This document shows positions 1 through 62,672 of a stretch of 62,672 nucleotides of DNA, one piece after another. Positions within the stretch are counted from its first letter, which is position 1. Every line of letters starts with the position of its first letter. Below the pieces are notes generated by a model that made no database searches, was not told where the DNA came from, and saw only the letters and a program-made list of their open reading frames with translations. Source of the stretch: a virus (taxonomy: Duplodnaviria; Caudoviricetes). The stretch lies in IMG/VR virus record IMGVR_UViG_3300028590_000016, positions 1 through 62,672 of that record; one strand, 5' to 3'. The position numbers and the translations under genes were made by a program.

Positions 1-63
1 TTGCCGGGCAACTATTCGATCGCATCGGCAAAGGAGCTGATCGTTTGGGGCAAAGTGTGCTGA
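1..63 (+). CDS. 3' end of an upstream gene (partial)
   Basis: Frame 1 is open to TGA at 61-63, which overlaps the next GTG start. Confidence 0.4.
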   Translation: MPGNYSIASAKELIVWGKVC

Positions 64-761
64 CCGTGCTTTGTTGGCGTTGGAAAGCGCCCCCGCAGTA
101 CCGCTCGAAATTCGAGGCCGAGCACGTCAACGTGTTGCAGGCGATGGTGAAGCGGCACCTCCGGATTCCGCACCGATTCGTATGCATCACGGACGACGCT
201 GCGGGTATTGAGTGCGAAACGATCCCGCTTTGGTCTGATCCCGTGGTTCCGGGGATGGCGCCGGATCGGCCGAACTGCTATCGGCGGCTGAAGCTATTCG
301 CCGCTGACGCCGCATCGCTGGTCGGGCCGCGCTATCTGTCGCTTGATCTGGACACGGTGATTTGCGGTGACATCACGCCTCTCGTGGAACGGTCGGAAGA
401 CTTGGTGATGTGGGGCGACACCGCGCGCGGGACTCCCTACAACGGGTCTATAGTGCTGCACTCGCCCGGCACACGGTCTCAGGTGTGGGATGAGTTCGAT
501 CCCGTCAAAAGTCCGGCGAAGGGGCGAGCGCTTCGCTACATCGGGTCTGATCAGGCGTGGATTGGTGCCTGTCTCGGGCCGAACGAGGCGAAGTGGTCTA
601 CTGCCGATGGTGTCTACAGCTTCCGCAACCAGATTCAGGCGCCACGCGGCAACGGTTCGCTGCCGCCGAACGCGCGCATCGTTTTCTTCCACGGTCATTT
701 CGACCCATGGCAGGCATCCGTGCAGGACAAGTACCCGTGGATCAAGGATCATTGGCGCTAA
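57..761 (+). CDS. Glycosyltransferase (GT-A fold, GT8-like)
   Basis: Motifs FVCITDD, YLSLDLDTVI (DxD), NGS, SDQAWI, IVFFHG-x-x-DPW. Confidence 0.8.
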   Translation: MLTVLCWRWKAPPQYRSKFEAEHVNVLQAMVKRHLRIPHRFVCITDDAAGIECETIPLWSDPVVPGMAPDRPNCYRRLKLFAADAASLVGPRYLSLDLDTVICGDITPLVERSEDLVMWGDTARGTPYNGSIVLHSPGTRSQVWDEFDPVKSPAKGRALRYIGSDQAWIGACLGPNEAKWSTADGVYSFRNQIQAPRGNGSLPPNARIVFFHGHFDPWQASVQDKYPWIKDHWR

Positions 762-777
762 GCATCCAGTTCAAAAC

Positions 778-853
778 CACGGCCTAGGCTGATCACCGAA
801 AAGCGTTGCGACCGCCTGCAGCGCCCGGCCGTGTCCTATCTCAGGCGAAGGAG
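778..853 (+). promoter_or_regulatory. Structured leader, possible pseudoknot beside the KilA-N ribosome binding site
   Basis: CACGGCC 778-784/GGCCGTG 827-833; GCGTTGC 803-809/GCAGCGC 818-824; loop CGCCT 813-817 complements AGGCG 843-847 next to AAGGAG. Confidence 0.55.
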
Positions 854-859
854 TGCGGT

Positions 860-1432
860 ATGCAAAACATTGTGAGTCACATCGACTTCCAAGGCGCGGA
901 TGTTCCGATCCGAGTAGACGGATGGTTCAACGCAACGGCTATTGCGGCCAAGTACGACCGAGAGCCTATTCAATGGTTGCGCCAACTTGATGCCGCCGAA
1001 TATATATCGGCACTTGCCATGGCAAACGGCAATTCTGCCTCCAAGGCACAATTGAACGAAATCAAAGAGTTGCGAAGCAATTCCGGCGCTTTCCAAAAAC
1101 GCATAGTCGGTCTTGCAATCGCATCTGGCTACGTCAAGACCGCTCGCGGAAGCATGGCGAACGGCGGCGGTACGTGGCTGCACCCGAAACTGGCAATCGT
1201 GTTCGGCCGCTGGCCCAACGCAGACTTCGCCGTATGGCTGGACATGAAGATTGATGCAATCCTGCGAGGGCGGGGCAGCGAGTTTTTGGCAGTGTCAATG
1301 GAGTTTCGCCAAGAGAAAGGTAAGGCCAGCGACCACGGGCGCGGCTTGAATCGGTGGCGATGCATAAAGCCTATATTGGAACTGCGGCTTCAGGAAACGC
1401 ATCCGCAGCTTGGGTTCCAGTTCTATGGCTGA
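860..1432 (+). CDS. KilA-N domain DNA-binding protein
   Basis: DGWFNATAIA, GGGTWLHPKLAIVFGRW..FAVW; AAGGAG before ATG 860. Confidence 0.88.
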   Translation: MQNIVSHIDFQGADVPIRVDGWFNATAIAAKYDREPIQWLRQLDAAEYISALAMANGNSASKAQLNEIKELRSNSGAFQKRIVGLAIASGYVKTARGSMANGGGTWLHPKLAIVFGRWPNADFAVWLDMKIDAILRGRGSEFLAVSMEFRQEKGKASDHGRGLNRWRCIKPILELRLQETHPQLGFQFYG

Positions 1433-1931
1433 GTTCGTTAAGATCACGGGGCTGGACAAGACCGTTGCGGCCTTGCGCGCGTTGCCTCGCGAAATTAGCG
1501 GCAAGAATGGCGGCCCTATGCGTGGTGCGCTATTTGCTGCTGCGCGCGCGATGCGTGACGAGGCTATCCGTCTGGCTCCTGAAGATACCGGCAATCTGAA
1601 ACGCAACATATTCGCTTACCGTGATCGGAATCCAGCTATGGTCGGGGCGAATGAGCACTACATAGTTGCTGTGCGAACCGGCAGGTTAACGAAGCGGATC
1701 AAGCGGGCTTACCGTCTCGGGCGCATCTCGCCGCGCCTGCGCGCTGTCGGTGGTGGGGACGCTTGGTATGGTCTATTCGTGGAGTTCGGCACGGCGCGGA
1801 TGTCGGCGAAGCCCTATCTGCGGCCGGCGTTTGAATCCCGCAAGAATGATGTTGTCGGCATCTTCTCTCGCGAGTTGGCGAAAGGTGTCGACCGTGCTGT
1901 GGCGCGCGCGAAGACGAAAGGCGGGTTCTGA
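1425..1931 (+). CDS. HK97 gp10-like tail completion protein
   Basis: ITGLD, APEDTGNLK, FVEFGTARM.AKPYLRPAF. Confidence 0.9.
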   Translation: MAEFVKITGLDKTVAALRALPREISGKNGGPMRGALFAAARAMRDEAIRLAPEDTGNLKRNIFAYRDRNPAMVGANEHYIVAVRTGRLTKRIKRAYRLGRISPRLRAVGGGDAWYGLFVEFGTARMSAKPYLRPAFESRKNDVVGIFSRELAKGVDRAVARAKTKGGF

Positions 1932-2299
1932 TGGAATCGCCCATCTATCAATGGCTATCGAACGACTCGGCCATCACGGCCTTGGTGGGCGATCGAATCT
2001 ACAGTTCCGGGTTTGCTGACCAGCAGTCCGAGCCGCCGTGGGCGGATTACATTGCGATCCAGCTTGTTGCAACAGACTCGCCGATGTATCTGGGCCAATA
2101 TCAGGACGTCGACTATGAGCGAGCGCAGATCCACTGCTGGTCGCAGAGTGAGGCACGCGCGCAGCAGATCATGAAGCTTTGCCGGGCCGCTCTGGACCCT
2201 TATGGGAATCATGTGGGTGGCGCGATCGAGGACTATGACCCCGACGTCAAAATGTACCGGCGTGGTTTCGACTACGGCGGATGGGAAGACCGAACATAG
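1931..2299 (+). CDS. Tail terminator protein (DUF3168-like)
   Basis: ITALVGDRIY, RAQIHCWS; position before tail tube gene. Confidence 0.8.
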   Translation: MESPIYQWLSNDSAITALVGDRIYSSGFADQQSEPPWADYIAIQLVATDSPMYLGQYQDVDYERAQIHCWSQSEARAQQIMKLCRAALDPYGNHVGGAIEDYDPDVKMYRRGFDYGGWEDRT

Positions 2300-2342
2300 A
2301 AAATCTGATGGAAGCGGAAGGCACGCCGCGACCGCAGACGAT

Positions 2343-2365
2343 AGCCCGCCTCGGCGGGTTTTTTT
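2343..2365 (+). terminator. Intrinsic terminator
   Basis: CCCGCC-TC-GGCGGG followed by T7. Confidence 0.8.
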
Positions 2366-2392
2366 GTGCCTGAAAAACCTGTGAGGTGATCT

Positions 2393-2863
2393 ATGAAAAT
2401 GAGTGACAAGGGCACCGAGTTCTTCGGTGTTGACCCCGCGCAATCGCCGGCCGTATTCAAACTCGGCTGCATTACTGGTATCGACGGCCTCTCTGGCGCT
2501 CGCCAGCAGATCGACGTGACGTGCTTCAGCTCCGAGGAAATGGAGTATGAGGCCGGTCGCGCAAATCCGGGCCAGATCACGATTTCCGGTATCTACGACA
2601 CCGACGACTTGGTGTTCCCGCAACTGGTGGCGCTGAAGGACAACGGCACTACGATCGGCTGGTACATCGGCGGTAGCGATGGAACTGACCCGCCGACCGA
2701 AAACAGCATCGGTGAAGTGGAACCGCCGACGACTCGTACCGGTATCGACTTCCGGGGCTACGTCGCCGACATCACGTGGCAGATTCAGCCGAACAACAAG
2801 TGGCGCTACCAGCTCATTATCCAGCGAAGCGGCCCTTGGCATCTGACGCCGAAGACGCCGTAA
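2393..2863 (+). CDS. Major tail tube protein
   Basis: QIDVTCF..EYEAGRANPGQIT, FRGYV; synteny. Confidence 0.88.
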   Translation: MKMSDKGTEFFGVDPAQSPAVFKLGCITGIDGLSGARQQIDVTCFSSEEMEYEAGRANPGQITISGIYDTDDLVFPQLVALKDNGTTIGWYIGGSDGTDPPTENSIGEVEPPTTRTGIDFRGYVADITWQIQPNNKWRYQLIIQRSGPWHLTPKTP

Positions 2864-2921
2864 GGTAACCTTTGCCGGCGCCAATCCGGGCGCCGGCATT
2901 CAGAGAGAAACCGAGAAAACC

Positions 2922-3263
2922 ATGAGCGAAGACAAAGACTTCGATGCGTTGCAGACCGCAGAAGTAACGATCGAACGCAACGGCAAGAGCCGGACGTATC
3001 TCGTGACGGAGTTCACGAAGCTGGACGCGCAGCAGGCGTTCAACATCAATAAGGACAATGGTAAGCGCGACCCCGTGAAGGCGCGGCAAGTGGATTCCAG
3101 GCTGATCGCGCGAGCGGTGCAGGTCATGGACGGAAACGGCGGATTGACGCCGATCACATTCGCTCAGGCGGAAGTGTTGCCGCAGTCGGTATCGCGCAAG
3201 CTCGTCGCTGCTGTGCTCGAAATCAACGGCATCGGCGGCGAGGACGAAGACGAAAAAAACTAG
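2922..3263 (+). CDS. Tail assembly chaperone (gpG-like)
   Basis: Between tube and tape measure genes; ends EKN at a slippery site. Confidence 0.85.
   Translation: MSEDKDFDALQTAEVTIERNGKSRTYLVTEFTKLDAQQAFNINKDNGKRDPVKARQVDSRLIARAVQVMDGNGGLTPITFAQAEVLPQSVSRKLVAAVLEINGIGGEDEDEKN
3254..3260 (+). other. Programmed -1 frameshift site A-AAA-AAC
   Basis: XXXYYYZ heptamer just before TAG; -1 frame open to 3637. Confidence 0.85.
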
Positions 3264-3637
3264 CAGCGGGCGGCGAGGAATTCTTCGCGCATCTGCTTGC
3301 TTTGAAGATGCATGAGCCGAATGTTCGCCGATTGCTGGCGAGCATCAGTCATCGCCAGTTCCAGAAGTGGGTAATTTTCACAAAGCTGCATAGCATCGAT
3401 TCCGACGAGCGGGTAGATGCGGCGATTGCACGAGTTGGCGTAGCTGGGCTACGTGCGATGGGAGCGAAGAATGTGAGCGTTGATGACTTCGATCCCTTGC
3501 GGTTCAAACCGGTGCGCCCGAAGAAATCGCGGCCCGAGGACGGCAGTAAGAAAGGTAAGAAATCCATAGGTCTTGACCCCGCGATCTTTGCCGCCTTTGC
3601 GGCCAGTGATCCAGCAGTAGCGAAAAGGAAGAAGTAG
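3260..3637 (+). CDS. gpGT-like frameshift extension of the tail chaperone
   Basis: -1 frame reads LAAGGEEFFAHLLALKM..VRRLLASISHRQFQKW. Confidence 0.8.
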   Translation, partial: LAAGGEEFFAHLLALKMHEPNVRRLLASISHRQFQKWVIFTKLHSIDSDERVDAAIARVGVAGLRAMGAKNVSVDDFDPLRFKPVRPKKSRPEDGSKKGKKSIGLDPAIFAAFAASDPAVAKRKK

Positions 3638-6600
3638 TGGCGAATTCAGTCGGCTCCGTCCAAATTGATCTTGAGGCGAGGCTGGCTAAGTTTGAGTCGG
3701 ATATTGGCCGCGCCGCGCGCATCCTCGAAAGAGAAATGGCGCGTGGCGCGGCTCAGGCCGAGCGTGCGATGCAGCAGATGCAGCAGAAGGTCACGCGGGA
3801 GCTTGAGAAGATTCAGCAGGCAGGCGCACAGATCGGCCGCGCGTTCGTTGGCTGGTTCAGCGCGCAGGCTATTGCTGGATTCGCACAGGGGCTTGCAAGA
3901 GTAGCCGATAGCTACGCAAACATTCAGGCTAAGGTTCGGCTTGCTGCTGGTGAGCAAACGAACCTAGCCGAAGCGACGCAGAAGGTTTTCGCAGTCGCGC
4001 AGAACACGTTTAACTCGTTTGAATCGACGACGGCGCTTGTACAGCGTACCGCGCTAGCCCTGCGCAATGCAGGTAAGGACGCGTCGACAGCTTTCACTAC
4101 CGGCGTGCAGCTCGCCGAAGTCTTCAATAAATCGCTTGTCGTCTCCGGCGCGTCGGCCATAGAGGCCGCTTCATCCGCTATGCAGTTCTCGCAAGCGCTC
4201 GCGTCCGGAAAGTTCCAGGGCGATGAGTTCCGCTCCGTCATGGAGAACAATTCCCGATTCGCTCAACTGCTGGCTGACTCTCTTGGGGTTACCACGGCCA
4301 AGTTGCGCGAGATGTCGACCGCCGGGAAGCTCAACATTGAATCGATGCTTGGCGTTGTCCGCAATACGGAAAAGCTGGACGCCGAGTTCGCGAAGATGCC
4401 GGTGACGATTAGCCGTGCGACGACACAGCTTTCCAACGCGTGGACGAAGTTCATCGGTGAGACAGATCAGGCGGCAGGTTCATCGCGGGCAATCGCTGAG
4501 GCCATTCAACTGCTCGCCGGTCGGCTGCCAGCCCTAGTTGATTCCGTCCTGCGTCTTACCACGGTTTTCGTCACCTACTTCGCTGTCTTTCGAGTTGCGC
4601 CGGCACTATACGCTGCGAGCACCGCTGCATTAGCGGCTTACACCGCCGCACTGACATCTTCGTCAATCGCCGCTGAGCTTGGAATGACGGCGAACGCCAA
4701 GTTCTCTCTTTCCATGAACACGGCTGAGATTGCCGCAGCGTCGCTGACAGTCAAGCTTCAGGCTCTTTCGGTTCTATTGTTCTCGGGTTTCGTTGGTTGG
4801 GAAATCGGCAGCATTTTGCGCGAGCAGTTCGTGGAAGTTCGCGTCGCCGGTATCGCAATGGTGGAAGGCTTGCTGGTCGCATGGGAGCGCTTCAAGGAAG
4901 GCGCCAAGATTGCGGCAGCGACCATTCAAGCGGCTTTCGGGAATCTTGATGAGGTGCTTGGGCTTAGCTTGAAGTCGTTGGCCTTGGGCTGGGCGAAATT
5001 CTTTGACTTCGTTCCGGCTATCCCCGGTGGCGCGCAAATCGCAGAAGGCCTGCGCGGCATCGTCTCTGAGATGGGTCCAGCAATCAACACATCGGCTCTG
5101 CTGGCTGGTTCGGTCGCCAATATCCGACTTGAAACCGAGCTTGCCATCGGCGCCATTCGTGAAAGCACTGGCGCCCTTGCCGAGGCGGAGCTTGCGGGGG
5201 ACAAGGTTGCTACGGCGCATGCAAAAGTAGCGCAGAGCACGGCTGCTGCCGCGCAGCAGATGGATACGCTGACGGTCAAGGCACCAGAGCAAGCCAAGGC
5301 GGTGAATTCAGCCGAAAGCGCGCTCAACGGCTACAACGATGCGCTGGCTAGACTTGAGAATTTGGCCGATCGTTCGTCGAAGGCTCTTGGGCCGCTGGAA
5401 AAGGCCGAATCCGATCACGCGATGCGCGTGCGGGAAATTGATGCCGCGCTGCAGAAAGCGATCGACAAGTCGGAAGAATACTTTGCAGAGACGGCACGGC
5501 AGGTACCGCTAGCCGATCGAGTAGCGGCCAAACTGCGGATGGTGGCCGAGGCTAGAGCTAAGCATGCGGCGGCCATGGGCGTAGAGGATGACGCGAATAA
5601 AGAGCGCATCGCCTCCGCGCAAAAAGAAATCGACGTTCTTTCTCCGCTACTGCAGAAACTCAAGGATCGAACCGACAACATTGGCCTGAGCGATCGAGAC
5701 CTTGATATCGCAAATCAGGTCAGAGAATTGCGCCAAGAGTATTCTGAACTGACGGAAGCGGCGAAGGCTGCAAATCCGCCGCTTGAGGTCATGGAAGCGA
5801 CGCTGCGGAAACAGGCTGGTGCAACGTATGACGCCGAGAAGGCTGCCGAGTCTTGGCGCAATGCGTGGGAGAACGTAGTTGATGGCGTCTCGCGCGCGAT
5901 CGGTGATTTTGCTACAGGCCAGATTAGGACGTGGAAGGACTTCACCCGTTCGTTGGTGGATACGTTCAAGCGAGCAGTTGCGGACATCATTTCTGAGTGG
6001 GCGAAGACGGCGATTATGAAGTCGTTCGCTGGTGGTGGTGGAAGCATTTGGGGCGGCCTTATCTCTGCTGGCGCCGCGATGCTCGGTGGCAGCGGCAAGG
6101 GAACGGCTGGTGGCGAAACTGGCGGCTTCACGTACGGGCCACAGGCTTCTAGCAACCCATTCAGCGGCAACGGAATGCTACTGAACTACGCCACGAACTA
6201 TGCCGGCGGTGGTGGTTCCATGGGCAGCGGTTCGGTTCCAGGATTCGGTGGCAACGTCGGTTCTACGATGGCGTTCGGTGGCGCCTTGATGGGCGCGCAG
6301 TACGGCATGACGCGCGGTGATGGTGGCATGGGCACCTTGGGCAGCACTGCGGCTGGCGCCATTGCTGGCTATTGGGCTGGCACCGTGGCTGCTGGTGCGA
6401 TCCTTGGTGCGTCTGCTGGTGCTGCGGCGGGTGGCACTGCTGTGGCGGTGTCTGGTGCCGCTTCCGGCGCAATGGGCGCCGCAGCTGCGGTTCCTGTGAT
6501 CGGCTGGATCGCCCTTATCGCTCTGGTCGCCGACTACTTCAGCGATGGCAACGTGTTCGGCACGAAATGGCGTCCGTCCGAGCATCGTTCGGAACTGAGC

Positions 6601-8703
6601 TTCAGCGACGAGGGGGCAACGGCTACTTCGCAAATCGACGAATGGCGGAAACAGAGCCAGTGGAGCCAGGCGTGGGGCCGTGTCTTTACCGGTGGTGCGC
6701 TGCTGCCTTCGGATTGGGGTGACAAGGATCGTCGCACGCGCGATCTTGCGGTCGATCCCGAGGTGTTGGAAGCGATCAAGAAGATCCATACCGACCTTCA
6801 GAACACGTATGAGAAGGCTGCGCAGCAGTTGGGCATCGCGGTCATTCCGATGCTTGATGCGACGTTCGACACGATCACGACTTACACGGAAAAGGGGAAG
6901 GTCAAGACGACGAAGACGGTTGGGACGATCCTCGGGCAGATGTACGAGGAACCGCTGGATCAGTTCGTGAAGCGCATGCACGCGGAAGCGATCATCCAAT
7001 CTTTGGACTCGATCGTGAAGGGCGCATCGGCTGCTGCGGAGGCTTACCGCAAGAATGCTGACGACTTACTCGACGTCGCGGCGATGATGACGCAGGCGCA
7101 CCTCGATCAGAAGGAAGGCAACGTGTTGCTCGGTGCTGGCGACAGCATGGAGGACATCGTTGCTTGGGTCGAAAAGCTGCGCGTCGGCGAAGAAAAGCTG
7201 ACGGACACGTATTCGCGTCTGCAGCAGGCTTCACAGGCTTACTTCGGAATCTTGGAGCGCGCTAACGAAGCATTGACCGCGATCAAGACGCCGAACACGC
7301 CTTTGGCGCAGATGCGTACTGCCCTGGAACAGATCGACGAACAGTTGGCTGAAAACATCAAGGGGTTGAACGATGCGGCTATCGCGGCGGGTCTCACTGC
7401 GGCAAAGGAAGAAGACCTTGCGAGGATTCGGGAACTTGCGGCGGCGCAGATAGACAAAATTGCGAACGACTTCTTTGCTGGGATCGATCAGCAAATTGAA
7501 GCGATGAACACGGATCACACGCCGGCTGGCGATTTCGCTATGACGATGCGTGCGATTTCGCGGCAGATGTACGACAACATCGAGGCAGCGAACATGCTGG
7601 CTCGGGCGCAGGGTCGTACCGGGGCTAGCACGACGCAGTTGGCGCGCATCCACGAGCTTGCAGCCCGTCAGGCTGCGGCAGCGATTCGCCAGCTTGAAAC
7701 GATCGCGCAACAACAAGTGCGTAGTCTCTACGGCACCGCGTACACGCTTGCCGATGTTGATGCGGATATCGCGGAGTTGGAAGGCCGTGCGGGCGCAGCG
7801 GCGCAAGCGGTGCAGGACTTCGGTTCTGCGATGGGTGATGCGGCCTCGGCTGCGTCTGACGCCATCAATCTGTTGCTTGGTGACCTCAGCCCGCTGAACG
7901 ATCAGCAGAAGTTGCAGACCGCGTTGGGCGGACTGCAGGCTGGCACGGTGTCGCAGGAGCAAGTGCTTCAGATTGGCCGTCGTCTGTATGCGAGCACGGC
8001 GCAATACAACGCGTTGTTCTGGCAAGTCATGAACATGGGGTCGCGCGCTGCGAACGGTGGTGGCGGTTCCGCTGCTGGGCAGGCTGACCCGAATACAGCG
8101 AAGCCGCTGACGTCGGAAGAGCAGGAGCGGTTGGCGCAGCTCTATGAACGTCGCGATGTGCTCCGTGCGCAGGGCCGATTGGAAGAAGCGCGGCAGCTCG
8201 CAGACACTATCGCTTCGCTGGCTGCTGCGAAGGGTCTGACCTTCGAAGAAATCGCGAAAGAACTGAATTTCAACCTTGGCGATTTGGCGGCTGACCTCGG
8301 TCTTACGAACGATGGTTTGCTAGCATATCTGGCTGAGATTGACGTCAATGCGGATGCGGTCCCGGACTCGATCACCTCGAACACGGACAGGTTGCTGGCC
8401 CGTCTGGATCAGTATTTCGGCTCCGGCCAATGGACCGATACCGGCTCTGAATCGACTGGTGACGAGTCCGAAAAGCCAGGCGATATCTCGCCGAACAGTT
8501 CCAAGGAACAGCGCGAATCGCTGGAACCTGTCACGAAGGAAATCGAACTCGGCCGCAGAGCAAGCGCCGTTAACACAGACAGACAGGTGGATTCGACGGA
8601 TCGGACGACTGAGGCCATTGAAGGGCTGCGCGCTGATATCCGTCGACAAGACGCCGATAACCCACGCAGCACTCGATACATGGTTCTGAGGTACGAACGT
8701 TGA
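3637..8703 (+). CDS. Tape measure protein
   Basis: 1688 aa, Ala-rich; QFSQALASGKFQGDEFRSVMEN tape-measure domain; Gly-rich hydrophobic segment. Confidence 0.95.
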   Translation: MANSVGSVQIDLEARLAKFESDIGRAARILEREMARGAAQAERAMQQMQQKVTRELEKIQQAGAQIGRAFVGWFSAQAIAGFAQGLARVADSYANIQAKVRLAAGEQTNLAEATQKVFAVAQNTFNSFESTTALVQRTALALRNAGKDASTAFTTGVQLAEVFNKSLVVSGASAIEAASSAMQFSQALASGKFQGDEFRSVMENNSRFAQLLADSLGVTTAKLREMSTAGKLNIESMLGVVRNTEKLDAEFAKMPVTISRATTQLSNAWTKFIGETDQAAGSSRAIAEAIQLLAGRLPALVDSVLRLTTVFVTYFAVFRVAPALYAASTAALAAYTAALTSSSIAAELGMTANAKFSLSMNTAEIAAASLTVKLQALSVLLFSGFVGWEIGSILREQFVEVRVAGIAMVEGLLVAWERFKEGAKIAAATIQAAFGNLDEVLGLSLKSLALGWAKFFDFVPAIPGGAQIAEGLRGIVSEMGPAINTSALLAGSVANIRLETELAIGAIRESTGALAEAELAGDKVATAHAKVAQSTAAAAQQMDTLTVKAPEQAKAVNSAESALNGYNDALARLENLADRSSKALGPLEKAESDHAMRVREIDAALQKAIDKSEEYFAETARQVPLADRVAAKLRMVAEARAKHAAAMGVEDDANKERIASAQKEIDVLSPLLQKLKDRTDNIGLSDRDLDIANQVRELRQEYSELTEAAKAANPPLEVMEATLRKQAGATYDAEKAAESWRNAWENVVDGVSRAIGDFATGQIRTWKDFTRSLVDTFKRAVADIISEWAKTAIMKSFAGGGGSIWGGLISAGAAMLGGSGKGTAGGETGGFTYGPQASSNPFSGNGMLLNYATNYAGGGGSMGSGSVPGFGGNVGSTMAFGGALMGAQYGMTRGDGGMGTLGSTAAGAIAGYWAGTVAAGAILGASAGAAAGGTAVAVSGAASGAMGAAAAVPVIGWIALIALVADYFSDGNVFGTKWRPSEHRSELSFSDEGATATSQIDEWRKQSQWSQAWGRVFTGGALLPSDWGDKDRRTRDLAVDPEVLEAIKKIHTDLQNTYEKAAQQLGIAVIPMLDATFDTITTYTEKGKVKTTKTVGTILGQMYEEPLDQFVKRMHAEAIIQSLDSIVKGASAAAEAYRKNADDLLDVAAMMTQAHLDQKEGNVLLGAGDSMEDIVAWVEKLRVGEEKLTDTYSRLQQASQAYFGILERANEALTAIKTPNTPLAQMRTALEQIDEQLAENIKGLNDAAIAAGLTAAKEEDLARIRELAAAQIDKIANDFFAGIDQQIEAMNTDHTPAGDFAMTMRAISRQMYDNIEAANMLARAQGRTGASTTQLARIHELAARQAAAAIRQLETIAQQQVRSLYGTAYTLADVDADIAELEGRAGAAAQAVQDFGSAMGDAASAASDAINLLLGDLSPLNDQQKLQTALGGLQAGTVSQEQVLQIGRRLYASTAQYNALFWQVMNMGSRAANGGGGSAAGQADPNTAKPLTSEEQERLAQLYERRDVLRAQGRLEEARQLADTIASLAAAKGLTFEEIAKELNFNLGDLAADLGLTNDGLLAYLAEIDVNADAVPDSITSNTDRLLARLDQYFGSGQWTDTGSESTGDESEKPGDISPNSSKEQRESLEPVTKEIELGRRASAVNTDRQVDSTDRTTEAIEGLRADIRRQDADNPRSTRYMVLRYER

Positions 8704-9857
8704 AAAACCCCATCCAGTTGATTGTGTCTATCGGCACGCCGACGACTGACAAACAGCTCGAACTCCACATGTCTGAAGAACTCTATGTCCGTGACGTGCC
8801 CCTTGAAGCATCGTATTTAATTGGCGAAGGCGGCACCCCGCCATATTCGTATTCGGTTTCTTCGGGTGCCGAACCTGCGGGTGTGCTGCTTGAATCCGAT
8901 GGGAAATTCACCGGCACGCCGACGACTCAGGGCTACTCCGAGGTATTCGTAGAAGTTTCTGACTCCGCTGCTAACACCTTCGAAACGTGGTTTACGTTTC
9001 AGGTCAAAGGTGGCATCGCGATTCAATCGATCCTGCCATACGCGTGCATCGAACAACCGTATAACGCATTGCTTGTCGCGAAAGGCGGTACGCTGCCGTA
9101 TTCCCTCTGGGAAGTATTCGACGGTGCTCTTCCAGATGGCCTTTCGATCGTAGAAACTGATGGTATCTGGACTATTGAGGGTACGCCCACAGGATCGTGG
9201 GGGACTGGCGCTGAGCTTTTTAGCTTTGGTCTGCGCGTTACTGACGATGCCGGAAATTTCGCCGAGGCTGCGTTCAGACTGCCGGTCTGGAACGAACTAA
9301 CCATCAATACATCTTTCGAGGAGTTCACCTACCTCTGGGCGAATACCGCTTTCAGCAAAACATACTTGCCTGGATGGGGAGTTTTGGGGGCAGACAACCC
9401 CATGCGGAATCTTAGGCAGCCGAGAGTGCAGTTCTCTCTTGATCCTGATTTGGCGACCGATGGTGTTCCTACGGGTATTTCTATCCAACCACTAACCGGC
9501 GTGGTTTCTGGGTTCCCCGCTGCTCCTGGCTTCAACCACGTGTTCGATGTAGTTGCAACCGATGAATTCGGAAATGTCGCCACTCAAACGCAGAACTATC
9601 GCGTGCAGGCTACGGCCACGCCGTATATGATCATCAGTGAACCGTTCGGAGATGGAAGTTCTACACATTTCGAATACGAGACAAGCTACAAGACCGCTTT
9701 CCAAGCAGAAACATTGCGTGAAACTGATGGGTCAGTCTTGGCGAGCACAATCACTCACCCATCGCCAGGAAGCCCGGGGGACAATCTGATTGTGGTTGCT
9801 GACTTCGTATCGCCGCCCAGCATGAATCAGTTCTATTTTTCATTGATCGGCCTCTGA
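8700..9857 (+). CDS. Tail protein with tandem Ig-like (He_PIG-type) repeats
   Basis: Repeated GGT-x-PYS..G..P.G....GTPT units. Confidence 0.7.
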   Translation: MKNPIQLIVSIGTPTTDKQLELHMSEELYVRDVPLEASYLIGEGGTPPYSYSVSSGAEPAGVLLESDGKFTGTPTTQGYSEVFVEVSDSAANTFETWFTFQVKGGIAIQSILPYACIEQPYNALLVAKGGTLPYSLWEVFDGALPDGLSIVETDGIWTIEGTPTGSWGTGAELFSFGLRVTDDAGNFAEAAFRLPVWNELTINTSFEEFTYLWANTAFSKTYLPGWGVLGADNPMRNLRQPRVQFSLDPDLATDGVPTGISIQPLTGVVSGFPAAPGFNHVFDVVATDEFGNVATQTQNYRVQATATPYMIISEPFGDGSSTHFEYETSYKTAFQAETLRETDGSVLASTITHPSPGSPGDNLIVVADFVSPPSMNQFYFSLIGL

Positions 9858-9877
9858 TCTAGGAGTTCCGGATTCTG

Positions 9878-12562
9878 ATGCCCCTCATCTATGCTTCAAT
9901 GGCCCCAACGTCTCTCGGCCCCTCGCTGGCCTTGGAGCTTGGCGGCTTGGTCGTCGTTTCAGAATTTGACAACACCGATAGCAGCCGTACTGCGCGCGCT
10001 ACTATCCCGAGTCTGCAGGTTACCAACGCAGCGATGTCGGCGCGGTTCGAGTGCACTTTCTACGGTGACGGCGCGACCGAAGACTTGGCGTTTGTCGGTC
10101 TCTGTAAGACTGAGCATCCGCCGTCTGTGCAGATCGGCACAAACACATCTAGCGTGGCGCTGGACATCGGGTCTGGCGGCATCTATTTGGACTCGACGTT
10201 AGTCGAGGCTACGCCGCCGATCGCGAAAGAAGACACGGTGGGCGTCTACCTTGACCGCTCGGTGTCGCCTCCTGTTGCCTACTTCTTCGTCAACGGTTCT
10301 TTCTTGGCTTCGGCCGAACTGAGCACGGGCGCGTGGTATCCGGCCGTCTCGCTTGGCAATGCGAAGGCATTCGACCTCAAGGCGTATTTGAACTTCGGCC
10401 AGCGTGCTTTCGAGTACGCTTTGGCGACGGATAGCGGCATCGAGAAGCCTAGCCTTGGCTGGTATCGGACAACGGTACAGCCGGCTCCGGCCTACGTTTC
10501 GTCGATCGAGGGCGGCGGCTATACCACGACGTTCCCTGATTCGCCTGCTGGGCGAACCTTTAACCCGCATCTGCTGAATTCTGGCGGCTTCACGATTACG
10601 CGAAAGTGTCAGGTCTGGACGCAGGGCGGCTCCGCGAGCAACAGTACATTCGCTGAGTTGGAAATCGACAACAGAACGGGGCTGTATGACCGTCTCCTGC
10701 GCGAGGACTGGCGGAACCAGCCTGTGACCGTTGATGTCCACGAAGTCGGCACAGCGTTCAATACGCGGTCTCGTGTCGCTACTGGCATCATCGACAAGAT
10801 CAGGGCCGGCGGCGAAGACACGATTCGTATCGCTATGCGTGACCGCATGGCAGACCTTGAGCGCCCGGTGCAGTTGCGCCCGTTCCCGCCGTACGTCGAC
10901 GATGGTGCCGCGAACCGGCCGCGTCCGATCATTCTTGGCGCCTGTCGCAATGTGCCGCCGCTGCTGTTCGATCAAGAAAACCGCATCTACTCCCTGAGCG
11001 ATCAGGCCGTCACGAATATCACGGCCGTGAGAGACAAGGGCGCGTTGCTGGACCCGCACGGTTTGGAGCCACAGTATTTCCCACGCAACAATCTGATGGA
11101 TTTGGAGCTTCAGACGTTGCCCGAAGGTCTATTGACGGCTGACGTCAGTAGCGAAGGCGATCAAGTCCAGATTCCTGGCGCTGATGATGTGCTTGAAGGC
11201 AAAGGCTCGTTCTCGGATTGGAGCGGTGTCGGCGCCCCGGATGGCTGGACATTCGTGCTCGGCGGTACCGGCGAACTGCTTCGGGTTCCGTACCAGTCGC
11301 CGCAGAACTGGTCGCTCCGGATGCGGACGACGCATACATATAATCCGACGCTTGCCGGCGAAGTCGGTTCCTACATCCGCTACGACGACTATGACCTGAT
11401 CCCGGGCCGAACCTACCGCATTTCGTTCAAAGTCGCGCGCGTAGTCGGCAATCCACCCGAACTTATCGGCGGCATCACTGCTGGCCTGCACGTCAGAACC
11501 GATATCACGGGCGGCGAACTGGGTTCCGTGACGCCGTGGCCGTGGCCGGTCACCGGGCCGACAGGAGCAACACCAGCCGGTGCGCAAGCGAAAACCTTCG
11601 TCTACACCGTCCCGCCAGGTTCGCCGCGCAAGCTCTACTTCATCGCCTCATCGAGCCAGACGGCCGGAGGTGGCGGCAACGGTTCCGCTTTGGTGCAGAT
11701 CCATGCGATCAGTGTCGAGTTGCTGGGAGATGTCCTGCAGTATTTGCCGCTGCAAGGCATCGGTCTGACCGCGTATATGCGGAACATCTTCCAGAACCAC
11801 GGCGGTCTCACACAGGCCGATTGGGATGCCGATGATACCGATTTGATCGACGCCGAAACCGGCTACGCCTTCGGGGTCAACATCCGCGATCCTATGACGA
11901 TCAAAGATGCGGCGGCGATGCCACTGGACACCTACTGCGCGACGCAGTTCGTTGATGCGGCAGGCGCGATCCGGACCCGGCGCTGGCGCGATCCTGCGCT
12001 TGCCAAGGATTCGGAAGTCATCGCGACGTTTGATGTCAGCAACATCGAGTACGGCGTCACGTCCGATATCGACCTCGCGCCCGGACTGACAACTACGATC
12101 GGCGCGCGGAGGAACTGGCAGATCTTCGGTGATTCCGATTTCGTGACCGACTACGTGACCGTCCCAGCCGCGCTTCGGGTGCAGTTCAAGCGCTTGAGCC
12201 AGTTGCAGCTTCCGGCCGCTGGCAGCTTGCCGGCGACGTACCAGTTCGCGGAGCAAGCGCCGCCTCTTGATTCGCTGTTGGACGCACCGGAACAGGCGCA
12301 GACCGAGATTGATCGCGTCGTGCGGCCTTACACCGCTGCTAGGACCGACAGCACCGCCAGAGTCACGATCAACACGCTGCCGCGCTTCGTGACATTCACG
12401 CATCAATATGACGGCCCGCCGCCCACGTATCTGTTCGGAGACATCATCAAAGTGACCTACAACCGTTTCGGACTTGATGCAGGTCAGCAGATGATGGTCT
12501 GGGATACCGCTATGGAACCATACAACCGCCGCATCACGATTTCCGCTTGGGGGAGCAAGTAA
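9878..12562 (+). CDS. Large tail tip protein with N-terminal SPRY/B30.2-like domain
   Basis: DTVGVYLD, YFFVNG, WYPAVSL, LNFGQRAF; RPIILGACRNVPP. Confidence 0.7.
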   Translation: MPLIYASMAPTSLGPSLALELGGLVVVSEFDNTDSSRTARATIPSLQVTNAAMSARFECTFYGDGATEDLAFVGLCKTEHPPSVQIGTNTSSVALDIGSGGIYLDSTLVEATPPIAKEDTVGVYLDRSVSPPVAYFFVNGSFLASAELSTGAWYPAVSLGNAKAFDLKAYLNFGQRAFEYALATDSGIEKPSLGWYRTTVQPAPAYVSSIEGGGYTTTFPDSPAGRTFNPHLLNSGGFTITRKCQVWTQGGSASNSTFAELEIDNRTGLYDRLLREDWRNQPVTVDVHEVGTAFNTRSRVATGIIDKIRAGGEDTIRIAMRDRMADLERPVQLRPFPPYVDDGAANRPRPIILGACRNVPPLLFDQENRIYSLSDQAVTNITAVRDKGALLDPHGLEPQYFPRNNLMDLELQTLPEGLLTADVSSEGDQVQIPGADDVLEGKGSFSDWSGVGAPDGWTFVLGGTGELLRVPYQSPQNWSLRMRTTHTYNPTLAGEVGSYIRYDDYDLIPGRTYRISFKVARVVGNPPELIGGITAGLHVRTDITGGELGSVTPWPWPVTGPTGATPAGAQAKTFVYTVPPGSPRKLYFIASSSQTAGGGGNGSALVQIHAISVELLGDVLQYLPLQGIGLTAYMRNIFQNHGGLTQADWDADDTDLIDAETGYAFGVNIRDPMTIKDAAAMPLDTYCATQFVDAAGAIRTRRWRDPALAKDSEVIATFDVSNIEYGVTSDIDLAPGLTTTIGARRNWQIFGDSDFVTDYVTVPAALRVQFKRLSQLQLPAAGSLPATYQFAEQAPPLDSLLDAPEQAQTEIDRVVRPYTAARTDSTARVTINTLPRFVTFTHQYDGPPPTYLFGDIIKVTYNRFGLDAGQQMMVWDTAMEPYNRRITISAWGSK

Positions 12563-13420
12563 ATGCTGATTTCTAGCGGGAAGGTCAACATGGTGATGGG
12601 GCCGCTGCGCTCATTCGACGGCGACGGCTTCTATATGGGATCGTCGACGCCTGCAACGGATGGACTCCGGGGCACGACAGCAACGGCAGTCTGGCCCGAG
12701 TTGACCTCGACCACGGCGCACTTCATCACGATCACTTTCCAGATCAATCCGGCCCCAACACTGGGGCATCCGCCGCGTCTGTTTGCGCTATTGAATCTGA
12801 CTGGTGCAATCAGGGTAGGCACCATCGTTGAACTTGTCGGGGGCACTAACAACAACCCGACGAACGTCATCGCAACGACAACCGTGCGAGCGCTCCCAGA
12901 CGGTCAGCTCGGCATCTGGCTCTATGTGCAGTCACAGACGCAGGTATGGGATTGGTGGGGCTGGAAGATCTACAACAACGATGGGGAAGGCGCCTACATC
13001 TTTGGCCCTGAAGCAACTACTTTCGGCGAAGTGTTCGGCGATACAATCGATACCTACTGCGCGACCACGATTTCCTCGCAGCTTGTGGACCCGACGCGCA
13101 TCAATCGATCGTCTTACAACCTCGCGCGGAGACTGATGCGGAAACCGTTCCGACAAGTGACCGTTTCCGTACAGCCCGTGGGGTACGACAAGGCATTCAT
13201 CGACCCCACAGGCAATCTGCAGGAATTGAGCTACCGCATGGCTCAAGCCGACTACGTGGCAGTGGTACAGCGTGAGTTCCCGGAAGCAACAGGGATCGCA
13301 AACGCCGACTACGTGCAGTCAACCGCTATGCTCGCCAGGGCAACGAACATCGGCGCAATCGCCAGCGAGGCGCGGAATGACCGCTGGCCGCTGTCGCTGT
13401 CGTTCGAAGAACTACTCTGA
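12563..13420 (+). CDS. Tail tip/structural protein
   Basis: Last gene of the tail operon; ends SLSFEELL. Confidence 0.6.
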   Translation: MLISSGKVNMVMGPLRSFDGDGFYMGSSTPATDGLRGTTATAVWPELTSTTAHFITITFQINPAPTLGHPPRLFALLNLTGAIRVGTIVELVGGTNNNPTNVIATTTVRALPDGQLGIWLYVQSQTQVWDWWGWKIYNNDGEGAYIFGPEATTFGEVFGDTIDTYCATTISSQLVDPTRINRSSYNLARRLMRKPFRQVTVSVQPVGYDKAFIDPTGNLQELSYRMAQADYVAVVQREFPEATGIANADYVQSTAMLARATNIGAIASEARNDRWPLSLSFEELL

Positions 13421-13708
13421 GTAGAGCGCCATGGGGCGTATGTAGAAGCTGCCCCATTCAGCGGAACCGAACTCATGTGCTGGATTGGTGGCACGCCATT
13501 CGGCCAGATCAGCGATGAAGGCCTCGCTTGCTTTGGCAAGGCCTTCTGCGCTGCGATAATCCAGCCGCATATGTGGTCTACTAAGAGTATGGGATGCGGC
13601 TGCGTCCGCGAACTTCTTGGCCGCCTCCTCGCTGCTGTAGGCGCGCATCACGCATTCCCCACCGTATGGGGCGGACGCAACAACGGCGTAGATAACGCTC
13701 TTCTTCAT
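13412..13708 (-). CDS. Hypothetical protein
   Basis: ORF coupled to upstream gene. Confidence 0.6.
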   Translation of the reverse strand: MKKSVIYAVVASAPYGGECVMRAYSSEEAAKKFADAAASHTLSRPHMRLDYRSAEGLAKASEAFIADLAEWRATNPAHEFGSAEWGSFYIRPMALYSE

Positions 13709-13980
13709 CGAAACAGCATCCTATATTCGTAGTTCGGCAGCGAGTGCCCACCCGTCCCCATGGCGACGATGATCCTTTGCTGAGGCAGCGCCGGCTTCTT
13801 GCAGTTCGCCATCTTCTTCGCCAAGCCGGCCTCCCACAGCGCTGAAATATCCGCGACGGACACAGCTCCGTTGCGCACAGCCGTGGCAACGTACTTAGCC
13901 GACCATGCAGAGCATTGCGCGGTTATGGCTGCTGTCGACTGCATCTTCCCCTCGAATAACCAAAGCTTCGACTTGCTCAC
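13705..13980 (-). CDS. Hypothetical protein (FEG-x-M motif shared with 51081-51314)
   Basis: Coupled ORF. Confidence 0.6.
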   Translation of the reverse strand: MSKSKLWLFEGKMQSTAAITAQCSAWSAKYVATAVRNGAVSVADISALWEAGLAKKMANCKKPALPQQRIIVAMGTGGHSLPNYEYRMLFR

Positions 13981-14501
13981 TTGGTGGCTTCCTGTAGCTC
14001 GATCATCGACGCCTTGGCATTCTTGTAGGCTTCGCAGAACTCAGTGTGCCAGCCAGACTCGCACCTTATCGGCTTCAGCTTGTGCTTGATCGTGCATTTG
14101 TGCGAAAAATTCGGTGAGCGACCACGCATACTGAACTCGAAGTCCCAATCGACGGATCGGTAGATTTCCATCTGCACGTTCAGGGTTCCAATCCACCGCC
14201 GCAGGTTGTCGATTCGTTCGACGACACTCATGGGGCTTGTGTGGCGGGGGCATTCGTCATCGAAGCACGTCACATCGATGCCCAAGTCTTTCTCTTTCGC
14301 TGCGCCAGCCCTATCCAAGGCAGCATGCGCCGAAGCCTCCAACTTCTTCATCCGATCGTAACCACCAGCCAGATCGTCGATACGCTGCGGCACATCCAAA
14401 TCGTCATAGCCGCCCCAATCGTTGAGTTCGGTTTCAGCTACACCCGCCTTCGTAAGTGCGGCATGTGCTCGGGCGCATTCTTCACATTCGTGTTCGGTCA
14501 T
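13977..14501 (-). CDS. Hypothetical protein with internal repeat
   Basis: AHAAL..AG.A...RID.L occurs twice. Confidence 0.65.
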   Translation of the reverse strand: MTEHECEECARAHAALTKAGVAETELNDWGGYDDLDVPQRIDDLAGGYDRMKKLEASAHAALDRAGAAKEKDLGIDVTCFDDECPRHTSPMSVVERIDNLRRWIGTLNVQMEIYRSVDWDFEFSMRGRSPNFSHKCTIKHKLKPIRCESGWHTEFCEAYKNAKASMIELQEATK

Positions 14502-14911
14502 TTCGCAGTCCTCGGCCCATCAGGTAGCCGCATGAAGTGAGTGGGGTTGGGGCAGTCTCCCGGCTTTAAGGTGCCTGTGACGCCGAGCGGTATCCACGCC
14601 TGATGCACGAAGTTCCAGTAGCATCGCGGGATGCTGTGCGGTCGATCAGGCCCGGCGACCCAGATATCGACAAGCTCGGCCGTTTCTTTATCGTATTCCT
14701 TGATCGGGCGCCACGGTGACGTGCGTAAATTCCAAGATTCAATGGCCGCCGCCTCTGTCGCCTCGAATGGGCCTGCTGCGCCACATCCATGCAATTGACT
14801 GCCCGTGGACGCATCGCACAAGACTTGGTAGTGCCTTTCGTCTTCGTAAACTCTCGGCGCCTCTCGCGACCCGCAGTGCGGGCATCCCATAATTGGTTCG
14901 TGGTCAGTCAT
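14498..14911 (-). CDS. Lar-like Zn finger fused to DUF551-like domain
   Basis: CPHCG..CGAAGP..AIESWNLR; WRPI..PTHFMRLP. Confidence 0.7.
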   Translation of the reverse strand: MTDHEPIMGCPHCGSREAPRVYEDERHYQVLCDASTGSQLHGCGAAGPFEATEAAAIESWNLRTSPWRPIKEYDKETAELVDIWVAGPDRPHSIPRCYWNFVHQAWIPLGVTGTLKPGDCPNPTHFMRLPDGPRTAK

Positions 14912-15272
14912 TGGAAGGCGCCTTTACGCCGATCAACTTGAACAGATTGAAGACGCCGCGCCCTTGCTTGTTAGTGCCGCGCTGGGTGTACTTGCCGGTG
15001 CCGGGCCAGAAGTCCACGATTGGCTTCGTATGCACGATCAGATGCGCGCCATCGTTCTTGGTGTCGAACTGAACTCCAGCACGGCGTAGCAGCTCGGCTG
15101 AGCTATCGCGGTTGCGCGCTCGGCGCTCTTTGCTCTCCTGTTGGCGATCGAACGACTGTTGCTCGCCCCCACAGTCGCCACAGCGAACCGGGTAGCCGCC
15201 GTCCTCACCGAGGAAGACGCCACAGCATTCGCATAGCGTACCGTCGAGCATCATTTCTGCGATTTCACCCAT
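14904..15272 (-). CDS. Conserved phage hypothetical protein
   Basis: MGEIAEMMLDGTLC..CG; DFWPGTG. Confidence 0.7.
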   Translation of the reverse strand: MGEIAEMMLDGTLCECCGVFLGEDGGYPVRCGDCGGEQQSFDRQQESKERRARNRDSSAELLRRAGVQFDTKNDGAHLIVHTKPIVDFWPGTGKYTQRGTNKQGRGVFNLFKLIGVKAPSND

Positions 15273-16011
15273 TGGTCAGTCCTCCCGCTTTCAACAACTG
15301 AGCGATGCGCGTTTCGATCCAAGATGAAACGGATTCTCCCGGCTCGTCGCCGAACATCAGCCCGTCAGCGTCTTTCACCGCTTGTTTGTACGCAGCGGCA
15401 GCACGTAGCCGAAGCCTCAGTTCTTCGGCAAACGGAACCTTCATGAAGTGCTCAGCGCGCTCGGCCATCTTGCCTTTAGCGTGCGATTCCACGTATTCCG
15501 CGAACTCAACGGCTTGGCAGATAGCGACCTCGCGATCTTCAAAGGCGGCATCAGCGGCAAGCGAGGCACCAACATGCGGGCACAGCATCGCATCATCGGC
15601 ACGTGGGCATCCCGGGAATCCCTCTCGGCACTTCGCCCATTCCTCCTTCGGCAGCGAGCAATACGCGCAGGGACCGCCGGAGTTCGCCAATGCAGCACGG
15701 AGCCTATCGTTCTCGGCACGCGATTCAGCAAGTGCGGTCTCTGATTTCCGAAGCTCGTCAACCTTAATGGCATAGTTTTGACGGAGACGCACATGGATGC
15801 TTTCGATGGCATCGCTTTGCCTTTTCCACTTGCGGGCAATTGAGAACGCGAAGTCTCTGCGGCGGCGCTCCTTTGCCAGTTTCTTGGCAAGTCGATCGCG
15901 TTCTTTCACAACCGGTTCGTACTCGGCGTAGAGCATGAAGTCGCCATCTGGCGTGATATCGTATTCCAGATCGTAGCCCCTGAATTCGTAGCGCTTCAAG
16001 TCGCTAGGCAC
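15265..16011 (-). CDS. Hypothetical protein
   Basis: Coupled ORF; CAYC..C..GFPGC. Confidence 0.65.
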   Translation of the reverse strand: MPSDLKRYEFRGYDLEYDITPDGDFMLYAEYEPVVKERDRLAKKLAKERRRRDFAFSIARKWKRQSDAIESIHVRLRQNYAIKVDELRKSETALAESRAENDRLRAALANSGGPCAYCSLPKEEWAKCREGFPGCPRADDAMLCPHVGASLAADAAFEDREVAICQAVEFAEYVESHAKGKMAERAEHFMKVPFAEELRLRLRAAAAYKQAVKDADGLMFGDEPGESVSSWIETRIAQLLKAGGLTNG

Positions 16012-16013
16012 TA

Positions 16014-16232
16014 TCAGTCCTCCTTGGGCGCGAATAGCACGAAGCCTACATACTTCGTGTAGCCAAGCTTTTCAGCCAGTGCCGCGCTTATCTCTCGACG
16101 CCGGTTCAGAACATCGCTTAGATACTGCGCGCTAACGCCGATGTGCTTGGCGGCAGCCTTCTGCGAACCTTCGTGGCGCACGATGATGCGGATGTCTTCG
16201 ATCAATACAGACGGAGGAACAAGGCTAGCCAT
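16014..16232 (-). CDS. XRE-type HTH protein
   Basis: SQKAAAKHIGVSAQYLSDVLNRRR. Confidence 0.8.
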   Translation of the reverse strand: MASLVPPSVLIEDIRIIVRHEGSQKAAAKHIGVSAQYLSDVLNRRREISAALAEKLGYTKYVGFVLFAPKED

Positions 16233-16470
16233 TGCCACTCCCCCCTTTGTGCGCCTTCACCGCATCGGTAGCTGCGCGCTCGATGTTGTCGAGTTGCGTC
16301 CACGCGTCGCGCAGGATTTGCGCCACGTACGAACCAACCGATCTGCCGGCTGCATCAAGAGCATGCCACCCCGGCAAATCGAGCGAGGCAGCATTGTTCA
16401 CAGCCGCCTTGGCCGAAAGCTGCTTGTTCCGCAGCCGCGCGGCGAGGTCAGGCATCGAAAGATCACGCAT
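16225..16470 (-). CDS. Hypothetical protein
   Basis: Coupled ORF. Confidence 0.6.
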   Translation of the reverse strand: MRDLSMPDLAARLRNKQLSAKAAVNNAASLDLPGWHALDAAGRSVGSYVAQILRDAWTQLDNIERAATDAVKAHKGGSGNG

Positions 16471-17137
16471 GGGCGAGCTCCTTAGCAGCCTTGCTCACGT
16501 CGTACTGTTCGATGCCCCACACGATCGCGCGCAGGCACCAGATGAAGTCGAACCGGTATTCGTAAAAGTTGTGCTCGTAGAAGTCGACGAACTCGAATTT
16601 GTCGCCACTAAACAAAGCGCTATTGCGCGGCAACGGGAACGTGAAGGCTATGGCTGCGCGAATCGCCGCGTCTTCGCCATCACATGCCGCACCGAGCACT
16701 TCGTTCTGTACCGACTCCCAGCACTCGCGGCGTTGCTCGAAGTCATCCGCCGTGTTGCAGCGGCCACGCCAGCGCTGACGGAAGTCCGTCTTCACCGCTT
16801 GCCGGAACAACTCCTGCGAGAACTCCATGCCGCGATCCGCCTTCGTGCGGAACTGACCCTGTAGCTTCTCGGCCCAATAGCTCGGGTTGATGCGTCCGTC
16901 GCCATCGCGTCGAAAGAAGTCGAACATGTCAGCGATGCGGCTGAACACGTAGGTTCCCATATCGCCGTGAAGGACCAGCACGCCCGGCCATGTCACGATG
17001 TCGAACCAGTAGGCTCTATCGCCCGGCCGCTTGAACTGCAGATGCCGCTGCAGGCCCTCATCGCGCTCAACCGTGAGCACGTGGCCTTTCGTATCCTCTG
17101 CGAACCTTTCCGCAGTGCATGCGTATTTCTCAGTCAT
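16463..17137 (-). CDS. Conserved phage hypothetical protein
   Basis: YWFDIVTWPG.L...GDMG.YVF.R..DMF.FFR, INPSYWAEKL. Confidence 0.75.
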   Translation of the reverse strand: MTEKYACTAERFAEDTKGHVLTVERDEGLQRHLQFKRPGDRAYWFDIVTWPGVLVLHGDMGTYVFSRIADMFDFFRRDGDGRINPSYWAEKLQGQFRTKADRGMEFSQELFRQAVKTDFRQRWRGRCNTADDFEQRRECWESVQNEVLGAACDGEDAAIRAAIAFTFPLPRNSALFSGDKFEFVDFYEHNFYEYRFDFIWCLRAIVWGIEQYDVSKAAKELAHA

Positions 17138-17372
17138 CGTCTACTCCCCTTACCAGGATGCTTGATGTTTTGACGCAACTAAGGAATGACCGGAGTGACC
17201 AGATGCGTCTGTGGTGATGGCGCGCTTCTAGCCAATGGAAGCGCACAGCGTCACCCCACCCCTTTCGTGTTGTTCGCTCCAAAACCTCTAAAGTTTGCGT
17301 GCATCTCCTGATTCCGAAGCGATTGCAGAAGATGTCGCCGGGCCGTGGATCAATCCTGGGGTCGCGTTTCAT
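17130..17372 (-). CDS. Hypothetical protein
   Basis: MKRDPRIDPRPGD start. Confidence 0.55.
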   Translation of the reverse strand: MKRDPRIDPRPGDIFCNRFGIRRCTQTLEVLERTTRKGWGDAVRFHWLEARHHHRRIWSLRSFLSCVKTSSILVRGVDDD

Positions 17373-17376
17373 TCGC

Positions 17377-17862
17377 TCACTCTCGCCGCAGAGCCGTGTC
17401 AGCCGCCATGTAGCAGCGCTGCAAGGCATTCTCGGCGTTTCGCAGGCGAATATGGGCCAGCCCGGTTGCTGGCGCCGTGCCGATAGTGCCTTTGACTTCC
17501 AGAAGCGCGGCCGAGAATCTTTCGGCTTGGTTCTGCGCCTTGACCCGATCGACAGTAGCCAGCATGCTAGCCCGCAGCGAGGACGCGATGTCCTTTTGCA
17601 GCGCGGAGATTTCGGCGTTGGCCGCATCCAATTCGGCGCGCAGCTTGCGAAGAAACGGCACGAACTCTTTGACGCTTATGGTCGCGGTTTCGACCTGTGG
17701 GCCATGGAATGCGCCGCCTGCCTTGACAAAATCGGCCAACAACACGGCATCGCTACTCAAGAGCGTCATCCCAGCACCATAGAGTGCTTGGTACGCGGCG
17801 TTGTATGCCCGCACTACCGCATCGTGCTTAGCCCGCGACGTCGCCCCGGTAATATCGGTCAT
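17377..17862 (-). CDS. Hypothetical protein
   Basis: Coupled ORF. Confidence 0.6.
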   Translation of the reverse strand: MTDITGATSRAKHDAVVRAYNAAYQALYGAGMTLLSSDAVLLADFVKAGGAFHGPQVETATISVKEFVPFLRKLRAELDAANAEISALQKDIASSLRASMLATVDRVKAQNQAERFSAALLEVKGTIGTAPATGLAHIRLRNAENALQRCYMAADTALRRE

Positions 17863-18110
17863 GGCAGCCACCGATCGGTCCAGTGTCCATCTGGCAGAAC
17901 CTTGGTGCGATTGATTGAGAGGCGAACGATTCCATCGGCTTCCGGAAACGCCTGCACGAGAAAATCTCGCGAGCGCCAGACGCCAAGATGCGTTTCGCGT
18001 GGCACCTTTTCAGGCGGCAGCGCTTCCAACCGATGCCCATACTTTAGGTTTTCGGCATTGAGCGCTTTCCGCATCTCGTTGACCTGACGGAAGTCCATGG
18101 GCTTCATCAT
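17859..18110 (-). CDS. Hypothetical protein
   Basis: WRSRDFLVQ..RLSINR. Confidence 0.6.
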   Translation of the reverse strand: MMKPMDFRQVNEMRKALNAENLKYGHRLEALPPEKVPRETHLGVWRSRDFLVQAFPEADGIVRLSINRTKVLPDGHWTDRWLP

Positions 18111-19183
18111 GCAGCCTCGGTTGGATACTCGTTGTGCTCGCGGCCGTCGAGAAGGCGGCCGGACATTTTCTTGCCGACGCGGACCATCCAAGCGCCGCCA
18201 GACTCCTTCCAGCCCTCATCGACCATACCGAAGTGCTTGTCACCGGCGGCGAAGAATTTTCCAACAGCGTTGAATATCCGGTCCTCTCGGGAAGCCTTGA
18301 GCAATGGTCCGCCCGGCGCCTCGTTTGTAGCATCAGCGAAGTCGCCCCACTGTTTCCAGAAAAATGCGACTTTGTGTTCCGCGCACTGGTCACGAATAGA
18401 GCGCGCCCAATCCGGGTGGAACGGTCGTGCACCACGACCAGACTCGCCGCCGGCAACAACCCAATCGATGCGACGTAGCGGCAGTTCATTGCCCATCGCA
18501 TCCCATCGCCCGGTCTGGTTCACATCATTGAACCGCATATCGATCGCGCTCAGCAACGGCTCTGCGGAAACCCAGCGGATCACGGCCGGCGTACTCCGCA
18601 AGTAGCCGACCCGCTCGTCATAGCGTTTCTGGTCTTCGGCGCTGATGCCGACCCAGATGCCGGGCGGCGGGTTCTGCGGGCTGAACTTTAGGTTCGGCGG
18701 CGATACTTCATCCCCGCGCCGGTTCTTGTGGAAGATGCGCAGGCATTCCGACGAGGCGTACACTTGCTCCCAGAACTGCGAATCGTTCAAGAGTTCGTGC
18801 ATCCGCTTCGCACGCTTCGTCAGCACTTGGAACGTGTGCCCGCGCAGATGGTGCGCAGCGATCATCACGGCGAAAATCTCGACGATCCACCAGCGCTCGG
18901 CGTTTTCGTGGAAAAGATCGCCATGGGCGCAGACGAAGATGCGGCGCGGTGTCGCCCAGCGCAGAGGTTGTTCAAGCCACTGTTCATTGAAGCGGAGGGC
19001 GCCATTCCAGACTGGCCCAGCTTTGGTCTGAGTCGTCAGGCCAATACGTGAAGGGTGATTGCGGAGCCTCGATCCTGCAAGCTTCATTGCATAACAATTC
19101 GTGCAGCCCGGCGACTCAAGGCTGCAGCCCGTAATCACGTTCCAACTAGAATCCGTCCATTCGATTTTCGTTTTCTCGCCCAA
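18107..19183 (-). CDS. DUF5131 / phage Gp37Gp68 family protein (radical-SAM-like Cys cluster)
   Basis: TKIEWTD, GC...SPGCTNCYA, DLFH, FQVLTKR, SAEPLL, WVVAGGESG, FFWKQWG. Confidence 0.9.
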   Translation of the reverse strand: MGEKTKIEWTDSSWNVITGCSLESPGCTNCYAMKLAGSRLRNHPSRIGLTTQTKAGPVWNGALRFNEQWLEQPLRWATPRRIFVCAHGDLFHENAERWWIVEIFAVMIAAHHLRGHTFQVLTKRAKRMHELLNDSQFWEQVYASSECLRIFHKNRRGDEVSPPNLKFSPQNPPPGIWVGISAEDQKRYDERVGYLRSTPAVIRWVSAEPLLSAIDMRFNDVNQTGRWDAMGNELPLRRIDWVVAGGESGRGARPFHPDWARSIRDQCAEHKVAFFWKQWGDFADATNEAPGGPLLKASREDRIFNAVGKFFAAGDKHFGMVDEGWKESGGAWMVRVGKKMSGRLLDGREHNEYPTEAA

Positions 19184-19249
19184 CGTCGTTCGCCTATGTC
19201 TTGGTTGGCAAGCCGTGATATCGTAGAGACACCTTACAACAGCGAGCGT

Positions 19250-19438
19250 ATGTACGCAATGGCTCCACCGAAGAAACCTGTAGCGCAGTGCCGAACAGCG
19301 AGTCATCCCTTCCAGATCCGCGCCAACGCCGTGGAACTTGAAGCATGGAAGGGTGCGGCTGGTGCGATCCCTACAAGCACATGGGCGCGTGACGTACTGA
19401 ACAAGGCGGCTAAGGCGAAGCGTCCGACGAAGGGCTAG
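19250..19438 (+). CDS. Small ribbon-helix-helix-like DNA-binding protein
   Basis: FQIRA...E.EAWK.AA....STWARDVL..AA. Confidence 0.6.
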   Translation: MYAMAPPKKPVAQCRTASHPFQIRANAVELEAWKGAAGAIPTSTWARDVLNKAAKAKRPTKG

Positions 19439-19829
19439 GCGGGTCGTCTGGCAGCGGTGCATAGTGCGTGACTGCTGTCGGGTCCAAGTAGTTCTTGAAC
19501 CCGATTGACCAGAGACCCATGCGCTGCCCGTTGATCGTCTCGCCGACTGTCGTATCCCAGCAGGCGTAGTACATCTTTGGGAGCCAGCCCCCGGTACCGG
19601 GCCAGTACAACAGAACTGGTGTCCCGTCTTTCGGCGCGGTGCAAATCGGCTTCCATGGCGAAGCTCGGCGATTCCAAGCCAATATTGCAGCATCGGTTGT
19701 TTCCGATGCTGGCCCTTCAACCGAACAAAGAGCACAGGCTACTGTGTTCCAGTAGACTGACGGCGAATTGATGTGGAGATGCGCGGTGGTCCCGCACCAT
19801 GGGCAATTTTTCAGCTCAACCGTAGTCAC
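19410..19829 (-). CDS. Lar-like Zn finger fused to DUF551-like domain
   Basis: LKNCPWCG..C..C..AILAWNRR; WKPICTAPKDGT. Confidence 0.72.
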   Translation of the reverse strand: MTTVELKNCPWCGTTAHLHINSPSVYWNTVACALCSVEGPASETTDAAILAWNRRASPWKPICTAPKDGTPVLLYWPGTGGWLPKMYYACWDTTVGETINGQRMGLWSIGFKNYLDPTAVTHYAPLPDDPPSPSSDASP

Positions 19830-20224
19830 AGATACGCACTCCCTGGTTGGCCCGGTTCGTTGCTGCCCGTACATGCGTTCCGGTGATCATTCGCATGTGG
19901 GCATCGCTTGTTACCGCAGTTTGGACAGAGGAACATGCGGTCGCGCAATGCTGGTTGTCCGCGAGTCTGCCGAAGTTCAAGCCAGCATCGGTAACACAAG
20001 CAGTCATGTGGCGGACTCGGCCAATCATGAGGCTTGGGCAACCCAGCGGTCAGCGACTTCACAGCATCCACGATCATTTCCGGCATATCGTCGATCCAGA
20101 CGTCTGGTTTGAAGTGCCGGCACTTCGATTCGCCCTTGGTGTAGACCGCGCGTAAGCCAGTCTCGGCGATGAAAGCCTCAACGTCACGTGTCCGTGAGCG
20201 AGAACAGGAAGATGGCGATTTCAC
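19826..20224 (-). CDS. Hypothetical protein (DVWIDD motif plus Cys-rich C-terminus)
   Basis: CPNCGNKRCPHA.DH. Confidence 0.6.
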   Translation of the reverse strand: MKSPSSCSRSRTRDVEAFIAETGLRAVYTKGESKCRHFKPDVWIDDMPEMIVDAVKSLTAGLPKPHDWPSPPHDCLCYRCWLELRQTRGQPALRDRMFLCPNCGNKRCPHANDHRNACTGSNEPGQPGSAYL

Positions 20225-20688
20225 GCTCCATCGCCACCCTCCTTGACGAGCGCCGCGCATTCGATTCGTGCAGGATCACCGGGTACGCCGGTGGCGTTGC
20301 CTGCTCGCGCCATGGTCTGAGCCGACTCGTGAGCCGGTGCGACCGGCCCCTCTCCTTTGCCGGCGGCGCTACCATCGGCCCCGCATCTCGCGGCATGCTC
20401 GGGGAAAAGCTCGTGAATTTCTATGGCACCCCGAATCGCCATCAACTCTTCGCCGGCTGCGGCAGCACAGTTTCTTGTGTGCGCTCGCCGTGACGACTGG
20501 CCTTTCATCGATGTGGTTGCATCAATCGCGCGCAAGTGTGCCGCTGTCGATCTAGCCACGTCAGCGCACTTCCCAGGAAGTCGCGCCTCAAGCTCGCCTT
20601 TCGAATACTGAGCAGCGAGGCGCTTCATCCAATCTGAATAGAATGCGTCAAAATCCACATCCGACCGACCGTATTGACGAGTGCTCAA
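20221..20688 (-). CDS. Hypothetical protein
   Basis: Coupled ORF. Confidence 0.55.
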   Translation of the reverse strand: MSTRQYGRSDVDFDAFYSDWMKRLAAQYSKGELEARLPGKCADVARSTAAHLRAIDATTSMKGQSSRRAHTRNCAAAAGEELMAIRGAIEIHELFPEHAARCGADGSAAGKGEGPVAPAHESAQTMARAGNATGVPGDPARIECAALVKEGGDGA

Positions 20689-21290
20689 GATGCCGCCCTC
20701 CTGTCGCACTCTTCCTTCAAGGCAACTAGCGCAGCCGTTGTTGCCCTGTCGGTTTCAGCCATTTCTTGCAGAATCCTTTGCGTTTCGCTTAACGCATTCT
20801 CCGCCGCCTCCGCCCGCGCGATGGCGGCGTCGCGTTCGCTGCGGAGGGATTCGAGTTCGGCGCAACGTTTTGCCGCGAGGTGTTCCGCTTCTTCACGCAG
20901 GCCCATGTTGTGCCAGAACTCGCCCTCGGCCGCGCTCAAGAGGCTGTAACCGATGTCGTTCGCCTTGAACAGCACATGCAACTTCTCGACGTCCCATGAC
21001 GACGACCAGTCACCTGAGGCGCCGCACGGCTCGCTGCGTATGTAGTCATCCAGGCCGGTTTCGGCTTCGACCTGGCTGACCAGAATTGCGACCGCTTCGG
21101 CGCGCCCCTGCGCGCGCGCTTCCATGATGTCAGTCGGCACCGGCACCGGCGCTGGACGATCGGCCAAACGACGCTCGGCCTCGTCCAGTGCGGTGCGCAG
21201 TTCGCGGAGTGTTTCCGCCGAAATGTCCCGTCCCATCGAGTCCAGGCTTTCGGCTAGGCGCTCTACCGCCTCTTGGGTGATGTCGGTCAT
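20685..21290 (-). CDS. Hypothetical protein
   Basis: Coupled ORF. Confidence 0.65.
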   Translation of the reverse strand: MTDITQEAVERLAESLDSMGRDISAETLRELRTALDEAERRLADRPAPVPVPTDIMEARAQGRAEAVAILVSQVEAETGLDDYIRSEPCGASGDWSSSWDVEKLHVLFKANDIGYSLLSAAEGEFWHNMGLREEAEHLAAKRCAELESLRSERDAAIARAEAAENALSETQRILQEMAETDRATTAALVALKEECDRRAAS

Positions 21291-21502
21291 GGCCGCATGC
21301 CCTCCGTGATTGTCTCGATTTCGTAGTACGCCGCCGTTACCGCCTCGCGCACAAGCTTCTCGGCGCGCTCGACACGCGATGCAACTTTTCGGTTGGCGCT
21401 ACCGTTCTGCTCTACGTGCGCGAGCATGTCGGCGATGGCGTCTAGATTGTTCATCGACAAATACGCGCGCTCACGACGGCGCATCAATTCTTCGCTGCTC
21501 AC
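21287..21502 (-). CDS. Hypothetical protein
   Basis: GGAGG before GTG; coupled to next gene. Confidence 0.55.
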   Translation of the reverse strand: MSSEELMRRRERAYLSMNNLDAIADMLAHVEQNGSANRKVASRVERAEKLVREAVTAAYYEIETITEGMRP

Positions 21503-21533
21503 GGCTTCGTACCTCCCACGGTGATGATGTTGG

Positions 21534-22040
21534 TCATGGCGACCATTCCACAAGTTCAGTTTTGTACGACAGCATGAGCGGATGTAGCGGGTCGCCGGAC
21601 TTCGACAGACCGAAAATCTTGATCGGCTTGCCGCACTCGCGGAGCATGCGACGGACGACGGACAGCCGATCGTGCAGCCGCTTCGGAATCTTGTCGCGAC
21701 TCCCCCAGCACGGCACGACGATATCGGCCTCGGCCATGATGTCGCGCAGATGCTTGTCGTTGTCCGGTCCAATCGGGTCTGCAGCCGAGCCGAGTTCGTG
21801 CACGTCGGTCGCGCGGTACGCGTACGGGTTGCCGTAGATGACACTGCGCGCGCCCATGCGTCGACCGAACTCGCGCCACTTGCGATCCGTCTGGTCAGGT
21901 ACCGTCTTTTCGGCCTTGGACGGGTTGGCACCGATGAACGCGACAACGATACCTTCGTGCGCCAGAAGGCGTTCCAGAAAGTATCGGAACCGCCCGCACT
22001 CGCTGATGATGCATCGACCGCCGGTCTCGACGATGCTCAC
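21534..22040 (-). CDS. DUF1643 family protein
   Basis: SECGRFRY.L.R, FIGANPS.A, N.YAYRAT, CWG, PLHPLM. Confidence 0.85.
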   Translation of the reverse strand: MSIVETGGRCIISECGRFRYFLERLLAHEGIVVAFIGANPSKAEKTVPDQTDRKWREFGRRMGARSVIYGNPYAYRATDVHELGSAADPIGPDNDKHLRDIMAEADIVVPCWGSRDKIPKRLHDRLSVVRRMLRECGKPIKIFGLSKSGDPLHPLMLSYKTELVEWSP

Positions 22041-22525
22041 GCCCCACCTCCGTTCGCGCCCATGGCGCTCGATATTTCCCACAGGGTTCGCGCTACGCCG
22101 CCATTTCCTGCTGGCGAACGTTTTTCGCGAAGCTTCACGCTCGACTCAGCCCACGACTTGCGCGCCGGCATGTCGCGCACCTTGCGGAATCCTGCTGCGC
22201 GTAGCGACGCGCCTGACTCGTCGTACTGTGTGTAGGTGATGCAGCGCACGTAGCCCATTGCGCGAGCAGCACGCCACACCGCGCCGTACAGCATAGAGTT
22301 CGCGTTGCGTGTGCCATCGGTGCAAGTGCGGTTCACTTCCAGCGTTACGCCATCGTCGAGGGCGCGAGCGATCGGGCGGCCAGCTGTCGCGACGCCGATC
22401 AGAGTTGTGCCATCCATGACGCCAACGCCGAATTTCCAGCCGGTCACGCCCTTGTTGTGCCGGTGCGCCGCCAGCACGAACGCGCGGGCGCACCGGAGAG
22501 TGATGGGCACGACGCGCAGGGCCAT
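22037..22525 (-). CDS. XF1762-family (Mom-like/GNAT-like) protein
   Basis: HRHN, GRPIARALDDG.TLEVNR.CTDG..NA.SMLYG, ITYT..ESGASLRAAG. Confidence 0.82.
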   Translation of the reverse strand: MALRVVPITLRCARAFVLAAHRHNKGVTGWKFGVGVMDGTTLIGVATAGRPIARALDDGVTLEVNRTCTDGTRNANSMLYGAVWRAARAMGYVRCITYTQYDESGASLRAAGFRKVRDMPARKSWAESSVKLREKRSPAGNGGVARTLWEISSAMGANGGGA

Positions 22526-22698
22526 CACGCACCGTCCTTTGCGTCGGCAGCGCGGCTGAAGGCTGTCGAAAGGAGAGCACTGCAACGCCGGCAGATTTCC
22601 GGATCGCCGCCGCCGGCCGACTGATAGTCGACTATGCCGCGATGGCCGAACTTGCGGCATAGCCACGCGCGGAGCTGTTGAATCCATGTCTCGCTCAC
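22525..22698 (-). CDS. Small hypothetical protein (LCRKFGH..CRRC)
   Basis: Coupled ORF. Confidence 0.55.
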   Translation of the reverse strand: MSETWIQQLRAWLCRKFGHRGIVDYQSAGGGDPEICRRCSALLSTAFSRAADAKDGA

Positions 22699-24110
22699 GG
22701 CTGCCCGTCCTTTGCGCCCATGTCGGGGCTGATGAAGTGGTGGCAACGGCCGCAGTACGTAACGCCGTCGTCAACGTAAGGGGCGTCGTCGAACTCGGCA
22801 TGTAGGTAGCCGCCGCGACCGTCATGCGCCGCCTTCGGGCAGTTCACGCCGTGGCGAATCGCCTCGTCGGCCTTTGCTGCGCCCATGGCGCGGTCGATGG
22901 CGTCACGCAGGGTGTCTCCGCTGTACGCGTGCCCGTCGTAGCTCAAGCGCCACTGAGCCGCGCGGTAGTTGGTCTGCTGTGCATACTCGATTTGGGTGTA
23001 CCGAACCAAGTGCAGCGCTTCTTCAGGCGGCAGCGGTTTCGCAACCATCGCTGCAATAGCGTCGATCCGCCCCGCATCCCTCGCGTCGGGATGGGCGTCC
23101 GGAGGGTGGCGCCAGAGGCGGACAACAACGCCTCTACTGCCGCCCGCTACCGTGACCTGATATTTGGTCGGCTCGCCGTCGTACAGGTACGTGCGACCGG
23201 AGGCCGGATATTCCGCGAGCCAGAAATCGCACGGCCGCTCAACCGCCGAGGGTTCCTCGGTAGTTGCGGGCGGGGCGAGGTAGAGCGCGCGCACCACGAA
23301 TCCTTCCGGCACAGTGAAGCGCGGCCCGATGACCACGTTCGTCTCGTTGTGAAGGTTCGTGTACGCCCAGGCGTAAGGCTTGTCGCCAACCGTCAAGCAT
23401 TCCTTGGCGGGTGCGATAGGAACAGGCGAGCCATCGTTCTGGCCGCACGTCTTGAGTTCCGCGACACCGGTCGTAGCGACATCGGCAGGGCGCCACGTAT
23501 GGCCGCAGGCGTGGCACAGGTGCGTGCGGTGCGGTGGGTTGGGCCAGCCCACCACGTCGCGCTCACCAAGGCCGTCGAGGCCGACCAAGCACGGCACCGC
23601 ATAGACTTCCTCGCCATCGATGTGCTGCACCCGGCACTGCGGGCAGAACAGCAGCATCGGCACTGGCTCGGGTTCTCCCTCCTGCACCTTGGGCGCGGCG
23701 GCGAGCATGGCGAACATCTTGGCTCGGTGCGCGCGCACTTCGCGCTCCTGCGATGCGGTCAGCCCTTCGTCCTCGCCCCACGTCAGCATCTGCGCTGCGA
23801 GTTCGAACGCGTCGCGCCACTCGGCCGGCAACGTGTAAGGAACGCTTACACGTTCGGATGGTTGCATGCCATGGTGTTTCAACCGGTCCCGAATAATTTC
23901 CGCTCCGGCGTAATCGGGATTCGCCTGCGCCCAAGCAATTTCCCCCTGAGTAACCGCGAAAGGACTCGGCTCGGCTGATGCGCGGGCGGCTTGCCATGCG
24001 GCATAGGTCGTGGACTCGCCGCGCTCAGCAGCTTCCAAGATTGTCTGTTGCTGCGGCGCTGGCAGCGTGCGCACGAACGCCTCAAACTCCATCCGGCTCT
24101 GCTCGTTCAT
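22695..24110 (-). CDS. Mosaic accessory protein (ead/Ea22-type)
   Basis: 471 aa; LFCPQC..QHID, HRTHLC..CG, RDA.R. Confidence 0.7.
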   Translation of the reverse strand: MNEQSRMEFEAFVRTLPAPQQQTILEAAERGESTTYAAWQAARASAEPSPFAVTQGEIAWAQANPDYAGAEIIRDRLKHHGMQPSERVSVPYTLPAEWRDAFELAAQMLTWGEDEGLTASQEREVRAHRAKMFAMLAAAPKVQEGEPEPVPMLLFCPQCRVQHIDGEEVYAVPCLVGLDGLGERDVVGWPNPPHRTHLCHACGHTWRPADVATTGVAELKTCGQNDGSPVPIAPAKECLTVGDKPYAWAYTNLHNETNVVIGPRFTVPEGFVVRALYLAPPATTEEPSAVERPCDFWLAEYPASGRTYLYDGEPTKYQVTVAGGSRGVVVRLWRHPPDAHPDARDAGRIDAIAAMVAKPLPPEEALHLVRYTQIEYAQQTNYRAAQWRLSYDGHAYSGDTLRDAIDRAMGAAKADEAIRHGVNCPKAAHDGRGGYLHAEFDDAPYVDDGVTYCGRCHHFISPDMGAKDGQP

Positions 24111-24403
24111 TTCGGTTGCTCCGCGTAGAGTTTGGTGCCGATTGGGAGGCCGTCCAATTCGGTGGTTCCGAATCCGACCGGATCAGCGCGCGGTGGGTAA
24201 TGTCCGATAAGCGTCGCTACGTGAACCATATTCGGCCGCAAGGCTTCGGCGGACTGGCGTTCGTCTTCGTAAGCGCGAATCGCGCGATAGATCAGTCCAC
24301 GCTTGTCTTCCCAGATGCCGGGATACTTAGACTTGCAGTCGGCGACGTACTTCGAGCCATATGCCGCCACGCACGCCGCCTCAACCATTTCGTTGGTGAT
24401 CAT
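24107..24403 (-). CDS. Hypothetical protein
   Basis: MITNEMVEAA; LPIGTKLY. Confidence 0.6.
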   Translation of the reverse strand: MITNEMVEAACVAAYGSKYVADCKSKYPGIWEDKRGLIYRAIRAYEDERQSAEALRPNMVHVATLIGHYPPRADPVGFGTTELDGLPIGTKLYAEQPK

Positions 24404-24588
24404 GGCTTTTTTACCGTCAGCAGCACTTGCGCATCGAAGTTGCGGCGCACGTCGTCCAGGCACCACGTCACATGCTTTACGACGAAGAACAGTCCGTCAT
24501 ACCTGAGGTGTTCGCCGACAGTCGGCGCCTGCGGAAGCTCGAACGAGGCGATCGAGTCGCCAACCGTTTCACACCATATCCGGCTCAT
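24400..24588 (-). CDS. Hypothetical protein (paralog of 28595-28924 N-terminus)
   Basis: RIWC..FELPQAP..VRRNFDAQVL. Confidence 0.7.
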   Translation of the reverse strand: MSRIWCETVGDSIASFELPQAPTVGEHLRYDGLFFVVKHVTWCLDDVRRNFDAQVLLTVKKP

Positions 24589-24743
24589 TGCGATTCCTTG
24601 TTCAGTTCGTCGGCGCGGGCTTGGGCGGCTCCTGAGGATTCGAAATAGCAATCGTCGTCCTGGTACTTGTCGATCAGGAAGCGGACGACGCGGAAGCCTG
24701 GATGCGGGAATTCGGTTGGCGTAACGAACCATTCGCCGATCAC
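24585..24743 (-). CDS. Small hypothetical protein (C-terminus like 29112-29612)
   Basis: 52 aa, ends AAQARADELNKESQ; coupled at both ends. Confidence 0.6.
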   Translation of the reverse strand: MIGEWFVTPTEFPHPGFRVVRFLIDKYQDDDCYFESSGAAQARADELNKESQ

Positions 24744-24976
24744 CCCTTGTCCTCCGTGAGGGCGTGGAGAGCTTCAGCCAAATCTTGCTCCGCATAAACT
24801 GCACTAAGATGCTCAATCCAGCCATTGTCGGCAACGCTCGCGGCATCGCGTAACTTCGCGCATGCAACCACAAGCGCCTTAACCGCCACCCATTCTTCCG
24901 CCGTGACATACGCCCGCTCAACCGGCGTGTTGTTGCCGCTCTTTAACCTTAGGTTTATGCGGTCGATGGTGTTCAT
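24740..24976 (-). CDS. Hypothetical protein
   Basis: Coupled ORF. Confidence 0.6.
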   Translation of the reverse strand: MNTIDRINLRLKSGNNTPVERAYVTAEEWVAVKALVVACAKLRDAASVADNGWIEHLSAVYAEQDLAEALHALTEDKG

Positions 24977-25200
24977 ACAGTTTCCTCATCAACGATCTGA
25001 CGCCACTTCTGTGGGTGCCAAGGATTTGTGGAGTACCAGTCGTATTGGCTATCAGTCGACTGATGCCATCCAGTCTCTCCCCAATAGTTCTGCCGCGTCT
25101 CCCAATACCCGCGAGACACGTAGCCGCCTTCCGATAGCTCAACTTCAGTACAATCTTTAGGGGCAGTCTCTATCGGGTGCCACAATCTTGGCTCGCTCAT
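24973..25200 (-). CDS. DUF551-like protein
   Basis: WHPIETAPKD. Confidence 0.65.
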   Translation of the reverse strand: MSEPRLWHPIETAPKDCTEVELSEGGYVSRGYWETRQNYWGETGWHQSTDSQYDWYSTNPWHPQKWRQIVDEETV

Positions 25201-25529
25201 GCCACCGTCGCTCCGAAGTCGTCGATGTGGGGATGTGTGTTCCGGCGCGTGAACTTTTCGAGCGCTGCGCGTTGGCGGGCGCGGGCCGACTCCAAGCGGT
25301 TCTCGCGGCGCACGCCTTCGGCCGGATCGTACTTTCCTTCGCCAACCACTTCGTGGTGATACCATTCCGACTCGGCGCGGCGCAGTTCTTCGTCGGCCTC
25401 GACAAGCTCTACGACATCGGCGCCGCGATCACGCACGAACTCGTAAGCAGTCGGGCAGTCGGCGTGCTTGTGGACGTGACTGGCTGTCGGTTCGCGTACG
25501 AGTTCCTTCAACTGGTCGAGTGCGTTCAC
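25197..25529 (-). CDS. Hypothetical protein
   Basis: Coupled ORF. Confidence 0.6.
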   Translation of the reverse strand: MNALDQLKELVREPTASHVHKHADCPTAYEFVRDRGADVVELVEADEELRRAESEWYHHEVVGEGKYDPAEGVRRENRLESARARQRAALEKFTRRNTHPHIDDFGATVA

Positions 25530-25795
25530 GGCTTGGCCTCCCGGCGCGCTGCAATTTCATCTGCGGGGCGGCGAACGAGTGCCTTGATATCCGGCTCGCC
25601 AACATGAATCTGATTCGTGTAGCCGCCATGCGGATGAATCGCGTAGATGTGGAACGCCTCTCCTGTGTGGCGGTAGTGCGTCTCCACGGATCGGATGTTA
25701 CCCTCGCGACGGTTCCCGCGATGATCGAAGAAGTCGACGATATCGGCCTTGCGGAACTCGGGCGGATGGATCGTGTAGAACGGCTTCGCGCTCAC
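25526..25795 (-). CDS. Hypothetical protein
   Basis: Coupled ORF. Confidence 0.6.
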   Translation of the reverse strand: MSAKPFYTIHPPEFRKADIVDFFDHRGNRREGNIRSVETHYRHTGEAFHIYAIHPHGGYTNQIHVGEPDIKALVRRPADEIAARREAKP

Positions 25796-26187
25796 GGTTT
25801 TTCCTTCTCAAGCTCGGCAAGGATCGCATCGGCCCATGCGGCAGGCCATTGCAAGTATCTGGCTTTGTCGCGGGCTATTGTCCATTCCGTAATCTCTTTC
25901 AACGAAGCCGTAGTGAAATCGCTATACGCGGCGGACTCCGTGCTAACGCTGGCCCTATCGATGTAGCCATGTTGCAGCCGGAATGCTTCGTGCTTTTGTT
26001 GGTCGCTGACTTCGGGGCCAACGAAAGGCCCGGGCTTCGGCTGGAATGCTGGCTCAAACCACCGCTGGGGCTTATGGGGTGCGTGCGCGATCAGATATTG
26101 CCGCAGCGTCAGCCCGAGATGCGAGTGATGATGCAAGCCGTCGCCGTTCTTTTCCGAAGACGGGAAGGCAGGTTTGTCGGCGAGCAT
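25792..26187 (-). CDS. Conserved phage hypothetical protein
   Basis: PAFP..GLTLRQY..AHAP..WADAIL. Confidence 0.7.
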   Translation of the reverse strand: MLADKPAFPSSEKNGDGLHHHSHLGLTLRQYLIAHAPHKPQRWFEPAFQPKPGPFVGPEVSDQQKHEAFRLQHGYIDRASVSTESAAYSDFTTASLKEITEWTIARDKARYLQWPAAWADAILAELEKEKP

Positions 26188-26188
26188 G

Positions 26189-26421
26189 TCAGTCCACCTT
26201 GTGAGCAGGAACGTCGGGCAACCCGGCATCCCAAGAGTCAAGTAGTTGGCGAAGCGCAGCAGCAACGTCGGCGCGCTCGGCAGTGCTGATGTAGTTCATG
26301 CGATCGGGCGTCCAGACCAGCAACGTGAAGGCGACGGGCTGGCCGGCTATGGCATCTAGGCGATCTTTGAGTTCGCTAGCAACCGTCTGAAGCTCGCGCG
26401 AAACTTTCGCGGCGGGCTCAT
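26189..26421 (-). pseudogene. Hypothetical gene with apparent 1-nt frameshift just after its start codon
   Basis: Coupled ATG at 26421 is out of frame with the protein-like frame PAAKVSRELQ..YISTAERADV. Confidence 0.45.
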
Positions 26422-26570
26422 GTCGGTTCCTTTGCCTTCTGCTGCTTAGCCTTGAGCCGATCCATGGCAGCCTTACGGCGCTTGGCCGCGTTCGATTCCG
26501 GCGATTCGGCTTGCGGCGTTTTGATGCGCTCAAGCTCGCGTTGCATCTCGTACCAGCTGCGACTCTCCAC
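26418..26570 (-). CDS. Small hypothetical protein, first gene after promoter 26601-26629
   Basis: GTG with AGGA upstream; 50 aa. Confidence 0.5.
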   Translation of the reverse strand: MESRSWYEMQRELERIKTPQAESPESNAAKRRKAAMDRLKAKQQKAKEPT

Positions 26571-26600
26571 GGCCTTTTCCTATCTCGGTAGTCGAGATTG

Positions 26601-26629
26601 ATAGTAGGCGCACCTATTCTCTAAGTCAA
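26601..26629 (-). promoter_or_regulatory. Sigma70-like promoter with TAGG-N4-CCTA operator
   Basis: TTGACT-17-TACTAT; operator 26605-26616. Confidence 0.8.
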
Positions 26630-26634
26630 GCGAT

Positions 26635-27069
26635 TTATCCGCGCCGACTTCCGTACCCGCCCTGGCGCTGTTGCTCGCCTTCGCTGCGGCCATGCTGGTC
26701 GCGGCCGTCGGGATCGCCCCGGCTGTCGCCATCCCTGCGACCACCAAGCATTTGCATTTCGTCGGCGATGACATCGGTGGAATAGCGCTTGACGCCATCC
26801 TTTTCCCATTCCTCGGTGCGCAGCTTGCCTTCGATATAGACCTGCGAACCTTTCTTGAGATATTCGCCGGCAATCTCGGCGAGTCGGCCGAAGAACTTGA
26901 CCCTGTGAAATTCAGTTTGCTTCTTTTGCTCGCCCGTTTGCTTGTCCTTCCATTCTTCGGAAGTGGCGACTCGAATGCTTGTGATCGCGGCACCGCCCGG
27001 CGTGTAGCGCGTTTCTGGATCAGCAGCGCACCGACCGACGAGTATGACCTTGTTGACCCCACGTCCCAT
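26635..27069 (-). CDS. ssb: Single-stranded DNA-binding protein
   Basis: [43 protein letters not shown]. Confidence 0.95.
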
Positions 27070-27078
27070 TTTGTACTC

Positions 27079-27840
27079 CTAGCTATTACGCAATTTGTGC
27101 TCGGTCTCGTCGACCAGTTTCTTGAATTCGACGAGTTCGGGTTCCATGGTTTCGATGTAGGCTTCGTCGCGTTCCCATCGTCGCCACCATAATTCCTTGC
27201 CGATCGATTCGAGCGCCGGGCAGAACAAGGCGAAGTGCCAAGCGCGTCGGCGCATGATCCACATGCAGCCCTGCACTTGGTCGGCGAACTCGGTCAGGTC
27301 GCCATCGATGAGCACGCTGCGCAAGCTATCCGGTGCAACGAGGCACTTGTACTCGCTGCCTTCGTCGGGGTCGATGAGGCCATCTGCGGAGCAACCGAAT
27401 GCGAGATCTTCCGTGAGCACGAAACCGCAGCGACGCACAACGACGCCGGCAGCAATCTCGTGAGCGGCGCGCGCTTCAGGCTCAAGCTCATGGCCCCTAC
27501 GCATTTGCCACGTCTCGAAACCCTCGTCCAACGGTTGCCCGCTGATGCGTTCGATCGCGAGGCGAAACGCGTAGTCCTTCGCCGCATTGCTGAAGTCGCC
27601 GACCTTCTCACCTCGCAGCGCGCGCTTGATCGTTTCAGAAGATGGTGCCGCCTTGTAGCCGGCAACCTCGCGCGCCACGGCGTCACTGTCGCCATTGAGC
27701 TTCGCGGCAACGTACTTCTGCTGACGCTCGTCCAGCCCTCCGACACGATCGCGGGCGACACAAAACATGCTCGCCGTGATCGCCCCCGCACGGGCCTGAT
27801 GCCACTCCGGCGAACCCTGATCGCATTCGACGATGATCAT
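27079..27840 (-). CDS. YqaJ/lambda-exonuclease family nuclease
   Basis: QGSPEW..R.G.ITAS, RGHELEPEAR, GCSADGL, EYKC, QVQG. Confidence 0.9.
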   Translation of the reverse strand: MIIVECDQGSPEWHQARAGAITASMFCVARDRVGGLDERQQKYVAAKLNGDSDAVAREVAGYKAAPSSETIKRALRGEKVGDFSNAAKDYAFRLAIERISGQPLDEGFETWQMRRGHELEPEARAAHEIAAGVVVRRCGFVLTEDLAFGCSADGLIDPDEGSEYKCLVAPDSLRSVLIDGDLTEFADQVQGCMWIMRRRAWHFALFCPALESIGKELWWRRWERDEAYIETMEPELVEFKKLVDETEHKLRNS

Positions 27841-28598
27841 TCGGAAGCCTTGGCTTTCGCATCTGCGAACTTCAATGCGAAGACGCGAAGCTCCGTTTTG
27901 ATCAATGGGCGGTAGTTGTATGGTTGCCGTGTAGATAGAAGATCGAACCGGTCTAGCATGTCTGAAGCTTCTTCAAGGGCTTCAATCAGTCCAGATTCAG
28001 AAATTGAGGCGTGAGCTGCATTCCACGCAAGTATCGCGGCATGCATCCGTGGATCTTGGTAGACGAAATCTCCCGAGCTGTCCGGGCACCTAGCGAACTC
28101 GGCTCCATGGTAGCCGAGCCGTTCCATGGCTCCTTTGTCGGTGTTCGGATCAGAATAGACATCAGCGTAGAGCGCGGTGACGGTGTAGTCGTCTGGGTTA
28201 TCGCCGTTTTCATTAGACAACTCGGCGATTCTAGCCTCAGCGCAATCGGCCACAGAGACGAAGGCGTGAGCGCTCGGTCCATCGATCCAGTTCGCGACAT
28301 GGGTACGACCGGCTGGCGCGGGGAAATCGAGCGATGCAGCGAGCATCGCCGCGAACGTGCCGCGCTGATTCTTGATGCGATCGTAGTCGGCATTCATCTG
28401 CGTCGCTAGCTCGAAATCGGAGTGCTTCGGGGCATCTGTATCGCCTTGTGATGCGGCCATGTATGCTGAGATGGTGATGCGCATTTGATCGCGGAAGGCT
28501 TCACGTGTCGGCGCAGGCAACTGTGACCAGCCCGAATAGTGCGTGTTGCAGGCGCACTCAAGGGCATGGTCTCTGACGATGGCGGAGAGGATGGTCAT
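27837..28598 (-). CDS. Hypothetical protein
   Basis: Coupled ORF. Confidence 0.6.
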   Translation of the reverse strand: MTILSAIVRDHALECACNTHYSGWSQLPAPTREAFRDQMRITISAYMAASQGDTDAPKHSDFELATQMNADYDRIKNQRGTFAAMLAASLDFPAPAGRTHVANWIDGPSAHAFVSVADCAEARIAELSNENGDNPDDYTVTALYADVYSDPNTDKGAMERLGYHGAEFARCPDSSGDFVYQDPRMHAAILAWNAAHASISESGLIEALEEASDMLDRFDLLSTRQPYNYRPLIKTELRVFALKFADAKAKASE

Positions 28599-28924
28599 TG
28601 CCCGTCTCCCAAGCGAGCGGCGTCAAGAGCTTTTTTCGCTTTCTGGCGGTAGAATGCTCGTCGCATTTGCGGAAGCTCATCTAGGACGTACCCGTTGGCT
28701 TCGGCAAATATATCCGCAACATCAAGAATTTCCTTCATCGGGTATCCCACCTGGATCAGCACTTGGGCGTCAAAGTTTCGACGCACATTGTCACTTTTCC
28801 ATTTGACGGAGTGAACCACTACAGTGCGATCGCCGTACTGAATTTCGTCACCTTTCGCCGGGGCTTGCGGCAGTTCAAATTCAGCGCTGCCGGCGCCTTC
28901 AAGTACACACCAGATGCGGGTCAT
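28595..28924 (-). CDS. Hypothetical protein (paralog of 24400-24588)
   Basis: RIWC..FELPQAP..VRRNFDAQVL. Confidence 0.7.
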   Translation of the reverse strand: MTRIWCVLEGAGSAEFELPQAPAKGDEIQYGDRTVVVHSVKWKSDNVRRNFDAQVLIQVGYPMKEILDVADIFAEANGYVLDELPQMRRAFYRQKAKKALDAARLGDGQ

Positions 28925-29109
28925 TTCCGATTCCTCGCGCGCGCCATCTTCGCCGCCTTGTTCTTGGCCTTGCGAACGTCGGCCTTGAAGTCCGGCACCG
29001 CACGAGCCTTGCGGCTGCGATACTCGGATCGGCCCACGGATTCCATAGGCATGCCAGCTGCGCCGAAAGCCGCGACTGCCACATAAGAGTCAATTGAAAG
29101 CTTTCTCAT
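28921..29109 (-). CDS. Small basic protein
   Basis: KAAKMARARNRK. Confidence 0.6.
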   Translation of the reverse strand: MRKLSIDSYVAVAAFGAAGMPMESVGRSEYRSRKARAVPDFKADVRKAKNKAAKMARARNRK

Positions 29110-29111
29110 GC

Positions 29112-29612
29112 TTACGATTCCTTGTTCAGTTCGTTGGCACGGGTTTGGGCGGCGGAACGGGTACTGAAATAGGCATTTTTCCCTACTGCATTCTTATCCG
29201 TCTTCGTCCAGAAATCGCCATCGTCGACCACTACCACAGCGAACCAGCCATCGGCCTCTCGCACAACCCATTGCGGGTTAGAATCAAGCAACAGCCGGCA
29301 CGAAAACACGCGATCACCGCTACGCGAAACCTGCGCGCCGAACTCGTCCATCGGGGCGGCTGCGGCGGGGATGAGGTCTTGGAGTGAACGCGCTTCGGGA
29401 TTGATCAGACTACTGCAAGAAACCTTCGGCTCGGCGATGATCGCGGCCAGCGCCACAAGAACGGCACTTTCACGGTCGAAAGCGACGGCCGCGTCATCGA
29501 TGTATGAGGCGTCGCACGTCCCCAACTGGCACGATATCGAGTTGACACCGGCATCAAATGCCGCTTGCGTCAGCGTGCGAGCCTGCTGTTCGGTGAACTG
29601 GTAGGTGTTCAT
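29112..29612 (-). CDS. Hypothetical protein
   Basis: Coupled ORF. Confidence 0.6.
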   Translation of the reverse strand: MNTYQFTEQQARTLTQAAFDAGVNSISCQLGTCDASYIDDAAVAFDRESAVLVALAAIIAEPKVSCSSLINPEARSLQDLIPAAAAPMDEFGAQVSRSGDRVFSCRLLLDSNPQWVVREADGWFAVVVVDDGDFWTKTDKNAVGKNAYFSTRSAAQTRANELNKES

Positions 29613-29815
29613 TCCTTGCTCCCATTGTGCGCAGTATGCTGGTGAACCGTCTGCCGCCAGCGCGGGTGGTCAGCGGAGTTGCAGCCGAGCCGCACTGCCT
29701 CGTCGGTCAACGCGTTCCGGAGCCGCAGCAACCCGCAGCGCGTGCAGCAGAGCCAGCTACAGATTCTCCAGCCCGTGAAGGAATGCTGTTCCAGCTTGTA
29801 GGCTGGCGATGTCAT
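29609..29815 (-). CDS. Hypothetical protein
   Basis: C..CGL..LRN.LT..A..LGC. Confidence 0.6.
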   Translation of the reverse strand: MTSPAYKLEQHSFTGWRICSWLCCTRCGLLRLRNALTDEAVRLGCNSADHPRWRQTVHQHTAHNGSKE

Positions 29816-30147
29816 TGTGTTGGCAGTCCGATTTCGTCGACGACCAGGAAGTCTGGGTTGTTCCCCAATAGCTTGGGTTTAGGCAAAAGCTTCGCCAGCG
29901 CTTCATCCATGCGGGCCAAATCAATGCCGGTCTGCGGTGGACGCCCGAGCATCCTGCATATCGTTGTGTTCCACGCACGAGTGGCCGCGCTCACGGATTG
30001 TGCAGCTTCGATAAGATCGGCAAGCGCAGCAGCATGGGATGTAAGGAAAATGTCCGCAGCCTCTAGCCGCAGTTCCATGTCAAGACGGCTGATGTCAGCA
30101 TTCTCGTGCTTGACCCGGTGCTTGAGTTGCCAAAGAGCGTCTTTCAC
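29812..30147 (-). CDS. Hypothetical protein
   Basis: Coupled ORF. Confidence 0.6.
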   Translation of the reverse strand: MKDALWQLKHRVKHENADISRLDMELRLEAADIFLTSHAAALADLIEAAQSVSAATRAWNTTICRMLGRPPQTGIDLARMDEALAKLLPKPKLLGNNPDFLVVDEIGLPTQ

Positions 30148-30974
30148 GGCTGCTGCCCCTTAGCCTTGTCCGCCGCCTCAGCGCGCGCCTTGATCTTGCG
30201 GAACTCGCCGCCGATGCTAGCGCGCTGTTGAGCGCTCATGGCTTTCCATGCCACAGAAAGCGCCTCCCACCCCTGATCGGCGAGGCTGTAGAGGTCCGTG
30301 ACCATGCGCGAAGCGGCCTGGTTTTCTTCGTCGCTGCGCTGCGGCTCCGCGTTGCGCTCGCGGCCTTTTTCCTGGCGCGGACGCCCAGCGCTGGCGCCGT
30401 CATCGTCCATGCCCTTCGCGGCCAGACCGACAGCGGCCAACAAAGTATATCTCTCTAAATAGCTCAGTGTAGACCCAACCGCTTGAATCGCATTCTTGCT
30501 GCCAGACGTATCAGGGCCGGCGGTCAGTGTAGTTTCCTCGCTATGGCCCTGCGCATGCCGGACAACGCAGGTAACCGTGATGCCCTTTTCAGTCTGAGTC
30601 GGGCGCCAGTTGTGGCTAAGCTGATGCTTCGCCATGGCTGGAATAACGGCGTCGGTCACGTCCGAAAGCTCGGCGTGCGAATAAGAGGTAGGATCAGCGC
30701 CGCGAGTCGGATAACTGACTCGCTTGCTCTTGATGATCTGGATCGCTTCAGTCTTGAACGCAGCCATCGCAGCCGTGAACGCGTTCAAAGCCTGCTTGGC
30801 TTCGTAGCGGTCCACCAAGTCCATGAACTTTGACAGCTCGTCCATGCTGGCGCCGCGCGCGGCAGCCACAGCTAGAAGCTCAAATGGCGTCTTCGCCAAT
30901 GGCTGCGCTGCCGTATTCGAAACGGTGACCGCCGTTCCTGTAGGTTCGATGGTACCTTCAATCGTGTCGTTCAT
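30144..30974 (-). CDS. erf: ERF-family ssDNA annealing protein
   Basis: Y.HA.L, VTC...H..GHSE, QAVGSTLSYLERYTL, DDDG. Confidence 0.9.
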   Translation of the reverse strand: MNDTIEGTIEPTGTAVTVSNTAAQPLAKTPFELLAVAAARGASMDELSKFMDLVDRYEAKQALNAFTAAMAAFKTEAIQIIKSKRVSYPTRGADPTSYSHAELSDVTDAVIPAMAKHQLSHNWRPTQTEKGITVTCVVRHAQGHSEETTLTAGPDTSGSKNAIQAVGSTLSYLERYTLLAAVGLAAKGMDDDGASAGRPRQEKGRERNAEPQRSDEENQAASRMVTDLYSLADQGWEALSVAWKAMSAQQRASIGGEFRKIKARAEAADKAKGQQP

Positions 30975-30980
30975 GACATC

Positions 30981-32198
30981 CTATTCCGTTTCGCGGCGCA
31001 GCGTAGCGCCGAGCTTGAGAGTGACGATGTGGTCGGCGTAGCCGAGTTCGATCAGGAGGGTTTCGGCTTCCGACGCGGCTTCGACAAGCGTTGCTTCGCG
31101 AATCGCGCGTTCCCGTTCCGCTGCTGCAGCTTCCGCTTCGGCCTTCTCACGTGCTGCGACAGCTTCGCGTTCGGCCGCTTCTCGCGCCTCCCGCTCCGCA
31201 CGTTCTGCCGCTTCCTTAGCCTCTCTTTCGGCGCGTGCTCGTTCCTCTTGCTCGCGGGTCTGCTGCGCCAAGGCTTCCTGCTGTTCACGCAACTGGCGCT
31301 GTTTCTCAGCCATTTCCGCTTGCTGGCGGGCTTGCTCGGCCTTGAATGCCGCTTCCTGCGCCGCACGCGCGGCTACGGCGATTCGATCCGCTTCGGCCTG
31401 GGCTGCGGCCCTCTCGGCATCTTCGTGCTCCTGGCGGGCGCGGCGCTCGGCTTCCTCGGCATCTGCGGTGGCCTTGGCCTCCGCTGCCAGACGCGCCCGT
31501 TCCTCTGCCGCGATCCTGTCGGCTTCCGCGCGGGCTTCCGCAGCGATGCGGTCGCGCTCCGCTTGCTCCGCTGCCAAGCGTTCAAGTTCTGCCCGTTGCT
31601 CAGCTAGTCGCACGGCTTCAAGTTCCGATGCCACAGCGGCATCGTGCATCTGTTGCAGGCGTTCCAGCGCATCCGCAAGCGCCTTGTCGGCAACGATCCT
31701 CGCCGGACCTTCGATGTCCGAAAAGTCCACGCCCTTGGCGTCGTGAATCTTGCCCGCGATAGCCTCAGAGGTTGCCCCCAGCATCGACACCGGCAGGTTC
31801 CTAACCGCATCGATCCGCGCCACAATCGCAGCGGCGCGGTCAACCTCGGACTTTTCCTTCGCGGCCTTCTCTGCGGCAATGGCGTCATCCCACCTGTCCT
31901 GCACTGCCTGCAGTCGAGATTCCTCAGGCTCGATCAAGCCGATAAGCCGCGCTTCCTCCGCTATCACGGCCTTGGCAAACGCTGCCGCATCCTCGCGTGC
32001 CGACTTCCCGGCCTTGGCGATCAGGACTCGCGTGTTCTTCAGCTTTATCCGCGCCGCGTGACATTCCTTGCGGCCATCTGCGTTCGTAATCTCTACGATC
32101 GCCGCAGAGTCCTTGACCATTTCGGTAAGCAGTTCCGCTCGCATCGTGGATGCAAGAGCCGTTCTGGCACGGTCGATCGGTTGCAGTTCGGTGCTCAT
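30981..32198 (-). CDS. Coiled-coil protein upstream of ERF
   Basis: Ala/Glu/Arg-rich; VI.E..R....IEP.E..L. Confidence 0.75.
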   Translation of the reverse strand: MSTELQPIDRARTALASTMRAELLTEMVKDSAAIVEITNADGRKECHAARIKLKNTRVLIAKAGKSAREDAAAFAKAVIAEEARLIGLIEPEESRLQAVQDRWDDAIAAEKAAKEKSEVDRAAAIVARIDAVRNLPVSMLGATSEAIAGKIHDAKGVDFSDIEGPARIVADKALADALERLQQMHDAAVASELEAVRLAEQRAELERLAAEQAERDRIAAEARAEADRIAAEERARLAAEAKATADAEEAERRARQEHEDAERAAAQAEADRIAVAARAAQEAAFKAEQARQQAEMAEKQRQLREQQEALAQQTREQEERARAEREAKEAAERAEREAREAAEREAVAAREKAEAEAAAAERERAIREATLVEAASEAETLLIELGYADHIVTLKLGATLRRETE

Positions 32199-32455
32199 GC
32201 TTGAAGTCCTTCAGGCCAAGGCGTTTTTATACCCTCAACCCATTCGTTTCGTTCATCGTTCCATGTCAGAAAATAGAACCCTTCCATGTCGCTACAGCGG
32301 ATCACTCTGCATCCTTGTGGCCGGCCTAGGTAGATAGCGGGCAGCGCCGCATCCTTTTCGCCCCCAGAGGCTTGTCCCGTAACGCTTTCCAGCCCCACCA
32401 TGTCAGCGTAAAATTTGCATGTGAATCGGCCCAACGATGGAGTCTCGGTGCTCAT
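32195..32455 (-). CDS. Hypothetical protein
   Basis: Coupled ORF. Confidence 0.55.
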   Translation of the reverse strand: MSTETPSLGRFTCKFYADMVGLESVTGQASGGEKDAALPAIYLGRPQGCRVIRCSDMEGFYFLTWNDERNEWVEGIKTPWPEGLQA

Positions 32456-33087
32456 ACCTTGGCTCCTTCGGCACACTGTGCAGCAAGCGCTTCCGTGGTC
32501 TGAATCCACTCTGCCCGCTCCGCGTCCGTTATGCTGTTGAACCTGGTCACGACTTCATCGCGCTCCGTCGAGGTCACGAACTTCAATCCCTTCTTTGTCG
32601 CCGCACCGCGCCAGTATTCCTCGGTCTTGCAGCCCGGCGCGAAATGCCTGTCGTAGTTGTAGCCGCTATGCATTTCGGCGAACCACTTCTGTTTCTGCCA
32701 CTGCAGGTAGACGCGAAACATCTCCGGCCGATAGATTCCGAGCGAATCGTCAGTCGGGACGAGCGAATAAATCGTCGGCTTCGGCTCACTGAACCAGCCG
32801 GACACGTCGTCTTCGCTGCCCCATTCCATGACCACGGTCCCATTCCGGTCTCCGGACTCGATCACGAATCCATACCATCGCGCCGCGTATCGGATGCGGC
32901 CGCCGTAGATATGGTTGCACGCGTTGATCTGGTGCCGCTGGCAGAACTGGATATCCTCGCGCTTCGTATCGTACGACCAAGCCGCGTCGGCGATCCGCTC
33001 CAGCACTTCGATACCAGCAGAGTTCCCGAACTCCGCGCAGAATGCTGCGAAATCCGGGTTCTCGTCGATCACGTCTTGCTTGCTCAT
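32452..33087 (-). CDS. Hypothetical protein
   Basis: First gene after promoter 33117-33145. Confidence 0.65.
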   Translation of the reverse strand: MSKQDVIDENPDFAAFCAEFGNSAGIEVLERIADAAWSYDTKREDIQFCQRHQINACNHIYGGRIRYAARWYGFVIESGDRNGTVVMEWGSEDDVSGWFSEPKPTIYSLVPTDDSLGIYRPEMFRVYLQWQKQKWFAEMHSGYNYDRHFAPGCKTEEYWRGAATKKGLKFVTSTERDEVVTRFNSITDAERAEWIQTTEALAAQCAEGAKV

Positions 33088-33116
33088 GTCGCTCGCTCAT
33101 CTGAACCCATGCAAGG

Positions 33117-33145
33117 ATAGTAGGCTCACCTATTCTTTCAGTCAA
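33117..33145 (-). promoter_or_regulatory. Sigma70-like promoter with TAGG-N4-CCTA operator
   Basis: TTGACT-17-TACTAT; operator 33121-33132. Confidence 0.8.
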
Positions 33146-33156
33146 CAGGAATTTCG

Positions 33157-33387
33157 CTACTTCTCGGCGAAGTCGATGACGCTTGTCGGGATGTTGCGCT
33201 TGCCCTGCGAGCAAATCTGCAACTGCACTTTGACGGTGCGCAGAATTTCTCTCGCCTGCGCAGCGATGGCATCGCCTTGAGCCGGAAGAATGCCGCCCTT
33301 AGGGTCTTCGTTGCCCGTCTTGAGCTTCTGCAGCGTGTCCCAGAGCGCTTCTTTAAGCGCCGTTGCGTTGAGTTCTTTCGTAGTCAC
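33157..33387 (-). CDS. Hypothetical protein
   Basis: GGAGG before GTG; LKEALWDTL. Confidence 0.65.
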   Translation of the reverse strand: MTTKELNATALKEALWDTLQKLKTGNEDPKGGILPAQGDAIAAQAREILRTVKVQLQICSQGKRNIPTSVIDFAEK

Positions 33388-33874
33388 GTTTCCTCCGGTT
33401 GGTCTTGTTCAATGTGCCGTTGATCAGCATGATTTCGTACTTGGTCGCTTGCTTGGCTATCTCGGTGTCGAGCGCGGATAGCGCCAGAAACGCCTCCCAA
33501 AATTCGCCGAACTGTTGCTTGGCTCGGCGCACCTTGTCGTATTCCGACTTGGATTTTTTGTACTCCGGACGCCGGCAGTATGCGACGTGGCGGGGCATCG
33601 TTTTCTTGCGGTCGACCGCAGCTTTCACAGGGTCGTACGTGAGTTTGAACCGAGCGGCCTTTTTCACTTTCAGCATCGCTCGGTTCTTCACTCGGTACTC
33701 CGCATCGTACTGGCGTTTCTCGGCCTTCAACTGCGCTTCGGTCTTGTGCTGCCGCCTTCCGAAGCCCGCACATTCCCTGTCGCAGAACAGACGCGCGCCT
33801 GCAGCCTTGGCACGGTTAACGGCGCCCACTGGCTTCTCGGAAACCGCACCGCAGTAAGCGCACGCGATCTGCAT
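33353..33874 (-). CDS. Basic Zn-finger phage protein
   Basis: CAYCG..FCDREC; KRQYDAEYR. Confidence 0.7.
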   Translation of the reverse strand: MQIACAYCGAVSEKPVGAVNRAKAAGARLFCDRECAGFGRRQHKTEAQLKAEKRQYDAEYRVKNRAMLKVKKAARFKLTYDPVKAAVDRKKTMPRHVAYCRRPEYKKSKSEYDKVRRAKQQFGEFWEAFLALSALDTEIAKQATKYEIMLINGTLNKTNRRKRDYERTQRNGA

Positions 33875-33882
33875 ATCAGGCT

Positions 33883-34308
33883 TCAGTCGTGCTCGTACTC
33901 ATCGACGGTCACGCCTTCGCGGGTGACGATGACCACGACGTGATCACCGAAGGCCGACTCCATCGCGTCCCCCGCAGAGGAGATGATGTCCTGAAGTTCC
34001 TTCAGCGCGTCCCAAGCCTCTTGGGTGAAACCTTCCTTGGCCTCGCCGTAGAACTCTTCCCAGCCCTCGCCGTAGATGTCATCGTCACGCTCATCGGCAG
34101 ACGATGCGTGAACGTCGTTCACCCTGAATTCGCATGGCGCACCATCGTTGAAATATGGCGTGTACTGCGTCCAGCCGAACGCCTTTATGCAGGGGTGCGC
34201 GTCGAGCACCGACAGGAACGCCGGCTTCAATTGTTCCTTGGTGCGCTCGATGAAATCCGCACGCGCTTTCGCGGCTTCGGCCGCTACGTTTTTCAGTTCT
34301 TCCAACAT
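33883..34308 (-). CDS. Conserved phage hypothetical protein
   Basis: WTQYTPYFNDG..CEF, FGDH, EYEHD. Confidence 0.75.
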   Translation of the reverse strand: MLEELKNVAAEAAKARADFIERTKEQLKPAFLSVLDAHPCIKAFGWTQYTPYFNDGAPCEFRVNDVHASSADERDDDIYGEGWEEFYGEAKEGFTQEAWDALKELQDIISSAGDAMESAFGDHVVVIVTREGVTVDEYEHD

Positions 34309-34310
34309 GA

Positions 34311-34667
34311 TCAGTCCTCGTTGTGGAATTGCATTACTTGGCGGCGCTTACGCGTGCCTGACATCCATCCTTCGATGGGCATAGTTCCCAGCCACTTCTC
34401 AAGCGTCGGGATGAACCCGAGGTCTTGCAGGATGTGTTCCTCGGCAACGTCCCTGGTGCTGTAGGTCTTTCCATCGCTGTTCTGGCGCAGCGGGCCGAAT
34501 ACTGTAGCGACGAGGTAGATGCCCCACGAACTGTGCAGCATCGCGCGATGTCTCACATCCGGCACCGCGACTTTCGAGGAATCGATGAACTCGTGGATGT
34601 CCATATAGTCCTCGATCCGTCCGCCGAACTTTCGCGCGCTGAGCTTGGCATGCAGATGCGGTTTCAT
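34311..34667 (-). CDS. DUF6915-like His-rich protein
   Basis: HA..SARKFGG..EDY..IH..IDSSK, RHRA.LH, AEEHI..DLG.IP. Confidence 0.75.
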   Translation of the reverse strand: MKPHLHAKLSARKFGGRIEDYMDIHEFIDSSKVAVPDVRHRAMLHSSWGIYLVATVFGPLRQNSDGKTYSTRDVAEEHILQDLGFIPTLEKWLGTMPIEGWMSGTRKRRQVMQFHNED

Positions 34668-35083
34668 CCTGGCTTGAACCGGTGATCGCAGTTCGGGCAC
34701 TGCACGATGCCGACGACGACCATCTTTTCGCGGCTAGCGACCCCCTCGTCGTTGATCACGAGTTGCCAGACATCGCCAGCTTCTTCGCCCGTTGCCATCA
34801 GTGCACCGCTCAACCGGAACTCCGGATTGACCTTGCGCAACAGAATCGTGACGAGGTTGACGATGCGCTCAAGTTCATATGTCTTTTCGGAGCCATCCCA
34901 TTTCAGCCCGGAATAGTCCTTGGTAAGCTCAAGGTCAACGTGGTACAGATAGCGCGCAGCCGGTCCCCATTCCGGATGATCGCGGCAGTCCTCGCCGAGA
35001 ATCCCGGCTAAGGCTTGTAGCTCCGAAACCGTCACCGCATGCGCGAACTTCAACTCACCTTCAAACTCTGTGGAGTAGCCCAC
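34664..35083 (-). CDS. Conserved phage hypothetical protein
   Basis: GYSTEFEG, WDGSEKTY, GEE.GD.W, CPNC. Confidence 0.7.
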   Translation of the reverse strand: MGYSTEFEGELKFAHAVTVSELQALAGILGEDCRDHPEWGPAARYLYHVDLELTKDYSGLKWDGSEKTYELERIVNLVTILLRKVNPEFRLSGALMATGEEAGDVWQLVINDEGVASREKMVVVGIVQCPNCDHRFKPG

Positions 35084-35119
35084 GTCGAATCTCCTGCGCG
35101 CCATCGCACGCGTTTGGGT

Positions 35120-35222
35120 AAGCGTTCAAGTCAGCGCCCTACGGGCTAGCACGCCTTGGCGTCGTCGATGTTAGTTCCGCGAGGACATGCCAGTTTACCG
35201 GCGGGCGCTGAGGTCAACGCTT
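35120..35222 (-). ncRNA. Candidate multibranch structured RNA
   Basis: AAGCGTT/AACGCTT and TCAGCGCCC/GGGCGCTGA enclose three inner stems. Confidence 0.5.
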
Positions 35223-35224
35223 GA

Positions 35225-36139
35225 TCATCGATCTTCCGGGCGTGGCAGCCCGAACCATTCGTCGAGCTTGTTCAAGAGGCGTTCGACCTCCAAGGTCATC
35301 AGCGCCATGCGGGCGTCGAGTTTTGCGGAAGCCGAGTCGGTTTCGGAATTGCCGAGTTCGTCGAGCACGACATCCAAGAAGCGTAGCTTGCGGACGGCAA
35401 GGTCTTCACCCAGAACGAAGCTGATGCGATCATCGAAGGTGAGGCCGAGCTTGAAGACTTGTTTTCCGGTCTTCAGGTGTTCGCGCACTTCGTCGGTTTC
35501 GAGGTCTTGGCGCCGGCAGCGGACGATGCCGCCACCTTCGGCTGGATCGCGAAGTTCGACTTCTTCGCCGAGTGCGAGGCCAGCAGGCAGCTTGCCGTGC
35601 ATCGCCCAATCGGTCAGCAGAGTGCGCGGGGATTCCTCGGGACACGCCGGTTCCACAGGGAACGTCCCCACGGCGTCACGCAGTTCAGAGATGATCTTCT
35701 CGGCCCCAGCAGCAGTCGCGGTATCGCAGACCAGCCAGCCGCCGCGCAGATCGAGATACGCGAACGTTCGCTTGTAGTCGACGAAGGCGCGCGGCAACAG
35801 TTCGGTAAGCACGTCTTCCTTGATCTGCTTGCGTTCCTTCGCGCCAACCTGACGGTCTTCGGTCTCGGCGATCTTGCGCAGCCGTTCCGCCAGTGCTTCC
35901 TTCAACACGCCAGACGGGAGAATCTTGCGTTCCTCGCCGATAGCGACAAGCAAGAAGTTGCCGACGCGGTGCGTCAACGCTTCTTCATGCCGCCCATGCG
36001 GCGACACGAAGCCTGTGGTCGAAAGATCCAGCGGTCCGCATGGGCGAAGCCGTTTCTCGGCCAGATGCGTTTCGAGTTCGGCCAAGCTCTCGGCGACTGC
36101 CTCGCTGAATCGCACGAACGTCAAACTGCGGAAGAACAT
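35225..36139 (-). CDS. rdgC: Recombination-associated protein RdgC
   Basis: MFFRSLT..RF, EERKILP, LLPRAF, HL..GKQV.KLGL, SFVL..DL..RKL.F. Confidence 0.95.
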   Translation of the reverse strand: MFFRSLTFVRFSEAVAESLAELETHLAEKRLRPCGPLDLSTTGFVSPHGRHEEALTHRVGNFLLVAIGEERKILPSGVLKEALAERLRKIAETEDRQVGAKERKQIKEDVLTELLPRAFVDYKRTFAYLDLRGGWLVCDTATAAGAEKIISELRDAVGTFPVEPACPEESPRTLLTDWAMHGKLPAGLALGEEVELRDPAEGGGIVRCRRQDLETDEVREHLKTGKQVFKLGLTFDDRISFVLGEDLAVRKLRFLDVVLDELGNSETDSASAKLDARMALMTLEVERLLNKLDEWFGLPRPEDR

Positions 36140-36396
36140 TTTGCTTCCTCTCGTAATCGGTCGATGGCGTGCTGTGGGACGTGGTAACCGAGCGCACGTA
36201 GTGCCTCAAGGCCATTGGCACATTCGCCAGCAGTTTTGTAGACTCGGCTCTCGCCATCATGCGGCAGCCCTATCGGCGTGCGTTCGGCACCATTGATGCG
36301 GACTTCCGCGATAACGACCATAAAGGTGTCATCAACGGTTTCGCAACAATAGATATCCGACTTCCAATCGTCGCTGCTGAAACGGCAGTACGACAT
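36121..36396 (-). CDS. Conserved phage hypothetical protein
   Basis: MSYCRFS..D..SD.Y; LRALGYHVP..AIDRL. Confidence 0.7.
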   Translation of the reverse strand: MSYCRFSSDDWKSDIYCCETVDDTFMVVIAEVRINGAERTPIGLPHDGESRVYKTAGECANGLEALRALGYHVPQHAIDRLREEAKCSSAV

Positions 36397-36428
36397 AGCG
36401 ATTCCCTCGTTGCTTGAGTGACTTGAGG

Positions 36429-36637
36429 TCTGGACAGTCGGGCCGGACGCTACTCCGGCTTTGAGACCCATACCGCAGCGACCGATGTCGCGCCACTGCA
36501 TATTGGTTATTACGGCCTGCTACCGCAGACGGCCTTTCAGCCCTGTTGGCATATGCCAGTACTTAGGCAGTACCGATCGGTCTCTACAACCACTTGATTT
36601 CGAAATAGCGGGGGCTTCCCGCCGCCGACTGCCCAGA
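36429..36637 (-). ncRNA. Candidate tRNA-like cloverleaf ncRNA (about 210 nt)
   Basis: 13-bp closing stem (G-U on minus strand), D-like and T-like hairpins, expanded central domain. Confidence 0.6.
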
Positions 36638-36644
36638 ATTCACT

Positions 36645-36983
36645 TCACTCGGTGTTTCGGTTAGAGGCGCGGCCCACGTTGACTTGGGCCATGGTGAACT
36701 GTCCCATGATGTCGCTAACTTGGGCGCTGCCTTTGTTCGTCCTCAGCATGAACGCGATCACGTCAGCGAGCTTATGCGGGTTCTCGAAATCGTCGGCGTC
36801 GAGAAAGAACGCGTAGAACTTGCCTTCGACGTTGACCTGCGCGGTAAGGCGGTCTTCCCATCCGATTACTTCGTCACCATATTGGCTCCGAAGAATCGCA
36901 TGGTGGCAACCGGCCGGAGGCGGCACAATCTGTTCCAGTTCGGTCAGGAAATCCAGCAGAAATTCCAAGATTGCTGTGCTCAC
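36645..36983 (-). CDS. Hypothetical protein
   Basis: GAGG before GTG. Confidence 0.6.
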   Translation of the reverse strand: MSTAILEFLLDFLTELEQIVPPPAGCHHAILRSQYGDEVIGWEDRLTAQVNVEGKFYAFFLDADDFENPHKLADVIAFMLRTNKGSAQVSDIMGQFTMAQVNVGRASNRNTE

Positions 36984-36993
36984 GTTGCGACCC

Positions 36994-37245
36994 TCATTCA
37001 GCGCCGGATTCAAACCGGGCTTTGTTGCGGCGGACCCACCTCAACTGGCTCAACGGGCCATATGCCCCCGCCAAGGCACAAACAGCGCTGGCTACTGTCG
37101 CCCAACCAAAACGCCAAGGGGCAAACAGAACAACCCAAGTGTCTATCAGCAGAGTAACCAAGCACAAGAAAACCAGGAACCGGAAGAAAGGCACCATCTC
37201 ATTCTTGGCGATCCACTGCATTCTCTGGTAATAGAAATCCGACAT
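36994..37245 (-). CDS. Membrane protein (2 predicted TM helices)
   Basis: Two hydrophobic stretches. Confidence 0.6.
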   Translation of the reverse strand: MSDFYYQRMQWIAKNEMVPFFRFLVFLCLVTLLIDTWVVLFAPWRFGWATVASAVCALAGAYGPLSQLRWVRRNKARFESGAE

Positions 37246-37268
37246 TGAAAAATCTCGACGATTTAGTT

Positions 37269-37330
37269 GGCAACGCGCCACACGGGACCGCGCACGGGGG
37301 AGGGGAGGTGCCCTGATGCGGCGCGCCGCC
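37269..37330 (-). other. Hairpin with C-rich loop
   Basis: 14-bp stem with G-U pairs on minus strand; loop CTCCCCTCCCCC. Confidence 0.5.
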
Positions 37331-37339
37331 GTGAACTTG

Positions 37340-37576
37340 TTAGCAGGCCGGACGGTTGAAATGGTCGGTCGCGTTGAGCGCCCACATGCGGGCGCGGTTG
37401 ACGGCCTCATCGATATGGACTCCGGCGCGAACGCTGCGAGCCGCACGGGCCTGAGCTTGCGCGATCTTGGCGCCATCGGCTTTCCCCTTGAGCACGTTGA
37501 GAACGCGCTTGTAGGCGAGCTGAGAAGGCGTCGGCTTCGGGCCGAAGAAACGTTTCAGTGCTGCGGTAATGCTCAT
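37340..37576 (-). CDS. Hypothetical protein
   Basis: AGGAGG before ATG. Confidence 0.6.
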   Translation of the reverse strand: MSITAALKRFFGPKPTPSQLAYKRVLNVLKGKADGAKIAQAQARAARSVRAGVHIDEAVNRARMWALNATDHFNRPAC

Positions 37577-37710
37577 GACGCCTCCTATTTGATCCTGGTG
37601 AGTGGGCGGAACGGCAGTTTTGAACTCTTGCGGAACAGCTTTCGGAACCAGCGCAACATACCTTGTCTCCATGCTGGGGCCGCGCACACGGCCCCAGACT
37701 TGTCCCTATG

Positions 37711-38013
37711 TCACCGACGCTCACCGATCCCCGGAACCGGCGCTTTCGGGCCGCTCTCGGCGGCATTTCGCTTCGACTTCGACGGACTCAACGTCAAGGC
37801 GCCAGGGGAAGCGCGCTGCGGAGCATCGAAGCCGTTCGCGAACATTCGATCCGTCACGACCGTGACCGTCAGGCCCGGCGTGATGTTGAGCACGACAACC
37901 GTGCTTTCGTAGCGGTCGGCGCCGTTGACGATGACAAGCTTTGCCGTCTGGGAGGTAGCGGCAGAACTTGCCAGACACAGGAACATGGCGGAGATAGCGG
38001 CGGCGAATTTCAT
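37711..38013 (-). CDS. Secreted protein with DRMFANGFD motif
   Basis: Signal peptide MKFAAAISAMFLCLASSAA; GAGGG before ATG. Confidence 0.6.
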   Translation of the reverse strand: MKFAAAISAMFLCLASSAATSQTAKLVIVNGADRYESTVVVLNITPGLTVTVVTDRMFANGFDAPQRASPGALTLSPSKSKRNAAESGPKAPVPGIGERR

Positions 38014-38047
38014 TGTTCCCTCTCTAGTTGACCGTTCCTGCAAGCTC

Positions 38048-38088
38048 AGACTAGTCCGTACTTACGCGCCTGTCAATAGGCAATCCTA
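38048..38088 (-). promoter_or_regulatory. Sigma70-like promoter with adjacent TAGG-N4-CCTA operator
   Basis: TTGACA-17-TAGTCT (38076 to 38048); operator 38077-38088. Confidence 0.72.
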
Positions 38089-38349
38089 CTATTTTTCGAC
38101 TTTCTTTTCTTGCCATTCCTCGCAGCCTTTCGGCAGGCTATCGCTGTGGCCTTCGGCGCAACCAGCAGCCTCGTATTCCTCGCCGTGGCCGCTGGCTTTG
38201 CAGTAGTGCTCGCACGTCCTACAGGCGTGTACAGCGGCATTCGCGAAGCATCTGGCGATGTGGCTCTCCGCTGAAGCACGCTTTGAATGCCCGCGATGGC
38301 AATACGGGCAGACGAAACGTATTACGCGAATCTCGATCGGCACCCTCAT
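38089..38349 (-). CDS. Cys-rich Zn-finger protein
   Basis: CPYC..H...C..N....ACRTCEH. Confidence 0.65.
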   Translation of the reverse strand: MRVPIEIRVIRFVCPYCHRGHSKRASAESHIARCFANAAVHACRTCEHYCKASGHGEEYEAAGCAEGHSDSLPKGCEEWQEKKVEK

Positions 38350-39242
38350 CAAACCCTCGCGAAAGTCAGCGCCCAAACCCAAGGGTTCGCAGCCCATGCG
38401 CAGGATTCGTCCCAGCCGTCGCGAACCATGCGATGCGGGTAGCCGTGTTCGCCTAAGCGAGCCGGGCGATAGTTCGGCTTTCTGCCGTTGATAGAGTCCC
38501 ACAACGCGCTAAATGCTTCTTTCGCCGAGCGATCCAAGTGCTTGGTTTCCGCACCTTTCTTCGGCTCTATCATCCACGCTGGCGCGTGCTCGCCAATCGC
38601 CTGTTGGTGGATTAGTCGGCCATCGCCGAAATCTCGGTACCCCTGCCACCACGGCCCAGGGAATGAACTTGCCTTACACCCCTCTGCAGCCGAGTCTTCC
38701 TCGCTGATATCCTGCACGTGCTGCAATCGCACGTCGGTGATTTCGAGCGTGATGCGGGACGCCCAGCGCGGCATGAACAGCGGCGACACATTGCCACGCT
38801 CCGCTGCTTTCGGCATCGTCCATTCTTCTGGTAAATCGACGTCTTCCCAGTCCTCGCTATGGCCGTCTGCCGCGTACTTGATCGACACCGCGTCGCAGTC
38901 GCAAGCGTTCATTCCATGCGAATGTATGATGTTCGGGCGCCAAGTCTCTTTCACCCATAGCCTCGTTCCGATTCGGCCGTATGGGCAGAAGTCCTGAGCG
39001 ACAATCCGATTCGCTTCCTCAATTGAGAAAGGACCGCCGCTGTGGCTGGCGTGAACCCCACGGATCGGTTTCGTGAAGCTGACGCTCCATCCAACCAAGC
39101 CGTCATGCTCACGAAATTCCAGATTTTCGATAGGGGCACAGCGGCGCGTTTGCACCTTTTGGCCGGCGATAATCGCGCGCACCATCGGCGCGCTGAAAAG
39201 GATTGGACGCTCACGCGGCGCCTCGATATCGGCCTTGATCAT
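38349..39242 (-). CDS. ASCH/PUA-like phage protein
   Basis: RPILFSAPMVRAI.AG.K.QTRR, CPYG, LWVKETW, MPRWASRITLEIT.VR, W.ANPWVW. Confidence 0.82.
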   Translation of the reverse strand: MIKADIEAPRERPILFSAPMVRAIIAGQKVQTRRCAPIENLEFREHDGLVGWSVSFTKPIRGVHASHSGGPFSIEEANRIVAQDFCPYGRIGTRLWVKETWRPNIIHSHGMNACDCDAVSIKYAADGHSEDWEDVDLPEEWTMPKAAERGNVSPLFMPRWASRITLEITDVRLQHVQDISEEDSAAEGCKASSFPGPWWQGYRDFGDGRLIHQQAIGEHAPAWMIEPKKGAETKHLDRSAKEAFSALWDSINGRKPNYRPARLGEHGYPHRMVRDGWDESCAWAANPWVWALTFARV

Positions 39243-39427
39243 TTCGCGGCCTCGCGCTTCGGCGCATAGACGTGGCGGTGATCGCGCTGGAACTCCACGA
39301 CAGGGATTCGGCGCAACGGCCCCAGATGCCCGCGCAGTTGCGACCTCACGTAGACGTGTGACGCATCGGACTCGACCACAATGCAGCGGCCACGCTCGCA
39401 TGTCCAGCAGGAGCCTTTGGCGATCAT
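39239..39427 (-). CDS. Hypothetical protein
   Basis: Coupled ORF. Confidence 0.55.
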   Translation of the reverse strand: MIAKGSCWTCERGRCIVVESDASHVYVRSQLRGHLGPLRRIPVVEFQRDHRHVYAPKREAAK

Positions 39428-39744
39428 GGCGCATCCTCCGGTAGTGAGGCTATCGCGCGGTCGTAGAGCGCCAGAATGTCGGCATGCGTAGTTTCTGGGT
39501 AGTCGTTATACGTGGAGATTCCCCCCTTGGTAGGAACAAACCAAGATAAGCGAATTAGGGTCCGCTCAGCATCCGAAGGGTATGCTGCGTGCACAGCACC
39601 TATCGCGCACCAGCAAACTGCGCTGCGGCTGTTCGGTGTGACACTTTCTCCGTCCTTGTCGCGGGCATACTTGCCCTTCGTCCAGCACTCCGGCCGCTCA
39701 ATCTTCGCCCGAGCCGCAATCAGGATTTCGCGGGTGGTGGTCAT
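39424..39744 (-). CDS. DUF6197-like protein
   Basis: REILIAAR..I...WTKG..AR, CWCAIGA, YND...TH..ILALYDRAI. Confidence 0.7.
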   Translation of the reverse strand: MTTTREILIAARAKIERPECWTKGKYARDKDGESVTPNSRSAVCWCAIGAVHAAYPSDAERTLIRLSWFVPTKGGISTYNDYPETTHADILALYDRAIASLPEDAP

Positions 39745-40022
39745 GTGTTTCTCCGGAACAATGCAACTACGAAGGTCTTAACCCAGATCAACGCGAGTCG
39801 CAGAGGGCCTTTCAGTCTCTGCAACCTATGGCGGTCAGACTCCGCGCCCGAATCAGTTCGAGCCTCGAAATATCTTGCGTCCCGACCGCAATCACTGATT
39901 CTGCACACCGATGTGAAAGGATAGGTGCCATCGGGGCGACGAACGCTGGGGTGGTAACACCTCGCATATTGTGGTTCCCGCCTTTCGGAATGCCGACAGT
40001 CAGGGCAAAACTTGAGGCTCAC
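39741..40022 (-). CDS. Hypothetical Cys-rich protein
   Basis: CPDCRH; CGRDARYFE. Confidence 0.6.
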   Translation of the reverse strand: MSLKFCPDCRHSERREPQYARCYHPSVRRPDGTYPFTSVCRISDCGRDARYFEARTDSGAESDRHRLQRLKGPLRLALIWVKTFVVALFRRNT

Positions 40023-40318
40023 GTCGAGTCTCCACGAGCGCGAGCAAGCGCCGCGCGTGCCGTTTTAGTCCAGCAGTTGTCGACTGCTTCGCCATCGTCG
40101 ATCGCCTGAACCAGTTCCGCCAATTCGCGGTAAAGTATGGGAGCCTCTACGATGAGTGCGGCGTCTTCCGGTTTGATCTGGATATCCGCACCACCATCGC
40201 GCAGCGCGTACGCATACACCACATCCCCGGCTTTGCCTGTGACGTCCGACGACAGACGGCGAACTGAATTGCTCGTCCACCATCGCCATGGGCCGGGCGT
40301 GAAATTCTCGGTCATCAC
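40019..40318 (-). CDS. Hypothetical protein (TPGPW family)
   Basis: TPGPW.WWTSNS; DAALI..AP. Confidence 0.7.
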   Translation of the reverse strand: MMTENFTPGPWRWWTSNSVRRLSSDVTGKAGDVVYAYALRDGGADIQIKPEDAALIVEAPILYRELAELVQAIDDGEAVDNCWTKTARAALARARGDST

Positions 40319-40662
40319 GTGTCTCCTTCTAGGGTTTGCAATGCCGCACGGACGCGCTCAAACAATGCCTCCTTGCGCTGCTCCGACCATGCCTGCCAAA
40401 GCTTGTGTTCGGCACGGCGTTCGTCCTCACTGAGCATTGCTACAGCACTCGGATCTTTGCCCGGCCGCAGCCGCCCCGTTTCCGCGTAGTATTCGTCCGC
40501 CAGATGTTCCCACTGTTCGACCGAGTTACGCGCGAAATCGCGTCCCAAGCCGAACCAGTCGGCGACGTCCTGCAGAACTGTTTGTGCATCGGTTGCCACA
40601 TTCTTCCCCTCTCTGTAGTGACTCCAATCCTGCCGCCTCGAAAAGCGGCAGGCATAGGTCAC
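40315..40662 (-). CDS. Hypothetical protein
   Basis: Coupled ORF; YAETG...PGKD. Confidence 0.6.
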   Translation of the reverse strand: MTYACRFSRRQDWSHYREGKNVATDAQTVLQDVADWFGLGRDFARNSVEQWEHLADEYYAETGRLRPGKDPSAVAMLSEDERRAEHKLWQAWSEQRKEALFERVRAALQTLEGDT

Positions 40663-41267
40663 TTCTGATTTTCTATGTCAGTCAGCCCATCCACAGCGTT
40701 GACCAAATTCCCGCCGACTGAAACTGCACTGCATGCATACCCGCCGCGCGCAACTCGCAGCCATCCCTCGTATGTAGCCGTCTCGCCGCCGAACGCGCTC
40801 GCCTTGTTGTCGACTAGCCATTGCGCGAGTTTTTCCGGCGTCTCGAATGCGGGGCTGATTGGCGTGCCTTCGGATGTGTCCTCGTACATCATGAAGTGCG
40901 TGCGTTCCGCTTCCGGCCAATCCGGCATGTAGTGCTCCGGTTTTGGCTGATCTGGACATTCGCCCGCCCACCACGTGTATGGCGGCCTACCGCGAGGCGC
41001 ACGGCCATTGCGCGCGGCATCCGCTATCGCTTCTTCGATAGTCCATGTCTCGTCGCTGTGTCTGCGCACCTTCTTTTCCTTGCGCCACAACTGCAATCCA
41101 GCCATCCATTTCGGCAGATGTTCGGTGCGCCATTCGTGCAAGGCCACTGCGTGGCTCTTGTCGAGCATCGGGATATAGCGGCCAACCGCCGTGGGGAACG
41201 GGGCATTGTCTGCGGTATACTTTGGGTGCTGCCAGTTCGCCGGCACCTTACGCACTTCTCTGCCCAC
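40659..41267 (-). CDS. Conserved phage hypothetical protein
   Basis: MGREVRKVP.NW.HP, YEDTSEGTPISP.F.TPE.LA.WL. Confidence 0.75.
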   Translation of the reverse strand: MGREVRKVPANWQHPKYTADNAPFPTAVGRYIPMLDKSHAVALHEWRTEHLPKWMAGLQLWRKEKKVRRHSDETWTIEEAIADAARNGRAPRGRPPYTWWAGECPDQPKPEHYMPDWPEAERTHFMMYEDTSEGTPISPAFETPEKLAQWLVDNKASAFGGETATYEGWLRVARGGYACSAVSVGGNLVNAVDGLTDIENQK

Positions 41268-41276
41268 TTCGTTCTC

Positions 41277-41447
41277 CTAGCCTGGGTAGTTGTTGTGGCG
41301 GTATGCGACCCGCTCGATGCGTTCCAGAATCTTGGCCGCAACTTCTACTGCTTGATCGGCAATCGCATCCGGGCCTGAGTTCCATGCCACCGCAGGGCAG
41401 CGCAGAACTGCCGCCGACAGGTGCACAAGTTGATCTTCGCGGGTCAT
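41277..41447 (-). CDS. Small hypothetical protein
   Basis: 56 aa ORF filling the gap between genes. Confidence 0.5.
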   Translation of the reverse strand: MTREDQLVHLSAAVLRCPAVAWNSGPDAIADQAVEVAAKILERIERVAYRHNNYPG

Positions 41448-41449
41448 GG

Positions 41450-41785
41450 CTAACGTATCCCGTGATCAATGATCACCGGCCCGTCTTCCGTCTCGCCGTA
41501 GTTCAGGTGCAGCCATTCATAGCAGCCATCGGCTGAGTTTCGCGTCGCCGGGCTGACGCGCAACCAGTGCTTGAGTTGTTTGATACGCTCCTTATGATCC
41601 TCGGCTGGTTCCCACCCCTCTTTTGAGCCGCTTGTTGGTATCAGAACAGAGCGAGTGCCATTGATGCCCCACTCCGGCTGATCCATGACTTCCAGTCCGA
41701 GGCGCATGGCCTCGCCGACGACTTCGGCAAAGACGCCTTCGCCATCCGTCGTGATCAGCAGTGCGTTATGGATGATCGTTCCCAT
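41450..41785 (-). CDS. Hypothetical protein
   Basis: GSKEGW; AAGGAG before ATG. Confidence 0.7.
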   Translation of the reverse strand: MGTIIHNALLITTDGEGVFAEVVGEAMRLGLEVMDQPEWGINGTRSVLIPTSGSKEGWEPAEDHKERIKQLKHWLRVSPATRNSADGCYEWLHLNYGETEDGPVIIDHGIR

Positions 41786-41787
41786 CG

Positions 41788-42045
41788 TTACTCTCCTTTG
41801 GCCGCAGTCATGAAATCGCGCGCATCGTCGAGGTAATGCATCGCCGCATCGATTGAGCTAACTACGTTGGCATGACCCCACGCCAGTTCGTGCATGACGT
41901 GCTGCGTGGCAAGGAGGGCACTTCCGACTTCTACCGCCCGCTTCGCTTCATACAACGCGTTGCGCATCGTCTCGATCGCGGCTTTCAGGTTGCGGCGCGC
42001 GTTGGCTTCAAGACGCTCAACGGCCACCTTCTCAGCTTCGTTCAC
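41788..42045 (-). CDS. Hypothetical protein
   Basis: Coupled ORF. Confidence 0.6.
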   Translation of the reverse strand: MNEAEKVAVERLEANARRNLKAAIETMRNALYEAKRAVEVGSALLATQHVMHELAWGHANVVSSIDAAMHYLDDARDFMTAAKGE

Positions 42046-42416
42046 GGGACGTCGCCTCCCGAAAGCTCGCGAATCTTGTCATCAATAACCGCAAGCTCGT
42101 GAGCAAAGCGCAGTTCCATCGCGGCCCGCATGCCCTTGTAGGCCAGCAGTTCGGTAGAATAGAGCGCGATGCCGTTTTGTGACCCGCTGCCGTCACGAGT
42201 CTTCTTGCGTAGGCCGTGAGACACACATGTACTCCATGCAGGATCGACGCACCGCGAATAGGCGTTGAACACATAGCCGCTGGTTTCTCTGGATGTGCCT
42301 CCGGCCGGCTTCGGAACATCCGGAGCAACCGGCGCCGTCCACCGCAGCGCGCGATAGATACGCAATTCATTGCGAACGTCTTCGAATTCCTTGCGCTCGG
42401 CTTTCGTCATTGCCAT
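42042..42416 (-). CDS. Conserved phage hypothetical protein
   Basis: ALRWT..V.PDVP.P; SQ..I.LYST. Confidence 0.7.
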   Translation of the reverse strand: MAMTKAERKEFEDVRNELRIYRALRWTAPVAPDVPKPAGGTSRETSGYVFNAYSRCVDPAWSTCVSHGLRKKTRDGSGSQNGIALYSTELLAYKGMRAAMELRFAHELAVIDDKIRELSGGDVP

Positions 42417-42442
42417 TTCGAATCCTCTTGATGGTCAACACG

Positions 42443-42480
42443 ACCGATCTAGCGCACTCCGGGGAATGCGCTAGGGCGGG
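42443..42480 (-). repeat. CCCGCC-hairpin-ATCGGT element, copy 1
   Basis: CTAGCGCA/TGCGCTAG stem; same flanks as 43050-43085. Confidence 0.55.
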
Positions 42481-42758
42481 GTGCTGGGCTTCACCCACAA
42501 CTCGTACACGAACGCCCCATGCAGGTCTTTCAGGTAGCTGGTGTTCCGAAGAATCTCGTAGTCGGCGATCCCGTGCGCGGCGCACCACGCCTTGATCTTG
42601 CGCCGCAGCTCCCATCCATTCTCGCGGCCGGTGTAGCCGAGGTCGCCGGGAATGTGCCCGTAGCTCGCCATGCATGCGAACTCAAGCACGTAGCCGCGCG
42701 CTCGAAGGCTAGCTTCGACGCGATCCCACCTCAGGCTGCCGTCGTAATGGCGCATCAT
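42471..42758 (-). CDS. Hypothetical protein
   Basis: Coupled ORF. Confidence 0.6.
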   Translation of the reverse strand: MMRHYDGSLRWDRVEASLRARGYVLEFACMASYGHIPGDLGYTGRENGWELRRKIKAWCAAHGIADYEILRNTSYLKDLHGAFVYELWVKPSTPP

Positions 42759-43027
42759 TTCGCCCCGCGAAGTGCAGCCGCGAGCGCCATGCCGCGAAGC
42801 CCGCGAACAACTTCGTTTATGCCGCTCAGGCGCCCGAGTTCCGCGCGGTCGTCTGGATGGACGAATGCCCGCTTGTAGCCGGCGTGTTGCTCGATCCGGA
42901 GCCGAATGCCTTGGCGCCTCAGTTCAGCCGCTTCTCTCTCCTGCGCTTCGTCGCACAAGTCGCCCCAACACGGCCAGCGAACGCCGCCGATCGTCCGATA
43001 CGAGTCTGTCTGATGCTTAGTCGGCAT
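42755..43027 (-). CDS. Hypothetical protein
   Basis: GAGGA before ATG. Confidence 0.6.
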   Translation of the reverse strand: MPTKHQTDSYRTIGGVRWPCWGDLCDEAQEREAAELRRQGIRLRIEQHAGYKRAFVHPDDRAELGRLSGINEVVRGLRGMALAAALRGAK

Positions 43028-43049
43028 GATCCTCTGTCCATCCAATAAG

Positions 43050-43085
43050 ACCGATGCAGCGCCCTCTCGAAGGCGCTGTGGCGGG
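43050..43085 (-). repeat. CCCGCC-hairpin-ATCGGT element, copy 2
   Basis: CAGCGCC/GGCGCTG stem. Confidence 0.55.
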
Positions 43086-43096
43086 TTACTACGCGA

Positions 43097-43276
43097 TCAG
43101 TTGTCGTAGCGGCCAACAACTTCATGTCCGCATTCCGGGCAATTGCAATAGCGGTGCAGTGTTGCTCGGTTTCTCCACCCCTCGGCGTCTTTTGCGAAGA
43201 ACCTGCACCCGCAGCCATTGCACAGGTATTCGTACTCAGTCGCCGGAAATTCTGCGCCGTGTTCTACAACCCTCAT
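43097..43276 (-). CDS. Small Zn-ribbon protein
   Basis: 59 aa; CNGCGC.F..CPECG; AAGGAG upstream. Confidence 0.65.
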   Translation of the reverse strand: MRVVEHGAEFPATEYEYLCNGCGCRFFAKDAEGWRNRATLHRYCNCPECGHEVVGRYDN

Positions 43277-43277
43277 T

Positions 43278-43523
43278 TCATTTCTCCTTCAGGAACTTCG
43301 CGATGGCCGAAAGCATGGCCGAATCGACGATGTTGCCGGGATCAAGCGGCCTGTGGTTACTGATGACGGTCCCATCCTTCATCAAATGGCAGGATCGCTG
43401 CGATAGGTCCAGATACGCCTTCTCGCGACCCTGCGCCAGAAAAGAAACATCGAAGTATCCGGCGTAGCTGTCTGGGCGCTCCGTGATGATGACTTGCATG
43501 TGGTGTTCCTTGATTGCGGCCAT
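43278..43523 (-). CDS. Hypothetical protein (start may be 43499)
   Basis: ORF in early operon. Confidence 0.55.
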   Translation of the reverse strand: MAAIKEHHMQVIITERPDSYAGYFDVSFLAQGREKAYLDLSQRSCHLMKDGTVISNHRPLDPGNIVDSAMLSAIAKFLKEK

Positions 43524-43540
43524 CCTTGGCCGGGTGGTGG

Positions 43541-43711
43541 TTACTGCGGCTGTCGAGCTTTGTTCGCCTTGGCGACCCGCGCATCGGCTTCATCTGATTT
43601 CTTTCTTAGCCAAGCGGCCACCCGAAGGCAGGCTTCTGCGTCTTCCGCATCCTGGCTGATTTCCAGCCATTGAGCGGCAAGAAACATGTCGTTTGAGCTT
43701 GGGGTTTTCAT
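43541..43711 (-). CDS. Small hypothetical protein
   Basis: 56 aa; AAQWL..C.RVAAWL; GAGGGA upstream. Confidence 0.6.
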   Translation of the reverse strand: MKTPSSNDMFLAAQWLEISQDAEDAEACLRVAAWLRKKSDEADARVAKANKARQPQ

Positions 43712-43755
43712 CTTCGCTTCCCTCGCAAGAGCCGTCCGTGGCGCGGTTGGATTGA

Positions 43756-44112
43756 TTACTTCAGGCCGGCGATAGCTTCATGCGCCATGCGAATGGCCGT
43801 GTCGCGATCGGTTGGATGCAGCGTGTGGAAGACCGGCAGGACTTCAGTCAGGTACTTGAGCGCTTCGGCCATGCCCTGAGCAGCGAGAACGAGGCGCACA
43901 TTGGCGCTGGCTTCGTCGATCCAGTTGTCGCGCTCATCGAGACGCATCGTCTGCGACGAAAACTCGCCGATGTAAATCGATTCCGGCGCCATCACCAGAT
44001 GGCCTTTCTCGTCGAGCGTAGGTTCGGCGTCGCCCGTATAGATCACGAACGGCGCGGCCGTGAAACCGGTATGCCAAGCGCGCCATTGACCTTGCGTGTG
44101 CTGACCCTTCAT
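43756..44112 (-). CDS. Hypothetical protein, first gene of leftward operon (HT.G.W family)
   Basis: HTQGQW..ANVRLVLAA. Confidence 0.7.
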   Translation of the reverse strand: MKGQHTQGQWRAWHTGFTAAPFVIYTGDAEPTLDEKGHLVMAPESIYIGEFSSQTMRLDERDNWIDEASANVRLVLAAQGMAEALKYLTEVLPVFHTLHPTDRDTAIRMAHEAIAGLK

Positions 44113-44152
44113 GTCGGTCCCCTTTTGACGGTCGTTCGGTGACCGTGGGTGA

Positions 44153-44181
44153 ACATTAGGTCAACCTACGCTGCGTGTCAA
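44153..44181 (-). promoter_or_regulatory. Leftward early promoter (pL-like) with operator
   Basis: TTGACA-17-TAATGT; TAGG-TCAA-CCTA at 44157-44168. Confidence 0.8.
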
Positions 44182-44223
44182 CAACTATTTTCGAGTTCGG
44201 CGAAATTGAACTGGCTTGACCAG

Positions 44224-44252
44224 TTGACAGTCTACTGAGGCGGGCCTAGCAT
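44224..44252 (+). promoter_or_regulatory. Rightward early promoter (pR-like)
   Basis: TTGACA-17-TAGCAT; GAGG-CGGG-CCTA operator variant. Confidence 0.78.
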
Positions 44253-44258
44253 CGCGGC

Positions 44259-44486
44259 ATGACCAATCGAAAACCGAAGATTCCACCGCCCGGAATGCGG
44301 GAACCAACCGATGGCGAAGTCATTGATGCGATTGGCGGAACGTTCGCCACTGCAAGGCTTTGTCGATGCCAACCGCCGTCTGTGAGCGAGTGGCGTATCC
44401 GAGGCATACCGGACGCGCGACGCATGTTCTTGCGGTTAGCCCGGCCTAAAGCATTCGCGTTCGTCCCGATCCGCGGTGACGCATGA
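44259..44486 (+). CDS. cro: Cro-like HTH repressor (probably near-leaderless)
   Basis: IDAIGGT...ARLC...PPSVSEWR..GIP.AR..FL. Confidence 0.82.
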   Translation: MTNRKPKIPPPGMREPTDGEVIDAIGGTFATARLCRCQPPSVSEWRIRGIPDARRMFLRLARPKAFAFVPIRGDA

Positions 44487-44674
44487 TGCCGTTCCCAATG
44501 CCGCCCGGACCTCCGCCCGCTAACGCTCAGCGATGGGCTGCATGTCGCCGTGAGGACAAGCGCAAAGTCCAGAGGAATGCGCAGGCAATCCGCGACTGCT
44601 GGCTCTTAGCTATGGGCGCGATATGTGGTTGCGCCATCACCATGTTCAGCATAGTGGCCGTCATCGCACGCTGA
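44483..44674 (+). CDS. Small membrane protein
   Basis: C-terminal hydrophobic helix. Confidence 0.55.
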   Translation: MMPFPMPPGPPPANAQRWAACRREDKRKVQRNAQAIRDCWLLAMGAICGCAITMFSIVAVIAR

Positions 44675-44703
44675 ACCGTGCGAAACGCCCGAACAACTTC
44701 ACA

Positions 44704-44765
44704 GCGCACCGCTAACGCCGGAGTAGCTACCGGTGGACAACCCGAGTCCTACGGGCTGCGTGCGC
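44704..44765 (+). other. Intergenic structured element with GCCGGAGTAGC hairpin
   Basis: GCGCAC/GTGCGC closing stem plus two hairpins. Confidence 0.45.
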
Positions 44766-44795
44766 AACTTCCAAGGACCATAGGAAGCCTGCCAC

Positions 44796-45047
44796 ATGAA
44801 CAAAATCCCTTCGCCCCCCGGTGAAATGCCCGAAGCTAGACGACTTCGGCAGCTTGAGCACATCCGCGCTGCAATAGCCGAGTGCGACCGTGAGCACACG
44901 CCCGAGCAAATCGCGGCGGCTGAAGCTCACCTAGAGCCATGGCGAACGCGTGTGAAAGCACGCGTCATGAGCGCATACCATCGCCGCCGTATTCCCGCTT
45001 GCCTCGTCAAGATCGCCTTCCGTGTCCTTGGGCTGAGGTCTGCCTGA
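44796..45047 (+). CDS. Hypothetical protein
   Basis: Coupled to replication gene. Confidence 0.55.
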   Translation: MNKIPSPPGEMPEARRLRQLEHIRAAIAECDREHTPEQIAAAEAHLEPWRTRVKARVMSAYHRRRIPACLVKIAFRVLGLRSA

Positions 45048-45931
45048 TGGCCTGCGATTGGATCAAGATGCGGACTGACCTCTATCGTGATCCGAAGGTA
45101 TGTCTGATCGCTGAAATTTTGGACTCCGGCGATGGGCAGCTTGCGCGTTACGTGAACCAAAACACAGGGTGTGACATGAGTGTAACGCGTAACGTAACGC
45201 GTAACGCGACCGTTGGTGCGCTCGTAACGGTATGGGGTGTTATGAGGTTGCGCGGAAAGCGCAACGGTGACGATCTTGTGTGCCAAATGGCGACGATTGA
45301 AGTGCTTGATGACATCGCCGACCTGCCTGGTTTCGGTTCCGCCATGGCCTCTGTAGGGTGGGTTGTTGAGACTGAAACGGGGGTAACTTTCCCGCGCTTT
45401 TTCGAGGACTACAACGTTGATCCCGCTGAAAAAACCCCATCTTCCGCTGCTGAGCGCCAGCGCCGATATCGGGACCGCCTGAAGCAAGCTTTGGCGGCGT
45501 CACAAGGTGGCGTAACGCGTGACGATTCAGTGGACTGCGTTAGTAACGTAACGCGTGACGTAACGTTACGCTCTAGAGAAGAGAAGAGAAGAGAAGAGAA
45601 AGAAGATAAAAAGACTTCCTCATCGGCTTCGCCGAATCGGCGCCAAAACCGGTTGGAAGACCCTCCTGGATTCGTCGAGTTCTGGTCTGCGTATCCACGC
45701 AGCAGCGGACGCAAGGATGCCGCGAAAGCTTGGGCGAAGCTCGCACCAGATGCGGCTATGCAGAAAATCATCATGGCCGCTGTGGCGAAGCAAACGCAGT
45801 CAGATGACTGGCGCAGCGATGGGGGCAAGTACATCCCGCATGCGTCGACTTGGATCAATGGCGAGCGCTGGAACGATGGCCTGTTCCGACAACAACCCCA
45901 CGAACTCCCCGAACACTTGCAGGGCATCTGA
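45047..45931 (+). CDS. Replication initiator (lambda O-analogous)
   Basis: DWIKMR.DL..DPKV; AERQRRYR; F.EFWSAYPR..K..A.KAW; YIPHASTWIN..RW.D. Confidence 0.85.
   Translation: MACDWIKMRTDLYRDPKVCLIAEILDSGDGQLARYVNQNTGCDMSVTRNVTRNATVGALVTVWGVMRLRGKRNGDDLVCQMATIEVLDDIADLPGFGSAMASVGWVVETETGVTFPRFFEDYNVDPAEKTPSSAAERQRRYRDRLKQALAASQGGVTRDDSVDCVSNVTRDVTLRSREEKRREEKEDKKTSSSASPNRRQNRLEDPPGFVEFWSAYPRSSGRKDAAKAWAKLAPDAAMQKIIMAAVAKQTQSDDWRSDGGKYIPHASTWINGERWNDGLFRQQPHELPEHLQGI
45182..45614 (+). repeat. Putative origin: GTAACG(C) iteron clusters and AGAGA tract inside the initiator gene
   Basis: GTAACG/GTGACG arrays at 45182-45208 and 45512-45570; purine tract 45575-45614. Confidence 0.65.
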
Positions 45932-48849
45932 TGCGCGCGACCGAGATAGCAAAGCTGCTGGCGAGACAGGCCGAGGATGTAGCGCGGAAACTTCTGCCGA
46001 ACGGGAAGCGCCACGGGCGGGAATGGAAAGTGGGCAGCGTCGGGGGCGAGGCTGGGGAATCTCTTGGCGTTTGCCTCAGTGGCGATCGTGCCGGAGCATG
46101 GGCTGATTTCAGTACTGGCGATACCGGCGACCTTATCGGGCTATGGATGGCTGTAGCGAATCTGGACTTGCGGGAGGCATGCGAGGAAGCGATTGCGTAT
46201 CTTGGCGTCGCTGAACATCGCGTCGAGAATCCGAAACCAGCCTACAAACGCCCGACGAAGGAGAACGTCAGCAAGCTCAGCGACGAGCACTATGCATGGC
46301 TGACCGAAGTACGATTGATCGCGCCGGCAACGATTGCGGCGTACAAGCTCGCGACGAAGGCCACCGGGCGCGGTGTCGCGCTGATGTTCCCATACCTGCG
46401 TGATGGCGAATTGCTCGCGGCGAAATATCGCGGAGCGCCTGAGAAAACCTTTTGGACCGACTCAGAGTGCGAGCCGTGCTTGTTCGGCTGGCAGGCTATC
46501 CCGGCAGCGCAGCGCGAATTGGTGCTCTGTGAGGGAGAGCTAGACGCACTGGCATGGCACACATTCGGTCATGCCGCGCTATCGGTTCCGTTCGGAGGCG
46601 GCGGTGGCAACAAGCAGCAGTGGGTGCCAAATGAGTTCGACAGGCTTGCGCGCTATGACGTGCTGTACCTGTCCATGGACATGGACAAGTCTGGACAGGA
46701 GGCGGTTGCTGAACTGGTCAGTCGTCTCGGCCGTGAGCGCTGCCGTATAGTCGAACTGCCACGCAAGGACGCGAACCAATGCCTGATCGATGGCTTCACC
46801 GTCGAGGACATGGCGGCAGCAAAGAAGCGCGCTCGCACGCTGGACCCCGCCGAACTTCGCAATGCTGGCGAGTTCGAGGATGCGGTGTGGGCCGAGTTCA
46901 ACCGCACTGACGAAGGCCTGAGACTCCCTTGGCGGAAAACACACGATTCGCTTTTGCTCAGGGCCGGCGAGACGTCTTTTTGGGCGGGTGTGAACGGGCA
47001 CGGGAAAGCGCTCAGTTTGGACACAAGAATCCCGACGCCCTCTGGCTGGTCGACGATGGGTGACTTGAAACCGGGGGATTGGGTTTTTGACGAAAACGGG
47101 ATGCCGTGCGAGGTCGTTGCGCAAACAGCGGTGATGCTAGAACGGCCGGTCTTCAAAATCACATTCTCTGACGGCTCGGAAATTGTGGCCGACGCTGAAC
47201 ACGAATGGCTTACTTTCACAGCAAAAGCCAGGCAAAGCTTTCGCAATGCCAAGATGAACAGCCGTCTCGAAGGGGGCGCCACAAAAAGATTTGGGAGCGA
47301 CCAAAGCCACAAGAGAACCAAGCCATCCATTGTCACGACAGCTCAAATCGCCAGCGGCGTATTCGTAACTGGCGGCTGCTGGGAAGGGCTTTCGGAGCAT
47401 AGCATTCAAGTTTCTGGCCCCCTTCAGTGCGAACTAGTCGAATTGCCAGTCGACCCTTACTTGCTTGGTGTTTGGCTTGGCGATGGGACGACAGCCAGTT
47501 CAGCGATAACCACCGCTGACACCGAGATAGTTCAGAGGTTCACAAGGGCTGGGCACATTGTTACGAAACTTTCATCTCCGTACGGATACGGAATCACGGG
47601 AGGCCACTTTGTCCGAGGACTAAAGACGGCGAGAGTCTTAGGCAACAAGCATATCCCTGCGATTTATTTGAGAGCCAGTTTCGAGCAGCGACTAGCGCTT
47701 CTGCAGGGGCTGATGGACACTGATGGACACGTCACTGCATACGGAAGATGCGAGTTCACAAACACAAACAAGCGACTTGCCGATGCAGTTCTTGAGCTTG
47801 TCCTGTCGCTCGGCATTCAGGCCAAGATGATCGGCGGACGGGCTATGCTGTATGGGAAGGATTGTGGCCCCAAGTACCGGATCACGTTCACGCCGGATTT
47901 GCCTGTCGCGACTCTACCTCGCAAAGCGGCACGGCTTCGCAAAGTAATTTCAGATCGAGTCAAGCACCGATTCATAGTTGGATGTCAGCCGGTAGAATCA
48001 GTGCCAGTCAAATGTATCCAAGTGAATTCTAAGAGCCATATGTACTTGGCTGGCGAAACAATGATCCCCACGCACAACAGCGCCGTGGTCAGCCACATCG
48101 TCGGATCATTGGCTTGTGATGGGGTGCTTTGTTGCGTCGCCTCGATGGAGTTTCGAACGTCGAAATGGCTCATGCGAATGGCTCGACAGATCGCTGCGCG
48201 CAGCGATCCAACTGAAGTGTACGTGCGGCATATCGTTCAATGTTTGGCTGAATCGCTTTGGACTTTTGACGTAGCAGGGCGCGCAAAGGCAGATAGAATT
48301 CTTGAGGTCTTTGAATACGCTCGTAGGCGATATGGGATCGAGCTTTTTGTTCTCGACAACCTCACGAAGTGCGGTTTCGCCGACGATGATTTTCCGGGGC
48401 AGAAAGCTTTCGTTGAGACGTTGACCGACTTCGCGCGGGATACACGGACACATGTAGCGGTGGTCGCTCATATGCGCAAAGGTGAATCAGAAGACAAGCC
48501 GTCAGGCAAGTTCGGTGTCAAGGGTTCGGGCGGCATCATCGACATGTGCGATACGCTCGTCGAGGTCTGGCGCAACAAGAAGCGCGAGGCGGCAATTCGT
48601 ATCGCGAAAGAGACTGGCAATCCAATTGATCCGGACTACGCTGATCAGGCAGACACGATGCTGTATGTCCGCAAGCAGCGCGAGACCGGCATTGAACCAG
48701 CGATCAAGCTTTGGTTCGATCCTGACTCGACGCAGTTCCTTGGGAAGGCCGATCACAGGGCGCTGCCGCTGTTGAATCGGACGTGCGTCCCGGTGCAGGA
48801 CGATGGCGGGGCGAATGGCGCTCACGGATATGAGGCAAACGTGCAATGA
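45931..48849 (+). CDS. Toprim primase-SF4 helicase with intein
   Basis: CEGELDAL, DMD..G (Toprim); Walker A GVNGHGK|S; LDNL, VAH.RK, VKGSG.I.D. Confidence 0.9.
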   Translation: MRATEIAKLLARQAEDVARKLLPNGKRHGREWKVGSVGGEAGESLGVCLSGDRAGAWADFSTGDTGDLIGLWMAVANLDLREACEEAIAYLGVAEHRVENPKPAYKRPTKENVSKLSDEHYAWLTEVRLIAPATIAAYKLATKATGRGVALMFPYLRDGELLAAKYRGAPEKTFWTDSECEPCLFGWQAIPAAQRELVLCEGELDALAWHTFGHAALSVPFGGGGGNKQQWVPNEFDRLARYDVLYLSMDMDKSGQEAVAELVSRLGRERCRIVELPRKDANQCLIDGFTVEDMAAAKKRARTLDPAELRNAGEFEDAVWAEFNRTDEGLRLPWRKTHDSLLLRAGETSFWAGVNGHGKALSLDTRIPTPSGWSTMGDLKPGDWVFDENGMPCEVVAQTAVMLERPVFKITFSDGSEIVADAEHEWLTFTAKARQSFRNAKMNSRLEGGATKRFGSDQSHKRTKPSIVTTAQIASGVFVTGGCWEGLSEHSIQVSGPLQCELVELPVDPYLLGVWLGDGTTASSAITTADTEIVQRFTRAGHIVTKLSSPYGYGITGGHFVRGLKTARVLGNKHIPAIYLRASFEQRLALLQGLMDTDGHVTAYGRCEFTNTNKRLADAVLELVLSLGIQAKMIGGRAMLYGKDCGPKYRITFTPDLPVATLPRKAARLRKVISDRVKHRFIVGCQPVESVPVKCIQVNSKSHMYLAGETMIPTHNSAVVSHIVGSLACDGVLCCVASMEFRTSKWLMRMARQIAARSDPTEVYVRHIVQCLAESLWTFDVAGRAKADRILEVFEYARRRYGIELFVLDNLTKCGFADDDFPGQKAFVETLTDFARDTRTHVAVVAHMRKGESEDKPSGKFGVKGSGGIIDMCDTLVEVWRNKKREAAIRIAKETGNPIDPDYADQADTMLYVRKQRETGIEPAIKLWFDPDSTQFLGKADHRALPLLNRTCVPVQDDGGANGAHGYEANVQ
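47008..48078 (+). mobile_element. Class 3 intein (Ala1) with LAGLIDADG homing endonuclease, 357 aa
   Basis: Begins ALSLDT, has HEW and VKCIQV, ends PTHN before Ser; LGVWLGDG and LQGLMDTDG. Confidence 0.9.
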
Positions 48850-49535
48850 ACCTAGTTCAAAAGTTTCAACGCAACACGATTGGCCGCGACTTCATCGTGG
48901 GCGATATTCACGGGCGGTTCGATCTGCTGGATACGCTGATGGCACAAGTCGGGTTCGATTGCGAGACCGACCGCATGTTCAGCGTCGGCGATTTGGTGGA
49001 TCGCGGCGTGCTGAGCCATCAAGCGGTGGACTACCTGCGGCATCCGTGGTTCCACGCCCTGCGCGGCAACCATGAGCAGATGGCAATCGACTTTGCTACG
49101 ACGCAGAGTGGCGCAAACTTTCTGACGAGCAACGGCGGCGCATGGTTTGTCATGCGCTCGCTGGAAGAACAGTTGCGAATCGCAGAGGCTTTCGAGGAAT
49201 TGCCGTTCGCCTTCGAGATTGAGTGCGACATCGGCGCGCCCTGCGGGCTTGTAGGAGTCGTGCACGCCTGCTGCTGCTACGAGAGTTGGGCCGAGTTCAA
49301 GGAACGGCTTGTTTCGCAGCACGTGCGTGACGGCGCGATTTGGGCGCGGTCTAAGGCTGTGCACGTTGCTGGTGTCGACAAGGTGTTCATCGGCCACACG
49401 ATCGTGCAGCAACCGCACGCGAGCGAAAACGTGATCAATCTGGATACGGGCGCGTACCGAACTGGCGTGCTGACATGCGCTGAGTTGTCGAACCCGCTCA
49501 CGATCCATTGGACTAGCCCGGAGTCACCGAAGTGA
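48846..49535 (+). CDS. Metallophosphoesterase (lambda NinI-like phosphatase)
   Basis: GDIHG, GDLVDRG, RGNHE, GHT, DTGA. Confidence 0.92.
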   Translation: MNLVQKFQRNTIGRDFIVGDIHGRFDLLDTLMAQVGFDCETDRMFSVGDLVDRGVLSHQAVDYLRHPWFHALRGNHEQMAIDFATTQSGANFLTSNGGAWFVMRSLEEQLRIAEAFEELPFAFEIECDIGAPCGLVGVVHACCCYESWAEFKERLVSQHVRDGAIWARSKAVHVAGVDKVFIGHTIVQQPHASENVINLDTGAYRTGVLTCAELSNPLTIHWTSPESPK

Positions 49536-50002
49536 GCGCGCCGCGCTACATCCTCCGTGCGGGCGACATCAACCGCCTCAACGTGGCGCGCAATGCGATT
49601 GCGGCTATCGAGAGGTTGGACACGAAGCGAACCTTCGTCGTCGAAATCAAGCAGTACCAGAAGCCACGCAGCGACGTCCAGAACAAAGCCTTGTGGGGAT
49701 GCGCATACAAGGCGCTGCTAGACCAGACCGGCAACGACCCCGAGGACTTGCACGAGTTTTTCTGCGGCGAGTTCTTCGGATGGAACGAAACCGAGGTCAT
49801 GGGGCGGATCAAGAAGCGACCGCGCCGAACGACGACGACTGACGAGGACGGGAAGCGCGACCTGATGTCGACGCTGTGGTTCTACGACTTCTACGAGTAC
49901 ATCCAACGCAAGAGCGCTGAGAACGGATTCGAGGTGCCGGACCCTGATCCGTTCTGGAAGGATCACAAGGACGCGGCGCGCAGCACAAAGGGGGCAGTCT
50001 AG
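49532..50002 (+). CDS. ninB: NinB-like recombination protein
   Basis: RS..QN..LW; HE.F; position in nin region. Confidence 0.75.
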   Translation: MSAPRYILRAGDINRLNVARNAIAAIERLDTKRTFVVEIKQYQKPRSDVQNKALWGCAYKALLDQTGNDPEDLHEFFCGEFFGWNETEVMGRIKKRPRRTTTTDEDGKRDLMSTLWFYDFYEYIQRKSAENGFEVPDPDPFWKDHKDAARSTKGAV

Positions 50003-50325
50003 TGGCAGCGTTGCCGAAAAAGATGCCCCGCAAGCGCACTACGCGAAAGACAAAGCTACGCAGCGAGGCGATAGATCGGGTCTGTCAGATTCGATTGGAG
50101 GGCTGCCACAACGTGCCTACGTGTTTGTGCCATTGGCGGCAAATCGACATCAGCGGGATGGGGCTGAAGTCGTTCGATATCTTCGGCGCGTGGGGCTGTG
50201 CGTACTGCCATGAAATCGTTGACCGTATTGGTCGAGGCGATCTTCAGGTGCAGTTGGACTTCGCGAGGGCCGTGTTCAGGACTCAGGCCATACTCGTATC
50301 AGAAGGAAAGATTTCCTATGGCTAG
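50002..50325 (+). CDS. DUF1364/YbcO-like nuclease-fold protein
   Basis: CQIRL.GC, H, GMGLK..D..GAW.C..CH..VD. Confidence 0.85.
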   Translation: MAALPKKMPRKRTTRKTKLRSEAIDRVCQIRLEGCHNVPTCLCHWRQIDISGMGLKSFDIFGAWGCAYCHEIVDRIGRGDLQVQLDFARAVFRTQAILVSEGKISYG

Positions 50326-50581
50326 AAATGCTAGGTTGTTCGATCATCAGATCAGGGCTGCATACGCAGAATTGACGTCGACTGCGCGAGACATGTGGAT
50401 CGTAGATTTGAACTTCGGCGGGCTACAGATCCATTTTCGTAGACCTCGATCATTCGTGACACAGGTGTATGTTGGGCGCTTCTGCCGTATCGGCAATGGC
50501 GCCTTGGACATTTCGCAAGAGGACTTTACGAAAGAGGTCCGCTACGCTGAGGATGTTTTGCAGGGACGGAGAGCGGCATGA
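50318..50581 (+). CDS. Hypothetical protein
   Basis: Coupled ORF. Confidence 0.55.
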   Translation: MARNARLFDHQIRAAYAELTSTARDMWIVDLNFGGLQIHFRRPRSFVTQVYVGRFCRIGNGALDISQEDFTKEVRYAEDVLQGRRAA

Positions 50582-51084
50582 CGCTTCGGGTGACATTGGG
50601 TGTCGATCCGGGGCAGACTGGCGCTATCGCGATTCTGGCTGATGAGGTGTTCAGCAAGTTCATCGACATGCCGGTGCTGAAACGGTCGGCTGGGGGCATG
50701 CATGTCGACGCTGTGACGCTGGCTGCCGCGCTACGTGGCATCTTCAGTTCGTACCCTGGCGCAAACGTATTGGCGGTGCTTGAGGAAGTCGCAGCGAGGC
50801 CGGGGCAAGGCGTATCGGCGATGTTCCGGTTCGGCGAGTCCTACGGTGTTGTGCGTGGTGTTCTCGGCGCGCTTGGCATCCCCTTCCTTCAAGTCTCGCC
50901 AGCAGTCTGGAAGCGCAACATGCAGTTGCTTGGGAAGGACAAGGATTGCGCGCGGACGTGCGCTATCAACAGGCATCCGAGCGCTGCGCCAGAACTGATC
51001 CGCAAGAAAGACGTTGGTCGCGCCGATGCGCTACTGATCGCAACATGGGCGCACAATACCGAGCAAGCGGCGAGGCTGAAATGA
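50578..51084 (+). CDS. RuvC-like Holliday junction resolvase
   Basis: LGVDPG..GAIA, E.V..RPGQG..SMF.FG, P.VWK, GRADALLIA. Confidence 0.88.
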   Translation: MTLRVTLGVDPGQTGAIAILADEVFSKFIDMPVLKRSAGGMHVDAVTLAAALRGIFSSYPGANVLAVLEEVAARPGQGVSAMFRFGESYGVVRGVLGALGIPFLQVSPAVWKRNMQLLGKDKDCARTCAINRHPSAAPELIRKKDVGRADALLIATWAHNTEQAARLK

Positions 51085-51314
51085 GGGGCCGCATGTATGA
51101 ATTCGAGGGCCAGATGCGCACGATATCGCAGATCCGGCGGATGATTCCGGCGCTTGGTGAGAGCGCGATTCAGATGCGGGTGGATCGTGGTATGACGACG
51201 AGAAGTGCGATGCTGTCGTTCGACTCCCGCGCAGCGATGAGGACAGGCGGGCGAAAAAGTCGTAGCAGCTTCGGCGACACGTTTTCGTTCGGCGAAAAAA
51301 CGAAACCTCTGTGA
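51081..51314 (+). CDS. Hypothetical protein
   Basis: YEFEGQMRT; coupled. Confidence 0.6.
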   Translation: MRGRMYEFEGQMRTISQIRRMIPALGESAIQMRVDRGMTTRSAMLSFDSRAAMRTGGRKSRSSFGDTFSFGEKTKPL

Positions 51315-51562
51315 ACGCAGACGAATACACAGGTCCGGAGCGGAACTGCGAGGTGGCGGCGGCGAAGCGGTTGCGATCGGCGATGTTGAAGAAAGGCCCG
51401 TGTTTTTTCTGCATGCATCTTATTGAGGGATTCGAGCTTGCGGCGTGTTCGACGTTTGGGCGTTCGTTCCCGCTGTGTTCTGCTGACGGGCTTAGGCCGG
51501 CGTTCGAACTTGACGATGCCGCGATGCAGAAAAGCGAAGACGAAGGAGTGAGCCATGGGTGA
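51311..51562 (+). CDS. Hypothetical Cys-rich protein
   Basis: C..C.H..FP.C..F.LD. Confidence 0.6.
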   Translation: MNADEYTGPERNCEVAAAKRLRSAMLKKGPCFFCMHLIEGFELAACSTFGRSFPLCSADGLRPAFELDDAAMQKSEDEGVSHG

Positions 51563-52115
51563 AACTGCGATCGTTCGGGATGGGGCAGCGCTACCGCCAG
51601 AGGTCGCACGGCTGCTGCGCAAATGGGGCCGAGTCTTCGGGCCGTCGCGCATTGCGGAGTGGGACGAGGACTCAAGCATGGGGTTGGGCGGACGGTCGGA
51701 TGCGTTGGTGCAGTTGCTACGCGTCGGCAAGGGCGCCCAATCACTGATGCAGGGTAGGTCGCCGGTCTGGACGAGAGACGGCGACGGCAAGCGAGTGCTT
51801 GACCGTGCCGCGATGGCACCGCACCAATGCTTCGGCGTCGAGAGTCGAGTGAGTGGCGAGCGGCCATGGATCGTCGATCCGGAAGCCGAGTATGTCGATA
51901 GGCTTTGGTGCCAGCTACACCGCGAGAACGAAGTTCCGGCGATCGTGCTTCGAATGGAATACTGCGTCTACGGGCCGCGTAGGATGAAGGTCGGATGGGT
52001 CAACAACTGCGAAGGCATCGAACGCGTGTCCATTCGTCGCTACGCCTCGCACCTTGAGACGGCACGTGACTGGATGGCCGACGCGATCACAGGCAAGAGG
52101 CGCCGCGCAGCGTGA
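51555..52115 (+). CDS. Possible late regulator (Q-like position)
   Basis: LL.KWG N-terminus, LRMEY, Y...L..AR C-terminus; follows nin genes. Confidence 0.45.
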   Translation: MGETAIVRDGAALPPEVARLLRKWGRVFGPSRIAEWDEDSSMGLGGRSDALVQLLRVGKGAQSLMQGRSPVWTRDGDGKRVLDRAAMAPHQCFGVESRVSGERPWIVDPEAEYVDRLWCQLHRENEVPAIVLRMEYCVYGPRRMKVGWVNNCEGIERVSIRRYASHLETARDWMADAITGKRRRAA

Positions 52116-52543
52116 ACGAATGTCTTGGGGGGCGATACGCCCGGCACGGGGTCACGTACACAGATGCATGGTTCCTCTACGCGGTACTGGCGGATACGAG
52201 GCGTCCCATATTCGTTGCAAAAGTCGGGATCAGTACAACGCCGCTCCGGCGCATCGCGGCAGTGCATGAAGCGTCACCATTCCCCATCGTCGCCGGCATA
52301 TGGGCAATGGTCGGTGGTCGCAGCGCAGCAGCATCCGCAGAAGCGCGAATCCGAAAGGCGTTCTCTGATCGCCGCACGCAAGCGGATTGGTACGAGTTCG
52401 ACCAGACGAGCCACGACGATCGGTCACGGTTCAACCTGACGATTCGTTCGCTCGCTGCCGCAGCAGCACATCGCCCGCTCGAATGGCATCGGCTGCAACA
52501 GGGCGAAATCCAGCGCTACTTAGCCGCTGCGAAGCTGGTTTGA
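52112..52543 (+). CDS. GIY-YIG (T5orf172-like) protein
   Basis: LYAV..KVGIS..P.RR, AE..I...F..RR...DWY. Confidence 0.65.
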   Translation: MNECLGGRYARHGVTYTDAWFLYAVLADTRRPIFVAKVGISTTPLRRIAAVHEASPFPIVAGIWAMVGGRSAAASAEARIRKAFSDRRTQADWYEFDQTSHDDRSRFNLTIRSLAAAAAHRPLEWHRLQQGEIQRYLAAAKLV

Positions 52544-52561
52544 AATAGTTCCAGAAAATGC

Positions 52562-52590
52562 TTGACATCTGTTCTTGGCGTACGTACGCT
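52562..52590 (+). promoter_or_regulatory. Sigma70-like promoter
   Basis: TTGACA-17-TACGCT with A-rich upstream sequence. Confidence 0.65.
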
Positions 52591-52620
52591 GAAACTACAC
52601 AAACGGCGAGACTTCAGTGC

Positions 52621-52875
52621 ATGGACACGCTTGATCGCATATGGGAAATCTGCCAACTCGGCGAGGAAGATGCCTTGAGCAAGATCGCTGACGTGATCGG
52701 AATGACGGATGTCGAGAAGGAGCGTGACGAGCTTGCGCGTGAACTCAAGATTTGGCAGGAGGCGGTTGAAGGGCTTTCGATCTTGGATGATGCAGGGTAT
52801 TTCTATGACCGGGGGGAATGCGTCAAGACTCGTGTCGAGACCATCAAGGCCCAACATCAGGGGGAGAAAGCGTGA
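52621..52875 (+). CDS. Hypothetical protein
   Basis: First ORF after promoter. Confidence 0.6.
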   Translation: MDTLDRIWEICQLGEEDALSKIADVIGMTDVEKERDELARELKIWQEAVEGLSILDDAGYFYDRGECVKTRVETIKAQHQGEKA

Positions 52876-53234
52876 TCCCGCCGGCCAACACTCCAATGTT
52901 CATTCCTTGCGCTGATCAGCAGAGGGCAGCCGAGAATAGCTTTTGGAATCCAGCGATTGGTTTGTGGGTTGAGCCGAACCCCGAATACGTAGTCGGCTAC
53001 GGCCTTGCAGCCATGTACCAGCAAGTTGCGGCCGCTATGTGCAACGCATCCGGTTTTATCGCGGCTGCCGAAGCCGCAATCCGCTACGACGAGGCGATCC
53101 AGTCCTGTGTAGGCGACCCGGATCGAATGAGTTCGTACTGTACCGCTGAGGGCGATGACCTAGATGCTCTGTACGCCGACTGGATCGGCAAGTCTCGCGC
53201 AGTATTGGCGAAGATCAAAGGAGATATTAAGTGA
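52872..53234 (+). CDS. Hypothetical protein
   Basis: Coupled ORF. Confidence 0.6.
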   Translation: MIPPANTPMFIPCADQQRAAENSFWNPAIGLWVEPNPEYVVGYGLAAMYQQVAAAMCNASGFIAAAEAAIRYDEAIQSCVGDPDRMSSYCTAEGDDLDALYADWIGKSRAVLAKIKGDIK

Positions 53235-53371
53235 CAAACTTCCTAATTCTGCTAGCCACTGTCCTGGCGTTCGTTTCTCTGATCGTATGGGCGAGTGGGT
53301 CGAATTCTGGCTGGCCTGACTCGGACGACGACGGTGACGGTGACGGTGACTATTCGGGGAAGTGGAAATGA
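53231..53371 (+). CDS. Small membrane peptide with acidic DG-repeat tail
   Basis: 46 aa; coupled at both ends. Confidence 0.55.
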   Translation: MTNFLILLATVLAFVSLIVWASGSNSGWPDSDDDGDGDGDYSGKWK

Positions 53372-53565
53372 GCCAACCTATTCCGAAGATTAGCTTACCA
53401 ATGAAGATCGTCGGCGGTTTCGTGGTGATCGTTTCGGCGCTGACTTTGGCGCCTGTGGCGGTTCTTTGTCGCGGCATAGGCTTCATTTGTCGGCTCATGC
53501 AGTTCCATTTCACGAAGGGCATGGACGACTACGACACGCTTGCAGACAAGGTGAGAACGCCGTGA
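53368..53565 (+). CDS. Small membrane protein
   Basis: Hydrophobic; coupled. Confidence 0.55.
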   Translation: MSQPIPKISLPMKIVGGFVVIVSALTLAPVAVLCRGIGFICRLMQFHFTKGMDDYDTLADKVRTP

Positions 53566-53801
53566 CCGCCGAGAAAGAACCGAAGGCAAGCCGATATCCG
53601 TGGGCTGAGGCGCCGGATTGGGCCGAGTACGCGGCGACGGATCGTGACGGTGAAGCGGTGTGGTATGAGCGGCAGCCACGGCTTAGCCAGCAATTCGGCT
53701 GGTGGCATGTAAGCTATGGCGGGCGCCAGCAATCGGTTCGCTCTGAGTGGCCCGTGCCGGGCGTAGAAGACTACAAAACCAGCCTTGAGGTCCGCCCATG
53801 A
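53562..53801 (+). CDS. Conserved phage hypothetical protein
   Basis: W.EAPDWA...ATD.DG..WY..P; SLE.RP. Confidence 0.7.
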   Translation: MTAEKEPKASRYPWAEAPDWAEYAATDRDGEAVWYERQPRLSQQFGWWHVSYGGRQQSVRSEWPVPGVEDYKTSLEVRP

Positions 53802-54136
53802 CCACAGTCCGCGAAGTCCTGATCGCCGCTCGCGCGAAGATCGCGGGGCCGGATGCGATTACTTTTGCCGGGCTGGCCGTGAATGACATGAACATCGTAT
53901 GCGATCCGCGAAGCGAGGGCGCTGTTGCCTGGAACGGCGAGGGCGCAGTGTTCTCCATGACTGGCGACGATCCGTACAAGATCGGATACGGCGAGGCGAT
54001 GGGAACACTCGCCGCACTCCATGCATTAGACGATCAGGTCGGCGGCATCCGCGTTGGCAAGGTTGCCGCTGGCATGACGCAAGACGGGATTCTGGCTATT
54101 TTCGATCGCGCCATAGCCGCTCAAGGTGCCGCATGA
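53798..54136 (+). CDS. DUF6197-like paralog
   Basis: TVREVLIAARAKI..ILAIFDRAIAA. Confidence 0.65.
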   Translation: MTTVREVLIAARAKIAGPDAITFAGLAVNDMNIVCDPRSEGAVAWNGEGAVFSMTGDDPYKIGYGEAMGTLAALHALDDQVGGIRVGKVAAGMTQDGILAIFDRAIAAQGAA

Positions 54137-54459
54137 AGACGACACTGCAAATCCTGATCGATGCACGGGCACTGTTGAAGGGTGGCGGTAAATGGTGTAA
54201 GGGTGCCAATGCCCGTGGGATGCGAGGAACCCGAGTTGACCCGAACGGTAAGTATGCGGTTTGTTTCTGCGCTCAAGGTGCGCTATTCCGCGTTGCTGGG
54301 CGTCAGGGGATCTTTGGAGCAACGACGGCGCTTCAGAATTTCACGCTGCCTATGACGCTGCTGGAGTTCAACGACCAAAGCCACCGCACGAAGCGCGAGG
54401 TCATCGCCCTTTTCACGCAGGCTATCAAGGCGGAGAGGAAGCATGAACTCCACGCGTGA
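54133..54459 (+). CDS. DUF6197-like paralog
   Basis: WCKG..AR, CFCAQGAL, FND...T..EVIALF..AI. Confidence 0.7.
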   Translation: MKTTLQILIDARALLKGGGKWCKGANARGMRGTRVDPNGKYAVCFCAQGALFRVAGRQGIFGATTALQNFTLPMTLLEFNDQSHRTKREVIALFTQAIKAERKHELHA

Positions 54460-54736
54460 AGTCCTAGTCGCGGCACGGAAGCGGATAGAGCGCGTGATCA
54501 ACAGCTATACGGCTTTCACGGCTACTTTGAAGCTACAGGATGCTTGCCATCAATGTGGGCAGCCGGGCTTGTACAGAGATGCGTATCGCGCTCTGCTGGG
54601 CGAAGCAACTGCTTCAAATCTTAGTGGCGGACCGGCTGAAATTGGTAGTCTCGCAGATATCGCCAGAGCCATTGGCAAGGAAGCCACGCTAGCCCTGTTC
54701 GATCGCGCCATCGCGGCGCAAAAGGAAGTGCCATGA
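54443..54736 (+). CDS. DUF6197-like paralog (divergent)
   Basis: STREVLVAARKRI..LALFDRAIAA. Confidence 0.62.
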   Translation: MNSTREVLVAARKRIERVINSYTAFTATLKLQDACHQCGQPGLYRDAYRALLGEATASNLSGGPAEIGSLADIARAIGKEATLALFDRAIAAQKEVP

Positions 54737-54738
54737 TG

Positions 54739-55185
54739 CTGGAATTAGCTGGTCTGGCCGAGTCGAATTCGTGAAATTCGACCGAAACTCAGACAGGCTA
54801 ATTTCAGACAACAGAAGACATAAAGGATCTTTGGGACACCCTATGGGAGCTAAGCTCGTACCTTCATGCTGGTATCGCTCTGGAACTGTCCGGATCGGTT
54901 TCCCATCCATAGGACTCCGACAAGTCACCCACGTGTCCGCTAACCCGGTTTTGAAGGCGCCGATCCTCAAAGCGCCCGAAAGCGATAGCCTATTCTGACG
55001 TGCAGGCGGCCGACCCCATGACTACGCGCGTCTTGGCGCTGGGGTGGCAAGGGGATGGAAGGGTAGGTTAGACTTACGAAACAGTTTGGTGTCTGCGGCC
55101 CTTGCAACACCAGATTGGGCCGGTCGAGCGTCTAACTCGACCGGCCACCTGATCATACACCGCTGGAATGGAAGCCAGTGGTGTG
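54739..55185 (+). ncRNA. Candidate large structured ncRNA(s) upstream of the tRNA cluster
   Basis: More than 10 nested stems; no credible ORF. Confidence 0.6.
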
Positions 55186-55206
55186 AAGTTCGCAATAGAT
55201 AGTTTT

Positions 55207-55293
55207 GGTGCGTTCCGCTAGGTGGCTAGCAGCCGGTCTTGAAAACCGGAGGTGACCGCAAGGTTAAGGGTTCGACTCCTTAGCGCACCGCCA
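55207..55293 (+). tRNA. tRNA-Ser(TGA)
   Basis: Cloverleaf, CCGGT-CTTGAAA-ACCGG, long variable arm, TTCGACT, GCCA. Confidence 0.9.
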
Positions 55294-55297
55294 AATT

Positions 55298-55386
55298 GGA
55301 AGGTTAAGCGGGAAGGTTCCCGCACTGGTTTGCTAAACCAAGTGCTCCGGCAGCGGAGTGTGGATCAAGACCACAGCCTTCCTCCA
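55298..55386 (+). tRNA. tRNA-Ser(GCT), atypical T loop
   Basis: GGAAGGT/GCCTTCC acceptor, TTGCTAA loop, long variable arm, ATCAAGA T loop, TCCA. Confidence 0.8.
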
Positions 55387-55394
55387 AGTTGTAC

Positions 55395-55471
55395 GGAGGC
55401 GTAGCTTAGCGGTTTAAAGCATCGGCCTGTCGAGCCGACGACCATGGGTTCGAATCCCATCGTCTCCGCCA
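55395..55471 (+). tRNA. tRNA-Asp(GTC)
   Basis: TCGGC-CTGTCGA-GCCGA, TTCGAAT, GCCA. Confidence 0.92.
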
Positions 55472-55544
55472 GTTGTTGTTAGCCTGATGAGGCCGTGAGG
55501 CCGAAACATGCGCGCAAGGAAGCGCCATGTAGCTAGCTGGCGGC
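55472..55544 (+). ncRNA. Type I hammerhead ribozyme, predicted cut after A55531
   Basis: Stem I GTTAGC/GCTAGC; CTGATGA 55484-55490; stem II GGCC-GTGA-GGCC; GAAA 55503-55506; stem III CATG..CATG; GUA triplet. Confidence 0.9.
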
Positions 55545-55679
55545 AGCGAATGCCGGCGGGTCTACATCTCAAGCGTGAGGTCGCAGGTTCAAATCCTGCC
55601 GTGGGTGAAAGCCCACGTAGCTCAGTGGTTAGAGCGCATGAAACGACTCGCCAAACCCTTGTCGCTGCTGTCCAGCTAG
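55532..55679 (+). ncRNA. YrlA-like Y RNA (circularly permuted tRNA mimic)
   Basis: Long terminal stem with CGAATG opposite CTTGTC; T arm, then GAAA-capped acceptor stem, then D arm. Confidence 0.82.
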
Positions 55680-55682
55680 AAC

Positions 55683-55761
55683 ATGCCCGCATAGCTCAGT
55701 CTGGTAGAGCAGCGTATTTGTAATTCGTTTGCCGGTGGTTCGAATCCACCCGGGCGTGCCA
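55683..55761 (+). tRNA. Atypical tRNA-Thr(TGT)-like gene
   Basis: Canonical D and T arms and CCA; acceptor register shifted 2 nt; weak anticodon stem. Confidence 0.6.
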
Positions 55762-55762
55762 A

Positions 55763-55836
55763 GCGGGTATGGGATAGTGGCTGTTCCTTGGTCTTCCAAG
55801 CCAATGACGCGCGTTCGATTCGCGCTATCCGCTCCA
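55763..55836 (+). tRNA. tRNA-Gly(TCC)
   Basis: GCGGGTA/TATCCGC, TTGGT-CTTCCAA-GCCAA, TTCGATT, TCCA. Confidence 0.9.
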
Positions 55837-55854
55837 ATATTTGACTTACTGTGC

Positions 55855-55883
55855 TTGAAATCCCGAGAACCGGGGGCTAAACT
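55855..55883 (+). promoter_or_regulatory. Putative late promoter (pR'-like)
   Basis: TTGAAA-17-TAAACT upstream of a hairpin and the lysis genes. Confidence 0.6.
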
Positions 55884-55937
55884 GGTCAAAGTCGATAGCT
55901 GCGCCAGATTGATTTGCGAGTGAAATTCGACCATTGA

Positions 55938-55970
55938 GAGGCCCGCCAAGTGCGGGCTTCCGTCGTTTCT
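55938..55970 (+). terminator. tR'-like terminator
   Basis: GAGGCCCGC-CAAGT-GCGGGCTTC with weak T tail. Confidence 0.55.
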
Positions 55971-55986
55971 AGGCTTGGAGAAACCC

Positions 55987-56508
55987 ATGGTTCTGACGAA
56001 AGACGATCTGGCCGCAGTGAAGGCGGCGGCGCGCAAGGGTGCGCTTGAGGGCGCGGCGGAAGCGCTGAAGGCTCATTTCGGCGACAAGGCCGATACTGGC
56101 ACGGCGACGGACAACACCGCCCTGGCGCTGGACGAGTGGGGTTCGATCGCTCTGCCGCAGTATCCGGGTTGGCGTTTCTTCGCCCCGTTCCTGGTTGCAT
56201 CCGCGATGACGCGGCAGCAAGTCGGGAACATAATGGTGCAATGCGGCGTCGACCAGACCGGCGCGCTTGTGCCCGCTGGTCCGCAGCCTTTCGGTTGGTG
56301 GGACGGGCAGAAGATCCATTCGCTGTACTTGCCGCTTCAGCGCGATACCGGTGATGTGCCGATTTTCGGCGGCGTCAAATGGGAGGCAGCGGACGGTTTC
56401 GAGGACCAGGAGCCGAAGTACCTGTTTCTGCGGTTGCGCACGCGCTGCACGTCGATGGCCGACCTCGAATCCTCGCTCAAGGGCCACGTTCCCGGCTTCT
56501 CGGAATAG
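55987..56508 (+). CDS. Hypothetical protein, first late gene
   Basis: GGAG before ATG; strong GC3 bias. Confidence 0.7.
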   Translation: MVLTKDDLAAVKAAARKGALEGAAEALKAHFGDKADTGTATDNTALALDEWGSIALPQYPGWRFFAPFLVASAMTRQQVGNIMVQCGVDQTGALVPAGPQPFGWWDGQKIHSLYLPLQRDTGDVPIFGGVKWEAADGFEDQEPKYLFLRLRTRCTSMADLESSLKGHVPGFSE

Positions 56509-56510
56509 CC

Positions 56511-56705
56511 ATGGGCGAGCACAGCCCCGCTTTCGTGGCATTTTTTGCTGCTGGCATCGCCGGGTTCATGCATGCCACGGTTGAGTCGTATCCGGGCTGG
56601 TATGTTTGGGTTGGTGTCGTTGCGGTTGGCGCCGCTCTGCTGTACTGGATCGGCAGCGTCATCGCTCGCGCCATGGCAGGAAATGCCCGTCGGTCGCCGC
56701 GCTGA
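56511..56705 (+). CDS. Small 2-TM membrane protein
   Basis: Two hydrophobic helices; coupled to endolysin. Confidence 0.55.
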   Translation: MGEHSPAFVAFFAAGIAGFMHATVESYPGWYVWVGVVAVGAALLYWIGSVIARAMAGNARRSPR

Positions 56706-57334
56706 TGGACGCCAAGCTTTTGGCCGCCGCCTGTGGGCTTGAGATGCGCCTTGCCGAGTTATGGGCGCCGCATATCACGGCTGCGATGACAAATTGGGGC
56801 ATCGACTCGCCGGCACGGCGCGCGATGTTTCTAGCGCAGTGCGCGCATGAATCAGACGGCTTCGAAGAACTCGAAGAAAACCTCAACTATTCCGCCGAAG
56901 GATTGGCGCGGACATGGCCGAACCGGTATGCCGAAGGCGGGGAGCCGAATGCGCTAGCATTGCGAATCGCTCGTAAGCCTGAGCTGATTGCGAACTACAC
57001 ATACGCGAACCGTATGGGGAACGGCCCCCCTGAGTCTGGTGACGGTTGGAAATACCGGGGTCGTAGCCTGATCGGCATCACCGGACGCGATATGTACCGC
57101 CGCGCTGGTTCTGCGGTTGGCCTCGATCTGATCAAATCTCCCGAACTCGCAACCGTTCCATCGAACGCCGCGCAGATCGCAGGCTGGCTATGGTCGATCG
57201 AGAAGGGCTGCAATGTTTTCGCTGATCGTGGAGATATTGAGGGGAGTACTCGCGCCATTAATGGTGGGCTGATCGGGCTGCCTGATCGTATGAAGCGGTG
57301 GCATGTCGCCAAGCGCGTGCTGGGAGTGAACTAG
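56705..57334 (+). CDS. Endolysin, glycoside hydrolase family 19
   Basis: AMFLAQCAHES, EENLNYS, GDGWKYRGR.LI.ITGR, TRAINGG.IGL.DR. Confidence 0.93.
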   Translation: MDAKLLAAACGLEMRLAELWAPHITAAMTNWGIDSPARRAMFLAQCAHESDGFEELEENLNYSAEGLARTWPNRYAEGGEPNALALRIARKPELIANYTYANRMGNGPPESGDGWKYRGRSLIGITGRDMYRRAGSAVGLDLIKSPELATVPSNAAQIAGWLWSIEKGCNVFADRGDIEGSTRAINGGLIGLPDRMKRWHVAKRVLGVN

Positions 57335-57678
57335 TGACGCTGGAAGGGATGGCGCCAATCATTGCACTGATCGCAATGCTGATACTGCACTTCGCGCGCG
57401 GGCCGAATAAGCAGTACGAAGATCTGCGGGCGGATATGGTTGCGTCAGAGGCTTTGCTGCGCTCGGAAATCACCAAACTTACGGAAGAAAACAAAGGGTT
57501 GCAGCGCGACTTGAACGCGTTGGACCGAAAGCTTGCCGGTGAATATATGGGCAAGCCGGAACTGAAAGAACTGATCCGGGACATGCGCGATGAAGTCGGA
57601 CACATCCGCAAAGCCGTAAACGAGATGATCGCCGTTGTGGCGAAACTCAACAATGGAGAGCGCGGTGTCCGAGCCTGA
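57334..57678 (+). CDS. N-terminal TM plus coiled-coil protein (lysis region)
   Basis: Hydrophobic N-terminus; coupled. Confidence 0.6.
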   Translation: MTLEGMAPIIALIAMLILHFARGPNKQYEDLRADMVASEALLRSEITKLTEENKGLQRDLNALDRKLAGEYMGKPELKELIRDMRDEVGHIRKAVNEMIAVVAKLNNGERGVRA

Positions 57679-58006
57679 AGCAATTGACCTCTTGTCCTTA
57701 CAGCAGATCACAACTGACCTCGCGACATCGGCGCGGGAGTTGAACGATGCTGCCCGAAACATCGCTGAGGCGACGCGGACGCAGAGCAACACGTCGACGA
57801 TCACGGTCAATGCTGGCGGGCTATCGGCTGGCTTGGCTTTGTCCGGCGTTGGAACGTGCCTTATGGTCATCTTGCTGTTGGGTATGTGGTTGATCTGGTC
57901 GGAATCCGGCCGGCGATCCGAACAAAACGCATGGGTCAACGTCTGGCAATCCAAGATGGCCGCCTACGACGCAAAAATCGCTGAACTGAAAGAGAAGGAA
58001 AAGTAG
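57665..58006 (+). CDS. Membrane protein
   Basis: TITVNAGG followed by TM helix. Confidence 0.6.
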   Translation: MSEPEAIDLLSLQQITTDLATSARELNDAARNIAEATRTQSNTSTITVNAGGLSAGLALSGVGTCLMVILLLGMWLIWSESGRRSEQNAWVNVWQSKMAAYDAKIAELKEKEK

Positions 58007-58008
58007 CC

Positions 58009-58266
58009 ATGTCTGGTGCACCCATTGTGATTGTTGCTGGAACTGGTGGTGGCGGTACGCGCATCAACAAGGTCAACGGCGCCGATGTGCCCGGTGACAC
58101 GCTCGGCCCCTACACCAGCGCAATCGGTTTCGACGTCGACAACACGAACGGCGACGTCGAGGCGCAGACGACACACATCGCCGACAACATCGAGGAAATC
58201 TCGTCTGTGCAGGTCGGCCATACTGCCCACTACGGTCCAGGCCAGATCACGGTCACTATGTCGTGA
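58009..58266 (+). CDS. Small acidic hypothetical protein
   Basis: AAGGA upstream; coupled. Confidence 0.6.
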   Translation: MSGAPIVIVAGTGGGGTRINKVNGADVPGDTLGPYTSAIGFDVDNTNGDVEAQTTHIADNIEEISSVQVGHTAHYGPGQITVTMS

Positions 58267-58622
58267 TCCAACTGATTCGCGACTCGTGGGATGCAGTTCT
58301 CTACGTCTGCACCACGAGTCCGGCAGCGCTGTGGCCGCTGCTCCTGGCGTTGGCGGGATCAATCGTATTCACGCAGGCCGTGAAGCAGTGGATTCCTGAG
58401 CGTTGGACGTATCGGCAGCGTCGCTTCACTGCGCAGTTCGTAGCGTTCCTGAGCGCCGTCCTAATCGTTCTGTTCACGATGCCGACGCGGTTGGTGATCA
58501 TCGCAGGGGCAATCATCGGCGTCGCATCGCCCGTGATCTATTTCGTTGCTGTCCGGCTCATTGGGATGAAATGGCCGTTTGTGCGCGAATGGCTTTCGCA
58601 GGATGCTGTATCGGAGCGTTGA
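58263..58622 (+). CDS. Putative holin (3 TM)
   Basis: Three hydrophobic helices; TQAVK motif; precedes spanins. Confidence 0.6.
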   Translation: MIQLIRDSWDAVLYVCTTSPAALWPLLLALAGSIVFTQAVKQWIPERWTYRQRRFTAQFVAFLSAVLIVLFTMPTRLVIIAGAIIGVASPVIYFVAVRLIGMKWPFVREWLSQDAVSER

Positions 58623-58624
58623 GC

Positions 58625-59137
58625 ATGCGGCTGACGGCAGCGTGGGCGTTGCTGAAAGGTTTCTTCGGCGGGCTGATCCCGAAAGCTATGGCGGTGGCCG
58701 CAAAGGTGCCGTGGCAGGCATGGGCCGCAATCGCTGGCCTCGGTATCGCGTGGTGGCTTCATGCCGGCGCAATCGAGCGTGCCAGAGCTGAGGTCCATGC
58801 CGAATACGCGGAGCGGGACCGAAAGGCCGCTGAATCCGCGATGGTCGAATGGGTGAAGCTGGCAAAGGAAGCTGCGGCATCGGCGCAGGTAGTTGCGAAC
58901 GCAGTCGGTCTTGCAAGGACGCTCGTTGCGACAACGAAAGAGCGGACGGTGGTCCGCATCAAAGAGGTGATACATGCGGTTGAACAGAACCCTGATCTTG
59001 CTGCTGTGCGCCAGCCTGATGACGTCGTGCGCATCCACGCCGAAGCGGTCGCCGAGTCCGCCGTTGCCGCCGATCGCGCTCGGCGAAGTTTCGATCGAGG
59101 ACTTGAAGCCGTGCGACAAACTCGCGCCGGACGGTAA
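58625..59137 (+). CDS. i-spanin (Rz-like)
   Basis: TM followed by helical domain; overlapped by lipoprotein gene. Confidence 0.7.
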   Translation: MRLTAAWALLKGFFGGLIPKAMAVAAKVPWQAWAAIAGLGIAWWLHAGAIERARAEVHAEYAERDRKAAESAMVEWVKLAKEAAASAQVVANAVGLARTLVATTKERTVVRIKEVIHAVEQNPDLAAVRQPDDVVRIHAEAVAESAVAADRARRSFDRGLEAVRQTRAGR

Positions 59138-59276
59138 CGATCAAGCTGGTGGCGCATACGTCGCCAGAGCGCAGAACGATGGCGTCTATGTGGCCTGCCA
59201 GGATCGCCATACAGGGCTGGCAAGCATCGTGTGGGAAGCAATCGCGCGCGGGCTTCTGAAGCTGCGCGAGAAGTAG
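58974..59276 (+). CDS. o-spanin (Rz1-like lipoprotein)
   Basis: Lipobox LMTSC, Pro-rich linker, C...H..L. Confidence 0.75.
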   Translation: MRLNRTLILLLCASLMTSCASTPKRSPSPPLPPIALGEVSIEDLKPCDKLAPDGNDQAGGAYVARAQNDGVYVACQDRHTGLASIVWEAIARGLLKLREK

Positions 59277-59298
59277 TTCAACGAACTGAGGGCAGGCG

Positions 59299-59655
59299 AT
59301 GAGCGACAACGAAGTTGAGGCGATGATTCAAGCGAAGGGCTTGAATGCGCCGCGAGTAACGCCGGCTGATATCGAGGTCGAAATCACGTCGGAGTTCTAT
59401 TTCACGGCAAGTGACGGCGTATTCGGCGCCAGTGGTCATCGGCCGAACAGTTTCCGCGCAGGAACCGCACTCGGTCTTCTGACGTTCTGCGTGGTCGTGC
59501 TCAAGAACGGCTTCACGGTGACAGGTGAATCAGCCTGCGCCAGCCCGGAAAACTTCGATGCCGAACTCGGCCGCAAGATCGCACGACAGAACGCAGTGGC
59601 AAAGTGCTGGCCCTTGTTCGGGTTTCGATTGAGGGACAAACTAGCCGCGCAGTAA
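59299..59655 (+). CDS. Gp49/66-family phage protein
   Basis: APRVTP, LTFCV.VL.NGFTVTGESACASPENFD.ELG.KIA. Confidence 0.9.
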   Translation: MSDNEVEAMIQAKGLNAPRVTPADIEVEITSEFYFTASDGVFGASGHRPNSFRAGTALGLLTFCVVVLKNGFTVTGESACASPENFDAELGRKIARQNAVAKCWPLFGFRLRDKLAAQ

Positions 59656-59694
59656 TCGCACGAGAGTGCAGAACACAGACAGAGAGGCAGTGAG

Positions 59695-59979
59695 ATGTTC
59701 ATAAAGGTAGTCCCCCGCAATTCGGGGCTCGGCGAGCACATGTTTGAGTGTGCTCACTTTAACGTGCGACCGTGGCCCATCGATCGGTTCGACGAATACA
59801 CGGAAGGTTCGTTGCTTAGGCTCGAAAACGACATCGGAGAACAGTCCGGCATCGTGCCGCGCTATGTCGAAATTCAGATCCACGAAAAGAGCCATCGCGA
59901 CTTCATGCGGGTGGTCACGTCAGCGCCGGTCTACGCCATGAATGGGGCCGGGCAGACGGTCGACCGATGGAATCAGTAA
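59695..59979 (+). CDS. Hypothetical protein
   Basis: VYAMN..G.TVD. Confidence 0.65.
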   Translation: MFIKVVPRNSGLGEHMFECAHFNVRPWPIDRFDEYTEGSLLRLENDIGEQSGIVPRYVEIQIHEKSHRDFMRVVTSAPVYAMNGAGQTVDRWNQ

Positions 59980-60209
59980 TGGACGAGATGAAAATCTGCG
60001 GTTGCATTGGCCCGCAGAACGGCGAACCGAAATGCCCATGCGCGATGCGCGGCGTCTTCCAGCGTGATGGCCGCTGGATTCAGGCAGAGGTTGACCTTGG
60101 CCCCGTTTCGCCTGGGCGCGACAGTCGGCAACAAATCCCGAGCCGCTTCCCAGGCTTTGACGAAAGTCTGCAGCAGTACTGGAAGAAGGGAGCCAAGGCC
60201 AGTGGCTAA
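59979..60209 (+). CDS. Hypothetical protein
   Basis: CGCIGPQNGEP.CPCAM. Confidence 0.65.
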   Translation: MDEMKICGCIGPQNGEPKCPCAMRGVFQRDGRWIQAEVDLGPVSPGRDSRQQIPSRFPGFDESLQQYWKKGAKASG

Positions 60210-60447
60210 GTTCCATCTTCCAGCAGCAACGCATGAAGGCTGGTACGGTATCTGCCCCGGGTACGCATCAGGGGTCGACACTGAGGCGCCGTGCGTTTGG
60301 GCGCGTTGGTGGTTCCTCGACCCATTGTTCTGGGTAGCGGACAAACTGGAAGCGGTACGGGTCTGGTGGGAAACCATGTTGGACCCGACGATGGAGCCGA
60401 TGTTTCGGTTCAGGCTTAAGCCAATAGCGAAGGAAACGGAAGGCTGA
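60202..60447 (+). CDS. Hypothetical protein
   Basis: THEGWYGICP.Y. Confidence 0.6.
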   Translation: MAKFHLPAATHEGWYGICPGYASGVDTEAPCVWARWWFLDPLFWVADKLEAVRVWWETMLDPTMEPMFRFRLKPIAKETEG

Positions 60448-60448
60448 A

Positions 60449-60559
60449 ATGGGCGGCGCATTGCCGATGTGGGCTATCGCGCTGGTATGCGCTGGGATTG
60501 GCGGCATCCTCGCTGCAGTCATCATCTGGCATGCGGTGCGTAAGACCAAGAAACGCTAG
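60449..60559 (+). CDS. Small membrane peptide
   Basis: 36 aa; TM plus basic tail. Confidence 0.45.
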   Translation: MGGALPMWAIALVCAGIGGILAAVIIWHAVRKTKKR

Positions 60560-60777
60560 GATGCATTGTTGGTTAGTCGTACAGGTACATCAGCCCGGCG
60601 ACGACGAACGCGAGAAACCACGCCATTTCGGCATTGTGATAATGCCGGCAACCATAGCGCGGTTAGGAGACCGGCGGCGCTGATCGCAACCGTGGCGAGC
60701 ATCACGGCTAGTGGTGGCTTCTGGCGCGCCTCATGCAGGGCAGCAATGGCGAGGCGCGTAAGTTGCTGAAGACTCAT
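60556..60777 (-). CDS. Small membrane protein
   Basis: Coupled (ATGA) to 60774-60917. Confidence 0.5.
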   Translation of the reverse strand: MSLQQLTRLAIAALHEARQKPPLAVMLATVAISAAGLLTALWLPALSQCRNGVVSRVRRRRADVPVRLTNNAS

Positions 60778-60917
60778 TGCTGGGAGCGCCACGTCTGGTA
60801 GTCGTTAATCGATTCGAAGACCATGTAGCCGCCATCGACCTTGACGATCTTTGTGGACCACGGGCATTCTGCTTCGGCGGTGCGTCGGCTGCTGGTTTGG
60901 GCGAATTGGGTACGCAT
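60774..60917 (-). CDS. Small conserved phage protein
   Basis: 47 aa; CPWSTKIVKVDGGYMVFES..DY.TW. Confidence 0.6.
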   Translation of the reverse strand: MRTQFAQTSSRRTAEAECPWSTKIVKVDGGYMVFESINDYQTWRSQQ

Positions 60918-60944
60918 GGCAGGACTCACTCTGTTGGCGGTACG

Positions 60945-61223
60945 TTACATGCCGAGCGTGGCGCGCAGTTCGGCGATGCGGCGCTGCATGATTTCGCGGC
61001 CGAACGCATCGCACTTTTCAAGGCGCACTTCGTCGGCGGCCAGCGTGGCGATCCACTCGGCGCGCGTCTTGACGTGGCCCTTGAACGCAACCTTGGCTTC
61101 GGTGGTCTGGCGAACGAGAGGGGCCGAAGCGCGAGCAACCTTGGTTTCACCGCGATACGGGTTGTAGCCCTCGCCGCCTTCGTTGTAGAGGCTGTCGAAG
61201 TTCTGTTCGCGGGTGGTGGTCAT
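60945..61223 (-). CDS. Hypothetical protein with NEGGEGYNPY motif
   Basis: First ORF after promoter 61255-61283. Confidence 0.65.
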   Translation of the reverse strand: MTTTREQNFDSLYNEGGEGYNPYRGETKVARASAPLVRQTTEAKVAFKGHVKTRAEWIATLAADEVRLEKCDAFGREIMQRRIAELRATLGM

Positions 61224-61253
61224 TTCGATCTGCCTAGTTCGTTGCCGTTGAGT

Positions 61254-61283
61254 AATAGTAGGCGGTCCTACTATTGGTGTCAA
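61254..61283 (-). promoter_or_regulatory. Sigma70-like promoter with perfect operator palindrome
   Basis: TTGACA-17-TACTAT; AATAGTAGG-CGGT-CCTACTATT at 61254-61275. Confidence 0.85.
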
Positions 61284-61347
61284 CAACTATTTGAGGTTTT
61301 CGCAAACTATTTCGCCGGCTTATGCCAAGCGGCTACCGAGGTGATCA

Positions 61348-61680
61348 GTGGTACAGCGTAGATATCAGGAATGCTGGACATGTAAGCGGCAGACGTTCGA
61401 CAAGCGGACGAACCGGTGCAGTAGTTGCGAGGCTGATGCGGTTGGTGGTGAGCGCAGCACACGGTATATCGATGTGACAGCTCTTGACTCGGCTTCGGCA
61501 GGACAATCCTTGCTGTCGGACCAGCAGGAGGATGTAGCGGCAGAACCCAAGATGCTGGTCACGAACCTGCCATTGGGCCAGTTGATCGCGGTGTTGGCTC
61601 TCGGGAGTTTCATCGGGGGTGGTTCTAGTCTGGTGCTCACGCTCGCGGTATTGTCCTTCATCGGCCGGATGACGCAGTGA
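61348..61680 (+). CDS. Zn-ribbon plus TM protein
   Basis: CWTC..CSSC; C-terminal TM. Confidence 0.55.
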   Translation: MVQRRYQECWTCKRQTFDKRTNRCSSCEADAVGGERSTRYIDVTALDSASAGQSLLSDQQEDVAAEPKMLVTNLPLGQLIAVLALGSFIGGGSSLVLTLAVLSFIGRMTQ

Positions 61681-62030
61681 TGCAAGCCCTTGAAGAACTG
61701 GCTACTGCATGGGAAGCCAAGGCCAAACATTGGAAGCGGGTGGCTGCCCAGCAGCGTGGTTCCAGGTGCCACGACGACAAGGCCCGGTTGATCATGAAGT
61801 CTGAGCTGGCAGCAGGCCACGCCAGGGAACTGCGTGTAGCCATGGGCTTGGTGCAGGCCGCTGAGGCTGAGAGTCAGAGGGCGAGCGCTGCACTGGTTGC
61901 CGCCGTTGACGCTGATGCAAAGCGGCGTGCGCCCCGCTCAGCGCGCTACAAGGCTGCGGCCATGGATAGCGAAGGCGTGCAGGCAGAGAGCGACGTAGCT
62001 CCGGCCGCTCAGTCTGACGCCAGCACATAA
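61677..62030 (+). CDS. Hypothetical protein
   Basis: Coupled ORF. Confidence 0.6.
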   Translation: MMQALEELATAWEAKAKHWKRVAAQQRGSRCHDDKARLIMKSELAAGHARELRVAMGLVQAAEAESQRASAALVAAVDADAKRRAPRSARYKAAAMDSEGVQAESDVAPAAQSDAST

Positions 62031-62041
62031 GGCTCGGAGCC

Positions 62042-62266
62042 ATGAGCGAACCCGACAAGATTGACACCCTGACTGCGAACATCGACCGTCTCATCGTGGC
62101 CTTGGCCGAGTACGCAGCAACGAATGCCATGCTGGCAGAGTCCAACCTGCAGCTCGCGGCTGGCGTCAATCAGTTGGCCGACGCAATCGCAGCTCCCGTC
62201 GAGGATGTCGATACCGATCAAGCCGGCGACGGTATCGAGCGCGACTTCAACGGGAATCCGGTCTGA
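62042..62266 (+). CDS. Hypothetical protein
   Basis: GGAG before ATG; ends DFNGNPV. Confidence 0.65.
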   Translation: MSEPDKIDTLTANIDRLIVALAEYAATNAMLAESNLQLAAGVNQLADAIAAPVEDVDTDQAGDGIERDFNGNPV

Positions 62267-62267
62267 C

Positions 62268-62576
62268 ATGGGCAAGCTTACGAACATCCAGCCACGACTG
62301 AAGACGATCGACCCGCGCAGGAAAACGCTACAGCCCGCCGCAGCGCACCGCAGAACCGGGGCGTGGCTTCAGGAGCGGAATCATCGCATCAAGCTCAGGG
62401 ACCAGTGGACGTGCAAGGCATGCGGAAGGGTCACATCTGACTTAGAGGTCGATCACATCGTGCCGCTGCACCTCGGCGGCAGCGACGATGATTGCAACCT
62501 GCAATGTCTCTGCGCCGGTCCCGGCCTCTGCCATGCCATCAAGACGCGGCAGGAGTCGAAAGGGCGCGCTTTGTGA
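62268..62576 (+). CDS. HNH endonuclease (terminase-associated, HK97 gp74-like)
   Basis: RD.W.C..CG, EVDHIVPL..GG.D...NLQ.LC..CH..KT. Confidence 0.9.
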   Translation: MGKLTNIQPRLKTIDPRRKTLQPAAAHRRTGAWLQERNHRIKLRDQWTCKACGRVTSDLEVDHIVPLHLGGSDDDCNLQCLCAGPGLCHAIKTRQESKGRAL

Positions 62577-62672
62577 TGCAATTTGCATGATTTTTGCTAG
62601 AAAACAACGAATCGTGCGGGATGCAATTGCCCCGGAGTCTGGTAGACCGGGGGGGGTGGGGCCGCGCAAATC
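62577..62672 (+). other. Probable packaging (cos-like) region
   Basis: Follows HNH; ATGCAATT repeats and GACC-G8 run; window ends here. Confidence 0.4.

Follow-up and report, generated by a model that had tools for sequence, protein, structure and literature searches.

An exceptionally stable, locally modular non-coding leader abuts a phage tRNA array

Results

The locus

The 470 nt that separate the stop codon of ORF97 (54734-54736) from the first base of tRNA-Ser(UGA) (55207) are non-coding, exceptionally stable when folded and locally modular, and they abut a tRNA array. We refer to this stretch as the leader, after the reading that it is the untranslated, processed and heavily folded leader of a phage RNA-only operon, to which we give an even chance. 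The window, that is, the whole stretch of DNA that was analysed, is the entire IMG/VR virus record IMGVR_UViG_3300028590_000016 (62,672 bp), estimated to be 73% complete. An earlier note on this DNA had placed a densely paired non-coding region directly ahead of a tRNA cluster, and ARAGORN confirmed that position. The leader holds no credible gene, and its first helix begins 3 nt past the ORF97 stop codon. The genes on either side and all RNA genes of the cluster are on the + strand. The features of the locus are the following.

44.9-48.8 kb, +: replication initiator and primase-helicase with a LAGLIDADG intein
53798-54136, 54136-54459 and 54443-54736, +: tandem paralogous small genes
54443-54736, +: ORF97, the third of these three genes (ORF list)
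54737-55206, +: structured leader, 470 nt, non-coding and densely paired (folds, genome-wide rank, codon scores, Rfam)
55207-55293, +: tRNA-Ser(UGA) (ARAGORN); its 5' end is the 3' boundary of the leader
55298-55386, +: unannotated tRNA-like cloverleaf; fold -41.1 kcal/mol, z -3.3
55395-55471, +: tRNA-Asp(GUC) (ARAGORN, Rfam)
55472-55543, +: putative type I hammerhead; core CUGAUGA...GAAA at 55484-55506
55532-55680, +: YrlA-type Y RNA; RF02553 match 55543-55671; 340 nt 3' of the leader
55683-55761, +: tRNA-Thr(UGU) (ARAGORN, Rfam)
55763-55836, +: tRNA-Gly(UCC) (ARAGORN, Rfam)
55938-55960, +: first terminator-like hairpin past the RNA cluster (consensus scan); suggestive only, as the count of such sites is no better than in shuffles
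3' of the RNA cluster, +: a 177-aa gene, then a GH19 endolysin

The paralogy of the three small genes is supported by BLASTP (E 1e-7 and 4e-4). The middle one matches phrog_762, and their codon scores of 0.14-0.29 are coding-like. Judged by primase similarity, the nearest cultured phages are 47% identical and the nearest prophages, in Rhodanobacter and Dyella genomes, 59-63% identical. Parts of the leader stretch were contained in eight soil DNA runs, and there was no RNA run among the sequencing runs that contain it. Contigs from four of the eight runs were short; two identical pieces lay inside the leader. These contigs left 54849-55092 uncovered and showed no variant within the leader. A sister lineage of about 92-97% identity exists, as seen from two proteins on contigs of 2.5 and 9.1 kb and from variant contigs in the soil runs; a more distant primase, 69% identical, is encoded on an assembly contig of 81.9 kb.

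Stability, modularity and strand of the leader fold

Folded on the + strand, the leader (54737-55206) has an MFE of -191.1 kcal/mol, against -157.0 ± 6.9 kcal/mol for dinucleotide shuffles (z -4.97), and none of 100 shuffles was as stable. As a natural-sequence control, 397 windows of 470 nt over the whole genome were folded and their energy was regressed on GC. The GC-corrected energy residual of the leader is -2.85 sd among these 397 windows. Only an overlapping window at 54951 is lower, and the two next-lowest windows are the tRNA cluster. After GC correction no other 470-nt windows of this 62.7-kb phage are as stable as those over the leader and the tRNA cluster next to it. These values, together with the domain z-scores below, bear out the dense pairing that the earlier note had described. 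The predicted parts of the leader, with their pair probabilities and + strand z-scores, are listed here.

54739-54807, +: domain 1, a 69-nt interrupted hairpin and inverted repeat; probability 0.98-0.99; z -5.9
54834-54937, +: domain 2, a closing helix GGACAC/GUGUCC enclosing a four-way junction (54840-54913) with three small hairpins; z -2.4
54949-54981, +: domain 2b, a hairpin; probability 0.90-0.97; z only -1.5
54986-55070, +: domain 3, an 85-nt irregular long hairpin; probability 0.93-0.99, with 0.97 for 54986-54996/55060-55070; z -3.7
55082-55117, +: hairpin H1, an 11-bp and a 4-bp stem; probability 0.95-1.0; z -2.9
55118-55146, +: hairpin H2, 11 perfect pairs and a 7-nt loop; probability 0.96-1.0; z -6.0
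55156-55185, +: hairpin H3, 11 pairs and an 8-nt loop, ending 21 nt 5' of tRNA-Ser; probability 0.96-1.0; z -5.8

Predicted helix probabilities reach 0.9-1.0 in six of the seven domains. The whole-region ensemble contained no well-supported long-range helix, and on these models the leader consists of seven local domains in a row instead of a single fold closed end to end. Domain 1 consists of a 12-bp lower stem (54739-54750/54796-54807), a 5-bp middle stem (54752-54756/54790-54794) and an 8-bp upper stem (54762-54769/54775-54782), with an asymmetric internal loop and a 5-nt terminal loop. The upper stem and H2 have a GTCGA...TCGACCG core in common as a direct repeat. The helices of the four-way junction in domain 2 have probabilities of 0.72-0.94, the value for CCUAUGG/CCAUAGG (54840-54846/54907-54913) being 0.72. 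Its closing helix (54834-54839/54932-54937) is present in the centroid and in the fold of the isolated domain and is weak in the whole-region ensemble. Single hairpins with at least 9 uninterrupted pairs are common in this genome, with 62 on the + strand. The unusual trait of the leader is the density of its structure and not any single hairpin.

Every pairing listed in the earlier note was found in its place by sequence reading, an inverted-repeat scan and the ensemble fold. Two of its longer-range proposals, AGGATC (54824-54829) with GATCCT (54962-54967) and GTCTAAC (55130-55136) with GTTAGAC (55067-55073), hold as complementarities but not as structure. The GAUCCU of the first pair lies in the 11-nt loop of domain 2b. 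Both pairings are absent from the MFE and centroid structures, and they carry no weight because, by our estimate, about six perfect 7-mer complements are expected by chance in 470 nt.

The earlier note had also stated that G-U pairs favour the + strand. This is true, as the raw energy of the leader is 16.4 kcal/mol better on + than on -, but raw strand energies discriminate weakly because an equal or larger + advantage occurs in 43 of 145 other windows (sd of the strand differences 19.2). As an advantage of this size is ordinary genome-wide, the assignment of strand from raw energies was dropped. Composition-corrected z-scores favour + for domain 3 (-3.7 on + vs -1.2 on -), H1 (-2.9 vs -0.5), domain 2 and domain 2b. 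Domain 1 and H2, both near-perfect palindromes, fold on either strand, with z-scores on + and - of -5.9 and -5.6 for domain 1 and of -6.0 and -5.2 for H2.

Coding potential of the leader

Coding potential was scored by codon log-odds, using a model built from 14 long genes, which gives 0.24 ± 0.14 for coding chunks of the same length and -0.28 ± 0.19 for non-coding frames. All six frames of the leader are negative, and its five candidate ORFs all score like non-coding frames. The earlier note had named a conserved translated ORF at 54771-54998 or 54689-54970 as the finding that would speak against a non-coding region. The first of these, a 75-aa ORF on +, scores -0.20 per codon, and the second, a 93-aa ORF on -, scores -0.07. 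A search of 5.8 billion clusters with the 75-aa ORF returned only the phage's own 51-aa gene call. This 51-aa product, which starts at an ATG in the + frame, is recorded as P0122 and was called on the present contig and two others. The minus-strand ORF (92-93 aa) had no match at E<=0.001 among 1.84 billion representatives. No Pfam family was detected in any of the five ORFs, and PHROGs returned nothing for the 75-aa ORF. By reading, no Shine-Dalgarno sequence lies 5' of the GTG at 54771, and the minus-strand ORF opposes every neighbouring gene and overlaps ORF97. The non-coding character claimed for the region is thus upheld by the codon scores and by the lack of homologues or families for its ORFs. 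The possibility that the leader is a decayed fourth copy of the upstream paralogous genes was ruled out by comparison with those genes.

Tests of the leader against known RNA classes

The earlier note had been unable to assign the region to a known family. We obtained the same outcome with all 4227 Rfam families, none of which matched the + strand of the leader at gathering score or at E<=10; this includes the ribozyme models and RF02553. No tRNA was found in the leader by ARAGORN at thresholds of 100, 90, 80 or 70%, or by the Rfam tRNA model at E<=10. A scan of the whole window for the hammerhead core plus stem II found, outside coding sequence, only the site at 55484-55506, along with one chance match inside a gene. 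The idea that the leader opens with a further hammerhead was rejected, as the domain 1 sequence CUGGCCGA...CGAAAC deviates from the core and is without a third helix. A regular-expression scan gave no strict match to the motif GNCGAAN0-1G in 54700-55700, and a consensus scan found no terminator-like site (hairpin plus T run) in 54737-55206.

The leader was also aligned locally with the seven downstream RNA elements. Domain 1 resembles the D and anticodon arms of tRNA-Thr (p ~0.047). Descent of the leader from decayed tRNAs was rejected, since this similarity is one of seven tests and fails correction, and ARAGORN is empty even at 70%.

Search for relatives of the leader

No relative of the leader was recovered from the sequence sets searched. 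When 54400-56000 was compared with 50,697 GenBank phage records by blastn, the 21 records that matched did so on the tRNA part (query 817-1439) and none on the leader. Exact patterns for H2 and for the domain 1 core had no match in IMG/VR, a 23-mer from domain 2 had none in GTDB genome contigs, and the flanking proteins used as anchors in IMG/VR led to no leader relative. The only contig obtained from a metagenome scan (L002) does not reach the leader, since it begins no more than 67 nt ahead of the downstream gene. Related loci were gathered through primase alignment (80 from IMG/VR and 80 from prophages); blastn and nhmmer against 81 loci and then 83 further loci gave nothing below E 0.5 in the leader. 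Among five whole genomes searched with the leader there was one 25-nt match (E 0.0096), and there was none in 401 genomes of the order containing the closest prophage relatives. Covariance models R1-R3, run against 173, 98 and 98 loci, found only themselves at E<0.1, which is weak evidence of absence for models built on single sequences.

Since no leader homologue was found, neither conservation nor covariation supports a selected fold. Of the closer primase relatives (52-63% identity), some have no tRNAs and in the others the upstream gap spans only 6-131 nt; the long leader is therefore not constant in the lineage.

The downstream RNA cluster

The tRNA-like element at 55298-55386 ends in a 3' UCCA. 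Its variable arm is long, its anticodon loop reads GCU, and its D and T loops are atypical. ARAGORN calls it tRNA-??? only at 80% thresholds, and the Rfam tRNA model is silent.

The hammerhead scores 24.6 bits with Rfam Hammerhead_3, a type III model, which is below the gathering score. When the element is folded alone, all three stems appear in its MFE structure, which forms a three-way junction in which stem I is open. The core numbering predicts cleavage between 55531 and 55532. The YrlA element matches the full RF02553 model with 69.7 bits (gathering score 69; E 6e-14), and its basal stem extends past the Rfam match, starting from 55533 and pairing with 55671-55679; the extended fold has -74.6 kcal/mol and a z-score of -6.4. 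Because the predicted cleavage at 55531/55532 falls next to the start of this stem, the ribozyme would generate the 5' end of the Y RNA. The neighbouring hammerhead thus appears to be cleaved precisely where the YrlA stem starts, and in these models the same strand would form stem I of the hammerhead before cleavage and the Y RNA stem after it. Since tRNA-Thr begins 3 nt after the YrlA stem, RNase P would trim the other end. The hammerhead/YrlA junction suggests a cluster built around precise RNA processing.

Rsr (TROVE, PF05731) is absent at E<=1 from the 62.7-kb record, itself 73% complete, and the record holds no RtcB gene. In relatives, RF02553 scored above cut-off in 0 of 50 records. A YrlA-shaped pattern occurs at eight IMG/VR loci, none of which is YrlA at gathering score. 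A literature search for work joining the hammerhead, Y RNA and Rsr returned nothing relevant.

A conserved leader in D3-like Pseudomonas phages

tRNAs are present in 30 of the gathered related loci, mostly 5-6 kb downstream of the primase and on the same strand. In D3-like Pseudomonas phages (primase ~47% identical) we found a conserved non-coding element of 290-413 nt directly 5' of tRNA-Gly/Asn/Thr, which carries optional hairpin inserts. RNAalifold predicts 87 pairs for it, and only 2 of the 87 show a compensatory change because the copies are so alike. The element has no Rfam match at E<=10. It is found in 51 GenBank Pseudomonas phage records, including D3 itself, where it is annotated as a hypothetical protein or left unannotated. 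In two variants a hammerhead core takes the place of the 3' domain. We know of no published description of this element.

Discussion

A proposed processed leader of an RNA-only operon

We propose, as an evenly balanced judgement, that the leader is the folded 5' part of an operon in which it would be followed by tRNA-Ser, the tRNA-like element, tRNA-Asp, the hammerhead, YrlA, tRNA-Thr and tRNA-Gly. It would be transcribed rightwards by read-through from the three upstream small genes. We infer the read-through from the shared strand, from a consensus scan of the + strand that found no promoter-like or terminator-like site in 53500-55770, and from the position of the first terminator-like hairpin at 55938-55960. 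RNase P cleaves at the 5' ends of tRNAs, and its cut at tRNA-Ser would leave the 3' end of the leader at 55206. Domain 1 may mark the 5' boundary as an RNase III-like site. The RNase III step would follow from the resemblance of domain 1 to known processing hairpins and the RNase P step from the established action of the enzyme. The three 11-bp hairpins at the 3' side would keep 3' exonucleases off both the released RNA and the upstream mRNA, and the dense structure would deny Rho a loading stretch on a transcript that is long and untranslated. What results would be a stable by-product, either one RNA or several, built from modules that fold independently, as in the case of T4 RNAC/RNAD; it may also act in trans, for instance as a decoy beside the YrlA. 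Co-transcription, the processing sites and the protective role are all inferred. Against the proposal stand the failure of every search to find a leader homologue, the lack of a long leader in the closer primase relatives, the ordinary raw strand asymmetry and the frequency in this genome of hairpins with stems of such length; also, 470 nt is more structure than protection or insulation would need.

Two other readings address the fold itself. The leader may be an evolutionary leftover, either a spacer of decayed tRNA or other RNA genes or palindromic junk, with no selected role. We hold this to be unlikely. In its favour, the leader is an orphan in all searches, its GC of 0.54 is slightly lower than that of its surroundings, the four-way junction of domain 2 carries a 7-nt loop UUCAUGC, and the cluster already contains one aberrant tRNA-like element. 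The weak alignment of domain 1 to tRNA-Thr points the same way, but it does not survive correction for seven tests, and the tRNA searches of the leader (ARAGORN at 70%, Rfam at E<=10) were empty. Moreover, decay erodes structure, yet the leader is the most stable stretch of the genome; its 11-bp perfect or near-perfect stems are unlike tRNA arms, and phages rarely retain 470 nt of useless sequence. The exceptional stability could instead be that of a large phage ncRNA of a new kind, functional in itself, resembling GOLLD or ROOL or acting as a decoy or sponge together with YrlA and the tRNAs. With GOLLD and ROOL the leader shares its position beside a phage tRNA array (PMC5737381). A genuine YrlA and a hammerhead lie nearby, and the leader has a four-way junction and possible loop-to-strand complementarities. 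We nevertheless regard this reading as rather improbable, given that no Rfam model matches at E<=10, that the fold has no well-supported long-range helix or multi-junction core, and that the proposed pseudoknot pairings are at chance level. Conservation usually reveals ornate functional RNAs, whereas no relatives of the leader were found.

The inverted repeats might also act at the level of DNA or transcription, as protein-binding palindromes, as an origin or packaging signal, or as terminators or attenuators gating the tRNA array. In favour of this reading, the upper stem of domain 1 and H2 form perfect palindromes, fold equally well on both strands and have the GTCGA...TCGACCG core in common. 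However, the 15-mer they have in common (12 of 15 identical) is, by estimate, near chance in 470 nt, and domain 3, H1, domain 2 and domain 2b lose stability on the other strand, unlike DNA palindromes. No leader hairpin is followed by a T run and there are no terminator-like sites; the leader has no packaging genes next to it and is 6-10 kb away from the replication initiator and primase, which are upstream. We consider a DNA-level role very unlikely. That the leader encodes a small protein, from 54771-54998 on + (75 aa, or the 51-aa ATG form) or 54689-54970 on - (93 aa), is hardly tenable: the frames are open and P0122 is on record, but the codon scores are non-coding, no homologue beyond the phage's own product and no Pfam or PHROGs family was found, the GTG at 54771 has no Shine-Dalgarno sequence, and the minus-strand ORF runs against its neighbours and into ORF97.

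Significance of the locus

Without a single protein gene, the locus fits into ~1.1 kb the very stable leader of 470 nt together with five tRNA-type genes, one hammerhead and one Y RNA mimic. Phage tRNA arrays are now viewed as counter-measures against host tRNA-cutting nucleases, and to our knowledge no function has been assigned to their non-tRNA companions (T4 RNAC/RNAD, GOLLD, ROOL). Should the leader be a functional RNA, the locus would be a compact system in which to study the role of such companions; the host range of the phage points to soil Proteobacteria. As an orphan the leader is a lead; the hammerhead-YrlA junction and the conserved D3-type leader are firmer and more tractable by-products of this work.

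A bolder proposal, which we hold to be distinctly improbable, is that the leader represents a hitherto unseen class of large phage RNA and works within an RNA-only cassette that decoys or hijacks host RNA surveillance and tRNA-targeting defences, with the D3-type leader as an independent, conserved solution. In such a cassette its partners would be the tRNAs, the aberrant tRNA-like element among them and the YrlA set free by the hammerhead, and the targets Rsr/PNPase, the Rtc repair pathway and anticodon nucleases.

Comparison with known systems

The D3-type element and the T4 RNAs RNAC and RNAD are the nearest analogues of the leader. The D3-type element resembles the leader in its genome position and strand, in lying 5' of a tRNA array, in being non-coding and in being predicted to be highly paired. 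It differs in that it is conserved across 51 records, whereas the leader is an orphan. Homology between the two was rejected, as there is no sequence similarity (nhmmer) and no covariance-model match.

RNAC and RNAD of phage T4 are much shorter than 470 nt. They are small stable RNAs from the T4 tRNA gene region to which no role has been assigned (PMC3014915). Like the leader they are non-tRNA and non-coding and lie in or beside a phage tRNA cluster, and the T4 RNAs are released with the tRNAs (PMC3014915). The leader has 470 nt and seven modules.

GOLLD and ROOL are described as large structured ncRNAs often found near tRNAs and in prophages (PMC5737381), and ornate RNAs of this type are the subject of a cryo-EM preprint (10.1101/2024.12.08.627333). 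The earlier note had drawn this comparison. It holds for the position, as these RNAs too are tRNA-adjacent in phage and the leader ends at the first base of tRNA-Ser. It is not supported for one large ncRNA, as the fold is a string of local domains and no Rfam family matches at E<=10. At 470 nt the leader is shorter than the ROOL average of 581 nt and has no known relatives. The GOLLD/ROOL criterion is several multistem junctions and pseudoknots supported by covariation; the single-sequence fold of the leader has one four-way junction and no well-supported long-range helix.

Second bacterial Y RNAs of the YrlB/Yrn2 type are long hairpins that are co-transcribed and processed with YrlA, and GNCGAAN0-1G is the Rsr-binding motif on the 5' strand of the Y RNA basal stem (PMC4201824). 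Hammerheads are reported to flank genes in prophage transcripts (PMC3088659), which is a precedent for the proposed operon. Domains 1 and 3 of the leader are likewise long hairpins, with a YrlA in the same cluster. The leader differs from Y RNAs in having neither the motif nor a match to RF02553, whose permuted tRNA-like domain comprises a T arm, a closed acceptor-like stem and a D arm. A neighbouring Rsr (Ro60, TROVE) gene is a further mark of bacterial Y RNAs; there is none in the 73%-complete record, though the rest of the phage may carry one.

The T7-type RNase III processing hairpins of phage early transcripts consist of a lower stem, an internal loop and an upper stem. Domain 1 has a similar build, its lower and upper stems flanking an internal loop that is asymmetric, and it sits exactly at a gene boundary. 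The leader would belong among the structured RNAs that accompany phage tRNA arrays.

Predicted hammerhead cleavage at the Y RNA stem

The junction between the hammerhead and the YrlA Y RNA was delimited with Rfam models and folds:

55472-55680, + strand: hammerhead and YrlA

The extended basal stem of YrlA has its first paired base at 55533, with its partner at 55679. The predicted hammerhead cut, 55531/55532, lies one base 5' of that first paired base, and a single sequence serves as the 3' strand in hammerhead stem I and as the 5' strand in the Y RNA stem. Because this strand is shared and the predicted cut site is one base 5' of the YrlA stem, the ribozyme would generate the 5' end of the Y RNA. 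We propose that the 5' end may be made by hammerhead cleavage, with the shared strand switching its pairing partner. Our literature search found no paper linking a hammerhead to a Y RNA.

Other elements of the RNA cluster and neighboring genes

Folding also indicated a cloverleaf within the cluster, and the interval that separates tRNA-Gly from the following gene holds two candidate sites:

55298-55386, + strand: tRNA-like cloverleaf
55855-55883: promoter-like site
55938-55960: terminator-like hairpin, after the promoter-like site

The cloverleaf has a GCU anticodon loop and a long variable arm. Its D-like stem of 6 bp closes a 4-nt loop, its T-like loop reads AUCAAGA, and its 3' end is UCCA. 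It was reported neither by ARAGORN at default thresholds nor by the Rfam tRNA model, and may represent either a tRNA mimic or an aberrant tRNA-Ser. The promoter-like site and the hairpin (55855-55960) could be an attenuator or mere chance matches.

Protein-coding features of the window include:

45850-48849: primase-helicase gene
53798-54736: tandem array of three small paralogs (112, 107 and 97 aa), directly 5' of the leader

The primase-helicase is split by an intein-like LAGLIDADG homing-endonuclease domain at residues 600-660; its relatives are mostly ~600 aa and lack this domain. The middle gene of the paralogous trio (107 aa) matches phrog_762.

The leader of D3-like phages

A conserved non-coding element of 290-413 nt is located immediately 5' of tRNA-Gly/Asn/Thr in D3-like Pseudomonas phages. 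Among the loci fetched for comparison, it and a variant segment were placed as follows:

L051:15150-15504: D3-type leader, directly 5' of tRNAs; matching places in L022, L024-L027, L029, L031, L032, L034, L036-L038, L041 and L042
L037:16190-16234, and L034 at columns 380-430 of alignment A2: hammerhead-core segment replacing the 3' domain

Hairpin inserts are optional in this leader, which matched no Rfam family at E<=10. The leader was found in 51 GenBank phage records, D3 among them, which either call it a hypothetical protein or leave it unannotated. In the two variants, the segment CTGATGAG...CGAAAC stands in place of the 3' domain and scored 16.4 bits with Rfam HH9, which is sub-threshold.

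Two unrelated fetched loci also gave Rfam matches. A Betaproteobacteria-1 RNA (73.4 bits; L170:7361-7484) precedes a trio of phage tRNAs by 1.8 kb. A DUF3800-VI RNA (45.2 bits) lies in a D3-like provirus (L022:5059-5114, - strand).

YrlA and Rsr

Neither RtcB nor the gene for the TROVE-domain Y RNA partner Rsr was found in the 62.7-kb record, which is 73% complete. The window carries a genuine YrlA; a published survey relied on adjacency to Rsr to find YrlA (PMC4201824).

What the first reader, a model, noticed from the sequence alone, without database searches (positions are those of the whole stretch)
55395..55761. Hammerhead ribozyme positioned to mature a phage Y RNA (tRNA mimic) inside a tRNA operon
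Seen: directly after the CCA of tRNA-Asp (55471) is a complete hammerhead core: CTGATGA 55484-55490, stem II GGCC-GTGA-GGCC, GAAA 55503-55506, stem III CATG/CATG extended by GCGC/GCGC, a GUA triplet at 55529-55531 and stem I GTTAGC/GCTAGC. The predicted cut leaves G55532, one base before the terminal helix of a YrlA-like RNA (55533 pairs with 55679). A tRNA-like gene starts 3 nt after that helix. Established: hammerheads leave a 5'-OH and a 2',3'-cyclic phosphate; RNase P cuts at tRNA 5' ends; bacterial Y RNAs bind Ro60/Rsr and are often encoded with RtcB, which joins those end types. Inference: the phage excises a defined Y RNA using the ribozyme (5' end) and RNase P (3' end). The 5'-OH could slow RNase E decay, and the cyclic-phosphate tRNA-Asp trailer could engage host RtcR/RtcB. 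I know of no described tRNA-hammerhead-Y RNA cassette.
Basis: partly seen in the sequence, partly recalled or inferred. Interest (0 to 1): 0.95.

Follow-up and report, generated by a model that had tools for sequence, protein, structure and literature searches.

The report
Hammerhead ribozyme that trims phage Y RNA
A soil phage carries a self-cutting hammerhead RNA placed exactly in front of a Y-type small RNA inside its tRNA gene row, an arrangement that recurs in unrelated phages and suggests a concrete job for a ribozyme class whose role in phages has been unclear.

Summary
Window 55472-55544 (+) is a complete type I hammerhead, with all 11 core nucleotides and stems I-III, predicted to cut after A55531. 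It lies between tRNA-Asp (55395-55471) and an RNA that passes Rfam's YrlA threshold (69.7 bits, cut-off 69). That RNA's terminal helix (55533-55679) starts one base after the cut and ends 3 nt before tRNA-Thr (55683).

A hand-written descriptor finds this one hammerhead in the window. Shuffled windows give 0.037 hits each.

The arrangement recurs. Pattern scans found about nine further lineages in viral and metagenome contigs with a type I hammerhead directly upstream of a Y-RNA-like stem. The core is invariant, all three stems covary, and the Y helix starts +1 to +3 from the cut. A tRNA follows 3-5 nt after the Y helix in five loci (four lineages), the window included. Three control scans gave 0 such pairs.

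No Ro60 or RtcB gene is present. Rfam's hammerhead models miss the motif. No paper found links hammerheads with Y RNAs.

Best reading (about 0.7): the ribozyme cuts co-transcriptionally to set the Y RNA 5' end and RNase P sets the 3' end. Cleavage is not shown, and no RNA data exist.

The parts
55207..55293 (+). tRNA-Ser (UGA), first gene of the array
   Evidence: ARAGORN
55395..55471 (+). tRNA-Asp (GUC) with encoded CCA at 55469-55471. After the ribozyme cuts, it carries a 60-nt 3' trailer, which is the ribozyme itself
   Evidence: ARAGORN; Rfam tRNA, 72.3 bits
55472..55544 (+). Type I hammerhead ribozyme. Stem I is 55472-83 / 55532-44 (inner 6 bp 55478-83 / 55532-37). Core C3-A9 is 55484-90. 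Stem II is 55491-94 / 55499-502. G12-A14 is 55503-05. Stem III is 55506-15 / 55522-30. H17 is A55531
   Evidence: Sequence; MFE fold; descriptor and shuffles; covariation across 9 lineages
55531..55532 (+). Predicted self-cleavage site, between A55531 (left with a 2',3'-cyclic phosphate) and G55532 (left with a 5'-OH)
   Evidence: Position of U16.1-H17 relative to the core. The end chemistry is established hammerhead knowledge and was not measured here
55532..55682 (+). Predicted mature YrlA-like Y RNA (151 nt). Terminal helix is 55533-49 / 55663-79. The Ro60-module look-alike is GCGAAUGC 55546-53 ... CUUGUCGC 55658-65. The tRNA-like domain has a T arm (about 55582-55598) and a D arm (about 55619-55635)
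   Evidence: Rfam YrlA, 69.7 bits against GA 69, 55543-55671; fold z-score -5.97
55683..55761 (+). tRNA-Thr (UGU). RNase P cleavage at its 5' end would leave the Y RNA with a 3-nt 3' tail (AAC, 55680-82)
   Evidence: ARAGORN; Rfam tRNA, 49 bits. The RNase P step is inferred
55763..55836 (+). tRNA-Gly (UCC), last gene of the array
   Evidence: ARAGORN
55938..55960 (+). Terminator-like hairpin after the array
   Evidence: Consensus scan; 3 sites found against 2.1 expected, so this is weak

Best explanation
The window is a soil siphovirus-like phage record. Its tRNA row is transcribed as one precursor: tRNA-Ser, a tRNA-like cloverleaf, tRNA-Asp, hammerhead, Y RNA, tRNA-Thr, tRNA-Gly.

Proposed steps:
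1. As soon as the polymerase has made 55472-55544, the nascent RNA folds into a type I hammerhead. The 3' strand of its stem I is the first 6-13 nt of the future Y RNA.
2. The ribozyme cuts after A55531. This leaves the Y RNA with a 5'-OH G55532, one base ahead of its terminal helix. It leaves tRNA-Asp with the ribozyme as a 60-nt trailer ending in a cyclic phosphate.
3. When the Y RNA 3' strand (55663-79) emerges, the 17-bp Y helix takes over the stem I strand. This releases the product and makes the cut irreversible.
4. RNase P, cutting at tRNA-Thr, sets the 3' end 3 nt after the helix.

The result is a 151-nt YrlA-type Y RNA with defined ends. It presumably acts with the host's Ro60/Rsr, because the phage has no Ro60 gene.

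Shown: the motif, its position, and its recurrence and covariation in other phages. Inferred: the cleavage, its timing, the RNase P step and Ro60 binding.
For: 1. Motif. There is a complete core and three stems, and it is the only descriptor hit in the window. Shuffled windows give 0.037 hits each.

2. Recurrence.
- The scan CTGATGAG..CGAAA..GCGAATGC in viral contigs gave 21 loci. Five passed the hammerhead descriptor, and in all five it lies directly before a Y-like stem (L009, L011, L014, L016, L019).
- The metagenome scan gave 117 loci, 6 of them valid (L175, L184, L190, L206, L224, L245).
- In 826 kb of fetched loci the descriptor found 7 hammerheads, all at Y stems. Shuffles gave 0, 0, 0, 1, 0.

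3. Controls.
- A permuted 8-mer in place of the Y motif gave 7 loci and 0 hammerheads.
- N7 = A/C/G gave 10 loci and 0 hammerhead-Y pairs.
- One genome for each of 185,579 prokaryote species gave 65 pattern matches and 0 valid pairs.

4. Covariation in 9 non-redundant lineages. The core is invariant. Stem I positions 1-4, stem II positions 2-3 and stem III positions 3-4 each show 2-5 pair types with no mismatch. Stem II position 4 and stem III position 5 each have one mismatch, and stem III position 6 has two.

5. Geometry. The Y helix starts +1 to +3 after the cut in the 9 loci folded and at +1 in L019. A tRNA starts 3-5 unpaired nt after the helix in WIN, L206, L011 and L016 and in L014.

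6. The hammerhead is not serving the upstream tRNA. ARAGORN finds no tRNA directly upstream in L009, L011, L014, L016, L019, L184 or L245.

7. Module behaviour. In the related phage locus L175, homology to the window resumes at 55476, two bases before the inner 6-bp stem I strand and inside the extended one.

8. Folding. The nascent transcript folds as the hammerhead. In the full-length precursor the modelled fraction with stem I formed is 1.8e-5, a penalty of 6.7 kcal/mol.
Against: - No cleavage or RNA-end data exist. No RNA run holding the stretch was listed.
- Rfam's curated hammerhead models do not reach threshold.
- No stem I / stem II tertiary contact could be shown, so activity at cellular Mg2+ is unproven.
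- Most phage Y-like stems have no hammerhead. Of 75 Y-pattern hits, 44-48 pass crude structure filters, and only WIN, L009, L011, L014 and L016 have one upstream. The ribozyme is therefore optional.
- If the Y helix forms first, the ribozyme is predicted to be inactive, so efficiency depends on kinetics I cannot measure.
- The only close relative, L175, has a weakened stem II and mutations at conserved Y positions. It may be decaying.
- No Ro60 gene lies in the window or in 5 other virus records that carry a hammerhead-Y pair.
- All collection searches used exact patterns (GCGAATGC, CTGATGAG..CGAAA). Counts are therefore lower bounds from a biased sample.
Confidence: 0.7

Rival explanations
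1. The hammerhead is active, but its job is to uncouple transcripts. It would separate the Y RNA and downstream tRNAs from upstream RNA, as an insulator or stability switch. Its closeness to the Y RNA end would be a by-product.
For: Phage intergenic hammerheads of unknown role are known (Perreault 2011, PMC3088659, passages read). In L011 and L014 a terminator-like hairpin lies just upstream of the ribozyme.
Against: The cut falls +1 to +3 from the Y helix in the 9 loci folded and at +1 in L019. An insulator would not need that precision. All 7 hammerheads found in 826 kb sit at Y stems, and none sits between other genes.
Confidence: 0.12
2. The hammerhead fold and the Y fold are mutually exclusive, and this acts as a regulated switch. 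Only a controlled fraction of transcripts is cut, so the ribozyme doses the amount of mature Y RNA rather than simply maturing it.
For: The modelled equilibrium fraction with stem I formed ranges from 0.65 to 3e-8 among 7 lineages. Stem I always uses the Y RNA's own 5' strand.
Against: Any type I hammerhead that cuts at the 5' end of a hairpin must share that strand, so the competition may be only geometric. No ligand site or regulator was identified.
Confidence: 0.1
3. The motif is a chance or decayed hammerhead look-alike with no activity.
For: Rfam hammerhead models score below threshold. The relative L175 has a stem II mismatch.
Against: Shuffles give 0.037 hits per window. The core is invariant and the stems covary in 9 lineages. 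Three control scans gave 0 (filtered).
Confidence: 0.04
4. Hammerhead plus Y RNA is a selfish or mobile RNA or DNA module, of the retrozyme or circular-RNA kind, that spreads among phage tRNA rows.
For: In L175, homology with the window resumes close to the ribozyme's 5' edge (at 55476) and stops inside tRNA-Thr (at 55723), with large unrelated DNA on both sides.
Against: There is only one ribozyme per unit and no second cleavage site. No reverse transcriptase or integrase link was examined. A 5'-OH together with the 3'-OH left by RNase P would not be substrates for RtcB-type circularisation (established chemistry, an inference).
Confidence: 0.04

Closest known systems
Theta (minimal HDV-like) ribozymes next to phage tRNAs (Kienbeck et al. 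2024, PMC10879173; abstract read)
   Same: A small self-cleaving ribozyme sits in a phage tRNA context. Its cleavage site abuts a structured small RNA, and it is proposed to replace a protein nuclease in end maturation.
   Different: The fold is HDV-like, not hammerhead. It acts on tRNA 3' ends. Here a hammerhead lies upstream and would set the 5' end of a Y RNA. The word 'hammerhead' occurs 0 times in that paper.
Bacterial and phage hammerhead ribozymes (Perreault et al. 2011, PMC3088659; passages read)
   Same: It has the same 11-nt core, three stems and type I topology, and it lies in a phage intergenic region.
   Different: The passages I read give no function and mention no link to Y RNA or to tRNA rows. 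Rfam's models built from known members miss this one.
YrlA-type bacterial and mycobacteriophage Y RNAs (Chen et al. 2014, PMC4201824; passages read)
   Same: It matches Rfam YrlA above threshold. It has a stem with the CGAA-type motif and a tRNA-like domain with T and D arms.
   Different: Those RNAs lie beside a Ro60 gene. Here there is no Ro60 gene in 62.7 kb, the RNA sits in a tRNA row and a ribozyme precedes it. 'Ribozyme' occurs 0 times in that paper.
Thermus phage phiLo Ro60 with Yrl1/Yrl2 (PMC12135203; passages read)
   Same: These are phage-encoded Y-like RNAs proposed to act with host PNPase.
   Different: That phage encodes its own Ro60. No ribozyme is mentioned ('ribozyme' occurs 0 times).
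Engineered ribozyme-guide RNA-ribozyme cassettes and tRNA-guide RNA arrays (recalled, from no call)
   Same: The logic is the same: a hammerhead upstream and a tRNA or RNase P site downstream release a small RNA with exact ends from a long transcript.
   Different: Those are man-made. This would be a natural counterpart.

Membership tests
Hammerhead ribozyme (type I) | Conserved core: C3 U4 G5 A6 N7 G8 A9, G12 A13 A14, and the A15.1-U16.1 pair | tested here: met
   55484-90 is CUGAUGA, 55503-05 is GAA, and A55506 pairs with U55530
Hammerhead ribozyme (type I) | Three helices around the core. Stems II and III are closed by loops and stem I is open | tested here: met
   MFE fold of 55472-55545; stems of 6(+6), 4 and 5(+4) bp
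Hammerhead ribozyme (type I) | The cleavage-site nucleotide H17 is not G | tested here: met
   A55531; A or C in all 11 loci examined
Hammerhead ribozyme (type I) | Stems are kept by compensatory changes among relatives | tested here: met
   In 9 non-redundant lineages there are 2-5 pair types per position in the inner parts of stems I-III and the core is invariant. The register was taken from the core, not from a covariance model
Hammerhead ribozyme (type I) | Reaches the gathering score of a curated Rfam hammerhead model | tested here: not met
   Hammerhead_3 scores 24.6 bits against 48.5; Hammerhead_1 gives no match at E<=10
Hammerhead ribozyme (type I) | A tertiary contact between stems I and II, needed for fast cleavage | tested here: inconclusive
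   Loop II is GUGA on a 4-bp stem, and there is a U bulge 6 bp into stem I. No test of a contact was possible
Hammerhead ribozyme (type I) | Mg2+-dependent self-cleavage giving a 2',3'-cyclic phosphate and a 5'-OH | not testable with these tools
   No RNA run was listed
YrlA (Rfam RF02553) Y RNA | Reaches the Rfam gathering score | tested here: met
   69.7 bits against 69, 55543-55671, full model 1-114. The margin is narrow
YrlA (Rfam RF02553) Y RNA | A stem carrying the GNCGAAN0-1G motif (Chen 2014) | tested here: inconclusive
   The window has AGCGAAUG at 55545-52. The first G is an A, and by my reading of the fold it pairs with U55666. The other lineages have GGCGAAUG
YrlA (Rfam RF02553) Y RNA | A tRNA-like domain with a T arm and a D arm | tested here: met
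   Alignment to the model: GCAGGUUCAAAUCCUGC and GUAGCUCAGUGGUUAGAGC
YrlA (Rfam RF02553) Y RNA | Encoded next to a Ro60/Rsr (TROVE) gene | tested here: not met
   No PF05731 match in the window at E<=1. The record is estimated 73% complete
YrlA (Rfam RF02553) Y RNA | Binds Ro60/Rsr | not testable with these tools
   The host is unknown and no binding data exist
Theta / HDV-like ribozymes of phage tRNA rows | HDV-like double-pseudoknot fold | tested here: not met
   No HDV-type family appears among the Rfam matches, even at E<=10, in 55150-55900

The most novel reading that the evidence does not exclude
Phages that lack a Ro60 gene carry a widespread, unannotated class of self-processing cassettes: hammerhead, Y RNA, tRNA. 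The ribozyme fold and the Y fold exclude each other, so cutting is a one-way, co-transcriptional commitment. It yields a 5'-OH Y RNA with exact ends. That RNA then captures the host Ro60/PNPase machinery, or escapes 5'-end-dependent decay, to the phage's benefit. This would give phage hammerheads a defined biological substrate.
Probability: 0.35. Interest if true: 0.85.

Novelty: new variant of a known kind. Interest (0 to 1): 0.74.

Why it matters
Thousands of hammerheads are known in bacteria and phages, yet hardly any has an assigned substrate. Here the substrate is evident from position alone, and the arrangement repeats in unrelated phages. That turns an open question, what phage hammerheads are for, into a bench test on a 370-nt transcript.

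It also shows that Y-RNA-like stems are common in phage contigs that have no Ro60 gene. This points to phage use of the host's Ro60 system.

It is a natural counterpart of the ribozyme-and-tRNA tricks used to release guide RNAs.

Routine annotation misses it, because Rfam's hammerhead models do not score these ribozymes above threshold.

Tried and rejected
- Rfam Hammerhead_1 on the window gave no match. Hammerhead_3 scored below threshold.
- The weak Twister-sister hit at 55549-55634 (18.1 bits, E 0.52) lies on the tRNA-like domain. I rejected it as chance.
- A blastn search of the phage collection found only tRNA-sized matches, with 0 of 76 records covering at least 80% of the query.
- The search for related loci with the endolysin found no relative.
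- A covariance model was planned. The MAFFT alignments (A2, A3) did not put the stems in register, so no model was built. I counted covariation from the core-anchored register instead.
- Two crude filters for 'real' Y stems disagree: they pass 44 and 48 of 75 hits and reject some convincing cases. The denominator is therefore approximate.
- The scan for hammerheads that enclose a Y stem in stem III gave 95 loci, and only L071 qualified. It stays a single case.
- Rfam on 35 Y-bearing loci (238 kb) found no other ribozyme family, and no YrlA match at threshold.
- Rfam YrlA on 5 virus records gave only sub-threshold matches of 12-24 bits to the short Y stems. Those stems are not YrlA members by Rfam.
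- No RNA holder was listed for the stretch.
- Laying the contigs of 4 DNA runs showed only the window form and the L175 form.
- The host was not identified. The primase/helicase has only 34-44% identical relatives, in enterobacterial and Pseudomonas phages.
- Supplementary files of the papers were not opened. Perreault 2011 and Chen 2014 list their hits in supplements, which could hold an unremarked overlap.

Full report
**What the window is.** It is one IMG/VR virus record of 62,672 bases with no end repeats, estimated 73% complete. It encodes a tape measure protein (3637-8703), a primase/helicase (45850-48849), a replication initiator and an endolysin (56606-57334). G+C is about 0.59. DNA of this stretch is held by soil metagenome runs. 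The nearest named phages are distant: the primase/helicase is 34-44% identical to those of enterobacterial and Pseudomonas phages. The host is unknown.

**The observation.** ARAGORN finds tRNA-Ser 55207-55293, tRNA-Asp 55395-55471, tRNA-Thr 55683-55761 and tRNA-Gly 55763-55836, all on the + strand. Rfam places YrlA (RF02553) at 55543-55671 with 69.7 bits against a gathering score of 69.

- CUGAUGA at 55484-90
- stem II GGCC/GGCC with loop GUGA
- GAA at 55503-05
- stem III, starting with the A55506-U55530 pair and continuing as CAUG/CAUG and GCGC/GCGC
- H17 = A55531
- stem I GUUAGC/GCUAGC

The fold of 55472-55545 alone is exactly this junction. Stem I extends to 12 bp and begins at the base after the CCA of tRNA-Asp. 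The topology is type I, with stem I open.

The Y RNA terminal helix pairs 55533-49 with 55663-79. It therefore starts one base after the predicted cut and ends three bases before tRNA-Thr.

**Chance.** I wrote a type I hammerhead descriptor. It requires the core, UH at the cut, and contiguous stems of at least 4, 3 and 4 pairs. It finds one hit in the window, this one. 300 dinucleotide shuffles of the window gave 11 hits (0.037 per window), and 1 was as good as the real one.

Rfam's curated hammerhead models do not support the call. Hammerhead_3 scores 24.6 bits against 48.5 and aligns in the wrong topology. Hammerhead_1 gives nothing at E<=10. This counts against formal family membership by Rfam. 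It also explains why such elements escape routine annotation.

**Relatives elsewhere.**
- The pattern for the hammerhead core followed by the Y motif GCGAATGC matched 21 viral contigs. The descriptor accepts 5 of them (L009, L011, L014, L016, L019). In each, the ribozyme sits directly before a stem of the form GCGAAUGC, 8-9 nt, CUAC ... CUNGUCGC, the module that Rfam's YrlA consensus has at its two ends. Two more (L015, and L008 of type III) looked like hammerheads by eye without a clear Y RNA. The rest are coding-sequence chance matches.
- The metagenome scan gave 117 loci, 6 of them valid (L175, L184, L190, L206, L224, L245).
- After removing near-duplicates there are about nine lineages besides the window.
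- L019, read further in its 77-kb record, has a Y RNA with T and D arms like the window's. The others are short hairpins without a tRNA-like domain. They score only 12-24 bits with the YrlA model, so I call them Y-like stems, not YrlA.

**Controls.**
- Replacing the Y motif by a permuted 8-mer gave 7 loci and no hammerhead.
- Requiring A, C or G at N7 gave 10 loci and no hammerhead-Y pair.
- The same pattern over one genome for each of 185,579 prokaryote species gave 65 matches and no valid pair. That number is about what I had estimated beforehand for chance.
- In the 826 kb of loci held, the descriptor found 7 hammerheads, all at Y stems, against 0, 0, 0, 1, 0 in five shuffles.
- These loci were chosen through Y or hammerhead-plus-Y patterns, so this is not an unbiased survey. 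However, the 75 hits of the two Y-only scans (WIN included) were chosen without any ribozyme requirement. They still contain L009, L011, L014 and L016 with the ribozyme upstream, and L071 with a ribozyme around the Y stem.

**Conservation.** I took the register from the invariant core. In nine non-redundant lineages the 11 core nucleotides are identical. Stem I positions 1-4, stem II positions 2-3 and stem III positions 3-4 carry 2-5 different Watson-Crick or G-U pairs each, without a mismatch. Stem II position 4 and stem III position 5 have one mismatch each, and stem III position 6 has two.

The Y helix begins +1 to +3 after the cut in the 9 loci folded, and at +1 in L019 by eye. ARAGORN places a tRNA 4-6 nt after the last paired base in WIN, L206, L011 and L016, and 5 nt after the motif in L014. 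L206 has the full order tRNA-Met, hammerhead, Y, tRNA-Gly, like the window.

ARAGORN finds no tRNA directly upstream of the ribozyme in L009, L011, L014, L016, L019, L184 or L245. So the ribozyme goes with the Y RNA, not with the preceding tRNA.

**The one close relative.** L175 comes from a related phage whose flanking genes are 85-88% identical. It has 7.9 kb of other DNA in place of window 54727-55475. Homology resumes at 55476, near the 5' edge of the ribozyme, and runs through the Y RNA to the anticodon loop of tRNA-Thr (55723), where it breaks again. The hammerhead core is intact and a U-G pair in stem I has become C-G. But stem II has a C-U mismatch, and conserved Y positions (GUCGC, the T loop) are changed. 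The copy fails the YrlA threshold. It may be a decaying copy. The same two forms are the only ones seen in four soil DNA runs.

**Mechanism.**

Shown:
- The 3' strand of stem I is the 5' end of the Y RNA in every lineage.
- The nascent transcript folds as the ribozyme.
- In the full-length precursor the Y helix wins. For the window the modelled fraction with stem I formed is 1.8e-5, a penalty of 6.7 kcal/mol. In six other lineages it ranges from 0.65 to 3e-8 (nearest-neighbour model, no tertiary terms).

Inferred:
- Cutting happens while the about 119 nt between stem I and the Y 3' strand are being made.
- The Y helix then displaces the ribozyme and prevents religation.
- RNase P sets the 3' end.
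- The product is 55532-55682, with a 5'-OH.

The chemistry of the ends is established hammerhead knowledge. RNase P cleavage of a YrlA acceptor-like stem was shown for M. smegmatis by Chen et al. 2014 (passages read), but that is a different site.

**What the Y RNA does.** There is no Ro60 (TROVE) and no RtcB gene in the window. There is no Ro60 in five other virus records with the pair, three of them estimated at least 90% complete. The RNA would have to use the host's Ro60/Rsr, or act without it. A Thermus phage Ro60 with two Y-like RNAs was proposed to take over host PNPase (PMC12135203, passages read).

**Frequency.** The ribozyme is a minority solution. Of 75 Y-pattern hits, 44 or 48 pass crude structure filters, and five have the ribozyme upstream. 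Others abut a tRNA on the 5' side, at 2-14 nt (L038, L049, L050, L065, L079), or on the 3' side. Embedding in tRNA rows seems to be the general way of releasing these RNAs, with the hammerhead as one variant.

**Literature.** Full-text searches for hammerhead with YrlA, Y RNA, Ro60, Rsr, tRNA cluster or tRNA-associated ribozymes found no paper describing the pairing.
- Chen 2014 and the phiLo paper contain the word 'ribozyme' 0 times.
- Perreault 2011 reports phage intergenic hammerheads without this context (passages).
- The nearest analogue is the theta ribozyme of gut phages, an HDV-like ribozyme whose cut abuts tRNAs (abstract).
- Supplements were closed, and subscription journals are not covered.

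**Verdict.** It is a new variant of a known kind: a hammerhead used for end maturation of a phage Y RNA. Catalysis and RNA ends remain to be shown.

Noticed in passing
window 55298-55386 (+): Between tRNA-Ser and tRNA-Asp lies a four-armed cloverleaf. It has an 8-bp acceptor stem, a long variable arm, a GCU-type anticodon loop and an encoded UCCA tail (fold z-score -3.4). Neither ARAGORN nor Rfam tRNA called it. Its D arm (6 bp, 4-nt loop) and T loop (AUCAAGA) are atypical.
   Followed up: partly
window 54737-55206 (+): About 470 nt upstream of the tRNA row have no convincing ORF and no Rfam match. This may be a leader or another structured RNA.
   Followed up: no
L071 141-237 (+): This hammerhead core has one extra U after A9, and its stem III is the whole Y-like hairpin. 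The cut would therefore fall 3' of the Y stem and leave the ribozyme attached to it. A tRNA-Val ends 5 nt upstream. It is the single case among 95 loci scanned for this layout.
   Followed up: partly
L009, L224, L184, L206, L245, L016 (and L011 or L014 in a variant form), loop of stem III: The distal loop of stem III carries a conserved 11-nt motif of the form RGUGAUYMACA across otherwise diverged lineages. The window's ribozyme lacks it (its loop is AAGGAA). The function is unknown; a tertiary or protein contact is possible.
   Followed up: no
Loci L023-L089 (viral contigs): Short Y-like hairpins (GCGAAUGC..CUAC..CUNGUCGC, about 50-65 nt) are frequent in viral contigs. They are often in or beside tRNA rows and sometimes occur several per locus (L033, L038). 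No Rfam family reaches threshold on them.
   Followed up: partly
L175 2238-10152 and 10405-13739, against window 54727-55734: The related phage has large replacements on both sides of the hammerhead-Y block. One breakpoint lies in the anticodon loop of tRNA-Thr, and a 33-nt piece of that tRNA's 3' part reappears 3.3 kb further on. This looks like recombination or insertion at a tRNA gene.
   Followed up: partly
L278 (record G005) 2330-2404 (-): The 77-kb phage with the second hammerhead plus YrlA-like pair also carries a tRNA with anticodon CUA, which reads UAG. It lies about 0.8 kb upstream on the same strand.
   Followed up: no
L011 7361-7484 (+): A Betaproteobacteria-1 RNA (RF02932, 73.4 bits) lies in the provirus that carries one of the hammerhead-Y pairs. 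This hints at a betaproteobacterial host.
   Followed up: no
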